Below, one piece after another: positions 1-64,000 of a stretch of DNA of 64,000 nucleotides. The notes below the pieces were generated by a model that made no database searches, was not told where the DNA came from, and saw only the letters and a list, made by a program, of their open reading frames with translations. Location: the NCBI GenBank assembly GCA_964639295.1, contig CAZXDT010000001.1, positions 117,068 through 181,067 of the forward strand, read 5' to 3'. The translations under genes were made by a program, and so were the position numbers. Numbering within the stretch: position 1 is the stretch's first letter; each line of letters starts with the position of its first letter. Origin of the DNA: an uncultured Candidatus Saccharibacteria bacterium (lineage in GTDB: Bacteria > Patescibacteriota > Saccharimonadia > Saccharimonadales > JALRHH01).

Positions 1-967
1 CTTTACGTACACCAATTTCACGAGTACGCTCCGTAACGGAGACCAACATAATATTCATAATACCCACACCGCCGACTATGAGTGATATAGCGGCGATACC
101 AGCGATAAGTCCGGTCAATAGGTTAAGAATATTACTAGCGATCGCCAGGCTATCTTCTTGGCGCAAGATCGTAAAGTCATCCTGGCCAGCATGTGCATCC
201 TGTAGGGCAGTATGAAGAGCCTGGACGGTAACGTCAGCCTTTGATGCATCTTTTGGCTTGACCATAATCTGCTGAATTCCAGTCTGGCCATTTGTTAATT
301 TCTTACCTGATTCAAACGGAATAAATATCGCAGAATTGTAGTCTGCATTCGGAATTAATGAAGTTGTTTTGAATTGCTCAAAAACACCAAGCACTACAAA
401 ACTACGCCCATGTATCTGCATGCTGCGACCAATAGGAACTGTCTCCTGGAACAGTGCTTCTGCAACGTTCCTACCAATCACGGCAACATCCTTACTACTG
501 TCATCTTGCCCAAAGAATGCCCCATACTCAACTTTTTGATTCAAAGATTCAGGCAGCCCGTCCGTTGTTCCCAGCACAAAACCATTTGCATACTCGCGGT
601 TCTCAACTTTAGGTGTAGCAGTCACAAAACTCATTGGCACTACACTAGCTACGCCTGGTGTTTTTCGCACAGCGTTTAAATCGTTCTCGTTCAATGCATT
701 ACCCGCAAAAGCCGTCATGTAATTAACGCCTGTGATCTTACCAGATTTATCACGAGTTACGGTCTTGCCCGGCTGTATAGTAATGAGATCGGGGCCACGG
801 TGACCAATCTGGTCACTAATCTGCTTTTTAACGCCTTCACCAATACTCACAATAGTAACCACACTCACGACACCAATAATAATACCCAGCATAGTCAGGA
901 AACTACGCCACTTTGAGGTCTTGATGGAATCCATGGCGATCTTGAAGTTGCCGGTGACCATTGCCAT
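1..967 (-). CDS. ABC transporter permease, MacB/FtsX family (N-terminal part; 3' end lies beyond the window start)
   Basis: Not in the ORF track because it runs off the edge. Manual minus-strand translation from the ATG at 967-965 gives MAMVTGNFKIAMDSIKTSKWRSFLTMLGIIIGVVSVVTIVSIGEGVKKQI... and continues to ...GGVGIMNIMLVSVTERTREIGVRK at base 1. The ATG overlaps the TAA of the upstream ATPase gene (TAATG). Confidence 0.85.
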   Translation of the reverse strand, partial: MAMVTGNFKIAMDSIKTSKWRSFLTMLGIIIGVVSVVTIVSIGEGVKKQISDQIGHRGPDLITIQPGKTVTRDKSGKITGVNYMTAFAGNALNENDLNAVRKTPGVASVVPMSFVTATPKVENREYANGFVLGTTDGLPESLNQKVEYGAFFGQDDSSKDVAVIGRNVAEALFQETVPIGRSMQIHGRSFVVLGVFEQFKTTSLIPNADYNSAIFIPFESGKKLTNGQTGIQQIMVKPKDASKADVTVQALHTALQDAHAGQDDFTILRQEDSLAIASNILNLLTGLIAGIAAISLIVGGVGIMNIMLVSVTERTREIGVRK

Positions 968-1857
968 TACTTAGTGCCTTCGGTTTTCTTAGCACGAGCC
1001 TTGTAGGTACGTTTCTTTTTGGGTGGGCTCTTTTTAGCGGTAGATTTTTTAGGCTTTTCCGGCTCTTGGTCGGGCATAGTCTTCATAAGTTCAGATACGC
1101 CCGCAAGGTCATCAGTAATAGTTTTCTTAGGCATGAAGTACATACTGCGCTTGAGCGTTGTTGGAATTTGCCCGAACTCAGTCTTTTCGTCAGCAACAAT
1201 ACTACCGTCGTGCATGAACACAACACGATCAGCGTACTTAGTTAGACTTGGGTTATGTGTAACCATCAAAATAGTGTTGCCAGCTTTATGAATATCACTC
1301 AGCAGTTCCATAACTAGTCGACTGCTTGCACTATCCAAGTTACCTGTGGGCTCATCAGCAATAATGATCTGTGGTTCGTTAATAAGTGCACGCGCAATTG
1401 CCACACGCTGCGCCTGACCGCCACTAAGTTGATGGGGAAGGAAGTATTCTCTATCAGACAGACCAACACGCTCCAGCATGATTGCAGCACGCTTAAGCCG
1501 CTTGGTTTGTAGTACACCTTTGTAGGCAAGGGGCAGCGCTACATTTTCGAGTACCGTCAGGCGGGGCAGTAGATTAAACGACTGGAAGACAAACCCAACC
1601 TTATCACGTCGAACTTTGGCACGCTGGTTGGATCGTAGCCGGGCAACGTGTTTTTCGTCGAGTATGTAATTACCATGTGTAGGACGATCTAAAAGACCGA
1701 TGAGATTCATAAGTGTTGACTTACCAGAGCCACTCGGACCCATGAAGGCAACGAACTCCCCGCGTTCAACAGAAAGACTAACTTCGTCGAGCGCAACCGT
1801 TGTCGCATCACCGAAGCCATACAGCTTATTTACATCTTCCAATCGAATAATAGGCAT
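967..1857 (-). CDS. ABC transporter ATP-binding protein (MacB/LolD-like) with a lysine-rich C-terminal tail
   Basis: Walker A GPSGSGKST, ABC signature LSGGQAQR and Walker B IIIADEPT. The C-terminus is EKPKKSTAKKSPPKKKRTYKARAKK. Translationally coupled to the downstream permease. Confidence 0.95.
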   Translation of the reverse strand: MPIIRLEDVNKLYGFGDATTVALDEVSLSVERGEFVAFMGPSGSGKSTLMNLIGLLDRPTHGNYILDEKHVARLRSNQRAKVRRDKVGFVFQSFNLLPRLTVLENVALPLAYKGVLQTKRLKRAAIMLERVGLSDREYFLPHQLSGGQAQRVAIARALINEPQIIIADEPTGNLDSASSRLVMELLSDIHKAGNTILMVTHNPSLTKYADRVVFMHDGSIVADEKTEFGQIPTTLKRSMYFMPKKTITDDLAGVSELMKTMPDQEPEKPKKSTAKKSPPKKKRTYKARAKKTEGTK

Positions 1858-1950
1858 TAACCTATAGTGTACCCCTTTAGTAACAGCGTATTCAAGATGA
1901 AAATTACCTATTTTTTAGGTATACTAGCCGAGTACTTAAAAAGACAGCAC

Positions 1951-2040
1951 GGAGAGGTCGCATAGTGGCCGAGTGCGCCACCTTGGAAAGGTGGTATATC
2001 CGCAAGGGTATCGAGGGTTCGAATCCCTCTCTCTCCGCCA
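1951..2040 (+). tRNA. tRNA-Ser (anticodon GGA), CCA encoded
   Basis: Acceptor GGAGAGG/TCTCTCC. Anticodon arm CCACC-TTGGAAA-GGTGG. Long variable arm. T-arm GAGGG-TTCGAAT-CCCTC. Ends GCCA. Confidence 0.9.
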
Positions 2041-2046
2041 CGATCA

Positions 2047-2619
2047 CTAGGTTATTGTAAGTTCTTCAATCAACCGTGGAAATTCTTCCGACTTCATGGT
2101 GTTACCGATCATAAAATGCCCGTAGCCACTGAGCTGTAACAGGTGACTACCTACGACCGTATCAGTAATGGCTCTGGCGCGTGCATTAATCCCATCACTG
2201 TCATCAATCGACGTCATAATAGTTAGTCGTTCAATTCTTTCCCGTAATTTATTGTCTATTTCAAATTCCGAAAAGTCACCGTATTTGGCATCAGCATCAG
2301 TCCATGGAGCTACCAATACAACCTTATTCGCCTCTTGCTGAGGATTCTCTGACAACCAACGCAAGATAAACTCTGCACCCGTACTATGTCCAACTAAAGA
2401 TGTTTGTGCAGTTAGGGGTTCGCGTTCAAAAACTGTCTTCCAATCCTTATATACTGGATGGTATGGTTTGGGCATAGCGAGTATCGAGGTTTTAATGCCG
2501 AGTCTACCTAACTCTTTTGCGGTCCATGGTAGCCAATTGGCCTCATGTGGCTTTGGTATATCAGGGTTCTCATATCGTTGGCGAGACGGTTTACCGTGTA
2601 CTATTATTGTATTTTTCAT
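2047..2619 (-). CDS. alpha/beta serine hydrolase, YdeN/RBBP9-like
   Basis: 190 aa with nucleophile elbow LVGHSTGA. Size and layout are typical of the small YdeN-type hydrolases. Confidence 0.6.
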   Translation of the reverse strand: MKNTIIVHGKPSRQRYENPDIPKPHEANWLPWTAKELGRLGIKTSILAMPKPYHPVYKDWKTVFEREPLTAQTSLVGHSTGAEFILRWLSENPQQEANKVVLVAPWTDADAKYGDFSEFEIDNKLRERIERLTIMTSIDDSDGINARARAITDTVVGSHLLQLSGYGHFMIGNTMKSEEFPRLIEELTIT

Positions 2620-2694
2620 ATTAAGTTATATTATACCATATATGTCAATATATCCAAGATAACCTACTCTTTAACAATCTGCTAGAGTATACGT

Positions 2695-3477
2695 ATGTAC
2701 GGCATGTCCGAAACCTTTGTCACAATTGCACTTACAGTTCTGATATATATGATCTCTTGGTTTGTTTTGGCAGTGTTGCTTAAACGCCGCGATGTTGTTG
2801 ATAGTGCCTGGGGTCTGGGCTTTATCTTAGTTGGTTTTGTCGCCTATAGCATGCGCAACAACGACTCCATTTTTACACATATCACTTTTGTACTAGTTAG
2901 TGCCTGGGGTCTACGTCTTTTCGCACACATCACTCGTCGCAACTGGAAGAAGAAAGAAGATTACCGCTACGCCGCGATGGGTAGCCTTAACGTATTTACC
3001 TCGTGGGTAAAAGTCTTCTTTAGCGTATTTGTACTACAAGGCATCCTCATGATTGCAATTAGCACACCCGTTATTACAATCATGGCGAGTTCTAATCAGG
3101 CCATCCCGGCGATTGCAGTAGTTGGTTCTACTGTCTGGCTACTAGGAATCGTCACGGAAGCAACTGCCGATTTCCAATTACGACGATTTATAACCGCCAA
3201 GAAAAAGGGAATCATGCAGTCAGGTCTGTGGCGCTACAGTCGTCACCCAAACTACTTTGGTGAAATTACTGCCTGGTGGGGTGCTGCCATCTTAGCTTTG
3301 TCATTCAATGAATGGTGGGGAATTATTGGTGCGCTGGTCATTACAATTTTAATTGTTAAGATATCTGGCATACCTTTGCTCGAAAAACGGTATGCCAAAG
3401 ACTCCGAGTATCAGAAATATGCCAAACGCACATCTAAGCTTATTCCGCTCCCCGTAAAAGGCCGTGAAAACGCGTGA
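2695..3477 (+). CDS. DUF1295 / steroid 5-alpha-reductase-like membrane protein
   Basis: Polytopic membrane protein with the C-terminal motif RYSRHPNYFGE, characteristic of the DUF1295/ICMT-like fold. Confidence 0.65.
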   Translation: MYGMSETFVTIALTVLIYMISWFVLAVLLKRRDVVDSAWGLGFILVGFVAYSMRNNDSIFTHITFVLVSAWGLRLFAHITRRNWKKKEDYRYAAMGSLNVFTSWVKVFFSVFVLQGILMIAISTPVITIMASSNQAIPAIAVVGSTVWLLGIVTEATADFQLRRFITAKKKGIMQSGLWRYSRHPNYFGEITAWWGAAILALSFNEWWGIIGALVITILIVKISGIPLLEKRYAKDSEYQKYAKRTSKLIPLPVKGRENA

Positions 3478-4076
3478 AAACTTCACATGTTATTCTCTAT
3501 ATCCCTGGGCTTGGGGACAAAAACCTTGGTGGACGACGAAAGCTGCTTTCACTCTGGCATTACAAGAATGTCTCTATTGAAATCTGCCCGATGTACTGGA
3601 CGGTTGACGAAACATGGCAGGTAAAACTAAGTAAACTACTAGCAAGAGTCGACGAGTTACACGCTCAAGGTAGGGTTGTGTCACTTATTGGCGAAAGTGC
3701 AGGCGCAACAGCTGTCGTTCAGGCACTCGAACAGAGGACTAGCTCTTTGAACCTCGTCATACTGCTTTGCGGCAAATCCCAGTTTCCGGAACGGGTGGCT
3801 GCAGCTCGCTATCGTGACAACCCAGCGCTCAAGAATGCCTTAGTTGCATCATCGCAGGCAGTTGCCAGACTTACCCCATCTCAAAAATCTATGATGATCA
3901 ATCTACACCCATTATTTGATCCAGTTGTGCCAGTACCCGAGACTAAAATACCCGAGGTCAAAAATATAATGATGCCGAGTATTGGTCATGCAACAAGTAT
4001 TGTCTTTGCAAACACACTTTGGAGCTGGAAGATTGTTCGGTGTATCAAAAAATCAGCTAATAGTCGTACCGACTGA
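3474..4076 (+). CDS. putative alpha/beta hydrolase (lipase-like GxSxG)
   Basis: 200 aa with LIGESAGA (GxSxG). Its start overlaps the stop of the upstream gene. Confidence 0.45.
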   Translation: MKTSHVILYIPGLGDKNLGGRRKLLSLWHYKNVSIEICPMYWTVDETWQVKLSKLLARVDELHAQGRVVSLIGESAGATAVVQALEQRTSSLNLVILLCGKSQFPERVAAARYRDNPALKNALVASSQAVARLTPSQKSMMINLHPLFDPVVPVPETKIPEVKNIMMPSIGHATSIVFANTLWSWKIVRCIKKSANSRTD

Positions 4077-4760
4077 TTCACCACGAGCTACGCGAAGAAT
4101 AGTGTCAGGTGTCATTGCGTCAAAGATAACTAGTTTCATGCCGTGCTCCATAGCAAGGCCCATGGCCGCTTTGTCCATAACCTGAATATTGTTATTGGCC
4201 AGTGCCTGGTCGTGCGTTACCGCATCAAGCTTTTCAGCATCATCGTGCTTTGCTGGATCCTTGTCATATACACCATCAACTTTTGTAGCTTTAAGTACGA
4301 CTTCGCAGTCCATCTCAAGCGCCAATACAACTGCCGCTGTATCAGTAGTCATATACGGACGGCCTGCGCCACCAGCCACTATCACAACACGACCTTTTTC
4401 GAGATGTTTCTCCGCTAAACGGAAGACGAACTTCTCCGCAACCTGTTCAGCAAAAATATTACTCAAACAGCGCGTAGCAACACCATGATGTTCAAAGATA
4501 TCTGTCAAAGCCAGAGCGTTGATCATGGTAGCAAGCATGCCCATGTGATCACCAGTAACACGCTTAATGCCATGTCCGGCAATTTGGGCACCGCGAACAA
4601 TATTGCCACCACCGATGACTATTACTATCCCTGTACCGTCTGCAACTACTTTTTTGACTTCTTCTGCCAGCCAACTAGCTACTTCTGGATCAATGCCATT
4701 TTCAAACTTGCCAGCTAGCTGCTCACCTGATAGTTTTAATAGAATTCGCTTATAAGCCAT
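4053..4760 (-). CDS. pyrH: UMP kinase
   Basis: MAYKRILLKLSGEQLAG..., VIVIGGGNIVRG. Start moved to the internal Met (MAYKR) of track ORF 4053..4820. Confidence 0.9.
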   Translation of the reverse strand: MAYKRILLKLSGEQLAGKFENGIDPEVASWLAEEVKKVVADGTGIVIVIGGGNIVRGAQIAGHGIKRVTGDHMGMLATMINALALTDIFEHHGVATRCLSNIFAEQVAEKFVFRLAEKHLEKGRVVIVAGGAGRPYMTTDTAAVVLALEMDCEVVLKATKVDGVYDKDPAKHDDAEKLDAVTHDQALANNNIQVMDKAAMGLAMEHGMKLVIFDAMTPDTILRVARGESVGTTIS

Positions 4761-4828
4761 TGGGTACCAGTGTAGCATATCTATCCCTGCGCTTGACACG
4801 CAGATCGTGTTACATAACACTAAGTATT

Positions 4829-5773
4829 ATGAGTCCAGATACAAACACGCCGCTCGGGCAACCAACACCCGTAACCGAACCACAAATCGCGAGAGCACCT
4901 GCATATAAGCTCTTTTCCTACGGCAGCATGCTCGTAGGTACCATCTTTGGCAGTGGTTTTGCATTCATATATTTCATGTATAAAAACTATAAGAATATGG
5001 GCATGCTCGGCAAAGCATGGACAAGTATCCCACTAGGACTCCTCGGGTTTGGAGCGATTATTTTTGGCACCATTTTCCTGGAAGACCACACATCCATAAC
5101 GCTAAACGCTGGTTCTGTGAACGGGATATATATAGCCTGCGCAATGTTAGCTATTCGAGCAACCCAGTACGAACGCGTTATGCAACATAAAAAATCCGGC
5201 GGCGAATTTTACTCAGGCGTACGAGTATTTATTATTTCGGTACTCGGGCTGCTACTGGCTCTTAGTACATTCGTAGGGTTGTTACTTATTGATGCTAGGC
5301 AAAACAAGGTATCACTGCTCGACCAACTTTCCATTACCTTATCAAATTATGATTCTGAAAAGCACGATCGGCTTATTAACGAGTTCAACGCCAATGAAGA
5401 GAAGGCGCTGGTAGTAAACGAGCTGCCAAGTACTACGCCAAGCAGTCAGTACATTGCGACCCTCGATAGTAGCGTTGCAATCTTCAAGCAAAATCTGAGT
5501 ATTCTAAACGAGATCCAGGCATTACCAGGACTACCTAAAAGACTGCAGCAAGATAATAGCAAGATGATTGAGTATGTGAATCTACGTATTCAAGAGTTTG
5601 GGTTACTTAAGCAAGAGGAGGTTGAAAAGGACTACGCCAAATACAAGAGTGAAATAGAGAGTATAGGCAATCGTATCCGTGCAATACAAAAGGAATTGGG
5701 CATTGAAGACACTACGCCAGCGCCTGACATGAGCCCGAGCAGCCTCACAGTCGACCCCGACCCATTGAATTAA
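4829..5773 (+). CDS. hypothetical membrane protein with a coiled C-terminal half
   Basis: Track ORF 4760..5773. The likely start is MSPDTNTPLG at 4829. Several hydrophobic helices are followed by a charged region. Confidence 0.5.
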   Translation: MSPDTNTPLGQPTPVTEPQIARAPAYKLFSYGSMLVGTIFGSGFAFIYFMYKNYKNMGMLGKAWTSIPLGLLGFGAIIFGTIFLEDHTSITLNAGSVNGIYIACAMLAIRATQYERVMQHKKSGGEFYSGVRVFIISVLGLLLALSTFVGLLLIDARQNKVSLLDQLSITLSNYDSEKHDRLINEFNANEEKALVVNELPSTTPSSQYIATLDSSVAIFKQNLSILNEIQALPGLPKRLQQDNSKMIEYVNLRIQEFGLLKQEEVEKDYAKYKSEIESIGNRIRAIQKELGIEDTTPAPDMSPSSLTVDPDPLN

Positions 5774-5816
5774 TTGCCAATAACCTGACAGCAATACTTA
5801 GAGATTGGAAGTAGTA

Positions 5817-5843
5817 AACACTCGCATCGAGCGAGTGTTTTTT
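5817..5843 (+). terminator. rho-independent terminator
   Basis: AACACTCGC-ATCGA-GCGAGTGTT followed by a T-run. Confidence 0.6.
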
Positions 5844-5870
5844 ATAACGGAGACATACTATACTAGTGAT

Positions 5871-6668
5871 ATGAAGATATACAGTTGGAACGTGAACGGA
5901 ATCAGGGCAGTTGTCAAAAAAGAAACTTTTCAAAGCTTCATGGCAGAGCACCAACCCGATATTCTGTGCCTACAAGAAACCAAGGCAGAACAGGGTCAAG
6001 CAATAATTGACCTAGATGGATATATGGAATACTGGAACTCGTCCCAGGCAAAAAAAGGCTACAGCGGTACTGCTATCTTTACCAAGACCACGCCTATTGC
6101 AGTTATTAATGACATCCCCGCAGAAATAGCGGATGCCAGTGGCCTTACTGCTGATGGATACGGTGATGCAAATAAAGAAGGTCGTGTTATCGCTGCTGAA
6201 TATGATGATTTTTATGTCGTAACTGCTTATACCCCAAACGCCAAAGATGGGCTAGCGCGCATTGATCTACGGCAGAAATGGGATGCAGCTATGATCACAT
6301 ATTGTGCGCAACTTCAGGAGAAAAAGCCTGTTATTTACTGTGGTGATATGAATGTTGCGCACACAGAAGACGACCTTGCAAACCCTAAGTCTAATCGTGG
6401 CAAAAAGGGCTTTAGCGATGAAGAACGTGCTGGGTTTGATGACTGGCTCGCAGCTGGTTTTATAGATACCTTACGGTTATTCAAAAAGGGTAATGGATTC
6501 TACACTTGGTGGAGCCACTTTGCTAATGCTCGTGCACGAAACGTTGGTTGGCGCATCGATTACTTCCTCGTATCTGCAAGTATCAAGGATATAGTCAAAG
6601 CTGCAGAGATACACCCATCAGTCATGGGCTCCGACCACTGCCCAGTCAGTGTACAAATGGACTTTTAG
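5871..6668 (+). CDS. xth: exodeoxyribonuclease III
   Basis: MKIYSWNVNGIRA, LCLQETK, C-terminal GSDHCPV. Start set at the internal Met of the track ORF. Confidence 0.9.
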   Translation: MKIYSWNVNGIRAVVKKETFQSFMAEHQPDILCLQETKAEQGQAIIDLDGYMEYWNSSQAKKGYSGTAIFTKTTPIAVINDIPAEIADASGLTADGYGDANKEGRVIAAEYDDFYVVTAYTPNAKDGLARIDLRQKWDAAMITYCAQLQEKKPVIYCGDMNVAHTEDDLANPKSNRGKKGFSDEERAGFDDWLAAGFIDTLRLFKKGNGFYTWWSHFANARARNVGWRIDYFLVSASIKDIVKAAEIHPSVMGSDHCPVSVQMDF

Positions 6669-7460
6669 ATGAGCTTGAATGAATACTGGCTCAAGCAGAC
6701 AACGGGGAAGCTACTCTTCCCAGAATTAGAGTGGTCTAAGCCAGAGAATAAACGACATGCAGGTAAGTTGCTCGTCATCGGTGGTAATTTGCATGGATTT
6801 TCTGCACCAGCAACCGCATTCAATGAGGCGGGTAAGGCAGGTATTGGTACTGCACGAGTTCTACTACCAGACGCTATCCAGAAAGTTGTTAAGACATTCT
6901 TGCCAGAAGCCAGCTATGGTCCAAGCACGCCAAGTGGTAGCTTTGCTCAGCGTAGTATTGCTGACTGGCTAGAACAGGCAAGCTGGGCTGACGGAGTACT
7001 ACTGGCAGGCGATCTTGGACGCAATAGTGAAACCGCAATTGTAGTAGAATCATTTCTGCAAAAACACACCGGAGCCGTTACGCTAACTAAAGATGCTGTG
7101 GATTATGTTACTACTAACCCTAGCCATGTACTGTCCCGACAGGACACCACACTCGTCCTTAGCTTTGCGCAACTACAGAGACTAGCTATTAACGCTAAGT
7201 TTACGAGCGCATTCACGTTTGATATGGATCTCATTCGACTGGTTGGCATGCTCCACGAATTCATTACCACGCATCAGTCATATATTGTCACCAAGCATCT
7301 TGATACTTTACTCGTTGCGGTAAACGGACAAGTTAGCACAACCAAGCTCGCAAAGGACATTGATGTGTGGCGCGCTGCTACGGCAGCCAAAACTGCTGTA
7401 TGGTGGCTCCAGCACCCAAACAAACCATTCGAAGCCCTGACAACCGCCCTTGTTGCCTAG
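6669..7460 (+). CDS. YjeF C-terminal/carbohydrate-kinase-like protein (divergent NAD(P)HX dehydratase-like)
   Basis: LLVIGGNLHGFSAPATAFNEAGKAGIGTARVLLP resembles the YjeF_C N-terminal signature. The usual C-terminal GxGD motif is not evident. Confidence 0.45.
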   Translation: MSLNEYWLKQTTGKLLFPELEWSKPENKRHAGKLLVIGGNLHGFSAPATAFNEAGKAGIGTARVLLPDAIQKVVKTFLPEASYGPSTPSGSFAQRSIADWLEQASWADGVLLAGDLGRNSETAIVVESFLQKHTGAVTLTKDAVDYVTTNPSHVLSRQDTTLVLSFAQLQRLAINAKFTSAFTFDMDLIRLVGMLHEFITTHQSYIVTKHLDTLLVAVNGQVSTTKLAKDIDVWRAATAAKTAVWWLQHPNKPFEALTTALVA

Positions 7461-7500
7461 AGGAGGGTGTAGTACAATACACCCCTGTAATATGATTTAA

Positions 7501-7588
7501 GCCGCGGTGGTGGAATTGGTAGACACGCCGGACTCAAAATCCTGTGAGCATTACGCTCGTGCCGGTTCAAGTCCGGCCCGCGGTACCA
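7501..7588 (+). tRNA. tRNA-Leu (anticodon CAA), CCA encoded
   Basis: Acceptor GCCGCGG/CCGCGGT. Anticodon loop CTCAAAA. Long variable arm. T-arm GCCGG-TTCAAGT-CCGGC. Confidence 0.9.
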
Positions 7589-7597
7589 AATAAAAAA

Positions 7598-7619
7598 CTC
7601 TACACGCGTAGAGTTTTTT
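7598..7619 (+). terminator. rho-independent terminator after tRNA-Leu
   Basis: CTCTAC-ACGC-GTAGAG followed by TTTTTT. Confidence 0.7.
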
Positions 7620-7655
7620 ATTTAGTTAAGCGCTACAGGTATAATAGGAATCAAC

Positions 7656-8885
7656 ATGGACCCATCAGATGACGATCAGACAAAACGGTACGACCTGTCA
7701 GCCCGCAATGACAAGGTTATTCAGCCCCTACATGATAATATCCAACCTGCCTCTCCAGTGAGTACTAATGCTGCTGCAGATCTTATCCGTAGCAAGCTCG
7801 ATAGCCTGTTTGCTGACGAACCCAAAGCTAAAGAAGAGATCGCTGAAGCAGAAGTCGTAAAACACCGTAGTAAGCACCAACAATTCATGTATGATCTGAG
7901 TCACTCTGGTAAATCCTTAGCAGATATCCAGACGCAGTGGCACCAATACTATGTGAACCTGCCGAATGACCAAAAACACGAAGTCTGGCAGGAATTCTAT
8001 GCCACACATAATCAAATCAATGTAGCTAAACCAGTGTCCCATAGCAATACCCCAGCTCATCGTGAGGCGCCGCAGCATCCTGCACATGTAGCAACAACAC
8101 ACGACCAACGGACCGCATCAGAAGTGAAGCAAGAACTCCTTGGTCACGTCCGAAAACGCCGCAAACTGACCAAGAAAGACCATTTGCATTCTCTTGCGTT
8201 TGGACTCAGCATGGGCCTAATCACCATATTATTCCTGTTATTTGGATTCTTTAACGAACGATTTATTGCGCCGTTTATTACCCCAAGCCGTAGTGTGAGC
8301 TCAACACCCATAATTATTGACCCGACTAATGCAGCAGTGGGTCCTGAATCTAAAATAATAATTCCGAAAATTAATGTAGAGATCCCTGTTATCAATGACG
8401 TACCCACTATCGAGGAGTCAGCTGTAGAGAAGGGTCTTGAACGGGGAGTTGTGCACTACGCTACTACCCCCAACCCCGGGGAAATCGGCAATGGTGTGAT
8501 ATTTGGCCACTCTGCCAACAACATCCTCAATCATGGCAAGTATAAATTCGCCTTTGTCCTGCTCAAACGACTCGAACCTGGAGATGTGTTCTATATTCAG
8601 AAGGACGGTAAGCGCTATGCCTACAAGGTTTTTGAAAAAAAGGTCGTACCACCAACTGATGTCTCAGTGCTATATCCAACATACCCAGATAAGCCGGCAA
8701 CCTTCACGCTCATCACCTGTGACCCACCAGGAACAAGCCTAAACCGTCTTGTAGTACATGCAGAGCAGATAAGCCCAGATCCAAAGGCTAACACCGCCAG
8801 CACCGCCAAACACACGACTGCTGAGCCGACAGTCTTGCCCAGCAACTCTCCGACACTCTGGCAGCGTATAAAAGACTGGTTCTAA
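7656..8885 (+). CDS. sortase family transpeptidase with a long N-terminal extension
   Basis: TM segment, then a catalytic domain with VIFGHSANN (His), TLITCDPPGT (TLxTC Cys) and a downstream Arg. Confidence 0.8.
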   Translation: MDPSDDDQTKRYDLSARNDKVIQPLHDNIQPASPVSTNAAADLIRSKLDSLFADEPKAKEEIAEAEVVKHRSKHQQFMYDLSHSGKSLADIQTQWHQYYVNLPNDQKHEVWQEFYATHNQINVAKPVSHSNTPAHREAPQHPAHVATTHDQRTASEVKQELLGHVRKRRKLTKKDHLHSLAFGLSMGLITILFLLFGFFNERFIAPFITPSRSVSSTPIIIDPTNAAVGPESKIIIPKINVEIPVINDVPTIEESAVEKGLERGVVHYATTPNPGEIGNGVIFGHSANNILNHGKYKFAFVLLKRLEPGDVFYIQKDGKRYAYKVFEKKVVPPTDVSVLYPTYPDKPATFTLITCDPPGTSLNRLVVHAEQISPDPKANTASTAKHTTAEPTVLPSNSPTLWQRIKDWF

Positions 8886-8888
8886 GTT

Positions 8889-9152
8889 ATGAGCAAGAAA
8901 AAACCTGTTGATGAAATCCAGCGCGGTTGGGATATATTTAAACGTCCAAACGATGGACAATTATTCCAACATTACAAGGGTGGGAAGTACATAATTGTTG
9001 CTACTGGTTTTTTAGAAGATAGCGAATCTCCGTGTGTCATATACCGTTCATTAGAAAAGAATATTGTCTGGGTACGCACCGCTAAAAATTTTCTCGAGGA
9101 AATCGAGCACAACGGCAAACAGGTGCCTCGGTTTAGACTAGTAGAAGGGTAA
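8889..9152 (+). CDS. DUF1653 domain protein
   Basis: FQHYKGGKYIIVATGFLEDSESPCVIYRSL...VWVRTAKNFLE matches my recollection of the DUF1653 pattern. Confidence 0.55.
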   Translation: MSKKKPVDEIQRGWDIFKRPNDGQLFQHYKGGKYIIVATGFLEDSESPCVIYRSLEKNIVWVRTAKNFLEEIEHNGKQVPRFRLVEG

Positions 9153-9156
9153 GTAA

Positions 9157-10638
9157 TTACTTCTTTTTGACGATAAGTTCAGTTCGGACGAGTGCTGATT
9201 TGGCACTGTCACCAGCCAGTGAAGGACTGTATGTAAACAGAGCGGTAAAGTCACGATCAAACATTGGAATGAAAGCCGGGTTCGCACTCACTAATGTCTG
9301 CTTGTTGAGTCCATCGAAGTCAAACACCTCCATTTTGCCCTTGCTCACAAACATCATACGATGGCCATCCATCCAGTTAACTTTCTGGCCTGGATCAAGA
9401 GGCAACCCAGTATCATAACGGTATTGTTGCTTGGTCTCCGCGTCGTATAGCTCGAACTTACTACCAGCCTGCACGGCCACAAAACGAGCATTAGCAGAGA
9501 AGGTTACGGAGTCTGGGTTATCTAATTTGAGAAGGAGTAACGGGATGTTGAGTGCCGTGTCACTTTTCTTAAGTGCGGTCAGTGGATTACGGTACAAGTA
9601 CACTTTACCATCTGCAGAGGAGCCTGTGGCGAGGTACATATCACCATCAAATTCAGCGATATTAAGTAGATATTTTGGGCCTGTGACGAGCTCGCGGACC
9701 AAGTAATCATTCGCCCCATCCTTAATATGAACATTTACTTTGCCAGATGCCGCACCCTTATCGGTGGTATACAGCACTGTGCCTTCTTTGTACGGCCAGA
9801 AAGCAAGTACTTGGTCAGCAACGGCTGTGGCAACCTTGTCTTTCAGCGTTACCGACTGGAGAATGCCCCCATTTACATCATGGGTGTAGAGTTGGTCAGC
9901 TTGCTTGTTACGTAAAGTAACCGAGGTAAAGTTCTTGCCAAGTAGCTGAGATATATTCGTGCTCTGTTCGGGATTCTCACGGTCGATCAGCAGATAGTCA
10001 TAACCACCTGTAAATGTATGTTTGAGGAGCACGTGTTTGTTGTCAGTTGACCATTCGGTGAATTCCAAGCCTTGAGTACCAGTGTGTGTGCCAAAGATGG
10101 CAGCAGGCACCGTAATAGGTACAGTTACGTTTTGCTTTGTACTTGTATCAATAATCTGGAACTTGGACAGATCATCCGGATAGTGAAGTACTATCCAGTG
10201 TCTATCCGGTGATTCCGTGACGACATCAGGTGTCGTAGCAAGTGCTGTTGTGATGTCTTTTGACTCAAGTGTGTTTGGGAACATGAACGGATAGACTAAT
10301 CGAACGATTCCACCACCCTCAACCGCAAAACTTCGTTTCCAGCTGCGGTAACCGTCACGTTGTAGCTCAACATTGTAGTTTCCGGCTTCTAGAACAAACC
10401 GACCATCGGTCTGGCCTTTATCTTGTCCATTTAATAGTATCTTTGCTGATTCAGGGTGAGCATCGACAAACACCAGTCCATTCTGAGTAACTTCACCAGT
10501 AGAACGGTTAATGCCGTAACCTAGTGCAGCAAACAGCAATAGTGTTGTGGCCAGAATAAGTGCAATACCAACCAATACATATCCGATCATCAACCGGATA
10601 GCATGGGCGCGTTTCTTCTTGGGATCAAGGAAATCCAT
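9157..10638 (-). CDS. membrane-anchored PEGA-domain protein with a beta-propeller-like C-terminal region
   Basis: N-terminal TM helix. PEGA-like segment VFVDAHPESAKILLNGQDKG...GNYNVELQRDGYRSWKRSF. Confidence 0.6.
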   Translation of the reverse strand: MDFLDPKKKRAHAIRLMIGYVLVGIALILATTLLLFAALGYGINRSTGEVTQNGLVFVDAHPESAKILLNGQDKGQTDGRFVLEAGNYNVELQRDGYRSWKRSFAVEGGGIVRLVYPFMFPNTLESKDITTALATTPDVVTESPDRHWIVLHYPDDLSKFQIIDTSTKQNVTVPITVPAAIFGTHTGTQGLEFTEWSTDNKHVLLKHTFTGGYDYLLIDRENPEQSTNISQLLGKNFTSVTLRNKQADQLYTHDVNGGILQSVTLKDKVATAVADQVLAFWPYKEGTVLYTTDKGAASGKVNVHIKDGANDYLVRELVTGPKYLLNIAEFDGDMYLATGSSADGKVYLYRNPLTALKKSDTALNIPLLLLKLDNPDSVTFSANARFVAVQAGSKFELYDAETKQQYRYDTGLPLDPGQKVNWMDGHRMMFVSKGKMEVFDFDGLNKQTLVSANPAFIPMFDRDFTALFTYSPSLAGDSAKSALVRTELIVKKK

Positions 10639-10786
10639 CTGGCAAATAGTATACCATCGTTGACTGAACTTGAGTTATTAAAATCCGTGCATAACAAAAG
10701 TACTCATTTTCTGTTGCAATAGTACATATTTACGGAGTACTATATGCATACCAGAGTAAACCGCTTAAGGTAGGGAAAAGCAAATA

Positions 10787-11866
10787 ATGACGAAAAACGT
10801 CATAGAACTGAACGGACAGAAGTACGACGCGCTGACGGGTAAAATGCTCGGATCTGTCGCTGCTCCTCAAAAACCAGTCAAAGCTAATGCAAGCGGTCCA
10901 AAGCACTTGGACGGCTTTACACGTCGCCCCAGCGCTGCCAAGACCACTCCTGTGGCTCATAAAGTTCACCACCAAACAGAGAAGTCCAAGACACTGATGC
11001 GTGCGGCAGTCAAAAAGCCCGCAGTACCCGCTAAAATTCACGCCAAAGCACCTGCCACCAGCTCTATTGCAAGTAAACCAGTGCATCAGACTGGTACCAG
11101 CCTTGGAGAAACCATCCGTCCCGGACGGGCAATTAGGGCAGTACATACGCAAAAGAGCAATCTTATTAGTAAGTTTGGTCAAGCTGCAGCCGCAATCAAG
11201 ACCGAAACATTACCCGTTAGGCCTGCTCCAGCAACGTTAAAGGCAGCAAAACTAGTTACCAAAACAGCCCCAGCTATTATCAACCACCCAGCGCAAACTC
11301 CAGTAATCGCCGATCCCTTCCAATCCGCCATAGAACAGGCAGTTAGTCACGAACAGCCAAAGATCAAAAAGACCAAAGTTCACCACCGCATTGCTAAGAA
11401 ACTTCATGTAAGCCCACGAATAGTCAATTTTGCTGCGGTTACGCTACTTGCACTTGGAGTTAGCGGATTTATTGCCTACCAGAATCTCCCTGAAATTGCC
11501 ATGCGTGTTGCAGCTACACGTGCAGGTTTGCACGCGAGTTTACCATCATACCAACCATCTGGTTTCGCTATGGCAGGCCCTATCAAATACCAGCCAGGCG
11601 AGGTGACACTTAACTACAAGTCTAACAGTGATGATCGTGGTTTCAACGTAGTCCAAAAGAATTCGTCCTGGAACAGCGAGACACTCCTAGAGAACTTCGT
11701 AACAGCAAGTAGCAAACCTTACCAAACATTCCAAGCCAACGGACGCACGATCTATATATATGATGGCAACAAAGCAACATGGGTAGATGGTGGCATCTGG
11801 TACAACATCGATGGCCAGTCTAACCTCAATAGCGACCAACTCCTCCGCATTGCCGGCAGCCTCTAG
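10787..11866 (+). CDS. hypothetical membrane-anchored protein
   Basis: 359 aa. Basic, low-complexity N-terminal half, a single TM helix (AAVTLLALGVSGFIAY) and a C-terminal globular domain. No motif recognised. Confidence 0.4.
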   Translation: MTKNVIELNGQKYDALTGKMLGSVAAPQKPVKANASGPKHLDGFTRRPSAAKTTPVAHKVHHQTEKSKTLMRAAVKKPAVPAKIHAKAPATSSIASKPVHQTGTSLGETIRPGRAIRAVHTQKSNLISKFGQAAAAIKTETLPVRPAPATLKAAKLVTKTAPAIINHPAQTPVIADPFQSAIEQAVSHEQPKIKKTKVHHRIAKKLHVSPRIVNFAAVTLLALGVSGFIAYQNLPEIAMRVAATRAGLHASLPSYQPSGFAMAGPIKYQPGEVTLNYKSNSDDRGFNVVQKNSSWNSETLLENFVTASSKPYQTFQANGRTIYIYDGNKATWVDGGIWYNIDGQSNLNSDQLLRIAGSL

Positions 11867-11954
11867 ATCATATTATTGCAACTAGTCAAAATTATTGGTA
11901 CCATAACAGCGTAACTTTTTGTTATTGCAGACGTTATGTGATTTCCCATGTACT

Positions 11955-12295
11955 GGAAGGCCGATGGTGCCACGAGCGAACTAACATCACCCCACGATGC
12001 GCTTGTGTTAACCCCCAGGCCATCGGCCTTCCGCCAACTGTTAGCGAAGCTCCTTCTCCCGGCAGGAGTAGAGTTAGCTAACAACAGGACCGACCGGCAG
12101 CTGTGTCTGTTCCTCTTCTCGAGGAGCTTCCTGTCAATCTGACACAGTGTGCTCAAGCAGCACTGCCGGTCGGTCCGTACTACCAGACTGAGATGAGCCC
12201 GAATGAAGCTTCCATAGTGTGGTTTCCCACACTAGGCACTTCGGTGACCATTGCTCCTCAGGAAGCTTCTGGTGCATCGGGCTCATCTCTCTGGT
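11955..12295. ncRNA. candidate large structured RNA of unknown class (strand undetermined)
   Basis: Perfect long-range stems: 11955-11967/12020-12032 (13 bp), 12087-12100/12163-12176 (14 bp) enclosing 12101-12107/12141-12147 (7 bp), and 12190-12202/12277-12289 (13 bp) enclosing 12205-12213/12261-12269 (9 bp). Only GC-artefact-looking ORFs overlap it. Confidence 0.4.
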
Positions 12296-12435
12296 CGAGA
12301 ATTATTGTTCGAGCTTTCGCTCCAATTCTTCTCCCAACCCACAATCACAAACGTCTGCTATCTTCCAGAATTCATAAACACTTATGACTTGTGAAAGATA
12401 CTTACAAACAGAGGTGTGCTAGACTATATCTGAAT

Positions 12436-13863
12436 ATGAAACCTGTCCGAACTCGTTTTGCACCATCACCAACCGGCTTTTTACATGTCGGAAACGTCCG
12501 TTCCGCACTGTTCCCATGGCTCGTCGCCAAACAAGCAGGCGGCAAGTTCATTTTGCGTATAGAAGACACTGACCAAGCCAGGGAAGTTGAAGGGGCTGTA
12601 GAAGTCTTGCACGAAACCTTGAACTGGATCGGCATCGATTGGGACGAAGGTCCTGACAAACAGGGTGAGTTTGGACCATACACTCAGAGTGAACGCCGTG
12701 ACATTTACCTTGCATGGGCACACAAACTTATCGCGTCTGGCCGTGCTTATGCTGACGTGCGCACCCCAGAAGAACTGACCGCACTCCGCGACCAGGCAAA
12801 AGCCGCTAAGAAGCCATTCCTGGCCCGCGAATTTCGTCCAGAAAATCCTCCTACATGGGAACCAGGCATGCCACTGCGATTCCTAAGCGAGCCAAAGGCC
12901 TATCAGTGGCATGATGCAGTAATGGGCGACCTCTCTGCAGGCGAGGAAGCTGTTGACGACTTCATTATCCTGAAGTCTGATGGGCTGCCTACCTACAACT
13001 TTGCACACATCGTCGATGATGCAGAAATGCAGATCACGCATGTTATCCGTGGCCTAGAATACATCGCTAGCGTACCTAAATACCTGAACTTATACGAAGC
13101 ACTTGGGGCTGAAGTACCTGTCCTAGCGCATGTGCCACATATCATGGCAGGTGATGGCAAGCGCAAACTCAGCAAACGTGATGGCGCAAAAAGCATCCTT
13201 GACTACCGTGACCAAGGATACACTCCTGAGGCAATGCTCAACTTCCTAGCATCTATGGGCTGGAATGATGGTACCGAACAAGAAATCTTTAGTAAGGAAG
13301 AGTTGGTTACTAAGTTTAACCTCGACCGCGTCCAACGTTCTGGCGCCAAGTTCGACGAACAGCGCCTGCAGTGGATGAACGGTAGCTGGATCCGCTCACT
13401 TGACACCAGTTCTATGTACACCCGTTGTCAAGATTTCTGGCCACCAGAGGCCAAAGATGCAACAGAGGACTACAAGATGCAAGTACTTGGCCTCGTCCAG
13501 GAACGCCTCAAGTACTTTGCTGAGCTCCCAGAACTTACTGCATTCTTTTTCCAAGATCTTCCGATCAACCCAGAACTTATCAGTGGCAACAAACAGCTCA
13601 GCAAGCTCGAACAATCAGATATTAAGAGCTATCTGGAGCAAGCAAAATCTATCTTAGAACAGAGTGATTTCACTGCAGAAGAGTTAACCAAAGAATTGAA
13701 CGAGTTATTAGAATCAACTGGTCAAAAGCCTGGCATTTTGTTTAGCCTTATCCGCATAGCAACAACTCAAGCCCCATTCAGCCCAGCCCTTGCTGATACA
13801 TTGGCGGTACTGGGCAAAGAAACCACCCTCCGCCGCCTCAACGCCCAACTAATCACCCTATAA
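12436..13863 (+). CDS. gltX: glutamate--tRNA ligase
   Basis: PSPTGFLHVGN (HIGH variant) and KLSKR (KMSKS variant). Start set at MKPVRTRFAPSPTG. Confidence 0.93.
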   Translation: MKPVRTRFAPSPTGFLHVGNVRSALFPWLVAKQAGGKFILRIEDTDQAREVEGAVEVLHETLNWIGIDWDEGPDKQGEFGPYTQSERRDIYLAWAHKLIASGRAYADVRTPEELTALRDQAKAAKKPFLAREFRPENPPTWEPGMPLRFLSEPKAYQWHDAVMGDLSAGEEAVDDFIILKSDGLPTYNFAHIVDDAEMQITHVIRGLEYIASVPKYLNLYEALGAEVPVLAHVPHIMAGDGKRKLSKRDGAKSILDYRDQGYTPEAMLNFLASMGWNDGTEQEIFSKEELVTKFNLDRVQRSGAKFDEQRLQWMNGSWIRSLDTSSMYTRCQDFWPPEAKDATEDYKMQVLGLVQERLKYFAELPELTAFFFQDLPINPELISGNKQLSKLEQSDIKSYLEQAKSILEQSDFTAEELTKELNELLESTGQKPGILFSLIRIATTQAPFSPALADTLAVLGKETTLRRLNAQLITL

Positions 13864-13928
13864 CTAGGCATTGGTTGTTTAATGACCGTTATATGGTAGA
13901 ATAGTCATTAACTATCAAGGAGTTACTC

Positions 13929-14282
13929 ATGTACGAAGCTGAATACAACAGCCGCAAAAGCGACCATGCCGATTTACTAAGCAACACACCAGTCAACCCA
14001 GCTTACTTACTCAGATCTTTGGGTGAAGTATCAGCAGCGGGTGAGACTGCTGCTACATCGGATGATGACGAGATCGGCACAATACGCTACGCTAATGAGA
14101 TGTACCAGCTATACAGTGGCGCACTTGCGCTCAATAACAGCGGACTTGTACAGCCGCCTCTATCTGAACTCCAGATCCATGGCATCAATCAAGAGATCGA
14201 ACGGTTATCCGTATTCACCCAAGGTAACGAAGAGACCGGTCCAACAAACGTCGCCGATCGACCTACGTCTGCAAAGAAATAG
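13929..14282 (+). CDS. hypothetical protein
   Basis: 117-aa ORF preceded by AAGGAG. No motif recognised. Confidence 0.35.
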   Translation: MYEAEYNSRKSDHADLLSNTPVNPAYLLRSLGEVSAAGETAATSDDDEIGTIRYANEMYQLYSGALALNNSGLVQPPLSELQIHGINQEIERLSVFTQGNEETGPTNVADRPTSAKK

Positions 14283-14293
14283 GATCATGAACC

Positions 14294-16489
14294 GTGAGTA
14301 GAATGCCAGAGTTACACACGGTTGAAACATATCCCATAACGAGTATTAAAGAACAGGCCGTGGCATGGGAGATTCCCGAATGTCCTTTGAGTGCTGATGC
14401 ACGTAAGCTGCTACTTACCGAATGCCCGGTAGTGGTTGATATGAACCATGTAACAACTATCCCTCGGCTAGAAGCAGACGAGCCATTATCTTTTACCGAA
14501 GCTCGAACCGTAGAAGGCTATGACCCCACTACAGTAACTCTCCATCAACCATCAAATGCCCACCAGCGCTCATTTGAACTTCACGGCGAGGCGTTCTCAA
14601 AGCCATGGCACGACGAACATGGTAATCGGTATGGTGCGTTTACGCTGAAGGGGAACAACTTTGCCAATCCTGGTGTTATGAGGCATCCAACAGCAGTTAA
14701 TGAGTTCATTGCGTGGGGGCTCCAAGAAAGCAAAATTATTGAGCGAGTACTCAAAGCGTCTGAAGTACTTCGTGAAAGAAACGTCAGCACTGAATACATC
14801 GTTGGTCTTGCAGAACCTCAAGCCTACCCATATGCCCAGCTTGGATACAGTACCACTGCATATGATTTACTGCCGCTTGCTGAATATAGACGACGTATAG
14901 TTGACAGTTATTGGAAGAGTTTGCCTAAGCCAGAGCAGTCATTTGACAAGCTCGTGGATATGCAAGGCAAATTCAACGACATGACATTCTACATTTCTAT
15001 GCGTGCTACTGACAGTGCGTATCGATTTGATGACCTGACCGCGGGCCACAAAACACGACGCCAAGAAGTATATGATGAGATTAATAAACAGTGGTTGCTC
15101 CCTGATGAAGAGCCATTATCTGCCGAAAAGCGCGAGGACTGGGCACGCTATATACAAAAATACCTCGCACGACCCTTTGGAGATAACCTAGCGCGGTTGC
15201 ATGTTGATCTAGCGCATGACTTTTTGCATGGGCTCAATATTACTGCACTTGGAGGCATAGTTGACTTAGATAGTGTGCACGGCGAGCCACTTGGATTTGG
15301 GGATGAGCCAATCGATAATGTCGATAGAGCAAAAGATTTCTTGCAAGCTGCAAAGGCTTTATTTACCGCTAGTCCTCTGGAGCAAGATGTCAAAATTACG
15401 CGTGATACTGTTTGGGAATTTGCCGTAAGTTATTTTGGCGAAACAAACCTTATAATGGATGATCCTGAAGCCAGTCGGTATCGGATTGCGAGTATTATTA
15501 CTAACGCTGAGGTAATGGCGGGCAATATCACAACTGATGACAAACTTATATATCAGGCTATTTGCGCGACATTTAGGGAAGCCTACAGAGACATGTATTT
15601 AAAATACGATGATGAGTTTAAAACACAAGATGCGGCTTTTCAAGACTTCATTGACATCTATAAAGTTAATCCAGATGATTTGAGCGATTATGCCCCGCTT
15701 ATGAATGACGACTTCTTGTCAAAAATCTCTGTAGAATTCATAAGCGAAAATATAGATACTATTCAAAATCGTTTCTTCGACGCTTTCAAATATATCTACC
15801 GGTGTAAAAATCCGATTACCGACGGTATTACTAGCGAAGTCAAACAACATTTAAAGGCTACTTTCTACAAAGAATGGGAAACCCTTGCCGAGCAGCACAT
15901 GCCTAAAATGCTGAGAGGTCTGGATAATGAGGCGTTGGAAACCACTTACCATGCACACTGTGATACATACGAACGCAAGTTTGACAAACTAGCTACCTAT
16001 ATTGCGACAAACCTTGTGTCAGAATATTGGGACACAATCACTGAACTCATTGAACCGGAATATGCTATACCTGCTCTTAAGGGTGACACGGACTATAACA
16101 CTCACGACACCGGTAAGCAGGTGTGGGCTATGACACGTGACGTATCTGTATATGCAGCACTACCGTATCTTGAAAAAATGACGCCACTTGAAAATGTCCA
16201 AGCACACACTATTACCTTTAATAAAGATATACCCGCTGGTTTTATAGAAATACAGGACGGCAAGAGTATATATGAAGTTATCACTAACACATCTGTAGGT
16301 TCATATATATATGAGGATAAACACCTCCGCTTAGATGTTGAAGGGATACCCTCTGATGAGCCAGCCTATGCACTCATCATCAGACAAGACGACAGTATGA
16401 AACGCTATGAGCTCCATATGTTACGCGATCAACGGGCAGCCATATATGACACAGCAAATGATGGCATGCTCTTTGGCGAAGATTATTAG
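14294..16489 (+). CDS. large hypothetical protein (731 aa)
   Basis: Long uninterrupted ORF with ordinary composition. No motif recognised. The start could be the ATG at 14303. Confidence 0.5.
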   Translation: MSRMPELHTVETYPITSIKEQAVAWEIPECPLSADARKLLLTECPVVVDMNHVTTIPRLEADEPLSFTEARTVEGYDPTTVTLHQPSNAHQRSFELHGEAFSKPWHDEHGNRYGAFTLKGNNFANPGVMRHPTAVNEFIAWGLQESKIIERVLKASEVLRERNVSTEYIVGLAEPQAYPYAQLGYSTTAYDLLPLAEYRRRIVDSYWKSLPKPEQSFDKLVDMQGKFNDMTFYISMRATDSAYRFDDLTAGHKTRRQEVYDEINKQWLLPDEEPLSAEKREDWARYIQKYLARPFGDNLARLHVDLAHDFLHGLNITALGGIVDLDSVHGEPLGFGDEPIDNVDRAKDFLQAAKALFTASPLEQDVKITRDTVWEFAVSYFGETNLIMDDPEASRYRIASIITNAEVMAGNITTDDKLIYQAICATFREAYRDMYLKYDDEFKTQDAAFQDFIDIYKVNPDDLSDYAPLMNDDFLSKISVEFISENIDTIQNRFFDAFKYIYRCKNPITDGITSEVKQHLKATFYKEWETLAEQHMPKMLRGLDNEALETTYHAHCDTYERKFDKLATYIATNLVSEYWDTITELIEPEYAIPALKGDTDYNTHDTGKQVWAMTRDVSVYAALPYLEKMTPLENVQAHTITFNKDIPAGFIEIQDGKSIYEVITNTSVGSYIYEDKHLRLDVEGIPSDEPAYALIIRQDDSMKRYELHMLRDQRAAIYDTANDGMLFGEDY

Positions 16490-19020
16490 CGGATTTTGAG
16501 TTCGGTAGGGTCTGATTGTGGTGGCTGGCCACCGTCTGATGGCTTCTTGCGGCGGGAGCGAGTTCTTTTGCGCTTTGGTTTAGGCTGATCATCACCAACC
16601 GTTGGTACTTGTGATGGACGGGCAGTCTGCTCAGCAAGTGTTTCTGGCACAACGGTAGTTACATCTTCTACGTTTTTAAAGACCTGTTTAGGAAGTTTGA
16701 CTGTGGGGTGAGGTTTAGGCTGCTTAGGTTGGTGCTGTTTGGCAGCCGGAGCCTCGTACCGTTCATGCATGAACGTTTCTATTTTGTCACGGGCAACGGC
16801 GTAATTTTGGCGGCTATTAGCCACAATGTAGCTGCTAAAGTCTGGCGGTTCTGGCGGGATAGCCATAGTTGTTGCACTAAAGGCCTGCGCCTTTTCACCA
16901 GCAATAGTCATACTGACGACAAAATGGCGGTTGTGCATATGGACCATATCGGACTCCTCGAACTTGGGCTCAAAATATTTGAGCATTACCCGAGCATCAT
17001 CGGCGCTTGTACGGAACGACACAATGGACCCGACGTTACCAAACACCGCATCTTTGACCTCCATGGACATCTGTGCGATGTATTGGTTCGCAACAGTCAG
17101 GTTAAGGGCATATTTACGGGCTTCTGATAGAATCACAGCAAACGAATCTGTGGCAAAGTTCTGGAACTCATCCACGTATAGATAGAAGGGAATGCGGTCG
17201 GCCTGAGGCACATCAGCCCGCGACATAGCACCCATCTGTATCTTTGTGACCAACAATGAACCAAGTAGGCTAGCGTTGTCTTCGCCAATTAACCCCCGTG
17301 ACAAGTTAACAATCAGGATTTTACGGTTATCCATGATCTCACGGATATTGAAGCTGCTCTTTGGCTGGCCAATGATGTTGCGCACAATTGGGTTGGCGGT
17401 GAAGGCACCAACTTTGTTCAGTACAGGCGCTACTGCTTCTGCTGCAAACTTGTCATTCCAGCTGGCAAACTCAACATTCCAGAAGTTCTTAACCACAGGG
17501 TCCTCGACATAACTAAGGACTTCTTCGCGGAACTTTTTCTCTGTCAAAATACGTGTAATATCCAGCATGGTTGCACCAGGGTAATCCAAAAGCGCCAAAA
17601 GACTGTAGCGAAGGATATATTCCAAACGTGGGCCCCATGATTCGAACATACGCTTAAGTACTCCGATCAGTTCTGAACAGGTGTGTGTCTTAAGCGTAGC
17701 GTCAGTAACCTCCATGGGGTTGAAAGCAATAGGGAAGTCCACGTCAGCTGGGTTGAAGTACACTACATCTTTCATACGATGTTCAGGGATACGCTTTAAG
17801 ATGCTCAAGGCATAATCACCATGTGGATCAATCACCGCAAACCCATATGGGCTGTAGATATCAGAGATAGTAAGAAGCTCAAGCATACCCGACTTACCAA
17901 CACCGGTCTGCCCAATGATGTACATGTGACGGCTACGATCAACGCGGGGCATACCAAACATCGTGTTGTGCCCACGGAAATTGGTGATAGCGATGGGGCT
18001 GACCTCATGCATATTCTGCTGCGTGGCAATAGGTAGGGTTGCAGGCGGTTCGGCTGTCTTGGCAATAGCCCAGAGAATATTTGGTGTCTCTACGTTAGTG
18101 TGGGGCAGGTGATAGAGACTAGCGACTTCTTCAATGTTTAGTACAAAGCCGCGCTTTCCCATTGCGCGGTTACGATAGAGCTGTACGTCGTAATCGCTAG
18201 TAGTAAATGTCTTCTGTGCAAAGCCGTTAAGATAGGTAGTGTTGAACTGTTTGAAGCTGGCGGTGATAGCCTGCATACGCATGCGCGCCTGTGGTGCAGC
18301 AATACCTCTATACACAATGCGCACAACGACTTCATATGCCAGCTTATGGGATTTTTCCTCTGCAGCATTAGCCCGAGCAGACTCATGCTCCGCAAGTTTA
18401 GGGGCGGTCGTGTTTGTCTCTGGTGGCGCCCATAAAGCACTGAGCATACCAGTGGTACTTGTCTTGCCACCACGAATCTTGCCGGCGTAGGCTTCGCTCT
18501 TTTTATACCAATTGTCTTCTGCAGGACGGACGATAACTTGCATCCAAGCTTCTTCGTTGGCATCAAACTGGGCAAGAGTAGCCGTGATGGCAGCCAGGGG
18601 GTCTACCTCAAAACTTGGGAAGGTCTTAACCGGCAGAGCCTCATGAGCGGTTAACTTGAGTTCCGTACTAAGAGACACGCCTGCACTATTTACATTCGTA
18701 ATTGTGTAGTCAGGTACCTCACTAATATGCACGGTGGGGTACTGGGCGTAAATCTGCTCTTCTACAAAGCTCTTGAGGTAGTTAGGCACCCATACATAGA
18801 AGCCAATTCGCTTGGCCTTAACCGCAATCTCAAAACTCAGACGTTCACGAATATTCTTAGAGCCCAGGAAGGTAGCATGACTACTAAGTAGTAGCCCATG
18901 AAGACTCGCCAACATCTGTTCGGCTGCGAGCTCCTTTTTCTCGTTGGTACGGGGGACCTGTAGTAGTAGAACAGCGCCGTCTACTTCGAGCTCTTGCGAC
19001 TGTTTTTTAGGAAAAAGCAT
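16486..19020 (-). CDS. TraD/VirD4-like (type IV coupling protein / DUF87-like) P-loop ATPase with a basic C-terminal tail
   Basis: Walker A GQTGVGKSG, Walker B-like FYLYVDEFQNF and ARKYALNLTVANQYIAQM, typical of TraG/TraD-type ATPases. The tail is KPKRKRTRSRRKKP. Start set at MLFPKKQ. Confidence 0.7.
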   Translation of the reverse strand: MLFPKKQSQELEVDGAVLLLQVPRTNEKKELAAEQMLASLHGLLLSSHATFLGSKNIRERLSFEIAVKAKRIGFYVWVPNYLKSFVEEQIYAQYPTVHISEVPDYTITNVNSAGVSLSTELKLTAHEALPVKTFPSFEVDPLAAITATLAQFDANEEAWMQVIVRPAEDNWYKKSEAYAGKIRGGKTSTTGMLSALWAPPETNTTAPKLAEHESARANAAEEKSHKLAYEVVVRIVYRGIAAPQARMRMQAITASFKQFNTTYLNGFAQKTFTTSDYDVQLYRNRAMGKRGFVLNIEEVASLYHLPHTNVETPNILWAIAKTAEPPATLPIATQQNMHEVSPIAITNFRGHNTMFGMPRVDRSRHMYIIGQTGVGKSGMLELLTISDIYSPYGFAVIDPHGDYALSILKRIPEHRMKDVVYFNPADVDFPIAFNPMEVTDATLKTHTCSELIGVLKRMFESWGPRLEYILRYSLLALLDYPGATMLDITRILTEKKFREEVLSYVEDPVVKNFWNVEFASWNDKFAAEAVAPVLNKVGAFTANPIVRNIIGQPKSSFNIREIMDNRKILIVNLSRGLIGEDNASLLGSLLVTKIQMGAMSRADVPQADRIPFYLYVDEFQNFATDSFAVILSEARKYALNLTVANQYIAQMSMEVKDAVFGNVGSIVSFRTSADDARVMLKYFEPKFEESDMVHMHNRHFVVSMTIAGEKAQAFSATTMAIPPEPPDFSSYIVANSRQNYAVARDKIETFMHERYEAPAAKQHQPKQPKPHPTVKLPKQVFKNVEDVTTVVPETLAEQTARPSQVPTVGDDQPKPKRKRTRSRRKKPSDGGQPPQSDPTELKIR

Positions 19021-19080
19021 TACCAATGAATTATACGACGAGACAGAGGTAAACCACAATTAAAAGCAAAAGCTTTATTT

Positions 19081-20400
19081 GTGCGGCCCAAGAACTTGTT
19101 TGAAACACTGCTTACGGCTATTATTAAGAGTATGATTGATGGTATCCAACCCCCTCGGCGATCAGCCGGCGTTAAAAAGACAGCCAAAATAACTCGCGAG
19201 GACGAGGCCGTAGAGCCAGCGTTTGTACCACCAGAGGCCGTAGCAGCCGAAGAGACACCAACTGTAAGCCTAGACGAGTCTGTAGAACCCAAAAAGTTTG
19301 TTCCGCCTGCCGGTGCAGTAAAGGGCCGTAAGTTCAACCCTGTTGAATGGTTTAAAAACCTCAGTAAAAAACAGAAGATCCTCGCAGTTATAGCAGCGGT
19401 AATCGTATTAGCAGGCCTTGGTGGTGGTGCATATGCTCTGTTCAAAAAACCAGCCCCTAAACCAGCTCCAGCACCCGTCGTAGAGAAGAAAGAAGAAGCT
19501 CCTAAAGAAGTTCCTATTTACTCACCACTTACTGGCATCGCAGTCACCAAAGAACAAGCCGCACTGCCCGTAACCGGAATCATGATAGAAAACAGCCCTG
19601 ACTCTCGGCCGCAAGCTGGTCTGAACCAGGCCGGTGTAGTCTTTGAAGCTATAGCTGAAGGTGGCATAACTCGTTTTCTAACCCTATGGCAAGAGGCGCA
19701 ACCTGACTATGTTGGTCCTGTACGATCCGTACGTGAATATTATGTTGACTGGCTCGAGGGCTTTGATGCGGCAATCGCTCATGTGGGTGGGCCCGGTGGC
19801 GCAATACAAAAGATCAAAAATGAAAACGTCAAAGATCTTGACCAATCCTATAACCCCAACTCGTTCAGAAGGGTCAATAATCGTGTTGCACCTCACAATG
19901 TATACACAAGTCTTCAAAACCTGATCGATCTGTCTAAATCAAAAGGCTGGACTAGCAGCACCTTTACTGGCTTCCCGCGCAAGGCAGAAAAGCCAAGTGA
20001 TGCCCCAACGGCGCGTGCTATAGACATCGTCATTTCTGGCCCACTATACAACGTGCATTATGACTATGATCTTGCAACGAACAGTTACAAGCGTTCTGAA
20101 GGTGGCAAAGCCCATGTCGATGAACGTTCTAAAGCCCAAATTAGCCCTAAAGTAGTCATCGGCATTGTGGTGCCATACAGCATCCAGAGTGATGGTCTCC
20201 ACTCTAACTATGGGACAATCGGCAAAGGCAAAGCTTACATCTTCCAGGACGGCAATAGTGTTGAAGGTACCTGGGAAAAGACCAGCGCTAAATCACAGAT
20301 TGTATTCAAAGATGCGGCAGGCGTAGCTCTCAAGCTAAACCCAGGTCAGACCTGGATCACCGCGACGAGTATCGCCAATAACGTAACGTATAGACCATAG
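19081..20400 (+). CDS. DUF3048 (YerB-like) membrane-anchored protein
   Basis: TM helix followed by NSPDSRPQAGLNQAGVVFEAIAEGGITRFLTLW and VRSVREYYVDW, which fit the DUF3048 pattern. Confidence 0.65.
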   Translation: MRPKNLFETLLTAIIKSMIDGIQPPRRSAGVKKTAKITREDEAVEPAFVPPEAVAAEETPTVSLDESVEPKKFVPPAGAVKGRKFNPVEWFKNLSKKQKILAVIAAVIVLAGLGGGAYALFKKPAPKPAPAPVVEKKEEAPKEVPIYSPLTGIAVTKEQAALPVTGIMIENSPDSRPQAGLNQAGVVFEAIAEGGITRFLTLWQEAQPDYVGPVRSVREYYVDWLEGFDAAIAHVGGPGGAIQKIKNENVKDLDQSYNPNSFRRVNNRVAPHNVYTSLQNLIDLSKSKGWTSSTFTGFPRKAEKPSDAPTARAIDIVISGPLYNVHYDYDLATNSYKRSEGGKAHVDERSKAQISPKVVIGIVVPYSIQSDGLHSNYGTIGKGKAYIFQDGNSVEGTWEKTSAKSQIVFKDAAGVALKLNPGQTWITATSIANNVTYRP

Positions 20401-20421
20401 ACAAAGAATAAGGCGGGTAGG

Positions 20422-21960
20422 GTGGACCACTTTAAGAAGCTTGAGAACCAGATACAGTCCCGGATTCTGGGCTCATATATTCTGGTGTTCGCCGTTACAT
20501 TTGGAGTAGTGTGGCTCGCCGCATTTGTCTTTTTACTACCAAATGTTGTGGCAGGAAGCATTGGTGTCGTAGTTGGTGGCTTCATGACACTGCTTTTAGC
20601 TAAACTCATGACCAACGCCGCCCTTGAACCCGTTAAGGCTATTTGGCAGGCAATATTGCACATTGATCCAGATCACCAAGGGACGCCGGCTCCGGACCTG
20701 AACAAGCTCAAGATCGGTCGAGAACTCGTTACTAGCCTTGTCTTAGAGGTCTACCAGTTTGCAAGCCAGCAAAACAGCAAAGAACTTATTGATCACCGTA
20801 AAGAGATCAGTCAGGCAGCTAATATCGTAGAACACCTGCCGTTACCACTCTTTGTATTTAATAAACAGATGCAGGTCACCAACGCCAGTTTATCTGCAAT
20901 TGAATACTGTAAGATTGAGAGCTCGGAACTATTTGGCAAACCAATATTTGACAGCTTGAGGCTTGAATTTGCTAGTGAATTGACGCTTGATGCCTGGGCA
21001 GCTGACTGCCAGCAAAACAAAGTCACCGACACAGCGTACTGGGAGCGTGTCCATGTATTATCTAAGCTCGACAACAGCTTAATGAAACAGTGTGATATTG
21101 CCGCATCTTATAACCGCGACAACACCAGTGGTACGGAATTTATTGTGACATTATTTGACCGCACCGAGCGTTACAATACCGACGATGACTCACTTGGCTT
21201 TGTGGCACTAGCAGTGCACGAACTCCGTACGCCAATAACCATGCTTCGCGGCTACATAGAGGTGTTTGAGGACGAACTAAACGACAAGCTGGATGATGAG
21301 CTGAAATCATTCATGATGAAGATGGACGCCAGCGCTAAGCGCCTCAGCGGCTTTGTGAGCAATATATTGAACGTCGCTCGTGTAGAGAACAATCAACTTG
21401 TCCTACATCTAACAGAGGAAGACTGGCCTGATGTGCTCAAAGCCAGCGTAACGGACGCCGAGCTACGAGCCAAAGTCCATGGCAAAACCATTGAATTCAC
21501 TATTGATAAAAACCTGCCTAAGGTTGCAGTCGACCGTGTCAGCATCTACGAGGTTATGAATAATCTGCTCGAAAATGCCATTAAATACAGCGGTGAATCA
21601 GAGCGTATTGTCGTAACAGCGTCCCTCGATAAAGACGGCAATGTATCGACAACCGTTCAAGACTTTGGTGGCGGTATTCCAACCAGTGTATTACCCAACT
21701 TATTTGAAAAGTTTTCTCGTAACCACCGTACTAAATCCCAAGTCAGCGGTACAGGGTTAGGGCTCTACCTTAGTAAATCAATTGTCACCGCACATGGTGG
21801 ACAAATAACGGCATCGTCGAAAGAGGGCGAAGGTAGTACATTTGGCTTCACATTACTGCCATACGCCAAATTGTCACAGGAAGAAAAAGACGGCGCCAAT
21901 AAGGAAATTACCCGTAGTGCCAACGGCTGGATTAAAAACCACTCCCTATATCGGCGATAA
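20422..21960 (+). CDS. sensor histidine kinase
   Basis: Two N-terminal TM helices. H-box AVHELRTPIT. HATPase G-boxes including GTGLGLYLSKSIV. Confidence 0.85.
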   Translation: MDHFKKLENQIQSRILGSYILVFAVTFGVVWLAAFVFLLPNVVAGSIGVVVGGFMTLLLAKLMTNAALEPVKAIWQAILHIDPDHQGTPAPDLNKLKIGRELVTSLVLEVYQFASQQNSKELIDHRKEISQAANIVEHLPLPLFVFNKQMQVTNASLSAIEYCKIESSELFGKPIFDSLRLEFASELTLDAWAADCQQNKVTDTAYWERVHVLSKLDNSLMKQCDIAASYNRDNTSGTEFIVTLFDRTERYNTDDDSLGFVALAVHELRTPITMLRGYIEVFEDELNDKLDDELKSFMMKMDASAKRLSGFVSNILNVARVENNQLVLHLTEEDWPDVLKASVTDAELRAKVHGKTIEFTIDKNLPKVAVDRVSIYEVMNNLLENAIKYSGESERIVVTASLDKDGNVSTTVQDFGGGIPTSVLPNLFEKFSRNHRTKSQVSGTGLGLYLSKSIVTAHGGQITASSKEGEGSTFGFTLLPYAKLSQEEKDGANKEITRSANGWIKNHSLYRR

Positions 21961-21977
21961 ATGATAGGATAAAAGCA

Positions 21978-22385
21978 ATGGATGATACACAAGTTACCCC
22001 CAATGGCATCAAAGTACTCGTTATAGAGGATGAGCACTTCATTAGCGAGCTGTACACACGTGCGCTCGGCAAGGCCGGTTATGAGAGCAAGGTCGTCGTT
22101 GACGGGGAAGAGGGTCTAAAAGAAGCTCAAACTGATACTTATGACGTTATCCTACTAGATATCATGATTCCAAACCTGACCGGATCAGAAATCCTAAGTC
22201 GCCTCCGCGCGCCAGATGCCAAGCCTATTCGTGCCAAAATCATTATTGCTACTAACCTGGAGCAGGGTGAACAGGGTCGCGCAGCAGTAGAGCAAAAAGC
22301 CGACGGCTACATAGTCAAAGCGGAAATGACCCCACGGCAATTAGTCGAATTCCTCGACCAATTCCACCTCGAAAACCGCAAATAA
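21978..22385 (+). CDS. single-domain response regulator (receiver only)
   Basis: VLVIEDE, DVILLDIMIPNLTG, GYIVKA. No output domain. Confidence 0.85.
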   Translation: MDDTQVTPNGIKVLVIEDEHFISELYTRALGKAGYESKVVVDGEEGLKEAQTDTYDVILLDIMIPNLTGSEILSRLRAPDAKPIRAKIIIATNLEQGEQGRAAVEQKADGYIVKAEMTPRQLVEFLDQFHLENRK

Positions 22386-22387
22386 TT

Positions 22388-22440
22388 TCACTTTTCGTCC
22401 TTTTGGACTCGTCAGTACGACTTACATTCGTATAAGTGAT
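22388..22440 (-). ncRNA. type III hammerhead ribozyme motif (HH1)
   Basis: Minus strand reads TCACTT-A|TACGA-ATGTAAG-TCGTA-CTGACGA-GTCC-AAAA-GGAC-GAA-AAGTGA. Stem III is 6 bp, stem I 5 bp, stem II 4 bp with G10.1/C11.1. Cleavage triplet is UUA. The 3' edge lies 3 nt from the convergent response-regulator stop codon. Confidence 0.82.
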
Positions 22441-22523
22441 ATTACAAGAAGGAGGTGGTGTTTGGCGTGCGTGGGGCACCAGATTCTGCTTTCGCAAGAA
22501 AATGATGCCCCACGCAGAATGAC

Positions 22524-22868
22524 TCAGTTGAACGTGATGTTCAGGTGGCCGGTACGGCGACGAGTGCTGTAGTAGCCCTCGAAGGTACCACCGCGTGCGG
22601 TGATGCCGTTGGCGTGTGCCTGAGTGGGGTAGTTGCCCTTGATGATCCAGCTTTCACCAGAACCGTCTTCAGCAGCAATACCCGTGACCTGGAGAAACTC
22701 CTCCGAGATTGCCGGGTCGCCACGCAGCGCCTCGGAGTGTCCCTTCACACGGAAGAGCTTCACGACGCGCATGCCATCATTGCCGATCATGCCGATCAAC
22801 GAGAGCTGCTGGAACAGGTCGAACTTGTTGTCACCATCGGTGATCACGAACTTCTCTACGGTAGACAC
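22524..22868 (-). CDS. small GC-rich cassette protein (114 aa), unknown function
   Basis: GTG start 6 nt after AAGGAG. G/C-rich third positions contrast with neighbouring genes. The C-terminus GGTFEGYYSTRRRTGHL resembles that of ORF 38972..39415. Confidence 0.6.
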   Translation of the reverse strand: MSTVEKFVITDGDNKFDLFQQLSLIGMIGNDGMRVVKLFRVKGHSEALRGDPAISEEFLQVTGIAAEDGSGESWIIKGNYPTQAHANGITARGGTFEGYYSTRRRTGHLNITFN

Positions 22869-22889
22869 CAGTCTACTCCTTCTTGTAAA

Positions 22890-22921
22890 GTGTCATGGTT
22901 CTAGAGCCAGACCTCTGTTAC
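22890..22921 (-). promoter_or_regulatory. conserved 5' leader motif shared with the 38918-38949 leader
   Basis: Minus strand reads GTAACAGAGGTCTGGCTCT-N4-CCATGACAC. The 19-nt and 9-nt blocks are identical to those in the leader of ORF 38972. Confidence 0.55.
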
Positions 22922-22978
22922 TTAGCCTAAGCCAAATCACTTATCACCAGATAAGAATATCCCTAAGGATTAACAATT

Positions 22979-23007
22979 ATTATAGCAAAATTATGTAGTT
23001 TTGTCAA
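22979..23007 (-). promoter_or_regulatory. consensus sigma-70-type promoter driving the HH1 cassette
   Basis: Minus strand reads TTGACA-N17-TATAAT. Both hexamers are perfect, with a 17-nt spacer. Confidence 0.7.
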
Positions 23008-23258
23008 TGTTGCAGACTCTGGTAATAAGCATATAATTAAGAGTAGCCACGTGGAGACTGGGCAACCTTTCTTTACGGACTTATACAACTTTTGGCAAGC
23101 ATCCTTCGGGCTCTGTGCGCCACATATACAACTCAGCTTCACCTGTAGATACATCACGAACGGTTGATTTATCTCTAGCAGGCAGCTACAACCTATAACC
23201 CGTTCCATCTGAATACCACACCAGATGTCTTTTGTTTTAACTAAAGAATTACCAGGAG

Positions 23259-23510
23259 TTGTATATGACACTTAACCAAGAAATTACTGTAACAGGCTAC
23301 TACTTTACTAAAGGCAAGAGCTTCCCCAGCCGCGTGCAGTTCGGCGAAGACGAACTAACCTTTGCTGAAATCGGACTTCGCTGCCTCGTTAACAAGGGCC
23401 AAGGGTTAATCGAAATATTTACCATGTCTGATGGGCGCGACAACTACACAATTCGCCATGAACGCGCCAATCACCACTGGACACTACTATCTAAGCGGGC
23501 AATGGCGTAA
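23259..23510 (+). CDS. hypothetical protein (83 aa), first gene of the umuD-like/umuC operon
   Basis: AGGAG precedes the ATG. Its stop overlaps the next start (TAATG). Confidence 0.4.
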   Translation: MYMTLNQEITVTGYYFTKGKSFPSRVQFGEDELTFAEIGLRCLVNKGQGLIEIFTMSDGRDNYTIRHERANHHWTLLSKRAMA

Positions 23511-23860
23511 TGTACCACGACAATATTCCAAAAGATGCGGGGATCTCAATCCATACCGGGTTCCCAAACCCAGCTATTGACGCATCGCTCAAGGACTTGG
23601 ATCTTAACCAATTACTCATCAGCCATAGCGCTGCGACCTACTTCATGGAGATAGAAGGCAACAACTGGAGGTCCTTGGGCATCTTCAATAGTGACCTGGT
23701 TATCATCGACCGAGCTATGAGCATACAACCAAATGATATCGTCGTCTGGTGGCACGAAGACGCCTTTACACTTAGCCATCTACACCAAGTCCCCAAAGAC
23801 GCCGTTGTTTGGGGCGTCATCACCGCTACAATCCATCGGTTCAAGCAGGTAACCAGATGA
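23510..23860 (+). CDS. UmuD/LexA-C-terminal-like (S24 fold) protein, apparently lacking the catalytic Ser
   Basis: GFPNPA...YFMEIEGNNWRSLGIFNSDLVIIDRAMSIQPNDIVVWW aligns to UmuD ...VSGDSMIDGGI..GDLLIVD, but GDSM is replaced by GNNW. Confidence 0.6.
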   Translation: MYHDNIPKDAGISIHTGFPNPAIDASLKDLDLNQLLISHSAATYFMEIEGNNWRSLGIFNSDLVIIDRAMSIQPNDIVVWWHEDAFTLSHLHQVPKDAVVWGVITATIHRFKQVTR

Positions 23861-25191
23861 AACAACCACAAGTTCTAGCCCTCATTGATTGCAACAACTT
23901 CTTTGTCAGCTGCGAACGGCTATTTCGGCCGGACCTTGAAGGCAAGCCAGTTGTTGTACTGAGCAGTAATGATGGCTGCGCTGTGTCACGTAGTAACGAG
24001 GCCAAGGCAATTGGCATTCCTATGGGTGCTCCCGTATTTAAGTACCGCGATGTTATGGAGCGACACAGTGTCGTGAAGTTCAGTGCAAACTTTGAACTTT
24101 ACGGCAATGTGTCGCGTCGTATTACCGCACTCCTGACATCTATAACGCCTCGTATCGAGATCTACTCCATAGACGAGTCATTCCTGGACCTCAGCCAGCT
24201 ACCAATCACCGATTACGAGGCGTGGGGCAGTGAGGTCCGTGAGCTGATTCTCAAATGGGTTGGCATTCCTGTTTCCGTTGGTATTGCACCAACCAAAACA
24301 CTCGCCAAATTGGCTAATTTATCCGCTAAAAAGAACCCAGAGCTAGGTGGGGTATTATCACTTGTGAAAAGTCGTGAAAAGTCCGACACTCCAGATATAG
24401 ATGTAGCCAAAACCTGGCAATATCTGGAGAGAATGCCCGTAGGGGATATCTGGGGTATCGGTTGGCGCCTAGCGCCCAAAATGAGGGCAGAGGGCATCAG
24501 TAATGCACTCCATATGGCATGTGCCAGGCCGCAGCGAGCCCAACAGCTAATGGGCATTCATGGCAGGCAATTAGTCGCCGAATTAAACGGCACCAGCTGC
24601 TACCCTCTAGAATTAGAAGGCAAATTACCCCAAAGCATTGCCTCGACCAGAACCTTCGGCGAAGACACGAGTGACCCGTATGCCATTGAAGCAGCCCTAG
24701 CCACCTTCGTGACAACTGCCAGTTTTAAACTACGACGTAGCCAACAAATGACCAAACGCATAACCCTATTTGCCACTACCAACAAACACAAACCTGGCTA
24801 TACCAGCTGGTGGCGTGAAGTACGATTAGACCAACCTACGGCGGATCCCGGCATACTCATCGCAAAGGCGAGAGAAGCATTCCATGAATTCTATAGTCCA
24901 CAGATCATGTACCACCGAGCAGGGATCACACTCCATGATTTTGTACCTGACAGCCAGCTACAAACTGATTTACTGGGTACTATCAATTCAACTATTCACG
25001 ATAGATCAAAAGACCGAATGCTAGCCTTTGATGCCATTAACCAGCGATATGGTAAGCGGACCATCCGGATGAGCTCAGAGCTGATGGCAAGTCAATGGAA
25101 GCCCAAATACCAACTCCGCAGCCCCCGCTACGTCAGTCGGTGGAATGAATTACCGCAAATAGCATCAACTTACTCAAGTGGCCGCAAGTGA
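23857..25191 (+). CDS. umuC: Y-family DNA polymerase (UmuC-like)
   Basis: ALIDCNNFFVSCE, SIDESFLDL. ATGA overlap with the upstream umuD-like gene. Start set at MKQPQVLALID. Confidence 0.85.
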   Translation: MKQPQVLALIDCNNFFVSCERLFRPDLEGKPVVVLSSNDGCAVSRSNEAKAIGIPMGAPVFKYRDVMERHSVVKFSANFELYGNVSRRITALLTSITPRIEIYSIDESFLDLSQLPITDYEAWGSEVRELILKWVGIPVSVGIAPTKTLAKLANLSAKKNPELGGVLSLVKSREKSDTPDIDVAKTWQYLERMPVGDIWGIGWRLAPKMRAEGISNALHMACARPQRAQQLMGIHGRQLVAELNGTSCYPLELEGKLPQSIASTRTFGEDTSDPYAIEAALATFVTTASFKLRRSQQMTKRITLFATTNKHKPGYTSWWREVRLDQPTADPGILIAKAREAFHEFYSPQIMYHRAGITLHDFVPDSQLQTDLLGTINSTIHDRSKDRMLAFDAINQRYGKRTIRMSSELMASQWKPKYQLRSPRYVSRWNELPQIASTYSSGRK

Positions 25192-25634
25192 ATACTGGCA
25201 GCGTCAAGATTGTCACCCGACGTTTGCGCACGACTTCCACAGATTCCAACTATATACTCAAAGCCTTCCTTTTGAACACGGAGCTTTAACACACCAGAAC
25301 AGTCTGAAAGCCGTTGTGTCATGTCATAACGCTCTTTGTCGATAGCTTCATCATTCTGGTCCATGGTTTCAGCAATATTGTGGCGTAAGTGTGCTTCGAA
25401 ACCAGCAATTTCTTCACCAACAATATCACTGGATAACCCAATAGCGTCACTTATTAGATCTTGCATAATGTCAGGCGTACCTTCCATTGCGATGGCTGCA
25501 AGAGCTTTAAACTGCTCGATACGGATATCGCTCAATCTGACCCGTTCCAGAGCAGCTAGTAAACCTGGGCACTTGAGGCAACGCACAGGTATCTCGGGTA
25601 GAAGGTGTTTCTCTGAAAGATTCATAGATTGCAT
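25170..25634 (-). CDS. hypothetical protein
   Basis: Track ORF 25170..25679. The likely start is MQSMNL, directly after a TATAAT. Contains CLKCPG. Its 3' end overlaps umuC convergently by 22 nt. Confidence 0.4.
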   Translation of the reverse strand: MQSMNLSEKHLLPEIPVRCLKCPGLLAALERVRLSDIRIEQFKALAAIAMEGTPDIMQDLISDAIGLSSDIVGEEIAGFEAHLRHNIAETMDQNDEAIDKERYDMTQRLSDCSGVLKLRVQKEGFEYIVGICGSRAQTSGDNLDAASIHLRPLE

Positions 25635-25826
25635 ATTATATAATTTATTATATCTGGTGTCCACAGAGTAGCTTGTCATGTGTACAATCTGTTAAAACAC
25701 ATAAAGGTATTGCTTATTTTAGTATTTTATGTTATTATAACGCTCGTCTTCGTTAATATAACGTTGATGCACCCGTCATGGTCCAAATTGGATCAGACAC
25801 CACAATCAGTTCAGAAGGGAACACTC

Positions 25827-26360
25827 GTGAAGCGCAAGCTCATGATCGTCAGCGCGTTCGTCCTTTGCTTCGTCGTCGGCATCACCCTCATGGGGAACAC
25901 CGCCGCCAACGCCAAGGGCAAGCCCGCACCGGCCACCGACCCGTCATCGCTCGTCGCCAACGTGTACATCAACTACTCGCAGGACTACAACGGCAACTTC
26001 GTCGTCTACGCCAGCCAGTTCGATCACATGGAGGCCACTGAGTGGGGCTCCTACCCGGTGTTCGAGCCCTGCGCTCCGGAGGTCTGCGGCACGCTGGTGA
26101 TCAGCCACAAGGGCAAGACGCCGACGCTGACGCTGACGCTGTCCAAGCTCGCCACCGAGACACTCGTGTCCGGCAGCAAGAGCTACAGCAGCCCGGACTA
26201 CTCGCAGTACCACTACTACACCTGGGACGGCTCGTCCATCCCGCTGGTGCGGAAGTTCAAGGACTCGGGCAAGCCCGTCTCCGTACCGCTGCAGTACGCA
26301 TCGATCAGCCTGTACCTCGAGGGTGCTCCGGTACCCCCGTCGGGCTCGTGCTGCAAGTGA
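25827..26360 (+). CDS. GC-rich secreted protein, unknown function
   Basis: GTG start after GAAGGGA. Signal-like VKRKLMIVSAFVLCFVVGITLMGNTAANA. Line 26041-26100 counts 42/60 G+C. The AT-rich N-terminal extension in the track ORF is probably leader, not coding. Confidence 0.6.
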   Translation: MKRKLMIVSAFVLCFVVGITLMGNTAANAKGKPAPATDPSSLVANVYINYSQDYNGNFVVYASQFDHMEATEWGSYPVFEPCAPEVCGTLVISHKGKTPTLTLTLSKLATETLVSGSKSYSSPDYSQYHYYTWDGSSIPLVRKFKDSGKPVSVPLQYASISLYLEGAPVPPSGSCCK

Positions 26361-26508
26361 TGTTCTGACGTCGTGGGAGGCAACACCTCAACAGGAGTTG
26401 CCTCCCACGGCTCACATCACCCCGCACGCACCACAATCCCTTCTGAACTATTACACTTTGATTTTTTGCCAAAGAACCCTAAAAGGGTTCTTTTTTTATC
26501 AAGCAAAA

Positions 26509-27561
26509 CTAGTATGGATCAAAGAAAGTTACAGGGTAGGTGTAGGCAGAAACTCGCGCGCCACTCGAACTTATAACGCCAGAAATGGTCACAGAGTATG
26601 TTCCACTCCTTGAGTAGCCAGTTGGCATATTCCAGACAACAGTTGGTCGATTTTCTGCTGTAGTGCGTGCGACGAGAGTGATTGGTACTCGTACACCGTT
26701 ATGCGTTACAGTCACACTTGCGGATTTAATATTGTAACCCTCTAAGGTAGAGATGGACCAATGTCCCTCTTTCGGGTCCGAGGAGCCAGTTAGTAAGCCA
26801 TAAAGCTCGTAGCCCGGTGCTAATGGAGATGGGAAATAACCTCGTGACGGCCATAAGACCCAACGTGGGTCATTATTAGTACTGTCGGTGCTGAGATTCA
26901 ATACTTGTACCACTCCTGAAGTTTTTGTCACTCCAAATGCAAAAGTATTAGCATCAGGGTTAAAAAGCCATTGCCTGTGCCCAACTAGGTCGTTACTACT
27001 ACCAGGCTCAGCCAACATTTGCGTAATCATGTTAACGGGCGTAGTTTCAGGAAAAACAGCAGCAAGGTTTGATAGACGTGATGTCACATCACCATTTGTG
27101 GCGTAGCACCGCCATGTACCTGGAGGATAGTGCGATAAAGCACCTCTGTCATAATTTGCAGCCTGCATCAATGCCGCTCTCTGTACATTGGCCTGTGCCG
27201 TACTAGTTAAAGACACCGCTGTTACAGGAACCAGATCATTTAATTCGCGAGCAAAGTTAGTTACCTGCAAAGCAGCAGATCGAGCAGCAGATGTTATGCT
27301 TCCTGGCTTACAGTCAGAGACTGAGCCCGTCCAACCAGATCTTACGGCAGCATTCGCTGCCACCATAGTTTGGAACTTAGAGTTTACTTCACTCTTGCTA
27401 TATACGTTTATGCCAGTTGCTGTTAATGCATGGCTGTTACGTAACATGACATAGCTACCAATGCCACCTACTGCAATAATCGCCAACACTGCAATAAATA
27501 GTTCCATGTGGCCGAAGCCTTTTATATTGAGTTTCTTGAGATGTTTCATGAAGTTTTTCAC
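26509..27561 (-). CDS. secreted CAP/SCP (PR-1-like) domain protein with a C-terminal beta-rich domain
   Basis: N-terminal TM/signal helix. CAP-like NFARELN...ALMQAANYD...VGHRQWLFNP. Confidence 0.65.
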   Translation of the reverse strand: MKNFMKHLKKLNIKGFGHMELFIAVLAIIAVGGIGSYVMLRNSHALTATGINVYSKSEVNSKFQTMVAANAAVRSGWTGSVSDCKPGSITSAARSAALQVTNFARELNDLVPVTAVSLTSTAQANVQRAALMQAANYDRGALSHYPPGTWRCYATNGDVTSRLSNLAAVFPETTPVNMITQMLAEPGSSNDLVGHRQWLFNPDANTFAFGVTKTSGVVQVLNLSTDSTNNDPRWVLWPSRGYFPSPLAPGYELYGLLTGSSDPKEGHWSISTLEGYNIKSASVTVTHNGVRVPITLVARTTAENRPTVVWNMPTGYSRSGTYSVTISGVISSSGARVSAYTYPVTFFDPY

Positions 27562-27852
27562 TTTTTCTACTTATGGTTAGAGCGTAACGCTGTCTTACAC
27601 CCCTGTCAAGTAATGAGCGGTGGAGGTCAACCTTACATAACATACAGACGACCACTGCAGCTCTAAGCCTCTTAACAGATGTAATAGGCGCTAATACTCA
27701 TATGCTCGAAAAAAGCCCAGCGAAAGCTGAGATTATTGCGTAGTGACCGCGCGGGGAAAGTGCACGTCTACAGCCATGCTCGGAATAAACTCCTGCGCAT
27801 GGCTTGGATGACCGAACCCCTGCGGGCTTCGTGTTCGCTATGCGAACTAACC

Positions 27853-27879
27853 AAAACAAAAACCCCAGACTAGCTGGGG
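27853..27879 (-). terminator. rho-independent terminator after the partial tRNA-Glu 3' copy
   Basis: Minus strand reads CCCCAG-CTAGT-CTGGGG followed by TTTTTGTTTT. Confidence 0.6.
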
Positions 27880-27888
27880 CACTTGTTT

Positions 27889-27910
27889 TGGTGATCTCGA
27901 GGGGAATCGA
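27889..27910 (-). repeat. 22-nt direct repeat of the tRNA-Glu 3' end (att-like)
   Basis: TGGTGATCTCGAGGGGAATCGA is identical to 28076-28097. Identity stops inside the T-loop. Confidence 0.85.
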
Positions 27911-28041
27911 CCTACCTTCGGCAGGCCCGAAACTACGTCCTTGAAAACCAGTTTTCAAGAGTAGGTTTCCTTGCGAATTGCCACAGGCAATTCTCACCCT
28001 ATTACCAGCCGGCAACAGGCGTTTGATTCCGCAATAACAGT

Positions 28042-28073
28042 AAAAAAGGACCACCTGATGGTGATCCTTTTTT
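28042..28073. terminator. bidirectional terminator hairpin 3' of tRNA-Glu
   Basis: A-run, GGACCACC-TGAT-GGTGATCC, T-run. Confidence 0.6.
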
Positions 28074-28075
28074 AC

Positions 28076-28150
28076 TGGTGATCTCGAGGGGAATCGAACC
28101 CCTATTGCCAGGATGAGAACCTGGCGTCCTAACCGTTAGACGACGAGACC
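28076..28150 (-). tRNA. tRNA-Glu (anticodon CTC), CCA encoded
   Basis: Minus strand reads GGTCTCGTCGTCTAACGGTTAGGACGCCAGGTTCTCATCCTGGCAATAGGGGTTCGATTCCCCTCGAGATCACCA. Anticodon loop is TTCTCAT. Confidence 0.9.
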
Positions 28151-28304
28151 ATGTTGTTGTAAGACCGAAAAATCATACCATAGAAGTCATCAGGGGTCCA
28201 GGGGTGAGAAAGACTAAATGTGTCTACACTGATACTGTTGTATAAAATGGTAAATTATTGTATTATTCGCAATCAGCAGTTTCCACTAGAACCTATCTGA
28301 GGAT

Positions 28305-29228
28305 GTGAAGGCTATGCACATTTTGAAGTGGTGCACCGTCGTGATCGTAGCGGTGATCTTCATCGCATGGTTCATCGACGCACGCATGAAGAAGACATTC
28401 CGCAAGCAGGCAGATGCCTGGCTCGAGGAGCGCACGGCAGTTCGCGAGTCCGGTAACACACAGCAGATCCTGCAGTTCCTGGACTCCAACCCGGTACCGG
28501 CTGGCAGTAAGCGGTTCGGTGACATCAGGCTGGCTCTCGGCGCGCACAAGCGTCTCTGCGAGGAGCTCAAAGACGAGATCAAGCTCGGGAAGCGTCGCAA
28601 GTACAACGCAGGCAGGGTCAACAAGATCAAGCTGATCGACTCGATCGACGAGCAGTACAATGCGTTGATCAACATCGGTGAACTGCGGTTCGGCCAGATG
28701 GTGGATGGTTATCGGTATTCCGACAGAGTCGTTCTTAATCCCAAGGACGCCGAGTGGATCACCGCTGAGCTGACCAAGCTGGCCGCCGCCAAAGCAGCAC
28801 GCTTGCTAGCTGCCGCCGAGAACGGTGACCAGGGAGCGTTCATGGAACTCCATGAGTTCACCCGCAAGAGTTCTGATACATGGGCTAGCAGAGAGGAGTA
28901 CATTCGACAGACGATGGGCAAGCCCTACGAGACACCACCCAACTGGGACGAGCTACTGGTCCGTTTCTACGAGAACCCCACGGTGAACCAGTTCCGTTGC
29001 CAGGTAAGTCCCTCGGCTTACGGTGATGCCGGCATCAGCACGATGGCTGCTCAGGCTCTTCGCAAGCGCAATCTCGTAGTGCTCCGTTACATCATGGTGC
29101 GCTGTGCAACTTACGGGGGTTACCGCGCTGAGCTGGGTGACGTCTTGTACGCCGAGATCGTCAAGATGGCCGATCAGCTGTACACCGAGCTGAAGACCAG
29201 CTCCACCTGCACCACCACAATTTCATAA
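28305..29228 (+). CDS. GC-rich membrane-anchored protein (307 aa), unknown function
   Basis: N-terminal TM helix (WCTVVIVAVIFIAWFI). Line 28441-28500 counts 36/60 G+C. G/C-ending codons. Confidence 0.6.
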   Translation: MKAMHILKWCTVVIVAVIFIAWFIDARMKKTFRKQADAWLEERTAVRESGNTQQILQFLDSNPVPAGSKRFGDIRLALGAHKRLCEELKDEIKLGKRRKYNAGRVNKIKLIDSIDEQYNALINIGELRFGQMVDGYRYSDRVVLNPKDAEWITAELTKLAAAKAARLLAAAENGDQGAFMELHEFTRKSSDTWASREEYIRQTMGKPYETPPNWDELLVRFYENPTVNQFRCQVSPSAYGDAGISTMAAQALRKRNLVVLRYIMVRCATYGGYRAELGDVLYAEIVKMADQLYTELKTSSTCTTTIS

Positions 29229-29246
29229 GCCCGTGCCCTTAGTAGA

Positions 29247-29307
29247 GCCCGACCCGGAGGAGTGTATTCGCCTTCGGCGAATATGTTCCTTCGGGTCGGG
29301 CTTTATT
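29247..29307 (+). terminator. nested GC-rich terminator hairpin
   Basis: GCCCGACCCG...CGGGTCGGGC encloses ATTCGCC-TTCG-GCGAAT and is followed by TTTATT. Confidence 0.6.
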
Positions 29308-29412
29308 AATTTGTATCCTTTTTGAGGCCGCAAAGCAGTGGTATAACCCTAGTGCTTACCGTATACTACTAACAAGCGTACGTGTTGGAATCTCCTCGGG
29401 TGGGGACCACAG

Positions 29413-31188
29413 GTGCTTAAAAAGCATATGCAATCAGTCAACGACAAATGGTACATAGGGTATAGATGGGCAACACTTATAACAAGTGCTCTGCTTTTGG
29501 TCGTTGCCGCTCTGTCTTGGTGGATGCCTGATCTTGTAAAGATTCTTGGCATACAAAAAGGTGACATCACGTACTTCAGCGGCATCGTAGCCGCATGTTC
29601 AATCGCATACGGAGTATTAGTCTATGACCGTATGGCATCCAAAACCACTCATTGGGAGGCTATGCTCCTGCTGGTCATGATTCAAGCGACAGTGGTTTTG
29701 AGCGTAGTGCAGACCACCGGACAAATGAGCTCCTACTTCCTCATATGGTGGGGTGTTATGTTGCTGCTTGGTGGCATGTTTGGAGTATATGGATCGTCGG
29801 GCTCGGCTTTCTTAACCGTGATGTATTTTATCCTCTCATCGACCGATACCGCCGGTAAGCCTCATTACACGGTTGAGGGTGGTGTTGTACTTGGGGCGCT
29901 CCTTTTCCTAAGTATAATCAGTCAACTTTTTTGGCGACGCCACTATACCGACCAGGACAGTGCCCGTGTCGCTAACTTGCGTGGGCAGCTCAAGACTAAC
30001 CAGCAACAGTCAGAAATCCTCGTGGAATCCCTCACGGACGGTATTTTGTTACTCGACACCGAGGGTGCTATTAGTCTTATGAACCCAGCGGCTGCTACTA
30101 TGACTGGCTGGCATGTCGAGGACGGTATCGGCACAGACTATAGGTCAGTTGTAACACTCAAGAATGAAGATGGCAGTGATATCGCAGCCACCGAAAACCC
30201 TCTGACGAAAATTTTCGAAACCAAAGCCGCAACTACTAAAACTCTCCAGCTTATCAGTCGAGATGGCAAACAAATGGTCATATCATTGGTGACTTCGCCA
30301 ATAGTAAATCCTAAGACCGAGGAACTGGCCGGAGCCGTGGCCGTAATACGTGACATTAGCGTTACTCACCAGTCCGACAAGCAACGAGCTGAGTTCATAA
30401 GTACTGCTAGCCACGAAATGCGTACACCCGTAGCCGCTATCGAGGGCTATCTGCAGCTTGCGCTTAATGAAAAAGTGGCAAAGGTAGACCCCAAGGCACG
30501 TAGTTTCCTGGAAAAAGCTCTTGATTCCACACACCACCTCGGACAGTTATTCCAAGACCTTCTCACAAGTGCTAAAGCAGAGGACGGTCGTCTAGTCAGT
30601 CACCCATCTGTCGTGGAACTAGGCGCCTACTTGGAGGCCTTGGCCGAAACATTCAAGTTCTCCGCAGACAAGAAAGGGCTGTTAACCGACTTTATTTTTG
30701 GCAGTAGTAAAGATGGTGTTGGTAGTCAAGCAGGTGAGCACGTAGTCCGGCCGCTATATTACGTTAATGTTGACCCTGACCGCTTACGTGAAGTCATTAC
30801 CAACTTATTTGATAATGCCGTTAAGTACACGCCCTCGGGCAAAATATCGGTCGGCCTAACTGGCAACAATGAGGTTGTGCAATTGTTCGTAAAAGACACT
30901 GGGCCCGGTATCCCACCAGAGGACGTTCCGCACCTCTTCCAGAAGTTCTACCGCGTCGATAACTCAGCCACTCGTACCATTGGTGGTACCGGACTGGGCC
31001 TGTTCATATGTAAGAAGATTATTGAGATCTATAAAGGCCGTATTTGGGTAGAGAGCACTGTTAACAAGGGCAGCACCTTCTATATCAACCTACCACGCCT
31101 CACAGCACAACATGCTACGGAGCTCAAGACAAGCCAGGCAACAGCTAGCGAACCAGAGCCAATTAGTTCACTAACTACACCGGTCTAA
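29413..31188 (+). CDS. PAS-domain sensor histidine kinase
   Basis: Multi-TM N-terminus, a PAS-like segment, H-box SHEMRTPVAAI and GGTGLGLFICKKII. Confidence 0.85.
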   Translation: MLKKHMQSVNDKWYIGYRWATLITSALLLVVAALSWWMPDLVKILGIQKGDITYFSGIVAACSIAYGVLVYDRMASKTTHWEAMLLLVMIQATVVLSVVQTTGQMSSYFLIWWGVMLLLGGMFGVYGSSGSAFLTVMYFILSSTDTAGKPHYTVEGGVVLGALLFLSIISQLFWRRHYTDQDSARVANLRGQLKTNQQQSEILVESLTDGILLLDTEGAISLMNPAAATMTGWHVEDGIGTDYRSVVTLKNEDGSDIAATENPLTKIFETKAATTKTLQLISRDGKQMVISLVTSPIVNPKTEELAGAVAVIRDISVTHQSDKQRAEFISTASHEMRTPVAAIEGYLQLALNEKVAKVDPKARSFLEKALDSTHHLGQLFQDLLTSAKAEDGRLVSHPSVVELGAYLEALAETFKFSADKKGLLTDFIFGSSKDGVGSQAGEHVVRPLYYVNVDPDRLREVITNLFDNAVKYTPSGKISVGLTGNNEVVQLFVKDTGPGIPPEDVPHLFQKFYRVDNSATRTIGGTGLGLFICKKIIEIYKGRIWVESTVNKGSTFYINLPRLTAQHATELKTSQATASEPEPISSLTTPV

Positions 31189-31425
31189 CATGATATGAAG
31201 CACACCTCTCGCTTGAGTCAGATTGTGGACGATCCTGAGGAACGTAAAGGAGCCGTACTGAAGTACGGTGACTGCGTACCGGAGGGATTGGGTGCAATCT
31301 GGCCAAGAGGCAAGCAGATCTTGGGCTCTGCCCGAGAACAGATTGCCGCCGAGAGGCGTGCTTATGATACAATGACAAGCATAAGAACAAACAATCAAAT
31401 TAACGGATAATAGAGGGCACTATTC

Positions 31426-32718
31426 ATGGCAAAAATCATGCTCGTCGAGGACGACAATAATCTACGCGAAATCTATGAAGCGCGTCTGCTTGCAGAGGGC
31501 TACGAGATCGTTGCAGCTAAGGACGGGGAAGAAGCACTCGCGCTAGCCGTCAAGGAAAAGCCAGATCTCATTATTTCTGATGTCATGATGCCTAAAATCA
31601 GTGGTTTTGACATGCTCGACATTCTCCGCAGCACCGCAGAAACTAAGAATACAAAGGTTATTATGATGACCGCACTCAGCCAGGCAGAGGACAAATCTCG
31701 CGCCGACAAGCTTGGTGCCGACCGATACCTGGTCAAATCACAGGTAACCCTTGAAGACGTTGCTAAGGTAGCACATGATGTACTTACGGGAGAGAATCCA
31801 GCTACCAGCGCCCCGGCTGCTCCGACTGTAACCGAAACGCCCGTTCCAAGTGCACCAGTAGATACACCTGTTGCTGCAGCTCCTGCGGAACCCCAAGCAA
31901 CACCAACAATTCCTGTAACGCCACCCGCTCCGGACCCTGTGACACCCGTCATTGAAGAACCCGTTGTAACACCTCCTGCTGACCCAGCAACACCGCCCGA
32001 AACACCTGTCGCACCGACCCCAGAGCCAGTGGCCACTCCAGAAGTAAGTGCACAACCGGAGTCACCAGTCGAAACACCTGTAGCAGAGTCAACCCCCGAG
32101 GCCCCAGAGGTATCTACCGAAACATCGCCAGAGCCCGCTGGTGTTAAGAACGATCTGAGTCAAACAACCGCAGAGGAAGAAAAAGCCATCGAGTCACAGA
32201 TTAGTGCTATCTTTGCAGAACCCGTAACAGCTGATTCCGAACAGCCTCATACAGAAACACCCCCACCTGACATGTCTGAGCCTGGCAGTGCACCATCCAC
32301 AGAAGCTACTGCAACACCACCTGCGTCAGAGCCGGTCGTAGAGCCATCAGCTCCGCAAGTTGTTGAAGCGCCAGTAAGTACAACAATCCCCGTAACAGAA
32401 ACCATAGAACCAACCGAACCTGCAGTCGCACCAGAACCAGCACCTTTTGAGCCAGCTCAAGAAGCAAACCCTGGTTCCGTACCCGTTATGGGCAAGAAGG
32501 TAATCCAGCCTATCAGTGACATGAGCAAAGGTCCAGACATCAACGAGTTGCTACAAAAAGAAGGTGAAAATGCAGCTGTACCTTCAGCTCCGGCCACTTC
32601 AGTTGTTTCTCCTGGTGGGCAAACTACCATCCCAGTAACCACTGACGCAGGTCCAGAAGTCGCACCAGAACCAAAGCAGCCTGGTAACGTCATTAGTCCC
32701 GGCGATATAGCGCTGTAA
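31426..32718 (+). CDS. response regulator receiver domain fused to a ~300-aa Pro/Thr/Glu/Ala/Val-rich low-complexity tail
   Basis: IMLVEDDNNLREIY, DLIISDVMMPKISGFD. From about residue 125 the sequence is repetitive P/T/E/A/V-rich with no recognisable output domain. Confidence 0.8.
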   Translation: MAKIMLVEDDNNLREIYEARLLAEGYEIVAAKDGEEALALAVKEKPDLIISDVMMPKISGFDMLDILRSTAETKNTKVIMMTALSQAEDKSRADKLGADRYLVKSQVTLEDVAKVAHDVLTGENPATSAPAAPTVTETPVPSAPVDTPVAAAPAEPQATPTIPVTPPAPDPVTPVIEEPVVTPPADPATPPETPVAPTPEPVATPEVSAQPESPVETPVAESTPEAPEVSTETSPEPAGVKNDLSQTTAEEEKAIESQISAIFAEPVTADSEQPHTETPPPDMSEPGSAPSTEATATPPASEPVVEPSAPQVVEAPVSTTIPVTETIEPTEPAVAPEPAPFEPAQEANPGSVPVMGKKVIQPISDMSKGPDINELLQKEGENAAVPSAPATSVVSPGGQTTIPVTTDAGPEVAPEPKQPGNVISPGDIAL

Positions 32719-32840
32719 TGAGACACCCATTCTGGGTTTCTCATCGCGCTAGCAAAAAGGCGTGACTTTTTGTTGGGCTGCTCTTCCCAGCCAGTAGTAG
32801 TCTGCTAGTTAATATGGCAGCTCTTCTGTATCCTTAGAGG

Positions 32841-33506
32841 ATGCGAATTAATAAATACATTGCCCTAGCCACAAACCTCAGTCGTCGCGGAGCCGATGCT
32901 GCTATCGCCGACTACCGTGTTGGCATAAACGGTAAAACTGCTCAAATGGGCAGTGAGGTAACTGACACCGACGTTGTGACCCTTGACGGCCGCGTTATTA
33001 CACCTCCTGTCAATAGAGTGACTATCATGCTCAACAAACCACCTGGATACATCGTCAGTAAAGACGGGCAGGGTGGCGAGACAATTTACGATCTACTACC
33101 ATTTGATTACGAGCGGCTCAACCCGGTAGGCAGACTCGATAAAGATTCATCAGGTCTGTTGCTACTGACCAATGACGGCGATCTGGCTCAAGAGCTAACA
33201 CATCCCAGTCACCAGAAGCGCAAAGTCTACGAGGTAACGTTAGACAAGCCCCTCCAGCCGTTGCACCGGCAAATGATAAGTGATCATGGGCTTAAACTAG
33301 AAGACGGACTCAGCAAGTTACAGCTTGAGCGGCTACACGACGGCAATGACTTAGAGTGGAAAATCACCATGAGCGAGGGCCGCAACCGCCAAATCCGCCG
33401 TACCTTTGGCAGTCTCGACTATGATGTACGAGCACTCCATAGAACATCATTTGGCAAATATATGCTCGGTAGCCTAGAAAGCGGCACTTACAAAGAAATC
33501 CAATAG
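32841..33506 (+). CDS. RsuA/RluB-family pseudouridine synthase
   Basis: N-terminal S4-like segment. Catalytic motif GRLDKDSSGLLLLTNDG. Confidence 0.85.
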   Translation: MRINKYIALATNLSRRGADAAIADYRVGINGKTAQMGSEVTDTDVVTLDGRVITPPVNRVTIMLNKPPGYIVSKDGQGGETIYDLLPFDYERLNPVGRLDKDSSGLLLLTNDGDLAQELTHPSHQKRKVYEVTLDKPLQPLHRQMISDHGLKLEDGLSKLQLERLHDGNDLEWKITMSEGRNRQIRRTFGSLDYDVRALHRTSFGKYMLGSLESGTYKEIQ

Positions 33507-33576
33507 GTTGTTTAAGCAATCTATACTACTTATTTTTGATTAGTCAATAGTCTCCACATCTGTTATACTTACAACA

Positions 33577-35025
33577 ATGAGTAAGAAGTTACCGATTATC
33601 GCCATCGTTGGCCGTGCCAACGTTGGTAAGTCCAGCCTGTTCAACGTCATCCTTGATCGACGTGAGGCTATTATCGCGCGTGAAGCGGGGACAACCCGTG
33701 ATTCGTTGTGGGCAAAGGCAGAGTACAACGGCCAGAACTTCTGGATAGTAGACACCGCTGGCATGAAGGACGCTGAGGATGACTTCGAACTAACAATTCA
33801 AGAACAAATTGGCGAAGCCGCAGCTGCAGCCGATGTTATCTGGGTAACGATTGAGGCCGACACGCTTATCACTGAAGAGGACCGCCGCGTTGCTAAAATG
33901 GCTCTCCGAACAAAGAAACCAGTATTCCTCGTAGTTAACAAGGCTGACAAGGCCAAGAAAGCCGTCCCCGAAGATTATCAGCGGCTCGGCATTAAACCAA
34001 TTTTCCTAACTAGTGCCACGCAAAGCACTGGTGTAGACATGCTGCTTGGCTCTTTGCTCGACATTATTCCTAAAGCCGTCCAGGAAGACGATGACGATCG
34101 CCTGTGTGTTGCACTATTGGGTCGCCCAAACGTCGGTAAATCAAACCTGTTTAACTCACTCGCTAAGAAACAGCAGGCAATCGTAGCTGACCGTGCTGGA
34201 ACCACTCGTGATATTAACCGTACCTCTGTTAAGTTCGAAAAGCGTGAAGTAGAATTGCTCGACACCGCTGGTATTCGCCGAAACGGCAAGATAGAAACAG
34301 GAATTGAGCAGTTTAGCGTGCTCCGCTCATTGGCTGCTATTGAACAAGCCGATATTTGCCTCTTCCTGATGGATGTCAATGAGCTCAACACCGCTCTAGA
34401 CCAAAAGATTGCCGGTATGATCAAAGAAGCAGGCAAGGGTCTGATTTTTGTTGTTACAAAATGGGACAGCGCAGATAAAGACCCCTTTACCCGCGACCAA
34501 CTAGCTGCCGAGATCCGCCGAACTTACGACTTTATCCCATGGGCACCACTCATCTTTACCAGCGCCGTTACCGGACAGAATGTTACCAAGATTTTTGAAC
34601 TAGCTATGGAAATTGATCAGGAACGACACAAACACATCAAAACAAATGAGCTGAACCGTTGGCTCAGTGAAATCATCAACAAGCACCCGCCAGCCGGGCT
34701 CAAAGGCCGCCTACCGAAGCTCAACTATATGTTGCAAGAAGAGGGCAACGACGCCCCAAACTTCAAGATTTACGGCGCGCACACCAAATTGCTCCACTGG
34801 AGCTACAAGCGATACATGGAACGTGAACTTCGCCAGAAGTTTGGTTTTAATGGCACAGCTATAAAGTTCTGGTTCTTTGAAAAGCATGTCACACACAAGC
34901 ACGGTCAAAGCCCGACTAAAGCAGAAGGCAAATCCGACTTGCAGCGTTTCATCGCTGACAAGAAAGCCCGCGCCGGCAAGGGTCCTGCTCGCCCTAAGCG
35001 TAGCCAAAACAGCCAACCAGAGTAA
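33577..35025 (+). CDS. der: ribosome-associated GTPase Der (EngA)
   Basis: Two tandem G domains (GRANVGKSSLFN and GRPNVGKSNLFN, each with DTAG). KH-like C-terminus plus a basic tail. Confidence 0.92.
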   Translation: MSKKLPIIAIVGRANVGKSSLFNVILDRREAIIAREAGTTRDSLWAKAEYNGQNFWIVDTAGMKDAEDDFELTIQEQIGEAAAAADVIWVTIEADTLITEEDRRVAKMALRTKKPVFLVVNKADKAKKAVPEDYQRLGIKPIFLTSATQSTGVDMLLGSLLDIIPKAVQEDDDDRLCVALLGRPNVGKSNLFNSLAKKQQAIVADRAGTTRDINRTSVKFEKREVELLDTAGIRRNGKIETGIEQFSVLRSLAAIEQADICLFLMDVNELNTALDQKIAGMIKEAGKGLIFVVTKWDSADKDPFTRDQLAAEIRRTYDFIPWAPLIFTSAVTGQNVTKIFELAMEIDQERHKHIKTNELNRWLSEIINKHPPAGLKGRLPKLNYMLQEEGNDAPNFKIYGAHTKLLHWSYKRYMERELRQKFGFNGTAIKFWFFEKHVTHKHGQSPTKAEGKSDLQRFIADKKARAGKGPARPKRSQNSQPE

Positions 35026-35105
35026 AAACAGGAGAAGAGAACAGGGACAAGGGCTATTTATGCCCCCTTATCTCTATTCTCTTGGCTCTTATCTCTTTAT
35101 TAGCT

Positions 35106-35750
35106 ATGCTAATACCCATGGCATTATTCCAAAAACGACCTGATCTAGGCTCCAACCTTCCCGTATACTCACTTGGTCTTACAAAGACAGTCTTAATCGT
35201 GGGCCTTGGAAATGTGGGCAAAAAGTATGATGGCACTCGCCATAATATTGGCTTTGCAGCTGTGGATGAGCTGGCCGCTAGACAAGATTTTGAACCCTGG
35301 GTAGAGAAAAAAGACCTCAAATGTCTCCTCACAACCGCGACTATCGGCGATTGTCGAGTTATCCTGATCAAACCAACCACATTCATGAACCTCAGTGGGG
35401 AAGCCGTTCAGGCCGTCGGTCACTTCTATAAGATACCCGTGACGCACACGTTGGTCGTCCACGACGAACTCGATATTCCATTTGGCCAGATTAGAACCCG
35501 CATTGGCGGCTCAGCAGCAGGGAATAATGGCGTTAAGTCAATCATCCAACATCTAGGCGAAGATTTTGGCCGCGTACGTATAGGTATTCAAGCAGATACA
35601 CCTATGGAGGCCTCTGATTTTGTACTAGCCAAATTCAGCAAAGAAGAACAGACAGAACTGCCAGCACTACTAAAAGAGTCCACAGCCATCCTCACCGAAT
35701 ACATCCACGCTGGAGCCCTACTTCAAGAGACCCGCAGCTTCTTGATCTAA
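35106..35750 (+). CDS. pth: peptidyl-tRNA hydrolase
   Basis: LIVGLGNVGKKYDGTRHNIGF. The start is uncertain (candidates at 35082, 35106 and 35118). Confidence 0.85.
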   Translation: MLIPMALFQKRPDLGSNLPVYSLGLTKTVLIVGLGNVGKKYDGTRHNIGFAAVDELAARQDFEPWVEKKDLKCLLTTATIGDCRVILIKPTTFMNLSGEAVQAVGHFYKIPVTHTLVVHDELDIPFGQIRTRIGGSAAGNNGVKSIIQHLGEDFGRVRIGIQADTPMEASDFVLAKFSKEEQTELPALLKESTAILTEYIHAGALLQETRSFLI

Positions 35751-36065
35751 ATTTGTGTCATGACCCTGTGTAAGTAAATGTGTATTTGTATATTCTTCAG
35801 GAAAATACTCCTGCTCTAGTGTCACCAAATCGTCAAAAGCTCTTTGTAGAACGTCCTCTCGTCTTGATATCTTCATACCCTTAACAATGGATGAAGCACG
35901 TACTATTACTTGTACTTCACGATTAAATGCCAACAACTCATGGATGCTCTTTTTTATGACAAACAATTCAGAGACAGGCATTCGTCCAAGTATCCGAGGC
36001 AAGCGCATCGCATCACACTCCTCTTGGTTGAAAGTTATCAGCTCGTTCTCTTTATCAAACTCCAT
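35718..36065 (-). CDS. hypothetical protein
   Basis: Track ORF 35718..36137, with a likely start at MEFDKEN. Its 3' end overlaps pth. No motif recognised. Confidence 0.3.
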   Translation of the reverse strand: MEFDKENELITFNQEECDAMRLPRILGRMPVSELFVIKKSIHELLAFNREVQVIVRASSIVKGMKISRREDVLQRAFDDLVTLEQEYFPEEYTNTHLLTQGHDTNLDQEAAGLLK

Positions 36066-36184
36066 ACCTATCAGTATTAACCACGTCCGTATAATTAACA
36101 GTAACCTCACGCAAGGTAATAAGGTGATAATCCTCACATGTCGTAATTGTGGCTAAGGATACCGGATCAACTAAAAAGAGCCTG

Positions 36185-36560
36185 CAGAGGGGGTGGGCAC
36201 CGCTGCAGACTCATTTCAGGGCTCGAGACATGCTCAAGCCAGGAATACACCCTTCAACCCACCCGAGCGAAACATCATCACCTAACAATAGTGGCGTGTG
36301 TCTACTTACGTAATCATTTAGATTCGCTTTGATCGGGAGCCGGGGGCCTTGTCGAAACAAGGTCCGGGGATCTGTTAAAGGGATTAGTTTGTTTTAGAAC
36401 GTCTAGCGATAAATCACTAGAGCAAAGAGTAAGTGGAGGGTAACAACTTATGATTGGCGCGCTCTAAAACAATCTAACGTTAACGTCGTAAAGACGCTAA
36501 TGCTAAAATGGGGGTTATAAGGTGCGAAAGCGCTTTACAGCACTTACGAGTTGCAATTCT
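36185..36560. ncRNA. candidate structured RNA of unknown class upstream of dprA (strand undetermined)
   Basis: No credible ORF in 450 nt. Stems: GGGTGGG 36191-36197 / CCCACCC 36258-36264, GGCCTTGT-CGAA-ACAAGG 36345-36362, and a 12/13 long-range pair 36389-36401 / 36460-36472. Confidence 0.3.
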
Positions 36561-36600
36561 AGCAAATATGTTTCGTTATGTCAATACTTAAACACTTAAT

Positions 36601-37461
36601 ATGAACAAAGTCAAGACGCTTACGCTAAATTCACCCCTGTTTCCGGAGCAGCTTCAGCATATAGCTGATCCGCCCCGGCAATTATATTATTTAGGCGATC
36701 TAGAGAATGCTCTCAACAAACCGCGCCTGGCTATAGTAGGGAGCCGTAAGGTATCTGCCTATGGGAAATCCGTCACTCTCAAATTGGCCAGAGAGGCCGC
36801 AGAGCAGGGTATTGCTATTGTCAGTGGGCTTGCGCTCGGTATTGATGGGTTAGCCCATCAGGCGGCCTTAGAAGCAGGCGGATTGACCATAGCCGTATTA
36901 CCTAGCGGTCTTGATAAAATCTATCCTGCAAGTCACCACAACCTTGCAGAACGTATTCTAAAACAAGGTGGGGCGCTTATTACCGAGTTTCCCTTCGGTA
37001 CGCAACCGTTTAAGATAAACTTCTTGATCAGAAACCGCATTATCTCTGGCATCAGTGACGCTGTACTGATAACGGAGGCAGCCGTCAGGAGCGGGAGCCT
37101 CAACACAGCCCGTCATGCCCTAGAGCAGGGTAGAGATGTTATGGCAGTACCCGGCAATATCACCAGCGAGCTGTCTGCTGGTACAAATAACCTTATTAAA
37201 CTTGGCGCCACCCCTGTAACGGAGATCCGAGACATCTTGGCAGCTATGGACCTAAAGCAGACGGGGAAGAAGACCGCCCCTATGGGCAGCAGCCCAGAAG
37301 AAAGCGTTATTATAGAACTCCTCGTTAGGGGTGTTAGTGATTCAAGTGAGTTATTGCATCATAGCGAACTGACTCCACCAATATTCAATCAAACGCTCAC
37401 CATGCTGGAAATAACAGGTAAGGTCCGGCCTCTTGGTGCAGGACACTGGGGTATTGTCTAA
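36601..37461 (+). CDS. dprA: DNA processing protein DprA
   Basis: GSRKVSAYG, SGLALGIDGLAHQAAL, VPGNITS. Confidence 0.88.
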   Translation: MNKVKTLTLNSPLFPEQLQHIADPPRQLYYLGDLENALNKPRLAIVGSRKVSAYGKSVTLKLAREAAEQGIAIVSGLALGIDGLAHQAALEAGGLTIAVLPSGLDKIYPASHHNLAERILKQGGALITEFPFGTQPFKINFLIRNRIISGISDAVLITEAAVRSGSLNTARHALEQGRDVMAVPGNITSELSAGTNNLIKLGATPVTEIRDILAAMDLKQTGKKTAPMGSSPEESVIIELLVRGVSDSSELLHHSELTPPIFNQTLTMLEITGKVRPLGAGHWGIV

Positions 37462-37661
37462 TGTGGTTATTCGACTGGTTATTCCCGACGAGTAAACACG
37501 ACCGCAAAATGTGCAAAGATAAGGTTCGCTACGCAAACGAGCCCGCAGCACTCCAAGCTATACGGAATATCAACCCTGAGCGGAGCAAAAACAAGCCAAA
37601 CCGAGCCTACAAATGCCCTATCTGCCGTGGCTATCACTTAACACGTGCGCCCAAACGGTAA
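37461..37661 (+). CDS. small putative zinc-ribbon protein (66 aa)
   Basis: The ATG overlaps the dprA stop. A Cys in KMCKDK plus YKCPICRGYHLT suggest a small zinc-binding motif. Confidence 0.45.
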   Translation: MWLFDWLFPTSKHDRKMCKDKVRYANEPAALQAIRNINPERSKNKPNRAYKCPICRGYHLTRAPKR

Positions 37662-37911
37662 TACAGACTTTTACAGATATAATTCAGTATAAATACTCTT
37701 GCTTAAATAAGCAGATTGTTTTATACTTGATAGGTTTTGTTGACGGTTTGAGAACATTTTTCTCACCTCCAAAATGCACATTTGACAAGTAGATTGAGCC
37801 GCACAAAGCGAGGCATCGGACCATGGGTGGAAATGGTTCGTTTTCTCGCTTTGTGCCACAGAAGAGCACGTCATTACGCATGATACCCGCGAGAGCAAGT
37901 TAGGAGCCGCC

Positions 37912-38214
37912 ATGTACCTTAAGCGACGCGATCGTGTACTCGTATACGGACCGTCGAACGCTCAGTTTGCACTTCTCGGTTTGAACATTGATCAAACCAG
38001 AGCAGAGCAACTGGAGCGTGTGATCAAGCAAAGATTCAGAGCTGAGATCACCAGTGTTTGGGTCAGTCCTGACGTCCCCGGACAGTTCAGTGTCATGATC
38101 AGTGAAGACAAGTCCCGCACACCCTCGAGCCACCTGCTCGAACGCGTGGCCCGCTTCACACAGTACGACATCGGCTGGAACCCCAATAACACCCAAGTTA
38201 TCACCCGACCCTGA
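37912..38214 (+). CDS. small GC-rich cassette protein (100 aa), unknown function
   Basis: AGGAG lies 7 nt upstream of the ATG. G/C-rich codons. The 193-aa antisense ORF 37900..38481 is judged a GC artefact. Confidence 0.55.
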   Translation: MYLKRRDRVLVYGPSNAQFALLGLNIDQTRAEQLERVIKQRFRAEITSVWVSPDVPGQFSVMISEDKSRTPSSHLLERVARFTQYDIGWNPNNTQVITRP

Positions 38215-38223
38215 AAGGCACAC

Positions 38224-38412
38224 ATGCTTCGACCTACGCGAGATGACAACGGTTACCCGGTCTACGAAGGACGACAGTACGTCGACCTGCACATCGCAAT
38301 CCACGGCTTCGACCCGACTCCTACGGCCCACAACACCACGCCCATCCGCTCTACCAGGAACAACAGTTCCAACGCTGGCCTGGTGAGCTGGTTCTTCGGC
38401 TTGTTCCTGTAG
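38224..38412 (+). CDS. small GC-rich cassette protein (62 aa) with a hydrophobic C-terminus
   Basis: Follows the previous ORF by 9 nt. Ends GLVSWFFGLFL. Same composition as the previous ORF. Confidence 0.4.
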   Translation: MLRPTRDDNGYPVYEGRQYVDLHIAIHGFDPTPTAHNTTPIRSTRNNSSNAGLVSWFFGLFL

Positions 38413-38510
38413 GGACACGCTGATTGCCAAGGGGGCGACCAATACCCACACGCTGCGTGTGTTGGTCGCCCTCGGCGCCACTCTTCAAACCCCGCTCTCT
38501 ACTTGTCAAA

Positions 38511-38577
38511 TTCACTATACGAATAGGGGACCACGCGTCCCGAGTCGTACTGATGAGTCGTAAACGACGAAAGTGAA
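38511..38577 (+). ncRNA. type III hammerhead ribozyme motif (HH2)
   Basis: TTCACT-A|TACGA-(ATAGGGGACCACGCGTCCCGAG)-TCGTA-CTGATGA-GTCG-TAAA-CGAC-GAA-AGTGAA. The cleavage site (CUA) lies after 38517. Stem I is capped by an inner GGGAC/GTCCC hairpin. Confidence 0.85.
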
Positions 38578-38591
38578 ACTGCAATCAATTG

Positions 38592-38833
38592 TTGCGTTGA
38601 AGGCTAAAGCCTTCACCACCTTCTTTTCTGTGCCGACAGAAAAGAAGCAAAAGAGGCTCGTGGCGACATCAAAACGAGATTACAAGTATAACCTGGCTAT
38701 TTGCGTATCGACAGAACGCAAGCGGCCCATTTTTTTATTTAGGATCAAAATGGGCATGCTGTCGGTTTGATTCGCAAATAGTCTGAATACTTGTATCTGT
38801 TTTGCTGAGCCACCCAACCACGCCCGGACGGTT
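38592..38833 (+). ncRNA. unclassified structured element, copy A1 (A-type middle domain)
   Basis: TTGCGT, HP1 TGAAGGC-TAAA-GCCTTCA, HP2 CTTCTTTTCTGT-GCCG-ACAGAAAAGAAG, then GAAGCAAAAGA. Internal helices covary with copy A2. The 3' motif is CCACGCCCGGACGGTT. Confidence 0.6.
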
Positions 38834-38861
38834 GAGGGGATTGTTAACAATATGGTATAAT
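38832..38861 (+). promoter_or_regulatory. probable promoter of the HH3 cassette (extended -10)
   Basis: TTGAGG-N18-TGgTATAAT. The -35 overlaps the 3' end of element A1. Confidence 0.55.
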
Positions 38862-38917
38862 ATATCTTAATCTACGGATATTTCCTCATGTATGTGGGGT
38901 GGCTCAACGCACGTTGA

Positions 38918-38949
38918 GTAACAGAGGTCTGGCTCTGATTCCATGACAC
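38918..38949 (+). promoter_or_regulatory. conserved 5' leader motif (paralogue of 22890-22921)
   Basis: GTAACAGAGGTCTGGCTCT-GATT-CCATGACAC. Confidence 0.55.
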
Positions 38950-38971
38950 CTATTAACAAGGAGGTGGACGT

Positions 38972-39415
38972 ATGTCCACTGCACAAGAAAAAATCGTTGT
39001 CCCTAAAAGACTGGAGATCTTCAAAGGTCCAGGGTTCGGTGAACTGAACGGACAACTGACAGACATCAGTCGTTCGGTTGCATTGGATGGGAAGCGATTT
39101 CCGTTCACGTTCCACGTGAGGCCTATTGATGTGCCGGATAAGGACGAGTTCACCCTTGAAGTGCTGCTTAGCGGGCTTGCTTCCGTGCACGGTGATGGCT
39201 ACTCGTACCGGTTTCCTTCATATGCTGAAAAAGAGCGTGAGTGGTACTTCCGCGGTGTTGTAGATAATTACGGAAGTGAGAGCAGTAACGCTGGGCTGTA
39301 CAAGAGCATCATGTTCGGCGGGGCTGATCCAGTGATCATCAAACAGTGCCGTGGTCGCTACGACACGCACAGCCGTAGTGGCTACATTGAGCCGGGAAGC
39401 TGGAAGTTCGAGTGA
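38972..39415 (+). CDS. small GC-rich cassette protein (147 aa), unknown function
   Basis: AAGGAGG lies 7 nt upstream of the ATG. The C-terminus CRGRYDTHSRSGYIEPGSW aligns with FEGYYSTRRRTGHLNITF of ORF 22524..22868. Confidence 0.6.
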   Translation: MSTAQEKIVVPKRLEIFKGPGFGELNGQLTDISRSVALDGKRFPFTFHVRPIDVPDKDEFTLEVLLSGLASVHGDGYSYRFPSYAEKEREWYFRGVVDNYGSESSNAGLYKSIMFGGADPVIIKQCRGRYDTHSRSGYIEPGSWKFE

Positions 39416-39476
39416 CGTGCCGGGAGGCGATGTTGATGCGTTCGCATCGCCTCCCGCAGTCCCTCCTTGTTAATAA

Positions 39477-39529
39477 TCACTTATACAAATGTGTATTTGT
39501 ACTGATGAGACCAAAAGGTCGAAAAGTGA
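39477..39529 (+). ncRNA. type III hammerhead ribozyme motif (HH3)
   Basis: TCACTT-A|TACAAAT-GTGT-ATTTGTA-CTGATGA-GACC-AAAA-GGTC-GAA-AAGTGA. Cleavage (UUA) occurs after 39483. Confidence 0.85.
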
Positions 39530-39535
39530 CAAAAC

Positions 39536-39759
39536 AAACCGTCTGAGCGTGGGGTGGGCATCGGCTTTGGCCCGAGGAGTGACTCAAAGAATCTGGGCGT
39601 TCTTAAAATATGGCTGTTTGAGGCCCCGAATGGCCGAGTTCCGCATTTTTAGGCCAGATTACTTGAGGTACTTCCCGGAGACAAAACGCAGCACATGGGT
39701 TTTTGCTTCTTTTGGGCTAAGCCAAAAGAAGGTGAGCAGGCATTCATGCCTGATCGCAA
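39536..39759 (-). ncRNA. unclassified structured element, copy B1 (B-type middle domain)
   Basis: Minus strand reads TTGCGA, HP1 CAGGCA-TGAA-TGCCTG, HP2 CTTCTTTTGG-CTTAGC-CCAAAAGAAG, GAAGCAAAAA, then a B-type core (CTGCGTTTTGTCTCCGGGA...GGAACTCG...CAAACAGCCA...) collinear with copy B2. Confidence 0.55.
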
Positions 39760-39789
39760 TCTAAGCTAAAAGGTATTAGAATAAGCTTT

Positions 39790-39963
39790 ATGAGTACAAA
39801 AACACTAATTTATATAGGTATTGCCGTAGGTGGGCTAATCGGGGGCTGGCTGGGTAGCATGTTGGACCATGGCAACCCATTTGGTGCCTGGGGCATAATA
39901 CTGGGCACTGTGGGCAGTTTTGCGGGCATTTGGGCCGGTTATAAGCTCGGGCAGGGTATTTGA
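39790..39963 (+). CDS. small glycine-zipper membrane protein (57 aa)
   Basis: Below the track cutoff. Manual translation gives MSTKTLIYIGIAVGGLIGGWLGSMLDHGNPFGAWGIILGTVGSFAGIWAGYKLGQGI. Confidence 0.45.
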   Translation: MSTKTLIYIGIAVGGLIGGWLGSMLDHGNPFGAWGIILGTVGSFAGIWAGYKLGQGI

Positions 39964-40051
39964 CCGTATTTGCATTCGTAATGGTTCTAGGCTACTCTAG
40001 GACGGTTTGCATATATAAGAACTAACCGTTCATAAGGTATACTTAAGCGTA

Positions 40052-42361
40052 ATGGCAAAAAACCTCGTTATTGTGGAGTCTCCGGCCAAGGCCAAGACGA
40101 TCGAAAAATATTTAGGTAAAGACTTTACTGTCAAAAGTAGTTTTGGCCATATTCGTGATCTCCCGAAAAAGGGCCTCAATATTGATATTGCTAACGATTT
40201 TGAGCCAACGTACGCGATTGCATTGGATAAGAAGAAGGTTGTAAGTGAGCTTAAAGCGGCCGCCAAAGGTGCTGAAGTCTGGCTCGCAAGCGATGAAGAC
40301 CGTGAAGGGGAGGCTATTGCGTGGCACTTGAGCGAGGCTCTGGGACTAGATGCCAAGAAGACCAAGCGTATCGTCTTCCACGAAATCACTAAAACTGCTA
40401 TTGAAGAAGCCGTTAAGAACCCCCGTGTTATTGACCAAAACTTGGTTGATGCCCAACAAGCCCGTCGTATTTTGGACCGACTCGTTGGTTATGAACTAAG
40501 TCCAGTACTCTGGAAAAAGGTCCGCCCAGGTCTATCTGCCGGCCGCGTGCAATCTGTTGCAGTACGTCTAATTGTAGAGCGTGAGCGTGATATCAAGGCG
40601 TTTGAGGCAGAGAGCAAGTACAAAGTTACCGCTACCTTTACTGTAGAAAAAACCGACCTACCTGCAGAGTTGAACACTCGTTTTGAAAGCTTAGAGCTCA
40701 GCCGTGAGTTCCTAGAAGCCAACAAGGGTGCTACCTACGCAGTAAGTGCAGTTGAACAGAGCCCTGGTGTCCGCAACCCTGGCGCACCATTTACCACGAG
40801 TACACTCCAGCAAGAAGCCTCTCGCCGCCTTGGTTACGGTGTAAAGCAGACCATGATGTTGGCCCAGCGCTTGTACGAAGCTGGTCTTATCACCTACATG
40901 CGTACTGACAGCACCACTTTGTCCGGATTTGCTATTAAGGCAGCTGAGGAACAGATCGTCAGCGCCTATGGCAAGGAATACCACAAAGTCCGCCAGTTCA
41001 AGACCAAGAACGAATCCGCCCAGGAAGCTCACGAAGCTATCCGCCCAACCAACTTTGCAACGCTTTCCGCTGGTGCAGACGCCCAGCAAACCAAGTTATA
41101 TGAACTTATCTGGCGCCGCGCCATAGCTAGCCAAATGGCTCCAGCAAGCATTGATAAAACTGAGATCAAGATTGCCATCAGCACCCGCAAAGAAACCTTT
41201 AGTGCCAAGGGTGAAGTACTTAAATTCGATGGTTTCCTCCGCGCCTACGGTGGCGGTAAAGACGATGTTATTCTACCTCCAGTTAAGGAAGGGCAGCCAC
41301 TTACTGCACAGGTCCTCAACGCATCGCAAGTCTTTAGCCGTCCACCGGCTCGCTATTCAGAAGCCAGCCTGGTCAAGGCACTCGAAGAAAACGGCATTGG
41401 CCGCCCGAGTACTTACGCACCGACTATCAGCACTATCCAGGCTAGGGAATATGTTATCAAGGCAGACCTTGAGGGCGTAGAACGCGAAGTTCAGACCCTA
41501 GAACTCAAAGACGGTGCAATTACAGAGGAAGTTAAGACAGAAACCACCGGCGCAGACCGCAACAAACTACTGCCAACAGCCCTCGCAGATGTCACAACTG
41601 ACTTCTTAGTTAAGAACTTCCCAACAGTGGTAGATTACGACTTTACAGCCCGCGTAGAAGGCGACTTTGATGGTGTAGCCGAAGGCAAAGAGACCTGGAA
41701 GCGCATGATCAAGGACTTCTACAAGGATTTTCACCCACTTATTGAACAATCCGACAGCATTAGCAGGGAAGAGTCCACTCAAACCCGCAAACTTGGCGAT
41801 GATCCTAAATCTGGTAAGCCAATCATGGCACGCTACGGTCGCTATGGCCCAATGCTCCAACGCGGCGAAACCGTACAAAAAGAGGGCGAAGAAGACGTAA
41901 AACCTGACTTTGCGCCAATGCCAGCAGATACAACTATAGAAAGTGTCACCTTTGAACAGGCACTTGAAATGTTCAAGTTGCCACGCCTTGTAGGTACGAC
42001 AGAGGACGGCAAAGACATCAAGGCTAACATTGGCCGTTTTGGTCCATATATCCAGGTAGAGAAGCTCTACGTGTCTATCAAGCCCCATGACCCTATGAAG
42101 ATTACCGAAGAAGAAGCCCGCGAATTGTATGCTGAAAAACTAGAGAAAGAAGCCAACAAAAACATCCAAATTTTTGAGAAATCAGGCATCAAAATCCTTA
42201 ATGGTCCGTATGGTCCGTATGTAACTGATGGCAAAAAGAACGCTCGTATTGCAAAAGACGTTGACCCTACCAAAATCACCGAAAAAGAAGCTAAGGAAAT
42301 GATTGCCAAAGCTCCTATCAAGAAAAAGAAGTTTGTCCGCCGAGCTGCCAAAAAAGCCTAA
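40052..42361 (+). CDS. topA: DNA topoisomerase I
   Basis: TOPRIM LVIVESPAKAKTIEKYLG, active-site ITYMRTDST, lysine-rich C-terminal repeats. Confidence 0.95.
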   Translation: MAKNLVIVESPAKAKTIEKYLGKDFTVKSSFGHIRDLPKKGLNIDIANDFEPTYAIALDKKKVVSELKAAAKGAEVWLASDEDREGEAIAWHLSEALGLDAKKTKRIVFHEITKTAIEEAVKNPRVIDQNLVDAQQARRILDRLVGYELSPVLWKKVRPGLSAGRVQSVAVRLIVERERDIKAFEAESKYKVTATFTVEKTDLPAELNTRFESLELSREFLEANKGATYAVSAVEQSPGVRNPGAPFTTSTLQQEASRRLGYGVKQTMMLAQRLYEAGLITYMRTDSTTLSGFAIKAAEEQIVSAYGKEYHKVRQFKTKNESAQEAHEAIRPTNFATLSAGADAQQTKLYELIWRRAIASQMAPASIDKTEIKIAISTRKETFSAKGEVLKFDGFLRAYGGGKDDVILPPVKEGQPLTAQVLNASQVFSRPPARYSEASLVKALEENGIGRPSTYAPTISTIQAREYVIKADLEGVEREVQTLELKDGAITEEVKTETTGADRNKLLPTALADVTTDFLVKNFPTVVDYDFTARVEGDFDGVAEGKETWKRMIKDFYKDFHPLIEQSDSISREESTQTRKLGDDPKSGKPIMARYGRYGPMLQRGETVQKEGEEDVKPDFAPMPADTTIESVTFEQALEMFKLPRLVGTTEDGKDIKANIGRFGPYIQVEKLYVSIKPHDPMKITEEEARELYAEKLEKEANKNIQIFEKSGIKILNGPYGPYVTDGKKNARIAKDVDPTKITEKEAKEMIAKAPIKKKKFVRRAAKKA

Positions 42362-42378
42362 TTACTTCTTACAGATCA

Positions 42379-42406
42379 TTGCTTATACTCATAAAAATGA
42401 TATAAT
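42379..42406 (+). promoter_or_regulatory. possible promoter of the HH4 cassette
   Basis: TTGCTT-N16-TATAAT. The GATATAATT context resembles 37676-37684 upstream of the HH2 cassette. Confidence 0.4.
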
Positions 42407-42554
42407 TATCACGTTTTGTTGATGCCCGTAAAGCGTCCAAACGTTATTTGACAAGTAGACAAGAAAGAAATGACAGAAGAGTCTAGCTTACTAGGTTGTT
42501 CTGTCATTTCTTCAAGAGAACACCCAACCCCTCCCAGTTAGGAAGCGTGAGTAC

Positions 42555-42890
42555 ATGAAGCACCGCATGACCGAGGTTGAAAAGAAAGTTGCTGATCTGG
42601 AATACCGGACCAGTATTACCTTCGACGAAGAGCAGAACGTATGGCGCCTTACCTGTGAGTCCGTCGATATCTCGACCCCCTCACATCCGAAAACGGGCAG
42701 AGTACCTCCCGAAGTCTTGTGTGACTTCAGAGAAGCTGTCGCCAAGACATACCGAGGACGTCTGCTTCGAGGACAGGTCATCACCGCCATAAGCCGCCGC
42801 TATGAAGAGGCCATCACGAAGTACAAACCCTTCATCAGACGACAAACCATGTTCGACGAGATGCGAGCGGTCGCTGGTCAGATCAGTTGA
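42555..42890 (+). CDS. small GC-rich cassette protein (111 aa), unknown function
   Basis: GGAAG precedes the ATG. The composition contrasts with flanking topA. Confidence 0.55.
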   Translation: MKHRMTEVEKKVADLEYRTSITFDEEQNVWRLTCESVDISTPSHPKTGRVPPEVLCDFREAVAKTYRGRLLRGQVITAISRRYEEAITKYKPFIRRQTMFDEMRAVAGQIS

Positions 42891-42974
42891 TCACGTAGAC
42901 GGGGGTGGGTGTGCACTCGAGTTGCTGCCTCTGGCCGCACTCCTGCGCATTCTCGCCCCCGTCTACTTGTCATA

Positions 42975-43031
42975 TCTTTACTATACGAATGCGTATTTGT
43001 ACTGATGAGATCAAAAGATCGAAAGTAAAGA
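42975..43031 (+). ncRNA. type III hammerhead ribozyme motif (HH4)
   Basis: TCTTTACT-A|TACGAAT-GCGT-ATTTGTA-CTGATGA-GATC-AAAA-GATC-GAA-AGTAAAGA. Stem III is 8 bp. Cleavage (CUA) occurs after 42983. Confidence 0.85.
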
Positions 43032-43222
43032 TAAACCTTATCCACAAGTTGAACACCTAGCAACATCATTTTGTTGTAATATTTCTATGCAATTATTGGG
43101 CAGGGAAGTCTATTTAGTGCTAGAATAAGTGCATAAGCGTGGATGTATTGACTTAAAAACAATATTGTTTTACAATAGTACCTAATTACTTGATATAACA
43201 GATTAACGTAAGGATTATAGTA

Positions 43223-44266
43223 ATGACCGAATCGGCCACTAAAACGCTCCCAGTAGAGAAGATCGTAAATGATGTTCTTGCAACCATCGACCGTGAACGC
43301 GAACGAGAAATTGTTTCTCGCCGCTATGGTTTGTTTGATCGCAAGGAAACACTGGAACAGATTGGTGAACTGTTAGGTATTACTCGTGAGCGCGTACGTC
43401 AGCTTGAAAAGGCTGTCGTAGCTCGTCTTAAGGCTCAGGCAGCTGCTGGCGAATTGCCACATGTTGCAGAGGTACAGGCTGACTTTGTCGCCGCAGTGAA
43501 CGAAATGGGCAAAGTTGCTCGTATTGCTGATCTCAGTGCCAAGTTTACTAAGGAAAACACTAAGATCGACCAAGCTCGTATCGCTTTCCTTGCACAACTC
43601 AGCCCAGAACTTGCTGTTATAGAAGACAACGACCACTTCCACCATGCTGTTGGTGTTGCAGTCCACCACGACGAAGCCAAGATCAAGAAGCTCGTCGATG
43701 GACTCATCGACTCTATCAAAAAGCATGGTGAACCTGCTGATATCAAGACTGTTGCTAGCAAAGCTGGTCACACCGACGAAAAGCACACAGAAGCCCTTGC
43801 AAGCGTTAGTAAGCACCTCGCAACCCTCAACGGTCGCTGGGGACTTATCAAGTGGCCTATGGTCAACCCCAAGAACATTCGTGACAAAATCTACGTTATC
43901 CTCAAGGAAAATGGCAAGCACATGCACTTTAACGAAATCTCTGAGGCCATCAAGGGCAGTGATTTCAAGCGCAAAGATGTTACTACTCAGGCAATCCACA
44001 ACGAATTGATCAAAGACAAGCGCTTTGTATTGATCGGCCGTGGTATCTACGCTCTAAAAGAATGGGGTTACAGCAAGGGAACCGTTGCTGACATCATTAG
44101 CGATGTACTCAAGAAGGCAGGGGAGCCTCTTCACCGTGACGAAATCGTCAAGCGCGTACTCAAGAGCCGCTACGTTAAAGAGACTACTATTCTCTTGAAC
44201 CTCCAAGGTAAAGACCAGTTCAAGCGCGTAGCAAAAGCTACCTACACCCTCGCCGACGCGGAGTAG
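43223..44266 (+). CDS. sigma-70 region-4-like HTH protein with C-terminal HARE-HTH-like domains
   Basis: ETLEQIGELLGITRERVRQLEKAVVARL (sigma region 4 pattern). MHFNEISEAIKG...IHNELIKDKRFVLIGRGIYALKEW resembles HARE-HTH. Confidence 0.55.
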   Translation: MTESATKTLPVEKIVNDVLATIDREREREIVSRRYGLFDRKETLEQIGELLGITRERVRQLEKAVVARLKAQAAAGELPHVAEVQADFVAAVNEMGKVARIADLSAKFTKENTKIDQARIAFLAQLSPELAVIEDNDHFHHAVGVAVHHDEAKIKKLVDGLIDSIKKHGEPADIKTVASKAGHTDEKHTEALASVSKHLATLNGRWGLIKWPMVNPKNIRDKIYVILKENGKHMHFNEISEAIKGSDFKRKDVTTQAIHNELIKDKRFVLIGRGIYALKEWGYSKGTVADIISDVLKKAGEPLHRDEIVKRVLKSRYVKETTILLNLQGKDQFKRVAKATYTLADAE

Positions 44267-44268
44267 AT

Positions 44269-45147
44269 ATGGCAGGCGCATCTGGTGAACTATTCGACCG
44301 AAGCGCAGAAGTGATCGGTCAACGCATTGCTCTCGAACTCGAGCGCTTTCACGGACAGGAGGTCACTCATCCTCTCATTGAAACGATCCAAGAAAGAGTA
44401 GCAACAAGTATAGGCGGCCTTCTTGGACTTCGTGATGCAGCAGATATGCTAGGAGTCAGCAGGCAACGCGCTCTACAACTTCTTGATACGGAAGACCATA
44501 CAATTCATGGACGGAGAACACCTCCACCAAGCCCTATAGCGAGATTGCGTGCAACGCCAGTATGGCTAACGGCAGATATTGCTGATTTTGGCTCAAGACG
44601 AAAGACGGCAATAGATCGAGAGCCAGTTGTACTCATCGCACCAAAAGCTCCTATTAATACTACTCATGAAACAGATGCAGTTCGAACACATAGATTCTCA
44701 GACATAACTAGGCGAGATGACGTATTACTTCGAGAACATTTCGAGGATCTAGCACTTGGCTCATCAATACCTGCCAGAAACTTTATTGGTGCATTCCATA
44801 AAATAGTCGACGGCAATAAAGCAGACTCTTACGATCGTCTTTTTGAATTCAGGCATGAGCCAGGCGTTACCAAGTATAAATATCAATGCCGCGAACCCAA
44901 GCCTCAGTTTGGTGCGATCGTTGTAAAGCGTGCCGAACATGGCATTCCACCTTACGGTCCTTATAATATACGTGGAACGAGAATTGCCGACACAGAAGCA
45001 AAAATAATAGCAGAATACGCCATAAAGGCCGGTAGTGTTTTAGACGGACTACACACATTTAAATACGAAAACTTTTCTAAAGCAGGCAAAATACTACAGG
45101 CTTTACAAACGCTAGTGCTTGCACTTAGCGTTCAAATCAAAGATTAA
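44269..45147 (+). CDS. hypothetical protein with a putative HTH
   Basis: 292 aa. AADMLGVSRQRALQLLD looks like an HTH. Nothing else recognised. Confidence 0.45.
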   Translation: MAGASGELFDRSAEVIGQRIALELERFHGQEVTHPLIETIQERVATSIGGLLGLRDAADMLGVSRQRALQLLDTEDHTIHGRRTPPPSPIARLRATPVWLTADIADFGSRRKTAIDREPVVLIAPKAPINTTHETDAVRTHRFSDITRRDDVLLREHFEDLALGSSIPARNFIGAFHKIVDGNKADSYDRLFEFRHEPGVTKYKYQCREPKPQFGAIVVKRAEHGIPPYGPYNIRGTRIADTEAKIIAEYAIKAGSVLDGLHTFKYENFSKAGKILQALQTLVLALSVQIKD

Positions 45148-45847
45148 CTGAACGTTTTGCGAACATTGTTTTTATTCGTGCGTAGTAGGGTTTATGTGCA
45201 GGTTGGTACGTATTATCACAAAAGTGTGTGGTGGTAGGGCCGGGTACGAATTATTAAAAATTAAACGTGTGTGGTGGGCGAAACCAGATTTTAAAAGTCA
45301 GAAACCATGCAGCAGTGCACCAAATCCGAACATATACACAACGTCGCACAATGTATATTTTGCGACTCTTAATAGTAGTTTATAGATGATAACTAGTCCA
45401 CCCCTTGTAGGGGACTATTTCACTAATACAGCGTTACTTTACATAACCGTTGCCCGCGTGCAGTAACTACACTGCGCATCTAGCCATAACTATACATATG
45501 TACTGAAAGTCCCCCGAACAGTATCGTGGGACATGTCATGCGTTGTAAATTCCTACATGTGTGTAAGTTATCCACAGCAGGCCCGTGAAAAGTTTTGCTT
45601 TTTTGACTTTTCATGACTTTATTATACTTTTCCCCTCCTCACCCTGTTATTCACTATATTTTTTGACAATCCCCTACTTTTGTATGATTGTATAGTTTTT
45701 TGATATATACCCATATATAAAAGTATGAACATTTTACGAACAGGCAGAGCAGTAGAATAGGGGGAACAACTTCTGATCAGTCGTTGTTAAAAGACACACA
45801 GCCCAAGCCTGGGCTGTTTTACTATCCATAATTAGCGTAGTCATGTT

Positions 45848-46744
45848 CTACTTGTAGTAAGCGCGTTCCTCTACCCTGACGTCTATATATTCTTTTGGTA
45901 CTTCCCTGTTTCCTTCAAGGCGTTTCTTTACAGCCAGGAAGGTGCCAGTCTGTAAACGTGCATCACCCAAGGTGTTGTATCGGATTGCGTATGGTTGACC
46001 TACAATACGTACTTGTAGCTCATTCACTTCCAGGGGTAGCGTAACTGACTGAACAGGGGTGTTAGTAGCCTGTAACTGCTTGATAACGCTACTTATGAAC
46101 GTGACAGTATCTGTTGGTAAAATCTGCTTGCCAACGGTAATAGGCAGGTTTGTTTCATCAGTCACTGTTAGTATGTTTGGCAATGGGTTCTCGACTTCGC
46201 TCACTTTTACCAGAGGCATGCCGTCGGCGCTGACATAATAAGCACCACTTGTACTTGCCAGGATAAATGCAGGGCTAGAAACAGCAATATGTACAACCGG
46301 GCGATGGCCGACAAGTGGTATGGTCACAATTGCATTCGCTACTTCCGGGAACTGCTTTTGTAGCCCAACTACCATGGATTCACTGTTAAACGTCAGTTTC
46401 GATCGATTAGTGAACGATCCGGCTAACTGTTGGTCAATATATGCTTCGTAGACCTTAGTGGGGCGCTGCAGGGGCTTTCCGGTACTACTGGCAGATATCA
46501 TAACCCTAGGCTTGTTATCGAGGAGTGACGCATAGAACAGACAGCCAACAATGACAATAATTGCTATCGTGGTTGGCAGATGCTTGAGACGCTCGAAGCC
46601 CTGTCTTTGCCCTGCAGGGGGTTCGTAGCGACCACGTGCAGTCTCGCCGCCAGAACGACTGGAATGGTACGAGAACACAGGGGAGCTTGCCCTATCGAGG
46701 GGGCGCACGTTTCTAGGTTGGTTTTTGATTTTCTTATTAAACAT
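45848..46744 (-). CDS. ftsQ: FtsQ/DivIB-like cell division protein
   Basis: Single TM helix plus an extracytoplasmic domain. Positioned at the end of the dcw cluster directly after murG. Confidence 0.55.
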   Translation of the reverse strand: MFNKKIKNQPRNVRPLDRASSPVFSYHSSRSGGETARGRYEPPAGQRQGFERLKHLPTTIAIIVIVGCLFYASLLDNKPRVMISASSTGKPLQRPTKVYEAYIDQQLAGSFTNRSKLTFNSESMVVGLQKQFPEVANAIVTIPLVGHRPVVHIAVSSPAFILASTSGAYYVSADGMPLVKVSEVENPLPNILTVTDETNLPITVGKQILPTDTVTFISSVIKQLQATNTPVQSVTLPLEVNELQVRIVGQPYAIRYNTLGDARLQTGTFLAVKKRLEGNREVPKEYIDVRVEERAYYK

Positions 46745-46745
46745 A

Positions 46746-47960
46746 TTAGGTCTGACTTAGGATAATTCCAGCTAGTTTCTGTGCGGCGTCGGTTAGGGTA
46801 ATTTCGTGGAGCTTTGTGGCAAGTTGTTCTCGTTTTTCTGGACTAGTAAGTAAGCTGCGGATTGCGGTATCTAGGGCAACTGCGTCAGTTGCATCGGCAG
46901 TTTCCGGAACAACCAGTGCAGCTTCAGCACTAGATAATGCCTGAGCATTCTTTAGCTGATGACCACCTGTCAGAAGGGGGTTTGGCACGACAATAACTGC
47001 CTTCCCCTGCACCCCTAACTCAGAAACTGTGTTGCCACTTGCTCGTGCCACGACAACATCTGCCGCCCCCGTATAAACATACATTGGACGCATAAATTCT
47101 ACGACTTTGAGCCTATCGTTTTGATACTCCCCATAAATCTTTGCCTTGCCCCTCCCTGTCTGATGCACAATCACCAGTTCCGGGAAGTCTGTTAGCAATT
47201 TGTCAGCTATCAACACAACAGCTCTATTCACATTTGTTGCACCACTACTACCACCAGTGATCAGCACAACTGGTGAGCTTCCTGATATATCTAAGCCTTG
47301 TTTCATATCTGCCTGTATTTCAGGGGTTACAAACTGGAAATGTGGCTCAACTAAAACGCCAACTTGGACTGTCTCGTCGATAGGATAGGCATATGTTTCT
47401 GGAGGCAATGCTACAGCATGGAGTACTGCCCAGCGACCAACAAGTCGATTAGCTAAACCAGGAAGCGCATCGGAGTCGTGTGTGACAAAAGGCTTACGCA
47501 GTAAATGTGCAGCAATACCTACGGGGACACCCACAAATCCACCTTTTAGAAAAACCACTTCAGGCCGGATTTTCCTCAGTAAAAACCAACTCTGTACTGT
47601 CCCAAATAAGAAGTAAAACAGATCACGGAAGTTCAAAAGGTTGGTTTTGACCGCAAATAATCGTTTAATCCAGGATTCACCATGGTAGCGCCTAAATTTA
47701 CCAGCCCAAATAGTATGCGTCTCGTCAATTGCCTCGTGTGTAGCTGTCAGCTCCTGGAATTTGCCACCCCGTTCACCAATGTAGACAGTACGTACGGTTG
47801 GGTCCTGTTTCTTAAGCTCGTGAGCCACGGCCAAAATAGGCGTTATGTGACCACCAGTCCCACCGCCGGTTAACACTATGGTTTTAGCGTCTTGTGTAAG
47901 ATTGGCCAAGGGAATATCTCCTGTTAGGTTGCGTGGGAATACGAGTTTCTGCTCCGTCAT
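46746..47960 (-). CDS. murG: UDP-N-acetylglucosamine--N-acetylmuramyl-(pentapeptide) pyrophosphoryl-undecaprenol N-acetylglucosamine transferase
   Basis: LTGGGTGGHITPILAV. An alternative TTG start at 47909, preceded by AGGAG, would shorten the overlap with ftsW. Confidence 0.9.
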   Translation of the reverse strand: MTEQKLVFPRNLTGDIPLANLTQDAKTIVLTGGGTGGHITPILAVAHELKKQDPTVRTVYIGERGGKFQELTATHEAIDETHTIWAGKFRRYHGESWIKRLFAVKTNLLNFRDLFYFLFGTVQSWFLLRKIRPEVVFLKGGFVGVPVGIAAHLLRKPFVTHDSDALPGLANRLVGRWAVLHAVALPPETYAYPIDETVQVGVLVEPHFQFVTPEIQADMKQGLDISGSSPVVLITGGSSGATNVNRAVVLIADKLLTDFPELVIVHQTGRGKAKIYGEYQNDRLKVVEFMRPMYVYTGAADVVVARASGNTVSELGVQGKAVIVVPNPLLTGGHQLKNAQALSSAEAALVVPETADATDAVALDTAIRSLLTSPEKREQLATKLHEITLTDAAQKLAGIILSQT

Positions 47961-49113
47961 TAATACCGTAGGTTGTATATCGTGAAATATTAAACACCAG
48001 TCCGATCGCTGCAGTCACAAAGATGATACTCGTACCACCATAACTGATAAGCGGTAGAGTGATTCCTTTTAGTGGCAGTAGCCCAATCATGGCCCCAATA
48101 TTAATAATTGCCTGTGTACTGAGCCACGCCAATATACCAATAACAACCAGCCGGGAAAAATCATCCGGGGCCCGTTCAATGATGTTCTTGAGCCTTGTAA
48201 AGAACGCCCAGAATACACATAACAACGCTGTCACCCCTACAAATCCAAACTTTTCTGCCAAGATTGAGAAGATTGAGTCATTAGCAGCCTCTGGAACGTA
48301 TCCGTAAGCCTGCGCACCGTGTCCAAGCCCTTTACCAAACAAACCACCAGAACCAACCGCAATCAATGCCTGACATGCCTGATAACCTGCCGTCTGACAA
48401 TCACGTTCCGGATGCATAAATGTTAGTAACCGGTCACGCCTATAGCTACTCGATCCAATTGCTAGTAACAATACCAGTGCCACTCCACCAAGCCCAACAG
48501 CTATATATTTAGCCGGGAGACCTGCTACAAACCACATTGCACCAACCATAGCGATAATAACACCCGTAGATCCAAGGTCACTCTGTAACCCTGCGATCAT
48601 AACTGCAAGAATACCAAATGCAATCGCAATGGGCTTTATCGCCTTATCCACATGAGACACTTCTTGTCGCTTTATTCTCTCTGTTAAGAACGCCGCAAAT
48701 ACGAAGATTACCGCAAACTTTACGAGCTCCACGGACTGAAATGACAAACTGCCAAGTCGTATCCAACGATGAGCCGGATACTGCTCACTGACAGGCATAG
48801 CAAGCGCCAACAGCGTCGCCCCAATTGCCGCAACTATGAGTGGCTTCTGAAGCTTACGCCAGAGGTCATAAGGTATGGTGGCCATAATGCCAAAAGTAAC
48901 AAGCCCAAGACTAATCGCGATGAGTTGCTTCACCACATAGTAGTTCTCACTGACGTGGCGCTGTACGGCTAAACCAGGGCTAATAGAGTAAATGACGACT
49001 AAGCCGATAACGAGCAATACTGCGCTCAGTACAAGCAACATATAGTCAGGCTTATGACGGCGCTGCGTTACCCCACGCTGCATCACCGCTGGTCGGCGGC
49101 GAACAGAACTCAT
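47884..49113 (-). CDS. ftsW: SEDS-family peptidoglycan glycosyltransferase FtsW/RodA
   Basis: 10-TM SEDS pattern with ...GITLPLISYGGTS. Confidence 0.85.
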   Translation of the reverse strand: MSSVRRRPAVMQRGVTQRRHKPDYMLLVLSAVLLVIGLVVIYSISPGLAVQRHVSENYYVVKQLIAISLGLVTFGIMATIPYDLWRKLQKPLIVAAIGATLLALAMPVSEQYPAHRWIRLGSLSFQSVELVKFAVIFVFAAFLTERIKRQEVSHVDKAIKPIAIAFGILAVMIAGLQSDLGSTGVIIAMVGAMWFVAGLPAKYIAVGLGGVALVLLLAIGSSSYRRDRLLTFMHPERDCQTAGYQACQALIAVGSGGLFGKGLGHGAQAYGYVPEAANDSIFSILAEKFGFVGVTALLCVFWAFFTRLKNIIERAPDDFSRLVVIGILAWLSTQAIINIGAMIGLLPLKGITLPLISYGGTSIIFVTAAIGLVFNISRYTTYGINDGAETRIPTQPNRRYSLGQSYTRR

Positions 49114-50157
49114 CTAGCGGCTCCCCAGGAGGAACAGAATAAGTCCGAGTACTCCTGTAACCTGCCCAATAACCCAAAATCGCATGGTGACCTTGGTCTC
49201 TTCCCAACCTGATGCTTCGAAATGATGATGAATCGGTGCGATTTTGAAGATTTTTTTACCATTACGTAACTTCTTGGACAAAATCTGAATCATTGATGAG
49301 CCAGCCTCCACAACAAACAGCAAACCAATAACTGGCAATATAAACACCGTATCGGTCAGCATAGCAACCACGCCCAACGCCGTACCAAGTGCAAACGATC
49401 CAACATCGCCCATGAAGAAACGAGCTGGGTGGATATTAAACCAGGTGTAGCTCAGTAATCCGCCGACAATGGTCATACAGAACGCTGCGACACCAAATCG
49501 CTCCTGTAATAATGCAATCACCGCGTAAGATGCAAAAGCGCTTGTAGCCAAGCCGCCCGCCAAACCGTCCAAACCATCAGAAATGTTTACTGCGTTGGCA
49601 GTCGATACAACGACAAGCACGAACAATGGAATAACCAACCAACCAATAGAGAGCGGGTTATGAACAAAAGGAATCGAGATACTCGTAACATCAAGCTTAT
49701 AGAAGAACCATAAGCCACCAACCAACGCAATAATCGTGGTTAACAGTAGTTTTAGCTTTGATGGGAGTCCTGCGACCCCTTTACCACTGCCCCGGATATT
49801 AATGAGATCGTCCAGTAAGCCAACTGCCCCTGCCCCTGCGAACGCTGCCAATGGTAGCCAAGTTTCTGTACGTTCTAAGTTAAAAAGCAGTGTCACAATC
49901 GCTGTTGCAGCTACAAAAATAATACCCGCCATGGTTGGTATGTGACGTTTATGCTTGGCTGCATGTAACTTGTTAAATACAGTTGCTGCTTCGCCAGTAG
50001 TTGTTGTTTCCCTGGGTTTCTTCCACCACTGATATTTGTAGGCCATCGTGGTGTATATAGGAGTTATGAGGGTGCTCAGGGCAAAACCTAAAAAGCCGAG
50101 TAACAGCACGCGCACGAGCGTGTCGGTCTGTACTGCAATATTGATAACATCTGACAT
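49114..50157 (-). CDS. mraY: phospho-N-acetylmuramoyl-pentapeptide transferase
   Basis: NAVNISDGLDGLA, HHHFE. Confidence 0.93.
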   Translation of the reverse strand: MSDVINIAVQTDTLVRVLLLGFLGFALSTLITPIYTTMAYKYQWWKKPRETTTTGEAATVFNKLHAAKHKRHIPTMAGIIFVAATAIVTLLFNLERTETWLPLAAFAGAGAVGLLDDLINIRGSGKGVAGLPSKLKLLLTTIIALVGGLWFFYKLDVTSISIPFVHNPLSIGWLVIPLFVLVVVSTANAVNISDGLDGLAGGLATSAFASYAVIALLQERFGVAAFCMTIVGGLLSYTWFNIHPARFFMGDVGSFALGTALGVVAMLTDTVFILPVIGLLFVVEAGSSMIQILSKKLRNGKKIFKIAPIHHHFEASGWEETKVTMRFWVIGQVTGVLGLILFLLGSR

Positions 50158-50217
50158 ATATTTATATTCGCTTTCTTAGGTATGAGTATACCGCTAAAGT
50201 ACTATTTTTAACAGATG

Positions 50218-51987
50218 TCATGACTTCGGTGTCACCCCGTAACTATCGATTAACATATTGGCTAGTTTTACAAATACCGGCGCCGCAGCCTTGGATCCGG
50301 CATAGCCTGCAATCTTTGGCTTGTTGATACGCACAACAATCACATATTGTGGCTTATCGCCACCAACAAAGCCCAAATACATACCGTTAAACTGATCATC
50401 ATAATAGCCACCTGTTGGCTTACTAATCTGGGCTGTACCAGTTTTACCACCAATTGCGTATTCAGGACGTGTTTGGCGCATGCCATATACCACACGGTTG
50501 TACTCGTACGTTGTTTCAAGCATACCGACCAACTGACTACTCACGCCCGGCATCACGACATCTTTCTTGACTACCTGGGGCTCTTGTTTAACTTTTTTAC
50601 CAGAAGAATCTGTCTTATATTCGATAAGCGTTGGCTTGTAGTAGGTGCCGCCGTTAACAATTGATGCGAATGCCGCACCCATCTGTACTGGAGTTGCCGT
50701 CATACCCTGGCCGAAAGCACTGTTGGCGTAGGTAATATTAAGCCCGTAGCCATTGATTGGGTCCGGAATAATACCATCCGCCTCATACCCCTGCTCTATG
50801 CCAGTTGGTTTACCAAGCAAGTAGTGATTGAGCATATAGTCATTCCAAGTAGTTCTTGCCTGAGCGTTGATCTCTCCCCCGCCCATCTGCATAAGTAACC
50901 AAGTAGCACCTGTATTGAGGGAGTATTTGAGGATATCTGTCACTGAACGACGAGCAGCGCCGCCATCTTCCTCGATATTAGTTACAGTTGCATCACCAAT
51001 TTTGTAGTATCCGGGATCGTTATAGGCCGTATTTGGGTTTACAACACCTTTATCCATAGCAGCAGCAGCCGTAAACGGCTTCATCACGGATCCAACTTCT
51101 AAGGGAGAAGAAACTGCCCCGTTATTGAAGACATCTGGGTTGGAAACCTTGTAATACTCTGCAGGATTATATGTTGGATATCCTGCCATTGCACGTACGG
51201 CTCCACTACTGGCATCCATAATAATTGCACTGCCAGATTCTGCTTTAGCATCTTCAACACCCTGCTTTATGATGTCCTCAAGTTGCTGTTGTAGGCCAAT
51301 ATCAATCGTCAGGGTCAGTTTTTGCCCACTACGAGGTGCAATGTTCACATTATCCTTGTTTGCGGCCAGAGGAACGCCTGCGGCATCAGTAATCGCCTTC
51401 AACTGGCCCGGCGTACCACCAAGCTCCTTATTGAGCGCCTGTTCAAGTCCGTACTTACCTTCACCATCGTCATTCACAAAGCCCAAAATCTGCGCTGCCA
51501 ATTGGCCATCAGGATAGGTTCGGTATTGTGCCTCGCGCGTACCAATCCCTTTTAATTTTAGCTTTGTAATCTTGTCATTTTGATCACGATTGAGTCGCTT
51601 GGATAAAATCGTGTATCGTGGCGAGTCAGGTTTTTCAATCTTCTTCTTATAATCGTCTTTATTGCCACCGATCGCTTGCTGAATGGAATTTGCTGCCGCA
51701 TCCACGTCTTTAACGTACTTAGGATCGGCAAACAATGTATATAAAGTCTCGTTCAATACCAAAGGAATCGTACTGTCGCCACTTTTGGCTTCAATTACGC
51801 CACGGGCTGCAGGTATTTCGTATTGTTTAAGCTGACTAAATGTAGCTGATTTTTGGTAATAATCATGTCGGATGACCTGTAAATAAAATAAACGGATCGT
51901 AAACAACCCGCCTAATAGCAAAAGCAACGCATACCATATTCGAATGCGTTGTATTGGTCCAAATAATGATCGTGTCTCGGGTCGCAT
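50218..51987 (-). CDS. ftsI: class B penicillin-binding protein (FtsI/PBP2-type transpeptidase)
   Basis: N-terminal TM helix and dimerisation domain. SVMK (SxxK), SLN (SxN), KTGTA. Confidence 0.88.
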   Translation of the reverse strand: MRPETRSLFGPIQRIRIWYALLLLLGGLFTIRLFYLQVIRHDYYQKSATFSQLKQYEIPAARGVIEAKSGDSTIPLVLNETLYTLFADPKYVKDVDAAANSIQQAIGGNKDDYKKKIEKPDSPRYTILSKRLNRDQNDKITKLKLKGIGTREAQYRTYPDGQLAAQILGFVNDDGEGKYGLEQALNKELGGTPGQLKAITDAAGVPLAANKDNVNIAPRSGQKLTLTIDIGLQQQLEDIIKQGVEDAKAESGSAIIMDASSGAVRAMAGYPTYNPAEYYKVSNPDVFNNGAVSSPLEVGSVMKPFTAAAAMDKGVVNPNTAYNDPGYYKIGDATVTNIEEDGGAARRSVTDILKYSLNTGATWLLMQMGGGEINAQARTTWNDYMLNHYLLGKPTGIEQGYEADGIIPDPINGYGLNITYANSAFGQGMTATPVQMGAAFASIVNGGTYYKPTLIEYKTDSSGKKVKQEPQVVKKDVVMPGVSSQLVGMLETTYEYNRVVYGMRQTRPEYAIGGKTGTAQISKPTGGYYDDQFNGMYLGFVGGDKPQYVIVVRINKPKIAGYAGSKAAAPVFVKLANMLIDSYGVTPKS

Positions 51988-52042
51988 AAGCGTTACTTAA
52001 AGTATACCTGACTGCCCATTTGAAAAACAGTCAAGCCTAGGG

Positions 52043-52390
52043 TTAGTTTTGAATCGTACCACTTGGGGCGACAGATACCATATTCTTAGCAACATCGCTG
52101 TTTTTGACACGATCCAATGCCTGTAAACGGGCTGCTGATACTTGTAAATCAGCATTCTCGTCTTTGAGCTTGGTCGACTGCTGCTGTAGGTCGTTAATCT
52201 TGTAGCCATACGCATTTGTCTTCGTGACCTGCGTCAGATACAAGAGACCGAGCAAGCATGCCAAAATAATCAGCATAATAGTATTGCTGATTGGGCCAAG
52301 TGTTCGATCATTCGATCGGAACCGTGTGGTGTTTTGGTTTCTGCCAAAACCTTGCTGGCGTCGCATCGCCAGTGAGCTTGAATAAGTCAT
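52043..52390 (-). CDS. FtsL/septum-formation-initiator-like protein
   Basis: 115 aa with a single TM helix then a coiled-coil. Positioned between rsmH and the PBP gene. Confidence 0.5.
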   Translation of the reverse strand: MTYSSSLAMRRQQGFGRNQNTTRFRSNDRTLGPISNTIMLIILACLLGLLYLTQVTKTNAYGYKINDLQQQSTKLKDENADLQVSAARLQALDRVKNSDVAKNMVSVAPSGTIQN

Positions 52391-52559
52391 ATTTATTTTT
52401 GTTTATTTTTTGTATTAGGGTTGTTTGCCTAAATCCGCACCGGGGGCTGTCACCCCCGATACGGCGAGCGCAAATGTTATTGTTCGATACGAACAGTAAC
52501 CTTATACGCACGGGAGAGGTTTTTGACCTGTATAGGCATATCTCTACCCTTTCTTGTTT

Positions 52560-53438
52560 TTATTTTTTAACTGCGGCTCGGAGCTTAGCGCTCCTTGCGC
52601 GCGGATTAAAAACTATTTCGTCTGCCCCGCCCGAAACCGGTTGCTTAACAAGCAAACGTAGGACGGCGTCGTAGCGATTACCAGAATGTTCTGCAAAAAA
52701 CTGCTTCACTATTCTATCTTCCAAACTATGGAAGCTGATAACCGCTATTCGCCCTCCCGGAGCCAGCAAATCTATCCATATCGGCAAACTTTCCTCTAGA
52801 AGATCTAGTTCATTGTTAACCGCAATACGAATAGCTTGGAACGTCCTCGTAGCTGGATGGACTTTACTGTACCCCGGCCAAGCTTGGGCGACGATCCTTG
52901 CAAGTTCATGTGTTGTGGCAATGGGCCGATGTTCCTCTATCAAACGAGCTATTTTATTCGCCCGCGGCTCTTCGCCGTACACACGGATAATTCGGGCTAA
53001 TTCTGTGCCGTCATAGCTATTAACTATGTCCGCAGCAGTCAGAGCTTGCGTTTCGTCCATGCGCATATCTAGTGGTCCATCTGCTTTAATGCTGAACCCA
53101 CGACTTGCGTTATCAAGGTGCGGTGACGACACGCCTAAATCTGCCAAAATAATATCGAACTGCTTGTTCTGCTCTTTCAGTTCGCGACTTGCGCTCAAAA
53201 AATCTTTTTGGATAATCTGAACGCCACGATCGCCAAACTTCGATTGCAGATGTGCAATTGCGTTTTGATCGCGATCGACAAGAGTTGTGTTGTGAGGCTT
53301 CAAGGTGCGATCCAGCACTTCTCCAGCGTGTCCACCGTATCCGGCCGTCAGGTCAAGGTAGGAATCCCCTTCCTTCGGATCGAGATATTGCAGTACTTCT
53401 GTCAAAAGTACAGGATAATGTTTTGTAAAATCATTCAT
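52560..53438 (-). CDS. rsmH: 16S rRNA (cytosine1402-N4)-methyltransferase
   Basis: HYPVLLTEVL, DLTAGYGGHA, DLGVSSPHLD, ISFHSLEDR. Confidence 0.92.
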   Translation of the reverse strand: MNDFTKHYPVLLTEVLQYLDPKEGDSYLDLTAGYGGHAGEVLDRTLKPHNTTLVDRDQNAIAHLQSKFGDRGVQIIQKDFLSASRELKEQNKQFDIILADLGVSSPHLDNASRGFSIKADGPLDMRMDETQALTAADIVNSYDGTELARIIRVYGEEPRANKIARLIEEHRPIATTHELARIVAQAWPGYSKVHPATRTFQAIRIAVNNELDLLEESLPIWIDLLAPGGRIAVISFHSLEDRIVKQFFAEHSGNRYDAVLRLLVKQPVSGGADEIVFNPRARSAKLRAAVKK

Positions 53439-53877
53439 TGCTGATGATAGTATACGTTTTTTATTTTGGTTTTTTTAGGTTTTCTCTCCGTCTTCCCTGT
53501 CAGGAAGCCGAAGGTTTGTGTTTATTTTTGACTTTTTATCAAAGTCACCTATTCAGCAGTCAACTTTTTTGTTTTTTGGGTTGTTTTTGTTTTTGTTTGT
53601 TTACTTTCGTAAACGGTGTTCTTAACAGTATGTAAGAGCAGCCTAGGAACTGTCGTTCTAAGGGTTACCTTCACTGGCTAAGAACTAAGTGTTGAGAGAC
53701 TTATGTGTGAGGTGGAGTTTTGGGAGGTGTTTTGAGGTAAGGTGCTAAGGTTTTTTATATGGTTACCTTCAGCCCATATGTTGACTGCCGAATAGCTAAC
53801 TTCGAACGCAAATAGCGCATTCATTTTGCTTCTTCGGACTTAAACGAGTTGTTAAGGTTCTACAAAAATACCAACAC

Positions 53878-54237
53878 TCATGCCGCTTGGATTCGCCAGT
53901 ACTTACCTGCACGCACCGCGATAACATCACGATCAATACCCGCATAGTCCAGCAAGTGCTGTTCTACTGTGACACGACCCTGTTTTTGGTCAAGTTCGTC
54001 ATCACTCTTCCCCATTCGGAACTGAACGTTTAGGTCGGCCGTAGTTTCGTCCAGGATATTACCCTGAAGCTGCGGTTCGACTTCGTTGTCCCAAATAGAT
54101 TTTGGATATAGGTGCAGGTACTGTTTGAAACCCCTGGTAAGCACTACTCCGCTTTCGAACTCCGCTCGAAGCTCGGCTGGTATGGTTAACCGCCGCTTGT
54201 CATCAAGCTTTCGTTCAAAGTAGTCTACCGTGGCCAT
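53878..54237 (-). CDS. mraZ: transcriptional regulator MraZ (short form)
   Basis: GTG start. KLDDKRRLTIPAELR and a second VDQKQGRVTV-type repeat. Heads the dcw cluster. Confidence 0.8.
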   Translation of the reverse strand: MATVDYFERKLDDKRRLTIPAELRAEFESGVVLTRGFKQYLHLYPKSIWDNEVEPQLQGNILDETTADLNVQFRMGKSDDELDQKQGRVTVEQHLLDYAGIDRDVIAVRAGKYWRIQAA

Positions 54238-54468
54238 TGGTACCCTTATTAAATTACAGTGGTTTTTTTGTTTTTTGTCGGGGGGGAGTCTGTTTTGGAC
54301 TACCCACGATTACCCACTGGAGTCATCATACAACCCACTCTTACCCACACGCAATAGTTTTATTTGCAAAATGCCTATACTTATCCACAGTTTTCTAAGG
54401 GGCGCTATATCTAGTTATAAATTAAAAAGACCGGCACTAGGCCGGTCTTCGGTAATGAATCGAATGAA

Positions 54469-55011
54469 TTACTGTATTGCAGTAGGTAAATCAGAACCCT
54501 GGTCTACGCCAGTGTGCCCTTGCTCAACTGGAGGTAATGGATCTTGGCGGTCTGGATTATTAATATCTTCAACACCATACTTTTCAACAGCTGCTGGATC
54601 TACCAATGCCTTTTCAACAACTACCTGGTCGTACCCACCCTGGAGACCTGGGTCAAGTTGAGCATCTGCTTGGGGCTTAATCTGTTGTGTAAGCTCCCAT
54701 TGGTTACCTGAATCTTTTTCAATCAAAGTAGCAAACCGTGATGCAGACATATCTTCTGGCGCCTGAAGCCGGACCACCTTATTGTGAGGGATTTGATCAC
54801 CATTTAAATACTCTTGCAGTGCATCTGGACGTTGCAAGTTATCTACAAGCTTTTCATGTGCCTGGTGGTTCTGAACTGCTTGAACAATATTTGGGCCTTC
54901 AGCAGCGCCGAGACCAACAACTACAAGTGCAGCAGCACCTAAAGCCTTACCTAAGGGTGTTACCCTGGTACCTGACTTACGATTTGGGTTGGTTCGGTTT
55001 GCTTCTGACAT
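54469..55011 (-). CDS. hypothetical membrane-anchored protein
   Basis: Basic N-terminus then a TM helix (ALGAAALVVVGLGAA). No motif recognised. Confidence 0.4.
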   Translation of the reverse strand: MSEANRTNPNRKSGTRVTPLGKALGAAALVVVGLGAAEGPNIVQAVQNHQAHEKLVDNLQRPDALQEYLNGDQIPHNKVVRLQAPEDMSASRFATLIEKDSGNQWELTQQIKPQADAQLDPGLQGGYDQVVVEKALVDPAAVEKYGVEDINNPDRQDPLPPVEQGHTGVDQGSDLPTAIQ

Positions 55012-55066
55012 AATAGCTATATACTAGCATAGCGTAAGCTTTTTGTCAAGGTTATGGTTTGGTAGG

Positions 55067-56341
55067 TTAACTAAGGTGTTTGATACGGTCGGCAAACCAC
55101 TCGGCACTTGGGCGGATAGTTCGTTTCATGCCGTTCTTTCGGTCAACTTGTACAAGCCCAAACTTCGGCCACCAGCCATCTTGCCATTCAAAGTTATCGA
55201 GCAGACTCCAGTGGAAGTAACCACGGAGATCCACGCCTTCACTAATCGCCTTCTCCATTGCTACGATAGTTTCTTCTATCCACCAGCGGCGGTATTGATC
55301 CTGGCTATCAGCTAGGCCGTTCTCTGTAATAAAGATCGGTTTTTTGAACCTGGCCCACGTACGGAGTAATAACGGATAAATACCCTCTGGCTCCATGTAC
55401 CAGCCCATGTCATTAAGAGGGACTTTAGGGTTAGCACGCTTGCCAAGACCCGTGAAGTAATCACTAAAATAATAATTAAGCCCAATGAAGTCCTGGTGAT
55501 GACGGATCCTTCGCAAGAACCACCAGTTCCAGAAATACCGCATCCATTGAGTGGTTAGTTCATCTAGGTATTTGTGTGGACGCTTAGCCTGAATATTGGC
55601 CAGCTGCATAGCAATACCCACTTGAAGGCTTGGTTTGTTAGTTTTTAGAATCTTGTAGGAGGCCCTGTGAGCCCGTGCTAAGTTCCTATATGTTTTAGCG
55701 AATTTGAGCACACTCTTCTCTGCTGGTGGATGAGAGGCCACTAAGTAGCTAAATGCAGCATCAACGTTTGGTTCGTTGATAGTCAGTACATATTCCACAT
55801 CATCGAGTAAATCTTCGGATACCTTCTCAACAAATCTGGTGAAATACGCGATGTTTTCTTTCTTTTCGAATCCACCCTTCTCCGCAAACCAGACTGGCGC
55901 CGTCCAGTGCCAAATGTTCAAGAAAGGCTCTAGCTTTTGCGCACGTAGCTCACGAATATACGTCTTGTAGTGAGCAATCGCTTCTGCATTCCATGCGCCT
56001 TCTTCTGGCTCGATTCTGGACCATTCAACAGTAAACCTAAAGGCGTTTAGGTTAAGCTTCCGGGCGATACCAAAGTCTTCTTTGTATCTGTTGTAGTGAT
56101 CAACTCCACGACCCGATACATAGTTATCTGGCTCTTCTGCCTGGTCCTTAATCTGATGCCAGTTTGGCAGCCAACTCAGGCGCTGGTGCGCTGTCTGAGC
56201 TAGTTCCTTGGCATGTTCTAGCTCCCACTTAGACCATTGGTTGTAGTTGCCACCTTCTACCTGGTGAGATGCCGTACTGGCACCCCAAAAGAAGTGTTTT
56301 GGGAATATGTCATTTTTGTTTTCGTTGTTACTTTCATTCAT
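55067..56341 (-). CDS. glycoside hydrolase family 1 (beta-glucosidase-like)
   Basis: FFWGASTASHQVEGG, TINEPN (acid/base Glu), FITENG (nucleophile Glu). Confidence 0.9.
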   Translation of the reverse strand: MNESNNENKNDIFPKHFFWGASTASHQVEGGNYNQWSKWELEHAKELAQTAHQRLSWLPNWHQIKDQAEEPDNYVSGRGVDHYNRYKEDFGIARKLNLNAFRFTVEWSRIEPEEGAWNAEAIAHYKTYIRELRAQKLEPFLNIWHWTAPVWFAEKGGFEKKENIAYFTRFVEKVSEDLLDDVEYVLTINEPNVDAAFSYLVASHPPAEKSVLKFAKTYRNLARAHRASYKILKTNKPSLQVGIAMQLANIQAKRPHKYLDELTTQWMRYFWNWWFLRRIRHHQDFIGLNYYFSDYFTGLGKRANPKVPLNDMGWYMEPEGIYPLLLRTWARFKKPIFITENGLADSQDQYRRWWIEETIVAMEKAISEGVDLRGYFHWSLLDNFEWQDGWWPKFGLVQVDRKNGMKRTIRPSAEWFADRIKHLS

Positions 56342-56455
56342 TAGGGAACATTATAACGCAGGAACGGAGAAATAAACGTGTTTACATGTTTATCTCGAGT
56401 ACCGCTCGTTTCAGCAATATGAAATATTGCTATACCCTATCTGATAGACAAGGTT

Positions 56456-56881
56456 CTATACGCCCATTGCTCCAATAACAGCTGCTGCTACCATGATGGT
56501 CACAAACTCGTGCACAATGTTGAGGAGAGTCAACTTCTTACGGCGGCCTTCAAATGCGTCATGTACATACAGGCGCGTTACTACAAGCCCAAGCCATAAC
56601 CAAAACCCAGTAGACAATGCATCTTGCATGAAAGAGTTCTGAAAGAATGTATTAGATAGATACGTAACGTGAGCCAGGACGTATGTCATAACCAGTGATG
56701 CAATAAATGTGGTACCCATAAGCCACGCCATTTCACTTGCCGGCGGTGTCTTGCCTATCTTTACATTGGCGAGCTTGGCCCAGGTTTTACCAAAGACACT
56801 CATTGAATACCAAATACCGCCGACCACCATTGTTGAAGCCGCAGCTAAAAAAACCGCTAGAACGTTAATCTGCACATCCAT
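56456..56881 (-). CDS. DUF1761 membrane protein
   Basis: INVLAVFLAAASTMVVGGIWYSMSVFGKTWAKL fits the DUF1761 N-terminal pattern. Four TM helices. Confidence 0.65.
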   Translation of the reverse strand: MDVQINVLAVFLAAASTMVVGGIWYSMSVFGKTWAKLANVKIGKTPPASEMAWLMGTTFIASLVMTYVLAHVTYLSNTFFQNSFMQDALSTGFWLWLGLVVTRLYVHDAFEGRRKKLTLLNIVHEFVTIMVAAAVIGAMGV

Positions 56882-56942
56882 AGTGAGAACTCCTTATTTA
56901 TAGAATTAAGTATGCTCTCAGGAAATTAGAAAAACAATAGAG

Positions 56943-57169
56943 TTGCGTTGAAGGCTAAAGCCTTCACCACCTTCATTTCTTGTGTCGACAAGAAACTGAA
57001 GCAAAGAAACTCGGACTGCGTTTTGTCTCCGGGATGCCTGGCAAGCAATTGAGCCTAAAATTTTGGAACTCGCGGTTTAGCGCTTCAAACAGCCAAAATT
57101 TCAGAACGGCTCAATTCTATGCCAGTCCTCTCGGGCCGAAGCCGATGTCCGGACCACGCCCGGACGGTT
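56943..57169 (+). ncRNA. unclassified structured element, copy B2 (B-type middle domain)
   Basis: The first 33 nt (56942-56974) are identical to A1 38591-38623. The B-type core is collinear with B1 and has compensatory helices (CAATTGAGCC/GGCTCAATT versus AATCTGG/CCAGATT). The 3' 16 nt CCACGCCCGGACGGTT are identical to A1. Confidence 0.55.
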
Positions 57170-57245
57170 TATCAATAATCATAAAGCCTGTGTACAAGCA
57201 AAAAAACGGCGAGGAATTCTCGTCGTCGGCTTAAATGCTTAAATA

Positions 57246-57614
57246 CTACTGGTGGCCTGAAGTACGAACTTCAATCTTCTGGCCAATCTCGAGTGGTTGC
57301 TGAACATTAATAGCCACACCACCAAGATGCGCCTCAATAACAGCTAAATCATGTAGCTGCTCTGCGTTATCCATCGCAAACCTTTTAGCAGATTCCATGT
57401 CATTTGCATACTGCCGTCGCTGAATATCAACTACCTGTTGCTCATTGTATTCCACCCATCTTTGAGGCAATCCTGGACCACCTTGCCGCAAATCAGTTTT
57501 TTTAAGCTCTCTAAATTCTGTCTCGGCGTTTTCAGCTAATCTAGCACGTAGCTCATGACTTGTGTAATGTGCTACTGCTTCTTTACGAATTTCGTTTAGT
57601 GTTTTTCTTGACAT
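57246..57614 (-). CDS. hypothetical protein (122 aa), cargo of the second A/B-bracketed unit
   Basis: ORF with ordinary composition. There is no SD. TTGACA-N17/18-TAATTA lies just upstream, suggesting a near-leaderless mRNA. A terminator hairpin plus T-run lies downstream at about 57190-57240. Confidence 0.5.
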   Translation of the reverse strand: MSRKTLNEIRKEAVAHYTSHELRARLAENAETEFRELKKTDLRQGGPGLPQRWVEYNEQQVVDIQRRQYANDMESAKRFAMDNAEQLHDLAVIEAHLGGVAINVQQPLEIGQKIEVRTSGHQ

Positions 57615-57667
57615 ACTATATAATTAATCATACTCATGCTTTTTTGTCAATAATGTGTAACTATAAT

Positions 57668-57909
57668 CATCGTCCGGGCGGGGTTTGTGCATCGGAAAAA
57701 CCGGTGGCTGGCATCAGGGCTACTCCGAATCAAGTCGGCAGTGTCCCCTATTTCCATCCTAAGTAAAGAAATAGGGGCGCTTGCGTTCTGTCGACGCGGA
57801 GTAGCCCTGGTTTGACTGCCAACAGTGTTTTTTCGCCGCACGAGCTTCTTTTGCTTCATTTCTTGCGATCAAGAAAAGAAGTTGGGCGGACCTTTAGGTC
57901 CGGACGAAA
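57668..57909 (-). ncRNA. unclassified structured element, copy A2 (A-type middle domain)
   Basis: Minus strand reads TTTCGT, HP1 CGGACC-TAAA-GGTCCG, HP2 CTTCTTTTCTTG-ATCG-CAAGAAATGAAG, GAAGCAAAAGA. The helix CCCCTATTTC/GAAATAGGGG replaces A1 GCCCATTTT/AAAATGGGC, with a conserved loop TTAYTTAGGAT. CTACTCCG/CGGAGTAG replaces CTATTTGCG/CGCAAATAG. Confidence 0.6.
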
Positions 57910-57921
57910 CTTGAGCTAAAA

Positions 57922-58959
57922 CTATTTCTTTAATTCGTCTGAAAGATTCAGGGCTTCTTTGGTTTCATCGTCTTCGGTTAGTTTGAGCGGCTTTTTGCTC
58001 TTGATCTCGTAACGGAGGCCGGTCATTGGTGATTCGTAGTAATCGTCGTTGAGGAGGTTTACGAACTTAGTCAGGTCTTTAGTATCCATTATGATGATTG
58101 AACCGTCAGTGTCGGTCATTAGATCAATACCGAGCTCTTCTGCGTGGTTTAGCAACTCATCTTGTTTAACGGCATTGGTGTCGATCTTCTGCAATTTGTT
58201 GATGAGTGGCTTTTTCTCCATGACGAGGCTATTCATTGTGGCACCGTCAGCAAAGCTGAGTTTGAAATTCTCTTGAATCTCGGCAACCTTTTTCTCTGCA
58301 ATGGCGGCTTTTTTAGCGTTGTAGTTGAACAGCTGCTCGAGTTTGGCTTGGTTAAAAACATAGATGTCTTGTTCCAGAATGAGCATTTGGTTGTCATTTG
58401 GCACGCGGAAGGCACCATCTGCGTCAAATGGCACGAATTTGCCACCACGCATTAGCCAGCCGACATTGCCCTTCATGACATTGGCGCTTGGCATAATTTT
58501 AGGTACGTAGAATGGCTGCGTTAAGCTTGGGTGGCTGACGCGAGCGATGATACCTTTAATACGCTTGAGGTCGTGCTCTTCCTCAACAAATTGCTCTATC
58601 TCCGCTTCTTGGGTCTTCAGCCAGCTTAAAGTCTCACGAGCTTTAGGCACGTTCTTAAGCCTGGTACGTTGCAGCACCATTTGCTCTGCCTCGGCTTCCT
58701 CGAAGCTTCTAACAGTTAGGCCAACATCCGCACCTTCTAGTACGTATTCTAGGATTGGGTCAATAAGTGCTTGGTGGAGTGATAGTTCGAGGTCTTTACT
58801 CCGGGAAGTCTTGTAGACTACTCCGTTTTTGTTTATCAGAAATAGCTCAATTTTGAGCTCTTCTTTAATCTGGACTAGGTTATTAGCCCATAAGAAAATG
58901 TCTGTCTCGACGTAATCGTCGGCGTGTTCGCTAAAAGTAGGTGTAGTTTTGTCTTCCAT
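57922..58959 (-). CDS. hypothetical protein (345 aa)
   Basis: Acidic, soluble-looking protein with no catalytic motif recognised. A vague resemblance to DUF4868-type proteins could not be verified. Confidence 0.5.
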   Translation of the reverse strand: MEDKTTPTFSEHADDYVETDIFLWANNLVQIKEELKIELFLINKNGVVYKTSRSKDLELSLHQALIDPILEYVLEGADVGLTVRSFEEAEAEQMVLQRTRLKNVPKARETLSWLKTQEAEIEQFVEEEHDLKRIKGIIARVSHPSLTQPFYVPKIMPSANVMKGNVGWLMRGGKFVPFDADGAFRVPNDNQMLILEQDIYVFNQAKLEQLFNYNAKKAAIAEKKVAEIQENFKLSFADGATMNSLVMEKKPLINKLQKIDTNAVKQDELLNHAEELGIDLMTDTDGSIIIMDTKDLTKFVNLLNDDYYESPMTGLRYEIKSKKPLKLTEDDETKEALNLSDELKK

Positions 58960-59014
58960 CCAGACTATTCTACCCTACCATCTGCAGTTTAACCGTTGTG
59001 ATTTACTCCTTGTA

Positions 59015-59473
59015 TTAAGCAGCAAGTAGAGATTCTACTGAATGAACTGGGACAAACACACCGGAGCGTATTCGTTCACCTACGAACAGAGGGTTTGATT
59101 TACTTGCAAGAACTCGTGCTTCGCAAAGCTGTAAACACAGGCTAGAGAGTGTCCCGTAACGGATAAATGTAAAACGACTGAAGTTACTATGCATCACGGC
59201 ATCCGCAAAATAGGTGTCGTGATATAGCTGTTCATCAGATGATACTGCATTCTTCCCTTGGTACAACACAAGGGCGCCCAAAGTATGCACAATTACCTTG
59301 TTACCACCATGCAGCTCACGCGGGTCACCCATAACTTCTATGGCTTCGGCGGCGAAAACGACCTGCATTTCTGCTTCCATTGTTGCAAGGTTAGTCTGTA
59401 GTTCCTTGGCAACTTGTAGAGTATCCGCCGGGACAACGAGGTTAGATCTTGGTGATAAGTCTATGGCTTCCAT
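59015..59473 (-). CDS. hypothetical protein (152 aa)
   Basis: Co-oriented with 57922..58959 and 55 nt upstream of it. No motif recognised. Confidence 0.45.
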   Translation of the reverse strand: MEAIDLSPRSNLVVPADTLQVAKELQTNLATMEAEMQVVFAAEAIEVMGDPRELHGGNKVIVHTLGALVLYQGKNAVSSDEQLYHDTYFADAVMHSNFSRFTFIRYGTLSSLCLQLCEARVLASKSNPLFVGERIRSGVFVPVHSVESLLAA

Positions 59474-59510
59474 AAACCGATTATAGAACTAACTTCACAT
59501 ACTGCAATAG

Positions 59511-59900
59511 CTACATAGATCCGACGTTCAGAATGTTGCCATCTGGATCCTTGAACCATGCAGTCTTCATGGCCATATCGCCTTCCCACACATGAATATC
59601 ACCCTGGAGAGTTGCCCCTGGCATGTCATAGTGTTCGAACGTCACTCCATTTTCCTTCAGTTGAGCTACAGCAGCTTCAACATCAGTAACATTCCAAGTT
59701 GCACAGGTTGCCTGGTTGGTGCCTGCTGTACCTGATTGGTACACAAACACCCTACTGCCCCCACCGCATTCGTAGGTAACGCCGGCCGGATTTTCCTCGA
59801 CCTGTTTGAGACCTAGTTTTTCTCCGTAAAATGCCTTGCCCGCTGCAATATCGCTAACTGCAATCGTAGCAAGTACTCTTCCTTCTGATAACATAAGCAC
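59511..59900 (-). CDS. VOC/glyoxalase-bleomycin-resistance family protein
   Basis: 129 aa. VSDIAAGKAFYGEKLGLK and C-terminal FKDPDGNIL are typical of the VOC fold. Confidence 0.7.
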   Translation of the reverse strand: MLMLSEGRVLATIAVSDIAAGKAFYGEKLGLKQVEENPAGVTYECGGGSRVFVYQSGTAGTNQATCATWNVTDVEAAVAQLKENGVTFEHYDMPGATLQGDIHVWEGDMAMKTAWFKDPDGNILNVGSM

Positions 59901-59966
59901 CTCCTCGTTAGTACATATAGTATGCGCCTGGTATGGCAGATTTACTACCTTGACTAATGTGATATA

Positions 59967-60206
59967 ATGTTTATTAGTATGGATAGTTCATTCTATAAAC
60001 CCGAAGTTCTTGAGGAACTACGTGACACCCGCACGCATCTGTTTATGCTCCGGACACACCCCGAAGGTATATTTAATTTTGATAGCACGGAAGAACGTAA
60101 TCAACTTGGTCAAGACCTTTTAGATGAGATCGCAGCCCTCGAAGAGTTTCTGATCCCTAAAAACGACTTTGTCGTCCGCGCCTTGCTACTCCGCCCCAGA
60201 GACTAA
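59967..60206 (+). CDS. hypothetical protein (79 aa)
   Basis: ORF only. No motif recognised. Confidence 0.3.
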   Translation: MFISMDSSFYKPEVLEELRDTRTHLFMLRTHPEGIFNFDSTEERNQLGQDLLDEIAALEEFLIPKNDFVVRALLLRPRD

Positions 60207-60207
60207 G

Positions 60208-60642
60208 CTAAGCTTTTGTAGTCCTTGCCTTATTAGCCCATTCGTCAGCTAATTCGTTCCCTGGGTCGTCGTTATGTCCACGCACCCAAATAAGTTCTGC
60301 TTTTGATGGTCGGTGGAGCGCACAGGCTTCTTTAACTATGTCGAGGTTCTTTATCTCCCCGCCCTTCTTTTTCCAACCTTTTTCTTCCCATCCTATGGAC
60401 CACTTAGTAATCACGTTTATCCAGAATTCACTGTCTGTGTAGATCTGACATGGCTCACCATCAGCGTCTTTTAGTGCCGCAATAATTGCTAAACCTTCCA
60501 TGCGAATATTAGTTGTTTCTGGTTCACTACCCAATACTTGTGGCTTCATATCACGGATAACCGCAAATCCGCCCGGACCCGGGTTAGGACTCGCACTGCC
60601 ATCGGTATAATAAATAATCATTCGTCTAGTATACAGGCTCAT
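60208..60642 (-). CDS. rnhA: ribonuclease HI
   Basis: YTDGSASPNPGPGGFAVI, NIRMEGLAIIAAL, IYTDSEF, GHNDDPGNELADEWA. Confidence 0.88.
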   Translation of the reverse strand: MSLYTRRMIIYYTDGSASPNPGPGGFAVIRDMKPQVLGSEPETTNIRMEGLAIIAALKDADGEPCQIYTDSEFWINVITKWSIGWEEKGWKKKGGEIKNLDIVKEACALHRPSKAELIWVRGHNDDPGNELADEWANKARTTKA

Positions 60643-60713
60643 CTATATCCCGCATAAGACTTCAGCAAGTTCTTAGAATTAATAGCTACACTACTGATAA
60701 TAAGGAGAAAAAT

Positions 60714-60983
60714 ATGTATTTTGCAGAAATAGTCAGACGGTTTGATGGCCCAGTAAGAGAAAGTATTGGCGGACGCCAGGAGGATTGGACTCACCCAATG
60801 CTAACTTTACTTACTGTTCTGATAATTGCTGGTGTGGCTGTATACCTTATCAAGGCAGTAACACAGAGCAAGGCCACAAATCAGGAAGAAAAGCGTGACC
60901 CATTAGACTTCGCCAAAGAACGCTTTGCTAAAGGCGAGATTAGCAAAGAAGAACTATCCGAAATCAAAAAAGAACTCAAATAA
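60714..60983 (+). CDS. SHOCT-domain small membrane protein
   Basis: One TM helix. C-terminal AKERFAKGEISKEELSEIKKEL fits the SHOCT pattern. Confidence 0.55.
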   Translation: MYFAEIVRRFDGPVRESIGGRQEDWTHPMLTLLTVLIIAGVAVYLIKAVTQSKATNQEEKRDPLDFAKERFAKGEISKEELSEIKKELK

Positions 60984-60985
60984 CC

Positions 60986-61210
60986 CTAGGTATCGATTCT
61001 GACCAGTTTGTGTTTTGAGGTATGGCCACCAACAATCTCAACTTGTGACTTTGAGACTTCGTAATATTTTGCCAGTAGTTCAATAACCGCTTTGTTTGCT
61101 TTGCCCTCTAGTGCGGGCTCGCGTACATACACCAATAACTCACCCATCAGACTAGGCTGCACCAACGGCCCCTTCTTGCTACCTGGCTTAACCGTAACGG
61201 TAACTTTCAT
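60986..61210 (-). CDS. DUF167 (YggU-like) protein
   Basis: VKPGSKKGPL...ALEGKANKAVIELLAKYYEVSKSQVEIVGGHTSKHKLVRI. Confidence 0.7.
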   Translation of the reverse strand: MKVTVTVKPGSKKGPLVQPSLMGELLVYVREPALEGKANKAVIELLAKYYEVSKSQVEIVGGHTSKHKLVRIDT

Positions 61211-61668
61211 GCTATCGTATTTTGCTCAAGCACCCTCTTACCTTCTTGTTGAAGTTCAAGCGGTAACTCATTTACGTCATCGTACCAGTGGTCACCATTC
61301 AAGGGTTTTTCTACTGTAGTGCCGTAGTATTTTTGCATTCCATATTTTTTCCAAAATTCATAAATATGCTCCACGTTTTCTAATGTCGACTTGAGCCCGA
61401 CGGTTGTGTAGTGGGTAAAAGTATTTTCAATCTTGTGCCACACCAAGTAATCCTGAATAAAAGTACGCTTTGTGCGTTTGGATATTGATTTTTCCAACGA
61501 AAATAGCCCTATAATCTCATCATTGGGATACTCAACTATGCCACTAATTATTACAATTCCCAGAGGGCTAAATCTACGAGTATTGTATATTTTAAATTCG
61601 TCCTTGAACTTTGGGTTCAGCCTAATGTATTCGTCTATTGTTGGATGAAATGGCATAGGCATGGACAA
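61207..61668 (-). CDS. hypothetical protein (153 aa)
   Basis: Its stop overlaps the downstream DUF167 start. No motif recognised. Confidence 0.4.
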   Translation of the reverse strand: MSMPMPFHPTIDEYIRLNPKFKDEFKIYNTRRFSPLGIVIISGIVEYPNDEIIGLFSLEKSISKRTKRTFIQDYLVWHKIENTFTHYTTVGLKSTLENVEHIYEFWKKYGMQKYYGTTVEKPLNGDHWYDDVNELPLELQQEGKRVLEQNTIA

Positions 61669-61679
61669 TCGCTTATCTG

Positions 61680-62975
61680 TTAAGGCTTACCTTTTTCTAA
61701 ATCATCAATATTTACGCGCTCTTGTTCGGTAGTGTCTCGGCTTCTCACCGTCACCATGTTGTCTTCCAGGGTGTCGAAGTCGATTACTACGCAGTATGGG
61801 GTACCGATTTCATCTTGGCGACGGTAACGTTTGCCAATGTTGCCGTTATCGTCCCACATGACTGCTCCGTGCTTTTTCTTGAGCGCGTCATAGACTTCAC
61901 GTGCTTTTGCCACAAGTTCTGGCTTGTTCTTAAGTAGCGGTGATACGCAGTACTTAACAGGTGCTAAGTGCTCTGGGAGCTTCAGTACAATACGATCATT
62001 TTCTTCATCGTTCCAGTATGCAGCTGATAGTACGGCCATGATTGCACGATCAAGGCCAATGGTTGGCTCAATAACGTGTGGTACAAACTTTTCAGTTGTG
62101 CCTTTTATAGTGTATTCCATGCTCTTTTTACTTACACGCTCGATGTTATCAAGGTCAAAGCTCGTGCGGTATGCAAGGCCAGCAAGCTCTTCTTTACCAA
62201 TTGGGTAGTCAAACTCAAAGTCTACTGTTCGTTTACTGTAGTGTGCACGATCATCCTCTGGAACTTCCAGTTCGTGGATGGATTCCTTTGGCAAACCAAG
62301 TGCATCAAAATATGCGTGCCATTGTTCCTGCCAGTGTACAAACGCCTCTTCCCACTTGTCTGGGTGTACAAAGTATTCGATTTCCATCTGTTCAAATTCA
62401 CGACCACGGAATACAAAATCACGTGGACTAATCTCGTTACGGAAGGCCTTACCCTGCTGACCAATACCAAATGGTAGGTCTGGGTAGAAGCTATCAACAA
62501 TATTCTTGAAGTTAGTAAAGATACCTTGTGCGGTCTCAGGGCGTAAGTACGTCACCGACGCTTCGTCATCAACTGGGCCGGCATTTGTCTTGAACATCAT
62601 ATTGAACTGCTTCGCTTCACCAAAGGTGCCCTTTTGGCCACAGGTTGGACATTTGCTTGTGTCAATTTTGTCGGCACGGAAACGTCCGTGACAGTTGCTA
62701 CACTCAACAAGTGGATCCGTGAATGTGTCTACATGGCCGCTGGCTTGCCAGACTTTCTGGTTCATCAATATTGCTGCATCGACACCGTACATATCATCAC
62801 GGCCGTCTACAAACATCTGCCACCACAAGTTCATAATGTTGCGCTTAAGCGTCACACCAAGTGGACCATAATCCCAGGTACCACTCAGGCCACCATAGAT
62901 CTCAGAGCCCTGATAAATAAAACCGCGGCGTTTGCACAAACTAACAATATCTTCGAGTGAGGTTTCTTTGCTCAT
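61680..62975 (-). CDS. glyQS: glycine--tRNA ligase (dimeric class II form)
   Basis: IYGGLSGTWDYGPLG, FRNEISPR (motif 2). C-terminal anticodon-binding domain. Start set at MSKETSLEDI. Confidence 0.92.
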   Translation of the reverse strand: MSKETSLEDIVSLCKRRGFIYQGSEIYGGLSGTWDYGPLGVTLKRNIMNLWWQMFVDGRDDMYGVDAAILMNQKVWQASGHVDTFTDPLVECSNCHGRFRADKIDTSKCPTCGQKGTFGEAKQFNMMFKTNAGPVDDEASVTYLRPETAQGIFTNFKNIVDSFYPDLPFGIGQQGKAFRNEISPRDFVFRGREFEQMEIEYFVHPDKWEEAFVHWQEQWHAYFDALGLPKESIHELEVPEDDRAHYSKRTVDFEFDYPIGKEELAGLAYRTSFDLDNIERVSKKSMEYTIKGTTEKFVPHVIEPTIGLDRAIMAVLSAAYWNDEENDRIVLKLPEHLAPVKYCVSPLLKNKPELVAKAREVYDALKKKHGAVMWDDNGNIGKRYRRQDEIGTPYCVVIDFDTLEDNMVTVRSRDTTEQERVNIDDLEKGKP

Positions 62976-63069
62976 ATTAAGCACAATTATACCAGTTGAA
63001 CGGAGGAAAGCAGAAGTTTACTTCTGTTTTCCGGGCACAATGTCGTAAGCAAAGCTATGACAGATGAAG

Positions 63070-63516
63070 TTACTGTTTTTTTGAGCGAAACGCTTGGTAC
63101 ACTATCCACTCTGCATCAACTACAATTTCTTTTGCCTTTTTTATGTCTTTGTAGGCTCTAGCTATATCTGGATCTTGGTTGCTTTTAATATACTCACGAC
63201 GAATGACCCAGCCCGCGCCAGCAGCGATTAAGAGTCCTGATCCTAAGAATATTAAAGCGTCTCTGTAGTCATCGGAGTCAACAGGATCAACAATTGGAGC
63301 TTCCGCTGACATAGTGCCTCGTCGCTCTTCCCCACCAGAGCATAAAAACCCAGGAGCCTGAATGAATGCGTCATACGCTACTCTGACACCACATTCAGGT
63401 AGCAACGCTTGTTCCACGGATTCTACCGAACTTGGGTGTGCCTCTGCAGGATTAAAAAATCCCGAGCTTAACGCTAAGCCAACACCAAGACCAACTGCAC
63501 CGGGCAACTTGTTCAT
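63070..63516 (-). CDS. hypothetical membrane protein
   Basis: Signal/TM helix at the N-terminus and a second TM helix (ALIFLGSGLLIAAGAGWVI). No motif recognised. Confidence 0.4.
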   Translation of the reverse strand: MNKLPGAVGLGVGLALSSGFFNPAEAHPSSVESVEQALLPECGVRVAYDAFIQAPGFLCSGGEERRGTMSAEAPIVDPVDSDDYRDALIFLGSGLLIAAGAGWVIRREYIKSNQDPDIARAYKDIKKAKEIVVDAEWIVYQAFRSKKQ

Positions 63517-63556
63517 GGCGCTATTAAATACCCGTACTGTGCTTTTGTAAAGGGCC

Positions 63557-64000
63557 TCAGACCCTCAGTGTGTACTTCAGCATACTTTTTGTCATTTGGA
63601 GTGCCGTGGCTCGAAGTTGTTCAGATGCCTTTACTTGGGCAAGATTAGCTGGAGATGTTGCCACGAATGTCATTCGCAAATATTTGATAAGGTCTGTTGT
63701 TGGCTCGCCTTCTGGCCCAATCGCAAAGGTCATTTCATCAAAACTAAAGATGTATGATTTGCCCGGTTCGAGTGGCTTACCAGTACTATCTGTCCGTAAG
63801 TTTGGTGTATGGCCAGTCATATCGAGCAGCCGCATATTGAACCATGTCTCTACCGTCTCTATTGGAACGTCAAAATTATCTAGGCCCGCTAACCCACTGC
63901 TGAGTAAGTCAAAATATTCCCCACCAGATGTTTCTTCTAATATCTTTCCTAAATTTTTAAGGAACTCATAGCCCAACATGGTGCGCTGAATATCTTTAAC
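63557..64000 (-). CDS. recO: DNA repair protein RecO-like (C-terminal part; 5' end beyond the window end)
   Basis: The frame stays open to base 64000 (...VKDIQRTMLGYEF...). WFNMRLLDMTGHTPNL resembles the RecO helical region. No zinc-finger Cys seen. Confidence 0.55.
   Translation of the reverse strand, partial: VKDIQRTMLGYEFLKNLGKILEETSGGEYFDLLSSGLAGLDNFDVPIETVETWFNMRLLDMTGHTPNLRTDSTGKPLEPGKSYIFSFDEMTFAIGPEGEPTTDLIKYLRMTFVATSPANLAQVKASEQLRATALQMTKSMLKYTLRV

Follow-up and report, generated by a model that had tools for sequence, protein, structure and literature searches.

Complementary leader and trailer arms in hammerhead-ended small-gene cassettes of a Saccharibacteria-like bacterium: a candidate 5'/3' UTR clamp

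Introduction

Why should the nucleotides directly in front of a self-cleaving ribozyme be the exact reverse complement of a leader segment on the far side of the gene? This arrangement was noticed in every hammerhead unit of a 64-kb window (the whole stretch of DNA analyzed here), and an initial annotation proposed that cleavage would leave an mRNA able to close into a panhandle that hides the Shine-Dalgarno (SD) sequence or protects both ends. Compact prokaryotic hammerheads have been reviewed as intergenic elements beside small, non-conserved ORFs, with their role called an open question (PMC6155905). Those reviewed are mostly type II or phage-associated, whereas the hammerheads described here are type III and chromosomal. 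In the searchable literature we found no paper linking hammerheads with Saccharibacteria, Patescibacteria or CPR, no description of hammerhead enrichment in Saccharibacteria/CPR chromosomes and none of a conserved 5'-leader complement adjoining stem III.

Results and Discussion

Setting and design of the cassettes

The window is Saccharibacteria-like (CPR) chromosome. A phage origin was rejected, there being no megablast match among 50,697 phage records and the neighbors of the cassettes being chromosomal housekeeping genes (DprA, TopA, Der, MurG, PBP and HisRS). The five units of interest, U1 (ORF 22868, minus strand), U2 (the HH2 unit), U3 (ORF 38972), U4 (the HH4 unit) and U5 (ORF 25827), are small-gene cassettes, each monocistronic, from a CPR bacterium resembling Saccharibacteria. 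U1 and U3, with their homologues, form class A; the TTTGACAAGTAGA units U2 and U4 form class B; U5 is unrelated to class A. The common order is an own promoter, a short structured leader, a 5' arm of 12 to 14 nt and a small ORF, followed by a G+C-rich hairpin, a pyrimidine-rich spacer, a 3' arm and a compact type III hammerhead, the 3' arm being the exact complement of the same cassette's 5' arm in all five. G+C content is higher in the cargo enclosed by the arms than in the flanks. The same dprA-topA spacer holds cassettes with unrelated cargo in different genomes, syntenic loci differ in cassette number, and the cassettes are small, variable and located at hot spots.

U3 illustrates the design on the forward strand. 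A promoter-like match from a consensus scan (38832..38861; TTGAGG-18-TATAAT with TG upstream) precedes the conserved, structured class A leader (38869..38950; P1, P2, AACAGAG and GUCYGG...CCRNGAC), the 5' arm TATTAACAAGGAGG (38951..38964), which contains the SD, 7 nt before the ATG, and an ORF of 147 aa belonging to the class A small-protein family (38972..39415). Downstream lie a G+C-rich 3' UTR hairpin, GGGAGGCGATG...CATCGCCTCCC (39420..39457), kept in several class A units, then the 3' arm CCTCCTTGTTAATA (39462..39475), 1 nt upstream of stem III, and the type III hammerhead HH3 (39477..39529; predicted cut after 39483). U1 has a class A leader as well (22889..22975, minus strand). RNAalifold on the class A leader alignment supports 19 pairs, 11 of them with compensatory changes, and the U3 leader had no match in Rfam.

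The other class A unit of the window, U1, lies on the minus strand, with its 5' arm TTACAAGAAGGAG (22876..22888; SD inside), an ORF of 114 aa of the class A family (22524..22868), the 3' arm CTCCTTCTTGTAA (22442..22454) 2 nt upstream of stem III, and HH1, type III (22388..22439; predicted cut between 22433 and 22432). The remaining units are on the forward strand. In class B, U2 has the 5' arm ATTTGACAAGTAGA (37780..37793; SD outside the arm) and the 3' arm TCTACTTGTCAAAT (38498..38511), which adjoins stem III of HH2, a type III hammerhead with an extended stem I (38511..38577; predicted cut after 38517); U4 has the 5' arm TGACAAGTAGAC (42449..42460), the 3' arm GTCTACTTGTCA (42961..42972), which in part also belongs to a local hairpin that competes with it (42892-42922 / 42939-42969), and HH4, type III (42974..43032; predicted cut after 42983). 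The arms of U2 and U4 are nearly identical. U5 carries the 5' arm AGTTCAGAAGGGA (25808..25820; SD inside), an ORF of 177 aa with a signal-peptide-like N-terminus and a GC3 of 0.93 (25827..26360), and the 3' arm TCCCTTCTGAACT (26437..26449), which in place of a hammerhead is followed after ∼20 nt by an intrinsic terminator, read from the sequence as a terminator-like hairpin plus T-run that ends the unit (26471..26498).

Arm complementarity in the window

The arm sequences and coordinates of the initial annotation were correct for all five units. The inverted repeats are 100% identical over 14 nt in U3 and U2 and over 13 nt in U1 and U5; that of U4 is perfect over 12 nt and 93% over 15 nt. All four hammerhead units thus have the perfect leader complement (12 to 14 nt) beside the ribozyme, with the 3' arm ending 0 to 3 nt upstream of stem III. 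When the 18 nt before stem III were scored, the four units reached 12 to 14, whereas the best scores of shuffled arms averaged 7.8, with 10.9 as their 99th percentile; 5' and 3' flanks of 44 ordinary genes in the window matched over 5 to 9 nt (mean 6.6), compared with 12 to 14 in the five cassettes. Only two other perfect 13-nt inverted repeats with a spacing of 300 to 1400 nt occur in the whole window (∼1.3 expected by chance). A 13-nt inverted repeat around U3 (38640/39701) was rejected as a cassette clamp; it consists of two similar local hairpins (CTTCTTTT..AAAAGAAG). Arm complementarity therefore exceeds chance.

The relation of the arms to the SD differs between units. The SD had been described as often included in the pairing, which applies to U1, U3 and U5, where it lies within the 5' arm, and not to the class B units U2 and U4, where it lies ∼95 to 120 nt downstream of the arm. 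Across class B and many units of other genomes, the paired leader segment is 20 to 230 nt upstream of the start codon.

Hammerhead ribozymes and position of the cut

Hammerhead cores (CTGAYGAG...CGAAA) lie at 22393-22415(-), 38550-38572, 39502-39524 and 43002-43024, and a scan with the core pattern gave six matches against 0.59 expected. The conserved catalytic core, CTGA[T/C]GAG...CGAAA, with T-A at 16.1/17 as the U-H cleavage dinucleotide, is present in all four units. Matches to Rfam Hammerhead_3 (RF00008), a model made mainly of viroid and plant sequences, were weak (placing U16.1/A17 of U3 at 39482/39483), with scores of 20 to 25 bits (E 0.028-5.8), below the gathering score of 48.5. Core and helices of the window hammerheads are canonical despite these sub-threshold scores: stems I, II and III covary across the 97 parsed homologues listed (stem II being TCC/GGA, TCG/CGA, CTC/GAG or ACC/GGT), and this covariation supports the three-helix type III layout with stems I and II loop-closed and stem III open. 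For these units, self-cleavage in vivo is inferred. The predicted cuts (after 38517, 39483, 42983 and 22433(-)) fall 7 to 11 nt beyond the 13-nt arms, the same distance as initially proposed.

Proximity of arm and ribozyme raises the possibility that leader pairing licenses cleavage by keeping the 3' arm from invading the core or stem II, so that cutting would report a full transcript or a ribosome-free leader. The class B 3'-arm segment CUUGUCA can indeed pair with the core UGAYGAG, and for U1 the 3' fragment on its own is predicted to misfold via its anti-SD arm. On the other side, the minimum-free-energy structures of the isolated U3 and U4 fragments are the canonical hammerhead folds of HH3 and HH4, arms also occur in units without a hammerhead, and complementarity between 3' arm and hammerhead was at the level of shuffled arms over 20 units (mean z -0.04, p = 0.86). 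We dropped this explanation, which we regard as very improbable, because of that lack of enrichment over shuffled arms.

Conservation of the match in homologous cassettes

Homologous cassettes were retrieved without using the arms, by leader motif alone or protein alone. If the proposed pairing were spurious, homologues in other genomes had been expected to lack it; they keep the complementarity through covarying changes. Among 97 parsed hammerhead units of other genomes, 21 scored at least 11 (∼1 expected) and 18 at least 12 (0.2 expected), so that about 20% carry long-range arms, of varied sequence (e.g., TTAAGGCAAGAGAG in L067, TACATAGAGATA in L037, GAACAATCCATC in L050 and ACAATCTCTTTCT in L051). 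For ∼80% of this hammerhead subtype, ungapped scoring found no long-range arm within 1.3 kb; the clamp is therefore optional, not required. In class A homologues, the unit's own 3' UTR still complements its SD region with matched changes, as in the arm pairs CAATAAGGAGGAC / GTCCTCCTTATTG, TAACAAGTGAGAGG / CCTCTCACTTGTTA, TTAACAAGAAGGG / CCCTTCTTGTTAA and GAGAGGGGTG / CACCCCTCTC; G.U pairs occur in the arm helices of L114, L164, L169 and L174, and a 1-nt bulge in that of L173. U1 shares 92% identity with its syntenic orthologue L117. The two differ most in the 3' spacer and arm, a stretch that still complements the SD region, which has not changed, but does so in a shifted register.

In MAFFT alignments of the arm region, units fall in different registers, the arm sliding along the SD region. 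Since this makes column-wise covariation meaningless, register-free self-versus-cross tests were used, in which kinship between units is only partly removed. A unit's leader matched its own 3' UTR better than foreign ones, both by ungapped score (12.8 versus 9.5; p about 5e-5) and by RNAduplex energy (-25.9 versus -20.0 kcal/mol; p = 2e-5, and the same in 16 non-redundant units). As relatives keep the match by compensating changes, the finished mRNA probably forms a closed loop.

Arms are also kept where a terminator replaces the hammerhead (U5, L148/L167 and L164) and where the hammerhead is absent (L121 and L151). These sequences show the predicted arm pairing to be independent of the hammerhead and, through the terminator-ended homologues, bear out the initial view that U5 is a true member of the design. 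A circular RNA running from cut to cut was rejected as a candidate product; the only tandem pair is U2 and U3, every unit carries a promoter of its own, and the 5' arm does not lie close to the upstream cut.

The same comparisons bear on whether the arms act in DNA, as terminal inverted repeats or recombination sites bounding swappable cargo within a fixed promoter-plus-ribozyme frame. The elevated G+C of the cargo, the unrelated cargo in a shared dprA-topA spacer, the varying cassette number at syntenic loci and the close similarity of U2 and U4 arms would all fit such a role, and single mismatches in the arm helices do not decide against it, as 8 G.U versus 3 A.C (5 versus 3 minus one local hairpin) are too few to separate RNA-strand from DNA selection. 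Yet both arms are transcribed, the 3' arm is placed within 0 to 3 nt of an RNA element (stem III), and in class A the SD region itself serves as the arm. When orthologues are compared, drift is confined to the 3' arm, which re-matched the SD in a new register, as repeats recognized by a transposase would not. Arm sequences also vary widely among units, orthologue homology extends beyond the arms from promoter to hammerhead end, and no transposase or integrase gene was identified in the inspected parts of the cassette loci. We consider a DNA-level role very doubtful.

Predicted folding and role of the clamp

The arm helix was predicted in both cleaved and uncleaved transcripts of the window units, with mean pair probabilities of 0.76 to 0.97 (U3, 0.94-0.95; U2, 0.96-0.97; U4, 0.76-0.78; U1, 0.92; U5, 0.97). 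In 12 units of other genomes the median was 0.94, and 11 of the 12 reached at least 0.81. The minimum-free-energy fold of U4 takes the local hairpin instead of the arm helix, and in L031 a local hairpin likewise competes, winning or tying in the predicted fold. On these models the helix would also form in the cell, where, spanning 420 to 1200 nt, it must compete with ribosomes and local structure.

[quoted passage not shown] The hammerhead would cut itself off, leaving a mature 3' end that carries a 2',3'-cyclic phosphate and lies 7 to 11 nt past the arm; the two arms would then pair in cis, making the processed mRNA a closed panhandle. This helix may take the place of the local hairpin found in most other hammerhead units, sealing the new 3' end and tying down the leader. 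In class A (U1 and U3) and the unrelated U5, where the 5' arm is the SD region, the clamp would double as a cis anti-SD element. The proposed hiding of the SD would apply to class A and likewise to U5; in class B and many units of other genomes the SD lies outside the helix, and for this reason SD masking is not the common function.

If the SD overlap were incidental, the arms might serve 3'-end protection only, since any stable helix at the cut would shield the RNA from 3'-to-5' exonucleases, the leader being one possible partner among others. A local hairpin adjoining stem III is overrepresented where long-range arms are lacking: local pairing probability at the arm position exceeds 0.7 in 42% of such units, in 20% of those with long-range arms and in 12% of control windows. 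In class B, as in many further units, the SD is not part of the 5' arm. Against protection as the sole function, every class A homologue pairs its SD or start region even with a rewritten 3' arm; evolving a local hairpin would be simpler, and class A units already have one 20 to 30 nt upstream; and terminator-ended units own a protective 3' hairpin yet retain their arms. This narrower explanation appears unlikely, though it deserves more weight than the DNA-level one.

Encoded proteins and comparison with hok

In hok/sok of plasmid R1, fbi-tac fold-back closes the full-length mRNA, which is compact and translationally inert. The initial annotation drew this analogy, and its architectural part stands: the cassettes contain a sequence-level 5'-3' fold-back analogue that is predicted to form. 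A type I toxin-antitoxin-like lock would make the closed mRNA inert until its 3' end is trimmed or opened, the ORFs being toxic or conditional effectors. Pairing of a 3'-terminal element with a 5' translational element, as in fbi/tac, coverage of the SD and sometimes of the start codon by the class A helix, and the small, variable, hot-spot character of the cassettes agree with this. The proteins do not. Cassette ORFs encode 100 to 180 aa, mostly not hydrophobic peptides, with no small (about 50 aa) hydrophobic toxin ORF or overlapping mok-like frame as in hok/sok, and no Pfam, PADLOC, toxin or defense match was found for them; the suggested toxin role thus found no backing. Class A proteins are predicted to be soluble and mixed alpha/beta, and an AF2 model (pLDDT 66) had no significant PDB match (none with E below 0.02). 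In a word-indexed search the U3 ORF was an orphan and the U1 ORF had only two homologues.

Nor does anything in the cassettes suggest that an antisense RNA exists or that 3' trimming activates the mRNA. In a consensus scan, the only antisense promoter-like matches among the cassettes were weak (9 of 12), lay inside U4 and do not count as evidence. As 2',3'-cyclic phosphate ends hinder exonucleolytic trimming, the hammerhead-made end would impede rather than invite it. A hok-like lock is accordingly very improbable.

Comparison with other long-range pairings

Closer precedents than hok are icaR and hbs, two bacterial mRNAs in which a helix between the UTRs governs translation or decay. In icaR mRNA of Staphylococcus aureus, a 3'-UTR anti-SD motif, UCCCCUG, pairs with the transcript's own SD (PMC3868564). 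The cassettes resemble it in having a pyrimidine-rich 3'-UTR element that would pair in cis with an SD region located several hundred nt upstream. In class A the arms contain CCUCC and are complementary to the SD region, and a 3'-UTR motif complementary to the own SD is found in class A and U5 and not in U2 or U4. Unlike in icaR, the cassette helix is longer and perfect (12 to 14 bp), is set at the extreme 3' end by a ribozyme or terminator, and recurs in a whole cassette family with covarying arms, in class B without SD involvement. Regulation of the icaR type also includes a block to the translation initiation complex and cleavage of the duplex by RNase III; for the cassettes, a helix of no more than 12 to 14 bp makes RNase III cleavage uncertain. 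By analogy with icaR, the cis anti-SD clamp may shut off or restrict translation once the transcript is finished, and effects of the helix on stability are also conceivable. In hbs mRNA of Bacillus subtilis, the 5' and 3' UTRs interact at long range over 14 bp, which modulates cleavage by RNase Y (PMC5737220). This mRNA belongs to a single conserved housekeeping gene with a conventional terminator, whereas the cassettes combine ribozyme-made 3' ends with many unrelated small ORFs.

Leader-trailer stalks of rRNA operons offer a further parallel. There, flanks pair across hundreds of nucleotides and are cleaved as RNase III substrates, so that in both cases a long-range flank helix defines or accompanies end processing. 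In the cassettes, however, the flanks enclose an mRNA, and it is a ribozyme that would make the cut, immediately beyond the helix.

Significance

So far only a few individual bacterial genes, among them icaR, hbs and hok, are known for cis pairing between their 5' and 3' UTRs. The cassettes described here physically couple a ribozyme with UTR pairing, and the combination recurs with covarying arms around many small genes, unrelated to one another, of Saccharibacteria and further CPR bacteria, hosts with reduced genomes whose RNA biology is almost unexplored. They offer a testable model in which a ribozyme-set 3' end is sealed by a helix that can be connected to the ribosome-binding site, and the layout of arms and hammerhead is a simple sequence signature for locating such cassettes. 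If confirmed, the arrangement would also provide a natural and compact template for expression units that insulate and limit themselves.

A broader and distinctly speculative extension, which we rate as unlikely, is that end-clamped hammerhead cassettes form a CPR-wide modular expression system for hypervariable, horizontally exchanged small proteins, with the clamp as a lock or timer. The ribozyme would then exist to set a precise 3' end beside a programmable 5'-3' clamp, and translation of each transcript would be confined to the time before it closes, or to the time after a specific trigger has opened it. If true, this would give a concrete physiological role to many bacterial hammerheads, a question open since their discovery.

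Paired arms and hammerhead ribozymes in the window

The initial annotation had described five small-ORF cassettes in which a leader stretch (5′ arm) is complementary to a stretch just before ribozyme stem III or, in the fifth, before a terminator (3′ arm). Reading of the regions and an independent repeat search recovered all five arm pairs where the initial annotation had placed them: 22876-22888/22442-22454 on the minus strand (unit 22868), 25808-25820/26437-26449 (unit 25827), 37780-37793/38498-38511 (unit 37912), 38951-38964/39462-39475 (unit 38972) and 42446-42460/42961-42975 (unit 42555). The pairs of units 37912 and 38972 span 14 nt, one base more than first described, and that of unit 42555 extends to 15 nt at 93%. 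Each unit is self-contained and runs from a promoter-like site (supported by scanning in unit 38972) through a structured leader, 5′ arm, small ORF, G+C-rich hairpin, C/U-rich spacer and 3′ arm to a hammerhead or, in unit 25827 as originally proposed, an intrinsic terminator. The four hammerheads are of the canonical compact type III (CUGAYGAG core plus CGAAA; stem II of 3-4 bp with a tetraloop, closed stem I of 6 bp, open stem III), with weak matches to Rfam Hammerhead_3 (20-25 bits vs a gathering score of 48.5); the alignment places U16.1/A17 of unit 38972 at 39482/39483. Cleavage is predicted after 38517, 39483 and 42983, and after 22433 on the minus strand. Because the arms stop 0-3 nt before stem III, 7-11 nt would remain beyond them, in line with the original proposal.

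Chance pairing was gauged by shuffling the 18 nt before stem III and recording the top-scoring ungapped match within 1.3 kb upstream: shuffled sequences scored 7.8 on average (99th percentile 10.9), against 12-14 for the four hammerhead units. The 5′ and 3′ flanks of 44 ordinary window genes matched over 5-9 nt, compared with 12-14 nt in the five cassettes. Beyond the cassettes, a scan of the whole window for perfect inverted repeats of 13 nt spaced 300-1400 nt apart gave only two (about 1.3 expected). One of these two, at 38640/39701, was rejected as a clamp, being accounted for by two look-alike local hairpins (CTTCTTTT..AAAAGAAG; 38620-38647 and ∼39707-39735) that lie 3′ of the hammerheads of units 37912 and 38972 and could constitute a recurring 3′ element. 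Elsewhere, three perfect 13-14 bp hairpins in a row (11955/12020, 12087/12163 and 12190/12277) upstream of ORF 12391-13863 give 11940-12300 the look of a structured RNA of ∼350 nt, with no meaningful match in Rfam.

Folding of full-length and cleaved transcripts, suggested in the initial annotation as a check, predicted the arm helix in all five window units (0.76-0.97). In these partition-function calculations on whole transcripts (guessed start to cut site or past the ribozyme), mean arm-helix pair probability was 0.92-0.97 in four units and 0.76-0.78 in unit 42555, where the minimum-free-energy structure instead contains a local hairpin that overlaps the 3′ arm. This hairpin (42892-42922/42939-42969; GTAGACGGGGG...CCCCCGTCTAC), in which the GTAGAC of the 5′ arm recurs, is therefore mutually exclusive with the long-range helix, and the two could form a switch. 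For units from other genomes the probability was at least 0.81 in 11 of 12, and 0 in locus L031.

Two classes of cassette

Units 22868 and 38972 (class A) share a conserved leader of ∼80 nt with three covarying helices (22889-22975 on the minus strand; 38869-38950 on the plus strand), which also occurs at L020, L114, L117, L121, L124, L148, L149, L151, L157, L160, L164 and L168-L174 from other genomes and metagenomes. It comprises GGAUAUUCCU, the P1 helix, GUGG, the P2 helix, an invariant AACAGAG and GUCYGG-CUCU-N4-CCRNGAC, with compensatory changes at 11 of 19 predicted pairs (12 sequences). No Rfam family matched even at E ≤ 10, and the leader could represent a Saccharibacteria cis-regulatory RNA that has not been described before. 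The class A ORFs (22524-22868 on the minus strand, 38972-39415 on the plus) encode one uncharacterized protein family of ∼110-130 aa (motifs GDxKxELxAQLxDIGR, EDGSGxSWxIxG and YxTRxRTG), represented by ∼120 clusters (50% identity) in a set of 1.84 billion proteins; it had no match in Pfam or PADLOC, and its AF2 model (pLDDT 66) no significant match in the PDB. Class B consists of the two TTTGACAAGTAGA units, 37912 and 42555, whose 5′ arm is preceded by a small 5′ hairpin and, from reading of the sequence, apparently lies a few tens of nucleotides past a promoter-like −10 element. The proposal that the helix hides the Shine-Dalgarno (SD) sequence holds for class A, where the SD lies within the 5′ arm, but not for class B, where the SD falls outside the helix because the ORF begins ∼95-120 nt downstream of the arm.

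Conservation of the pairing in class A homologues

Class A homologues were retrieved without reference to arms or ribozyme, by leader motif (metagenomes) or protein family. Complementarity of at least 10 nt between the SD/start region and the unit's own 3′ UTR was present in 16 of 18 units with enough sequence, some with one G·U or mismatch. In L171 the match is a run of 9 nt with a gapped extension, and in L169 it is 11 bp with one G·U. The expectation that homologues keep the complementarity was thus borne out, with matched changes in both arms (CAATAAGGAGGAC/GTCCTCCTTATTG, TAACAAGTGAGAGG/CCTCTCACTTGTTA, TTAACAAGAAGGG/CCCTTCTTGTTAA and GAGAGGGGTG/CACCCCTCTC), G·U pairs in L114, L164, L169 and L174 and a one-base bulge in L173. 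L117, the syntenic orthologue of unit 22868, is 92% identical to it and diverges most in the 3′ spacer and arm. This stretch still matches the SD region, which has not changed, but in a register shifted by three bases (AAGAAGGAGTAG in place of TTACAAGAAGGAG). Column-wise counting of covariation is not meaningful because the arm register slides between units. Register-free permutation, somewhat inflated by relatedness of units, favored own over others' 3′ UTRs both by ungapped score (12.8 vs 9.5, P about 5 × 10−5) and by RNAduplex (−25.9 vs −20.0 kcal/mol, P = 2 × 10−5; the same with 16 non-redundant units).

An intrinsic terminator replaces the hammerhead in unit 25827, L148/L167 and L164, and L121 and L151 showed no hammerhead; arms are kept in all. 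Complementarity between the 3′ arm and its own hammerhead was no better than for shuffled arms. On both counts, the pairing is not primarily a ribozyme switch.

Hammerhead units in other genomes

A one-pass exact-pattern scan for the hammerhead core across 185,579 species genomes returned 111 loci (L001-L111), overwhelmingly from Saccharibacteria and other CPR MAGs; a viral collection yielded 12 only (L175-L186). This compact subtype (stem I UACGAAUGUGUAUUCGUA, stem II UCC-AAAA-GGA), abundant in Saccharibacteria/CPR MAGs and rare in viral contigs, is missed by standard annotation because its scores fall below the Rfam gathering threshold. Among the 97 units with a parseable stem III, 21 had a long-range complement to the 18 nt preceding it that scored at least 11 (about 1 expected), and 18 had one that scored at least 12 (0.2 expected), the 3′ arm always lying 0-3 nt from stem III. 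Arm sequences differ greatly from unit to unit, and a third class has purine-rich 3′ arms (L051, L071 and L088). Units lacking a long-range complement tend to have a local hairpin adjoining stem III, which suggests that a helix beside the cut is the general requirement, with the leader one possible partner.

Genomic setting

DprA, topoisomerase I, a sigma-70 factor, Der/EngA, MurG, a PBP and HisRS are encoded in the window, and a phage origin was rejected; contigs of Saccharibacteria MAGs share 65-82% nucleotide identity with it. Third-position G+C is 0.57-0.93 in the cassette ORFs (22524-22868 on the minus strand, 25827-26360, 37912-38412, 38972-39415 and 42555-42890) vs 0.43-0.53 in housekeeping genes, a compositional difference that suggests foreign origin or different selection; ORF 25827 (0.93) has a signal-peptide-like N-terminus. 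In two Saccharibacteria genomes the dprA-topA spacer is occupied by hammerhead cassettes whose cargo is unrelated: the window (37462-40051) has two, together with a membrane ORF of 57 aa (39791-39963), and L037 (3140-4378) has a single one, with a membrane protein of 184 aa. The spacer seems to be a hot spot of cassette variation. In L117 (5133-8337, syntenic with 22233-25149), two additional cassettes directly 3′ of the hammerhead each carry a promoter of their own, and their arms are class-B-like (AGCTCTCTGTT/AGCAGAGAGCT, including a G·U pair, and AGCTCTCTGTTGA/TCAACAGAGAGCT). They end in differing conserved 3′ modules of ∼130 nt (5840-5975 and 7297-7440), in which neither a hammerhead core nor an Rfam match was found; these could be another processing element.

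Such variable content at conserved hot spots, with unrelated cassettes in the dprA-topA spacer and additional ones in L117, would suit a role at the DNA level, the arms being inverted repeats of swappable cargo. We consider this very unlikely: it would poorly explain why the arms keep a constant distance from stem III, why some of them cover the SD and why the register has moved between orthologues; mismatches in arm helices (G·U vs A·C, 8 vs 3) are too few to separate RNA from DNA level.

Proposed function of the pairing

A literature search returned no paper tying hammerheads to Saccharibacteria or CPR, and we know of no report of a covarying leader complement adjoining stem III. Bacterial hammerheads beside small non-conserved ORFs are known, their role being described as open (PMC6155905), and 5′/3′-UTR pairing is known from single cases (PMC3868564, PMC5737220). 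A toxin lock of the hok type, the analogy drawn in the initial annotation, found no support: the ORFs do not resemble toxins, they have no defense or toxin matches and nothing pointed to an antisense RNA. A helix that does no more than protect the 3′ end is plausible for class B, but such a role leaves the constant re-targeting of the SD in class A unexplained.

Judged from sequence, as are cleavage, pairing in vivo and any effect on translation or decay, the best-supported reading is an RNA-level clamp between the UTRs: by cutting shortly after the 3′ arm, the hammerhead would give the transcript a defined end, and the arm would then pair with the leader and close the mature mRNA. In class B, the main effect of the clamp would be to hold the end-proximal leader against the 3′ end, and the nearest parallel is the 14-bp 5′/3′ helix of hbs, which modulates RNase access (PMC5737220). 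In class A, the clamp would act as a cis anti-SD; its pairing energy, about −20 kcal/mol, far exceeds that of the SD with 16S rRNA, and it should shut down initiation on finished transcripts, an effect shown experimentally for icaR (PMC3868564).

Follow-up and report, generated by a model that had tools for sequence, protein, structure and literature searches.

The segment at 56942-57909 of the window (the whole 64-kb stretch of DNA that was analyzed) is an insertion, a strain-specific cassette, and the interval in which it lies, between a KwaB-like gene and a DUF1761 gene, is a cassette hot spot, with no cassette in one close relative and different fillings in others. The cassette is bracketed by inverted copies of a large structured repeat, and its two ends, A and B, are one modular family: the 5' and 3' modules are common to both, and the central stems can be exchanged. 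This family appears to be previously undescribed, and as a strongly covarying 240-nt structure absent from Rfam it is worth describing even if it is passive. Our best explanation, for which we consider the chances evenly balanced, is that the repeats mark hot spots where cassettes are exchanged by recombination and that the unit is one such cassette, specific to its strain.

The cassette and its variable interval

The window looks like a core chromosomal stretch of a Saccharibacteria-like bacterium, with a dcw cluster, tRNA synthetases, topA, and RNase H. We scanned 29 of its ORFs with Pfam, taking in those around both bracketed units, most of those of at least 400 aa, and most of those at 43-63 kb. 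All matches were to housekeeping or unknown families; the neighbors of the second unit matched as KwaB-like, DUF1761, and GH1. The earlier note had seen no transposase, integrase, or reverse transcriptase in this DNA, and neither these nor a recombinase turned up among the 29 scanned ORFs.

The unit consists of bracket B2 (56942-57170, plus strand) on the DUF1761 side, a cargo ORF of 122 aa (57246-57614, minus strand), and bracket A2 (57668-57909, minus strand) on the KwaB side. The earlier note had described it as the mirror image of a first unit, A1-ORF38972-B1, and both the element coordinates and the 122-aa cargo were borne out. Read directly from the sequence, the cargo promoter (57622-57650, minus strand) is TTGACA-N17-TTAATT, with TTGACA at 57645-57650 and TTAATT at 57622-57627, followed by 7 nt to the ATG and no Shine-Dalgarno sequence, in agreement with the earlier description. 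The normal terminator that had been reported is likewise present as a stem plus T7 at 57200-57230 (minus strand), between the cargo and B2; this intrinsic terminator, also read directly, was missed by a consensus scanner because of one A.C mismatch in its stem.

The description of the cargo as leaderless holds for the window copy and for the homologue in L001, but not for those in L002, L135, and L137, whose leaders measure roughly 50-70 nt. All four of these homologues keep the -35 box and its spacer (TTGACAAAAAAGCATRAGYATGAT), and a promoter with this sequence accompanies the gene in every cargo homologue seen. The family is small, with ten proteins found; its N terminus is conserved, its middle is variable, and its C-terminal 30 residues are almost invariant (LHDLAVIEAHLGGVAINVEQPLEIG). 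Sequence searches against Pfam, PADLOC, PHROGs, and PDB returned no match, and an AF2 model, a helical hairpin with a low-confidence tail, gave generic coiled-coil structural matches only.

On one side of the unit, the KwaB-like gene (DUF4868; 57922-58959, minus strand) is separated from A2 by the linker TTTTAGCTCAAG (57910-57921, minus strand); exactly 12 nt thus separate the gene's stop codon from A2's outer end (about 12 nt in the earlier note). The motif YNRAGCTAAAA of this linker also follows the outer tails of B1, of the element copy L012R, and of a palindrome in L149. On the other side, the DUF1761 gene (56456-56881, minus strand) has its own promoter region at 56882-56941, whose sequence relatives keep as far as (C/T)TATTG.

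The synteny comparison suggested in the earlier note was made on the contigs of five KwaB-like cluster mates with at least 90% protein identity. Including the window, the interval has five complete configurations, one of them empty, and one partial configuration. In the window it holds A2, the cargo, and B2 (56942-57909). It is empty in L147, where the TAG is followed directly by TTATTGTATTTC and KwaB and DUF1761 lie 59 nt apart. L005 carries a B-type element, a HAD hydrolase, and a 25-nt remnant of the outer end of a second element (its loop, outer arm, and tail) just before TCTATTG. A B-type element with a 214-aa ORFan fills the interval in L007, L008, and L009, and a 444-aa ORFan with no element fills it in L006. 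L148 diverges after KwaB, and its contig ends 71 nt downstream. Since the interval is polymorphic among relatives, the same interval with the same cargo is not found everywhere.

The two edges of the variable segment behave differently. In every contig that reaches it, the right edge lies at (C/T)TATTG upstream of the DUF1761 promoter, and its position is constant within 1-3 nt across all fillings. On the left, the variable segment begins at the KwaB stop codon in most contigs and within the last KwaB codons in the window and L148; in the window it starts some 15-40 nt before the KwaB-like gene's 3' end, and the last few codons of that gene encode a C-terminal tail unlike that of its relatives. 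The earlier claim that the unit fills the gap between two core genes exactly must accordingly be qualified at the KwaB edge. No target-site duplication was found at unit 1, unit 2, or L012, where the flanks show no direct repeat (CAATT/CTAAG, ATAGA/TTGAG, and ACACA/TCGAG, respectively). This, together with the KwaB-side breakpoints that differ between strains, argues against precise integron- or transposon-like insertion. The notion of a cassette system is partly supported, the exchange being probably recombinational. A and B copies need not be paired at this site, as the single element in L005 and L007-9 and the cassette without any element in L006 show.

A modular and mosaic family of folded repeats

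Repeat finding, alignment, and an nhmmer profile agree on exactly four copies of a ~230-245-nt element in the window, forming two convergent pairs with one small gene inside each. A1 (38591-38834, plus strand) is the upstream bracket and B1 (39536-39760, minus strand) the downstream bracket of the first unit; with A2 and B2 they reach nhmmer E-values of 1e-44 to 1e-57, and no other place in the window does. Chance similarity or an assembly artefact is scarcely credible as an explanation. One short Logan contig (L133) does start 3 nt inside A1, within the 33 nt common to B2, as would be expected if assembly had broken off at a repeat; against this stand four window copies with E below 1e-43 and homologous copies in consistent contexts in independent JGI, ENA, Logan, and NCBI assemblies, and these assemblies already refute it.

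All copies share a conserved outer tail, RTTKCG. It is followed by hairpin H1, which differs in sequence in almost every copy while its pairing is always kept, and by hairpin H2, which is conserved in sequence (CTTCTTTT...AAAAGAAG) and is followed by GAAGCAAA. The center is an irregular stem of roughly 150 nt, of which there are at least three types (A, B, and C) without sequence relation to one another. The 3' motif is CCNCGCCCGGACGG, with an inner motif of the form (CCGATG/GAGCC)N5-8CCNCGCCCGGACGG. B2 has the tail GTTGCG, an H1 of TGAAGGC-TAAA-GCCTTCA, H2 plus GAAGCAAAG, a long central stem of type B, and the inner motif CCACGCCCGGACGGTT. In A2 the tail is GTTTCG and H1 is CCGGACC-TAAA-GGTCCG; H2 plus GAAGCAAAAG and an A-type center follow, and the inner motif is CCCCGCCCGGACGA.

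Two identities between A1 and B2 that had been reported earlier are both exact in sequence comparison: the outer 33 nt (38591-38623 and 56942-56974), the longest exact run, and the inner 16 nt, CCACGCCCGGACGGTT (38818-38833 and 57154-57169). B2 is in fact a mosaic, with the H1 of A1 (33/33 nt), an H2 of type C as in L012 (90%), and a center of type B (72%), and L012R combines an A-type center with an L005-like H1 and H2. The brackets are homologous and not two kinds of end; they belong to one mosaic family. The nearest relatives of B1 are KwaB-adjacent copies of other strains (84% identity in L005 and 80% in another), and B1 shares a 53-nt exact run with the L007 copy within elements that are otherwise about 70% alike. 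With the nearest relatives of B1 at the KwaB site of other strains, it follows that copies move from locus to locus within the time over which strains diverge. Within one genome the copies are 35-64% identical overall, with no identical full-length copies; the inverted homologues A2 and B2 are only about 38% identical overall, and partner ends are no more alike than non-partner ends. The whole collection comes to about 11 copies from a few strains.

The fold was evaluated on an eight-copy alignment with 500 shuffles and with controls in which the pairing partners were slid. Compensatory, both-side changes occur in 20 of the 30 consensus pairs, and 85% of cells are paired. None of the 500 shuffles reached the observed pairing values, and the slid controls were 30-54% paired, which indicates that the fold is under selection. 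Most copies have fold z-scores of -4 to -9. The antisense strand has the lower MFE in seven of the eight copies, but this advantage is gone against composition-matched shuffles. Counts of G.U versus A.C in symmetric loops are 7 and 10, and the structure is conserved about equally on both strands, with typical RNA tetraloops absent. In the sense orientation, a U-rich tract (CUUCUUUU) follows H1. Open frames across the elements differ between copies, giving no sign of coding potential, and no promoter for the elements themselves is conserved in either orientation.

Searches for the family elsewhere brought little more. Rfam 15 in gathering mode found only three tRNAs in the whole window and no match to the element in six related loci, and its E-value mode on both units gave noise plus a weak hammerhead match. 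Hammerhead-like motifs adjoin A1 and B1. No element match was found by blastn in phage and plasmid collections. Three pattern scans of IMG/VR gave 0, 0, and 9 matches, and none of the nine fitted the element model; they apparently represent one conserved phage coding region. A genome-wide scan with a strict pattern added one genome, the Candidatus Saccharibacteria MAG of L012. A metagenome pattern scan gave 120 loci, almost all of them an unrelated CTTCTTTTTTGAAAAAAAGAAG hairpin, and no new element copy; protein-database searches with spurious ORFs read across the elements likewise gave no further copies.

Such a fold raises the possibility that local transcription units use the elements as RNA modules, acting in cis or as small RNAs, with their place on both sides of the cargo a by-product, a reading we consider unlikely. 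They could act as an insulator or terminator of incoming read-through, as a processing or stability element, or as an upstream regulator of the cargo promoter. The strong covariation and the multi-stem architecture are consistent with this, as are the U-rich tract after H1 in the sense orientation and the hammerhead-like motifs beside A1 and B1. Upstream copies, moreover, always lie directly behind a co-oriented gene (KwaB or RNase J) and directly before the cargo promoter, and in L137 and L012 the downstream copy falls within the cargo transcript, in its 3' region and ahead of any terminator. However, upstream and downstream copies are oppositely oriented to local transcription, so that one RNA strand cannot serve both. 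B2 in its sense orientation also has no plausible source of transcription, because every listed gene (ORF of at least 110 aa) between 45.8 and 64 kb is on the minus strand except for one short overlapping plus-strand ORF, which is probably spurious. The same reading must also contend with the absence of a conserved promoter in either orientation and of any Rfam match, with the cargo's own promoter and terminator lying between the elements, and with flanking genes that do without elements in L147, L006, and L149.

Two groups of more specific candidates were rejected. An rRNA-like processing stem that pairs both brackets in one transcript fails because the partners have no shared H1 and are only about 38% identical overall. 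TnpB/IscB guide RNA, retron, and group I intron were set aside for want of an associated protein and of any Rfam signal.

Other loci and a proposed route of exchange

Cargo homologues occur at another locus, again behind an element: two close homologues (P0003 and P0008) adjoin rpsT, each behind a C-type element and the same promoter. At this locus, an inverted downstream element follows the stop codon immediately in L137 and is missing from the syntenic L135, where a supposed remnant of it gave no convincing alignment. The more distant cargo homologues in L001 and L002-4 have no such element. In L012, a convergent pair surrounds an unrelated 69-aa leaderless ORF behind RNase J. The order of element, promoter, small gene, and inverted element thus recurs in L012 and L137, as the proposal of interchangeable cargo would have it.

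The dprA-topA site of the first unit offers a second comparison between strains. The window has a DprA-like ORF at 36601-37461, and its syntenic counterpart in L149 is 76% identical in DNA and carries PF02481. L149, L150, and L151 align with the window up to 38605 and again from 39738, and where the window has A1-ORF38972-B1 (38591-39760) they hold only GTTGCGTTGAAGGCTTCAGGTTTGAACGCAAT, a 32-nt palindrome (9689-9720 in L149). In it, A1's tail and outer H1 arm (15/15 identical) are joined at the loop to B1's outer arm and tail. With the remnant in L005 there are thus two cases of a junction at the H1 loop. L149 and L150, which cover 24 kb of a related strain, contain no full element, and elements are therefore not needed for cassette variability as such.

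An explanation that we regard as possible, though we would not bet on it, is a non-autonomous transposable or recombinational cassette, comparable to a giant foldback/REPIN-like or mobile-insertion-cassette-like unit, that is cut and joined at H1 by an enzyme encoded elsewhere; the structured inverted ends would probably be recognized as folded single-stranded DNA. Both ends are indeed inverted copies of one structured family with conserved RTTKCG tails, element pairs recur around unrelated cargo, and empty and filled sites both exist. The dprA-topA relative keeps two outer tips head to head, joined at the H1 loop, and in L005 a second element survives only as its loop, outer arm, and tail. 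The location of B1's nearest relatives at a different locus in other strains, the fold kept about equally on both strands without typical RNA tetraloops, and the constant right edge of the KwaB-DUF1761 segment all fit as well. Weighing against such mobilization in trans are the lack of a target-site duplication at any unit, the lack of identical full-length copies (35-64% identity within a genome), and partner ends that have diverged and are no closer than non-partners. The left breakpoint varies by strain, lying in the window within KwaB itself; the site is also held by solo elements and, in L006, by a cassette with no element, and the window proteins scanned include no candidate enzyme.

A bolder version, which we think improbable, would make the elements the ends of a new hairpin-dependent cassette mobilization in reduced-genome CPR bacteria, an integron-like capture without an integron. 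An enzyme encoded elsewhere, or a host nuclease or repair pathway, would break and rejoin DNA at the H1 loop; excised cassettes would leave the tip-to-tip palindrome behind and enter hot spots that lie between core genes, and the H1 arms, through their covariation, would provide a structure for recognition, or an "address".

Under the recombination explanation that we prefer, the segment at 56942-57909 is a self-contained expression unit (promoter, 122-aa ORF, and terminator) between inverted element copies, and cassettes would be gained, lost, and replaced as imported DNA recombines. Natural competence has been shown for Saccharibacteria (PMC10633639), and the DprA-like ORF of the window is in keeping with it. 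Short homology would be provided by the core flank genes and by the dispersed element copies, and the terminal hairpin H1 may be a preferred breakpoint or fragile joint, as the two cases in L149 and L005 suggest. The elements may persist as recombining repeats whose fold is selected, for example for their own propagation; alternatively, the fold may be selected because it insulates the cassette from outside transcription. No dedicated enzyme would be encoded in cis. Against recombination, the right edge, constant within 1-3 nt, could also indicate site-specific insertion, and homologous exchange leaves the conserved 240-nt fold with its covarying terminal hairpin unexplained.

Relation to known systems

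Saccharibacteria, like other CPR bacteria, have tiny genomes with few recognizable mobile elements, and their strains differ in many small uncharacterized genes. The locus described here shows how such strain variation is organized, as self-contained, mostly leaderless cassettes at fixed core-gene hot spots, in many cases with a large mosaic repeat of conserved fold at their limits. Should these repeats have a part in capturing or exchanging genes, they would represent a new route of gene flux in a phylum of the uncultivated majority, and they could serve as natural "landing pads" or portable homology arms for Saccharibacteria genetic tools. There is a modest chance that the mechanism of cassette capture is genuinely new.

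In integrons, the attC site is a single imperfect hairpin of 57-141 nt (R''-L''/L'-R'), present once per cassette and in one orientation within a tandem array, and the cassettes, mostly without a promoter, stand beside the intI integrase and attI. The units described here resemble integron cassettes in that unrelated small ORFs are bounded by repeats that are conserved in fold and variable in sequence, structure mattering more than sequence. Unlike attC, however, the elements are multi-stem structures of 230-245 nt that occur in convergent pairs or solo, the units are single with no array, the cargo has its own promoter and terminator, and the 29 scanned ORFs include no integrase. Short terminal inverted repeats and target-site duplications are the marks of MICs and MITEs. 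Those with passenger genes are similar in that inverted ends bracket a gene without a transposase, but the ends described here are long and diverged, with selection on their fold. No target-site duplication and no clear short terminal inverted repeat was found; the brackets are inverted homologues, of which only the RTTKCG tail is common to all copies. The msr-msd of retrons is superficially alike, with small hairpins followed by a long one; no reverse transcriptase lies beside the element copies, and the cargos are unrelated ORFans.

The closest likeness is to a combination: the system resembles Neisseria minimal mobile elements (MMEs) joined to structured repeats of the REPIN, BOX, or Correia kind. 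In MMEs, different whole-gene cassettes lie between two conserved genes in a transformable host with no mobility gene, and recombination within the conserved flanks is the best account of how they are exchanged (PMC1538595, PMC3082526). The KwaB-DUF1761 interval is similar in its five complete configurations, the empty one included, and in having no mobility gene among the window ORFs scanned. It differs from MMEs in that most cassettes are edged by one or two large structured repeats, one edge varies by no more than 1-3 nt, both an empty site and a "footprint" of two joined tips occur, and the host is a reduced-genome saccharibacterium rather than Neisseria.

The REP/REPIN-RAYT system consists of dispersed extragenic palindromes that persist for a long time with hairpins kept by compensatory change, and REPINs are inverted doublets with a spacer and no transposase in cis (PMC3116915, PMC3337134). 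The convergent inverted pairs of window units 1 and 2, L012, and L137 are comparable, but the scale is very different: REPs measure 20-40 nt and REPINs about 100 nt with a short spacer, whereas the arms here are multi-stem structures of 230-245 nt and the "spacer" is a complete expression cassette. No RAYT (Y1/HUH transposase) was found among the window proteins scanned.

Pneumococcal BOX (and RUP/SPRITE) and Neisseria Correia (CREE) repeats are modular, strongly folding, intergenic repeats of competent bacteria (PMC3049150, PMC2649163). They have exchangeable modules (boxA-B-C), lie beside genes, and can influence expression (PMC3049150, PMC2649163). The element described here is likewise modular, strongly folding, and intergenic. 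It has no sequence relation to these repeats, is larger and present in few copies (4 in 64 kb), and, unlike them, typically lies at the edges of strain-variable cassettes.

Mosaic structure of the dprA-topA interval

In the relative L149, the exact position of the first unit of the window, A1-ORF38972-B1, is marked by a 32-nt palindrome, GTTGCGTTGAAGGCTTCAGGTTTGAACGCAAT (L149 9689-9720; also in the relatives L150 and L151, 316-345). This palindrome is composed of the outer tips of both elements, each comprising the outer tail and the outer arm of the terminal hairpin, and it could be either a footprint or a seed site. The remaining dprA-topA interval is also mosaic (window 37461-38580 versus L149 7853-9537), with L149 carrying an additional 216-aa ORF and a differing 71-aa ORF, and a 3' segment with a hammerhead being common to both. 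This hot spot thus holds several stacked cassettes.

Element ends and a probable joint in the promoter

The motif YNRAGCTAAAA lies directly beyond the outer tail of A2 (window 57910-57921), B1 (39761-39772), the right-hand element of the convergent pair at locus L012 (about 2437-2450) and the L149 palindrome (9721-9732), but is absent outside A1, B2 and the left-hand L012 element. The two ends of a unit may therefore be non-equivalent.

Many accessory genes here are leaderless, having a -10 box 6-7 nt upstream of the ATG and no Shine-Dalgarno sequence (window 57615-57650 and 39770-39792; L006 2215-2252; L007 3620-3659; L012 2162-2200). The 20 nt up to the -35 box, TACACATTATTGACAAAAA, are common to the window and L007, a relative with another filling between the KwaB-like and DUF1761 genes, despite differing element type and cargo, and this sequence match points to a recombination joint within the promoter. 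The variable hot spot is located directly behind the defence-type KwaB-like (DUF4868) gene, for which no recognisable KwaA was found (window 57922-58959 and 59015-59473) and whose C-terminal tail varies among strains.

Hammerhead-like cores and other repeats

Four hammerhead-like cores of the form CUGAUGAG-hairpin-CGAAA were observed in the window, at 38520-38580 (before A1), 39482-39530 and 42982-43029 on the plus strand and at 22393-22432 on the minus strand. At least three of the four have a small ORFan directly 5' (ORF38972; 42555-42890; 22524-22868, minus strand), and only one received an Rfam score, which was weak (Hammerhead_3, 22.7 bits, E 0.25). The core preceding A1 is kept in L149, which lacks A1 (L149 9620-9670).

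Two unrelated small ORFs share a 47-nt 5'-UTR motif, AGTAACAGAGGTCTGGCTCTGATTCCATGACAC (window 38917-38963 and 22876-22922). A related sequence, TAACAGAGGT, occurs within ~110-nt direct repeats on both sides of the more distant cargo homologue at the element-free locus L002 (3718-3826 and 4445-4555). Such motifs may act as a leader element or punctuate cassettes in a further way. Separately, a second copy of the 3' half of tRNA-Glu(CUC) lies at a distance of 187 nt (window 27889-27925 versus 28076-28112). The first 22 nt of the two copies are identical, and the duplication could be an integration scar at the tRNA gene.
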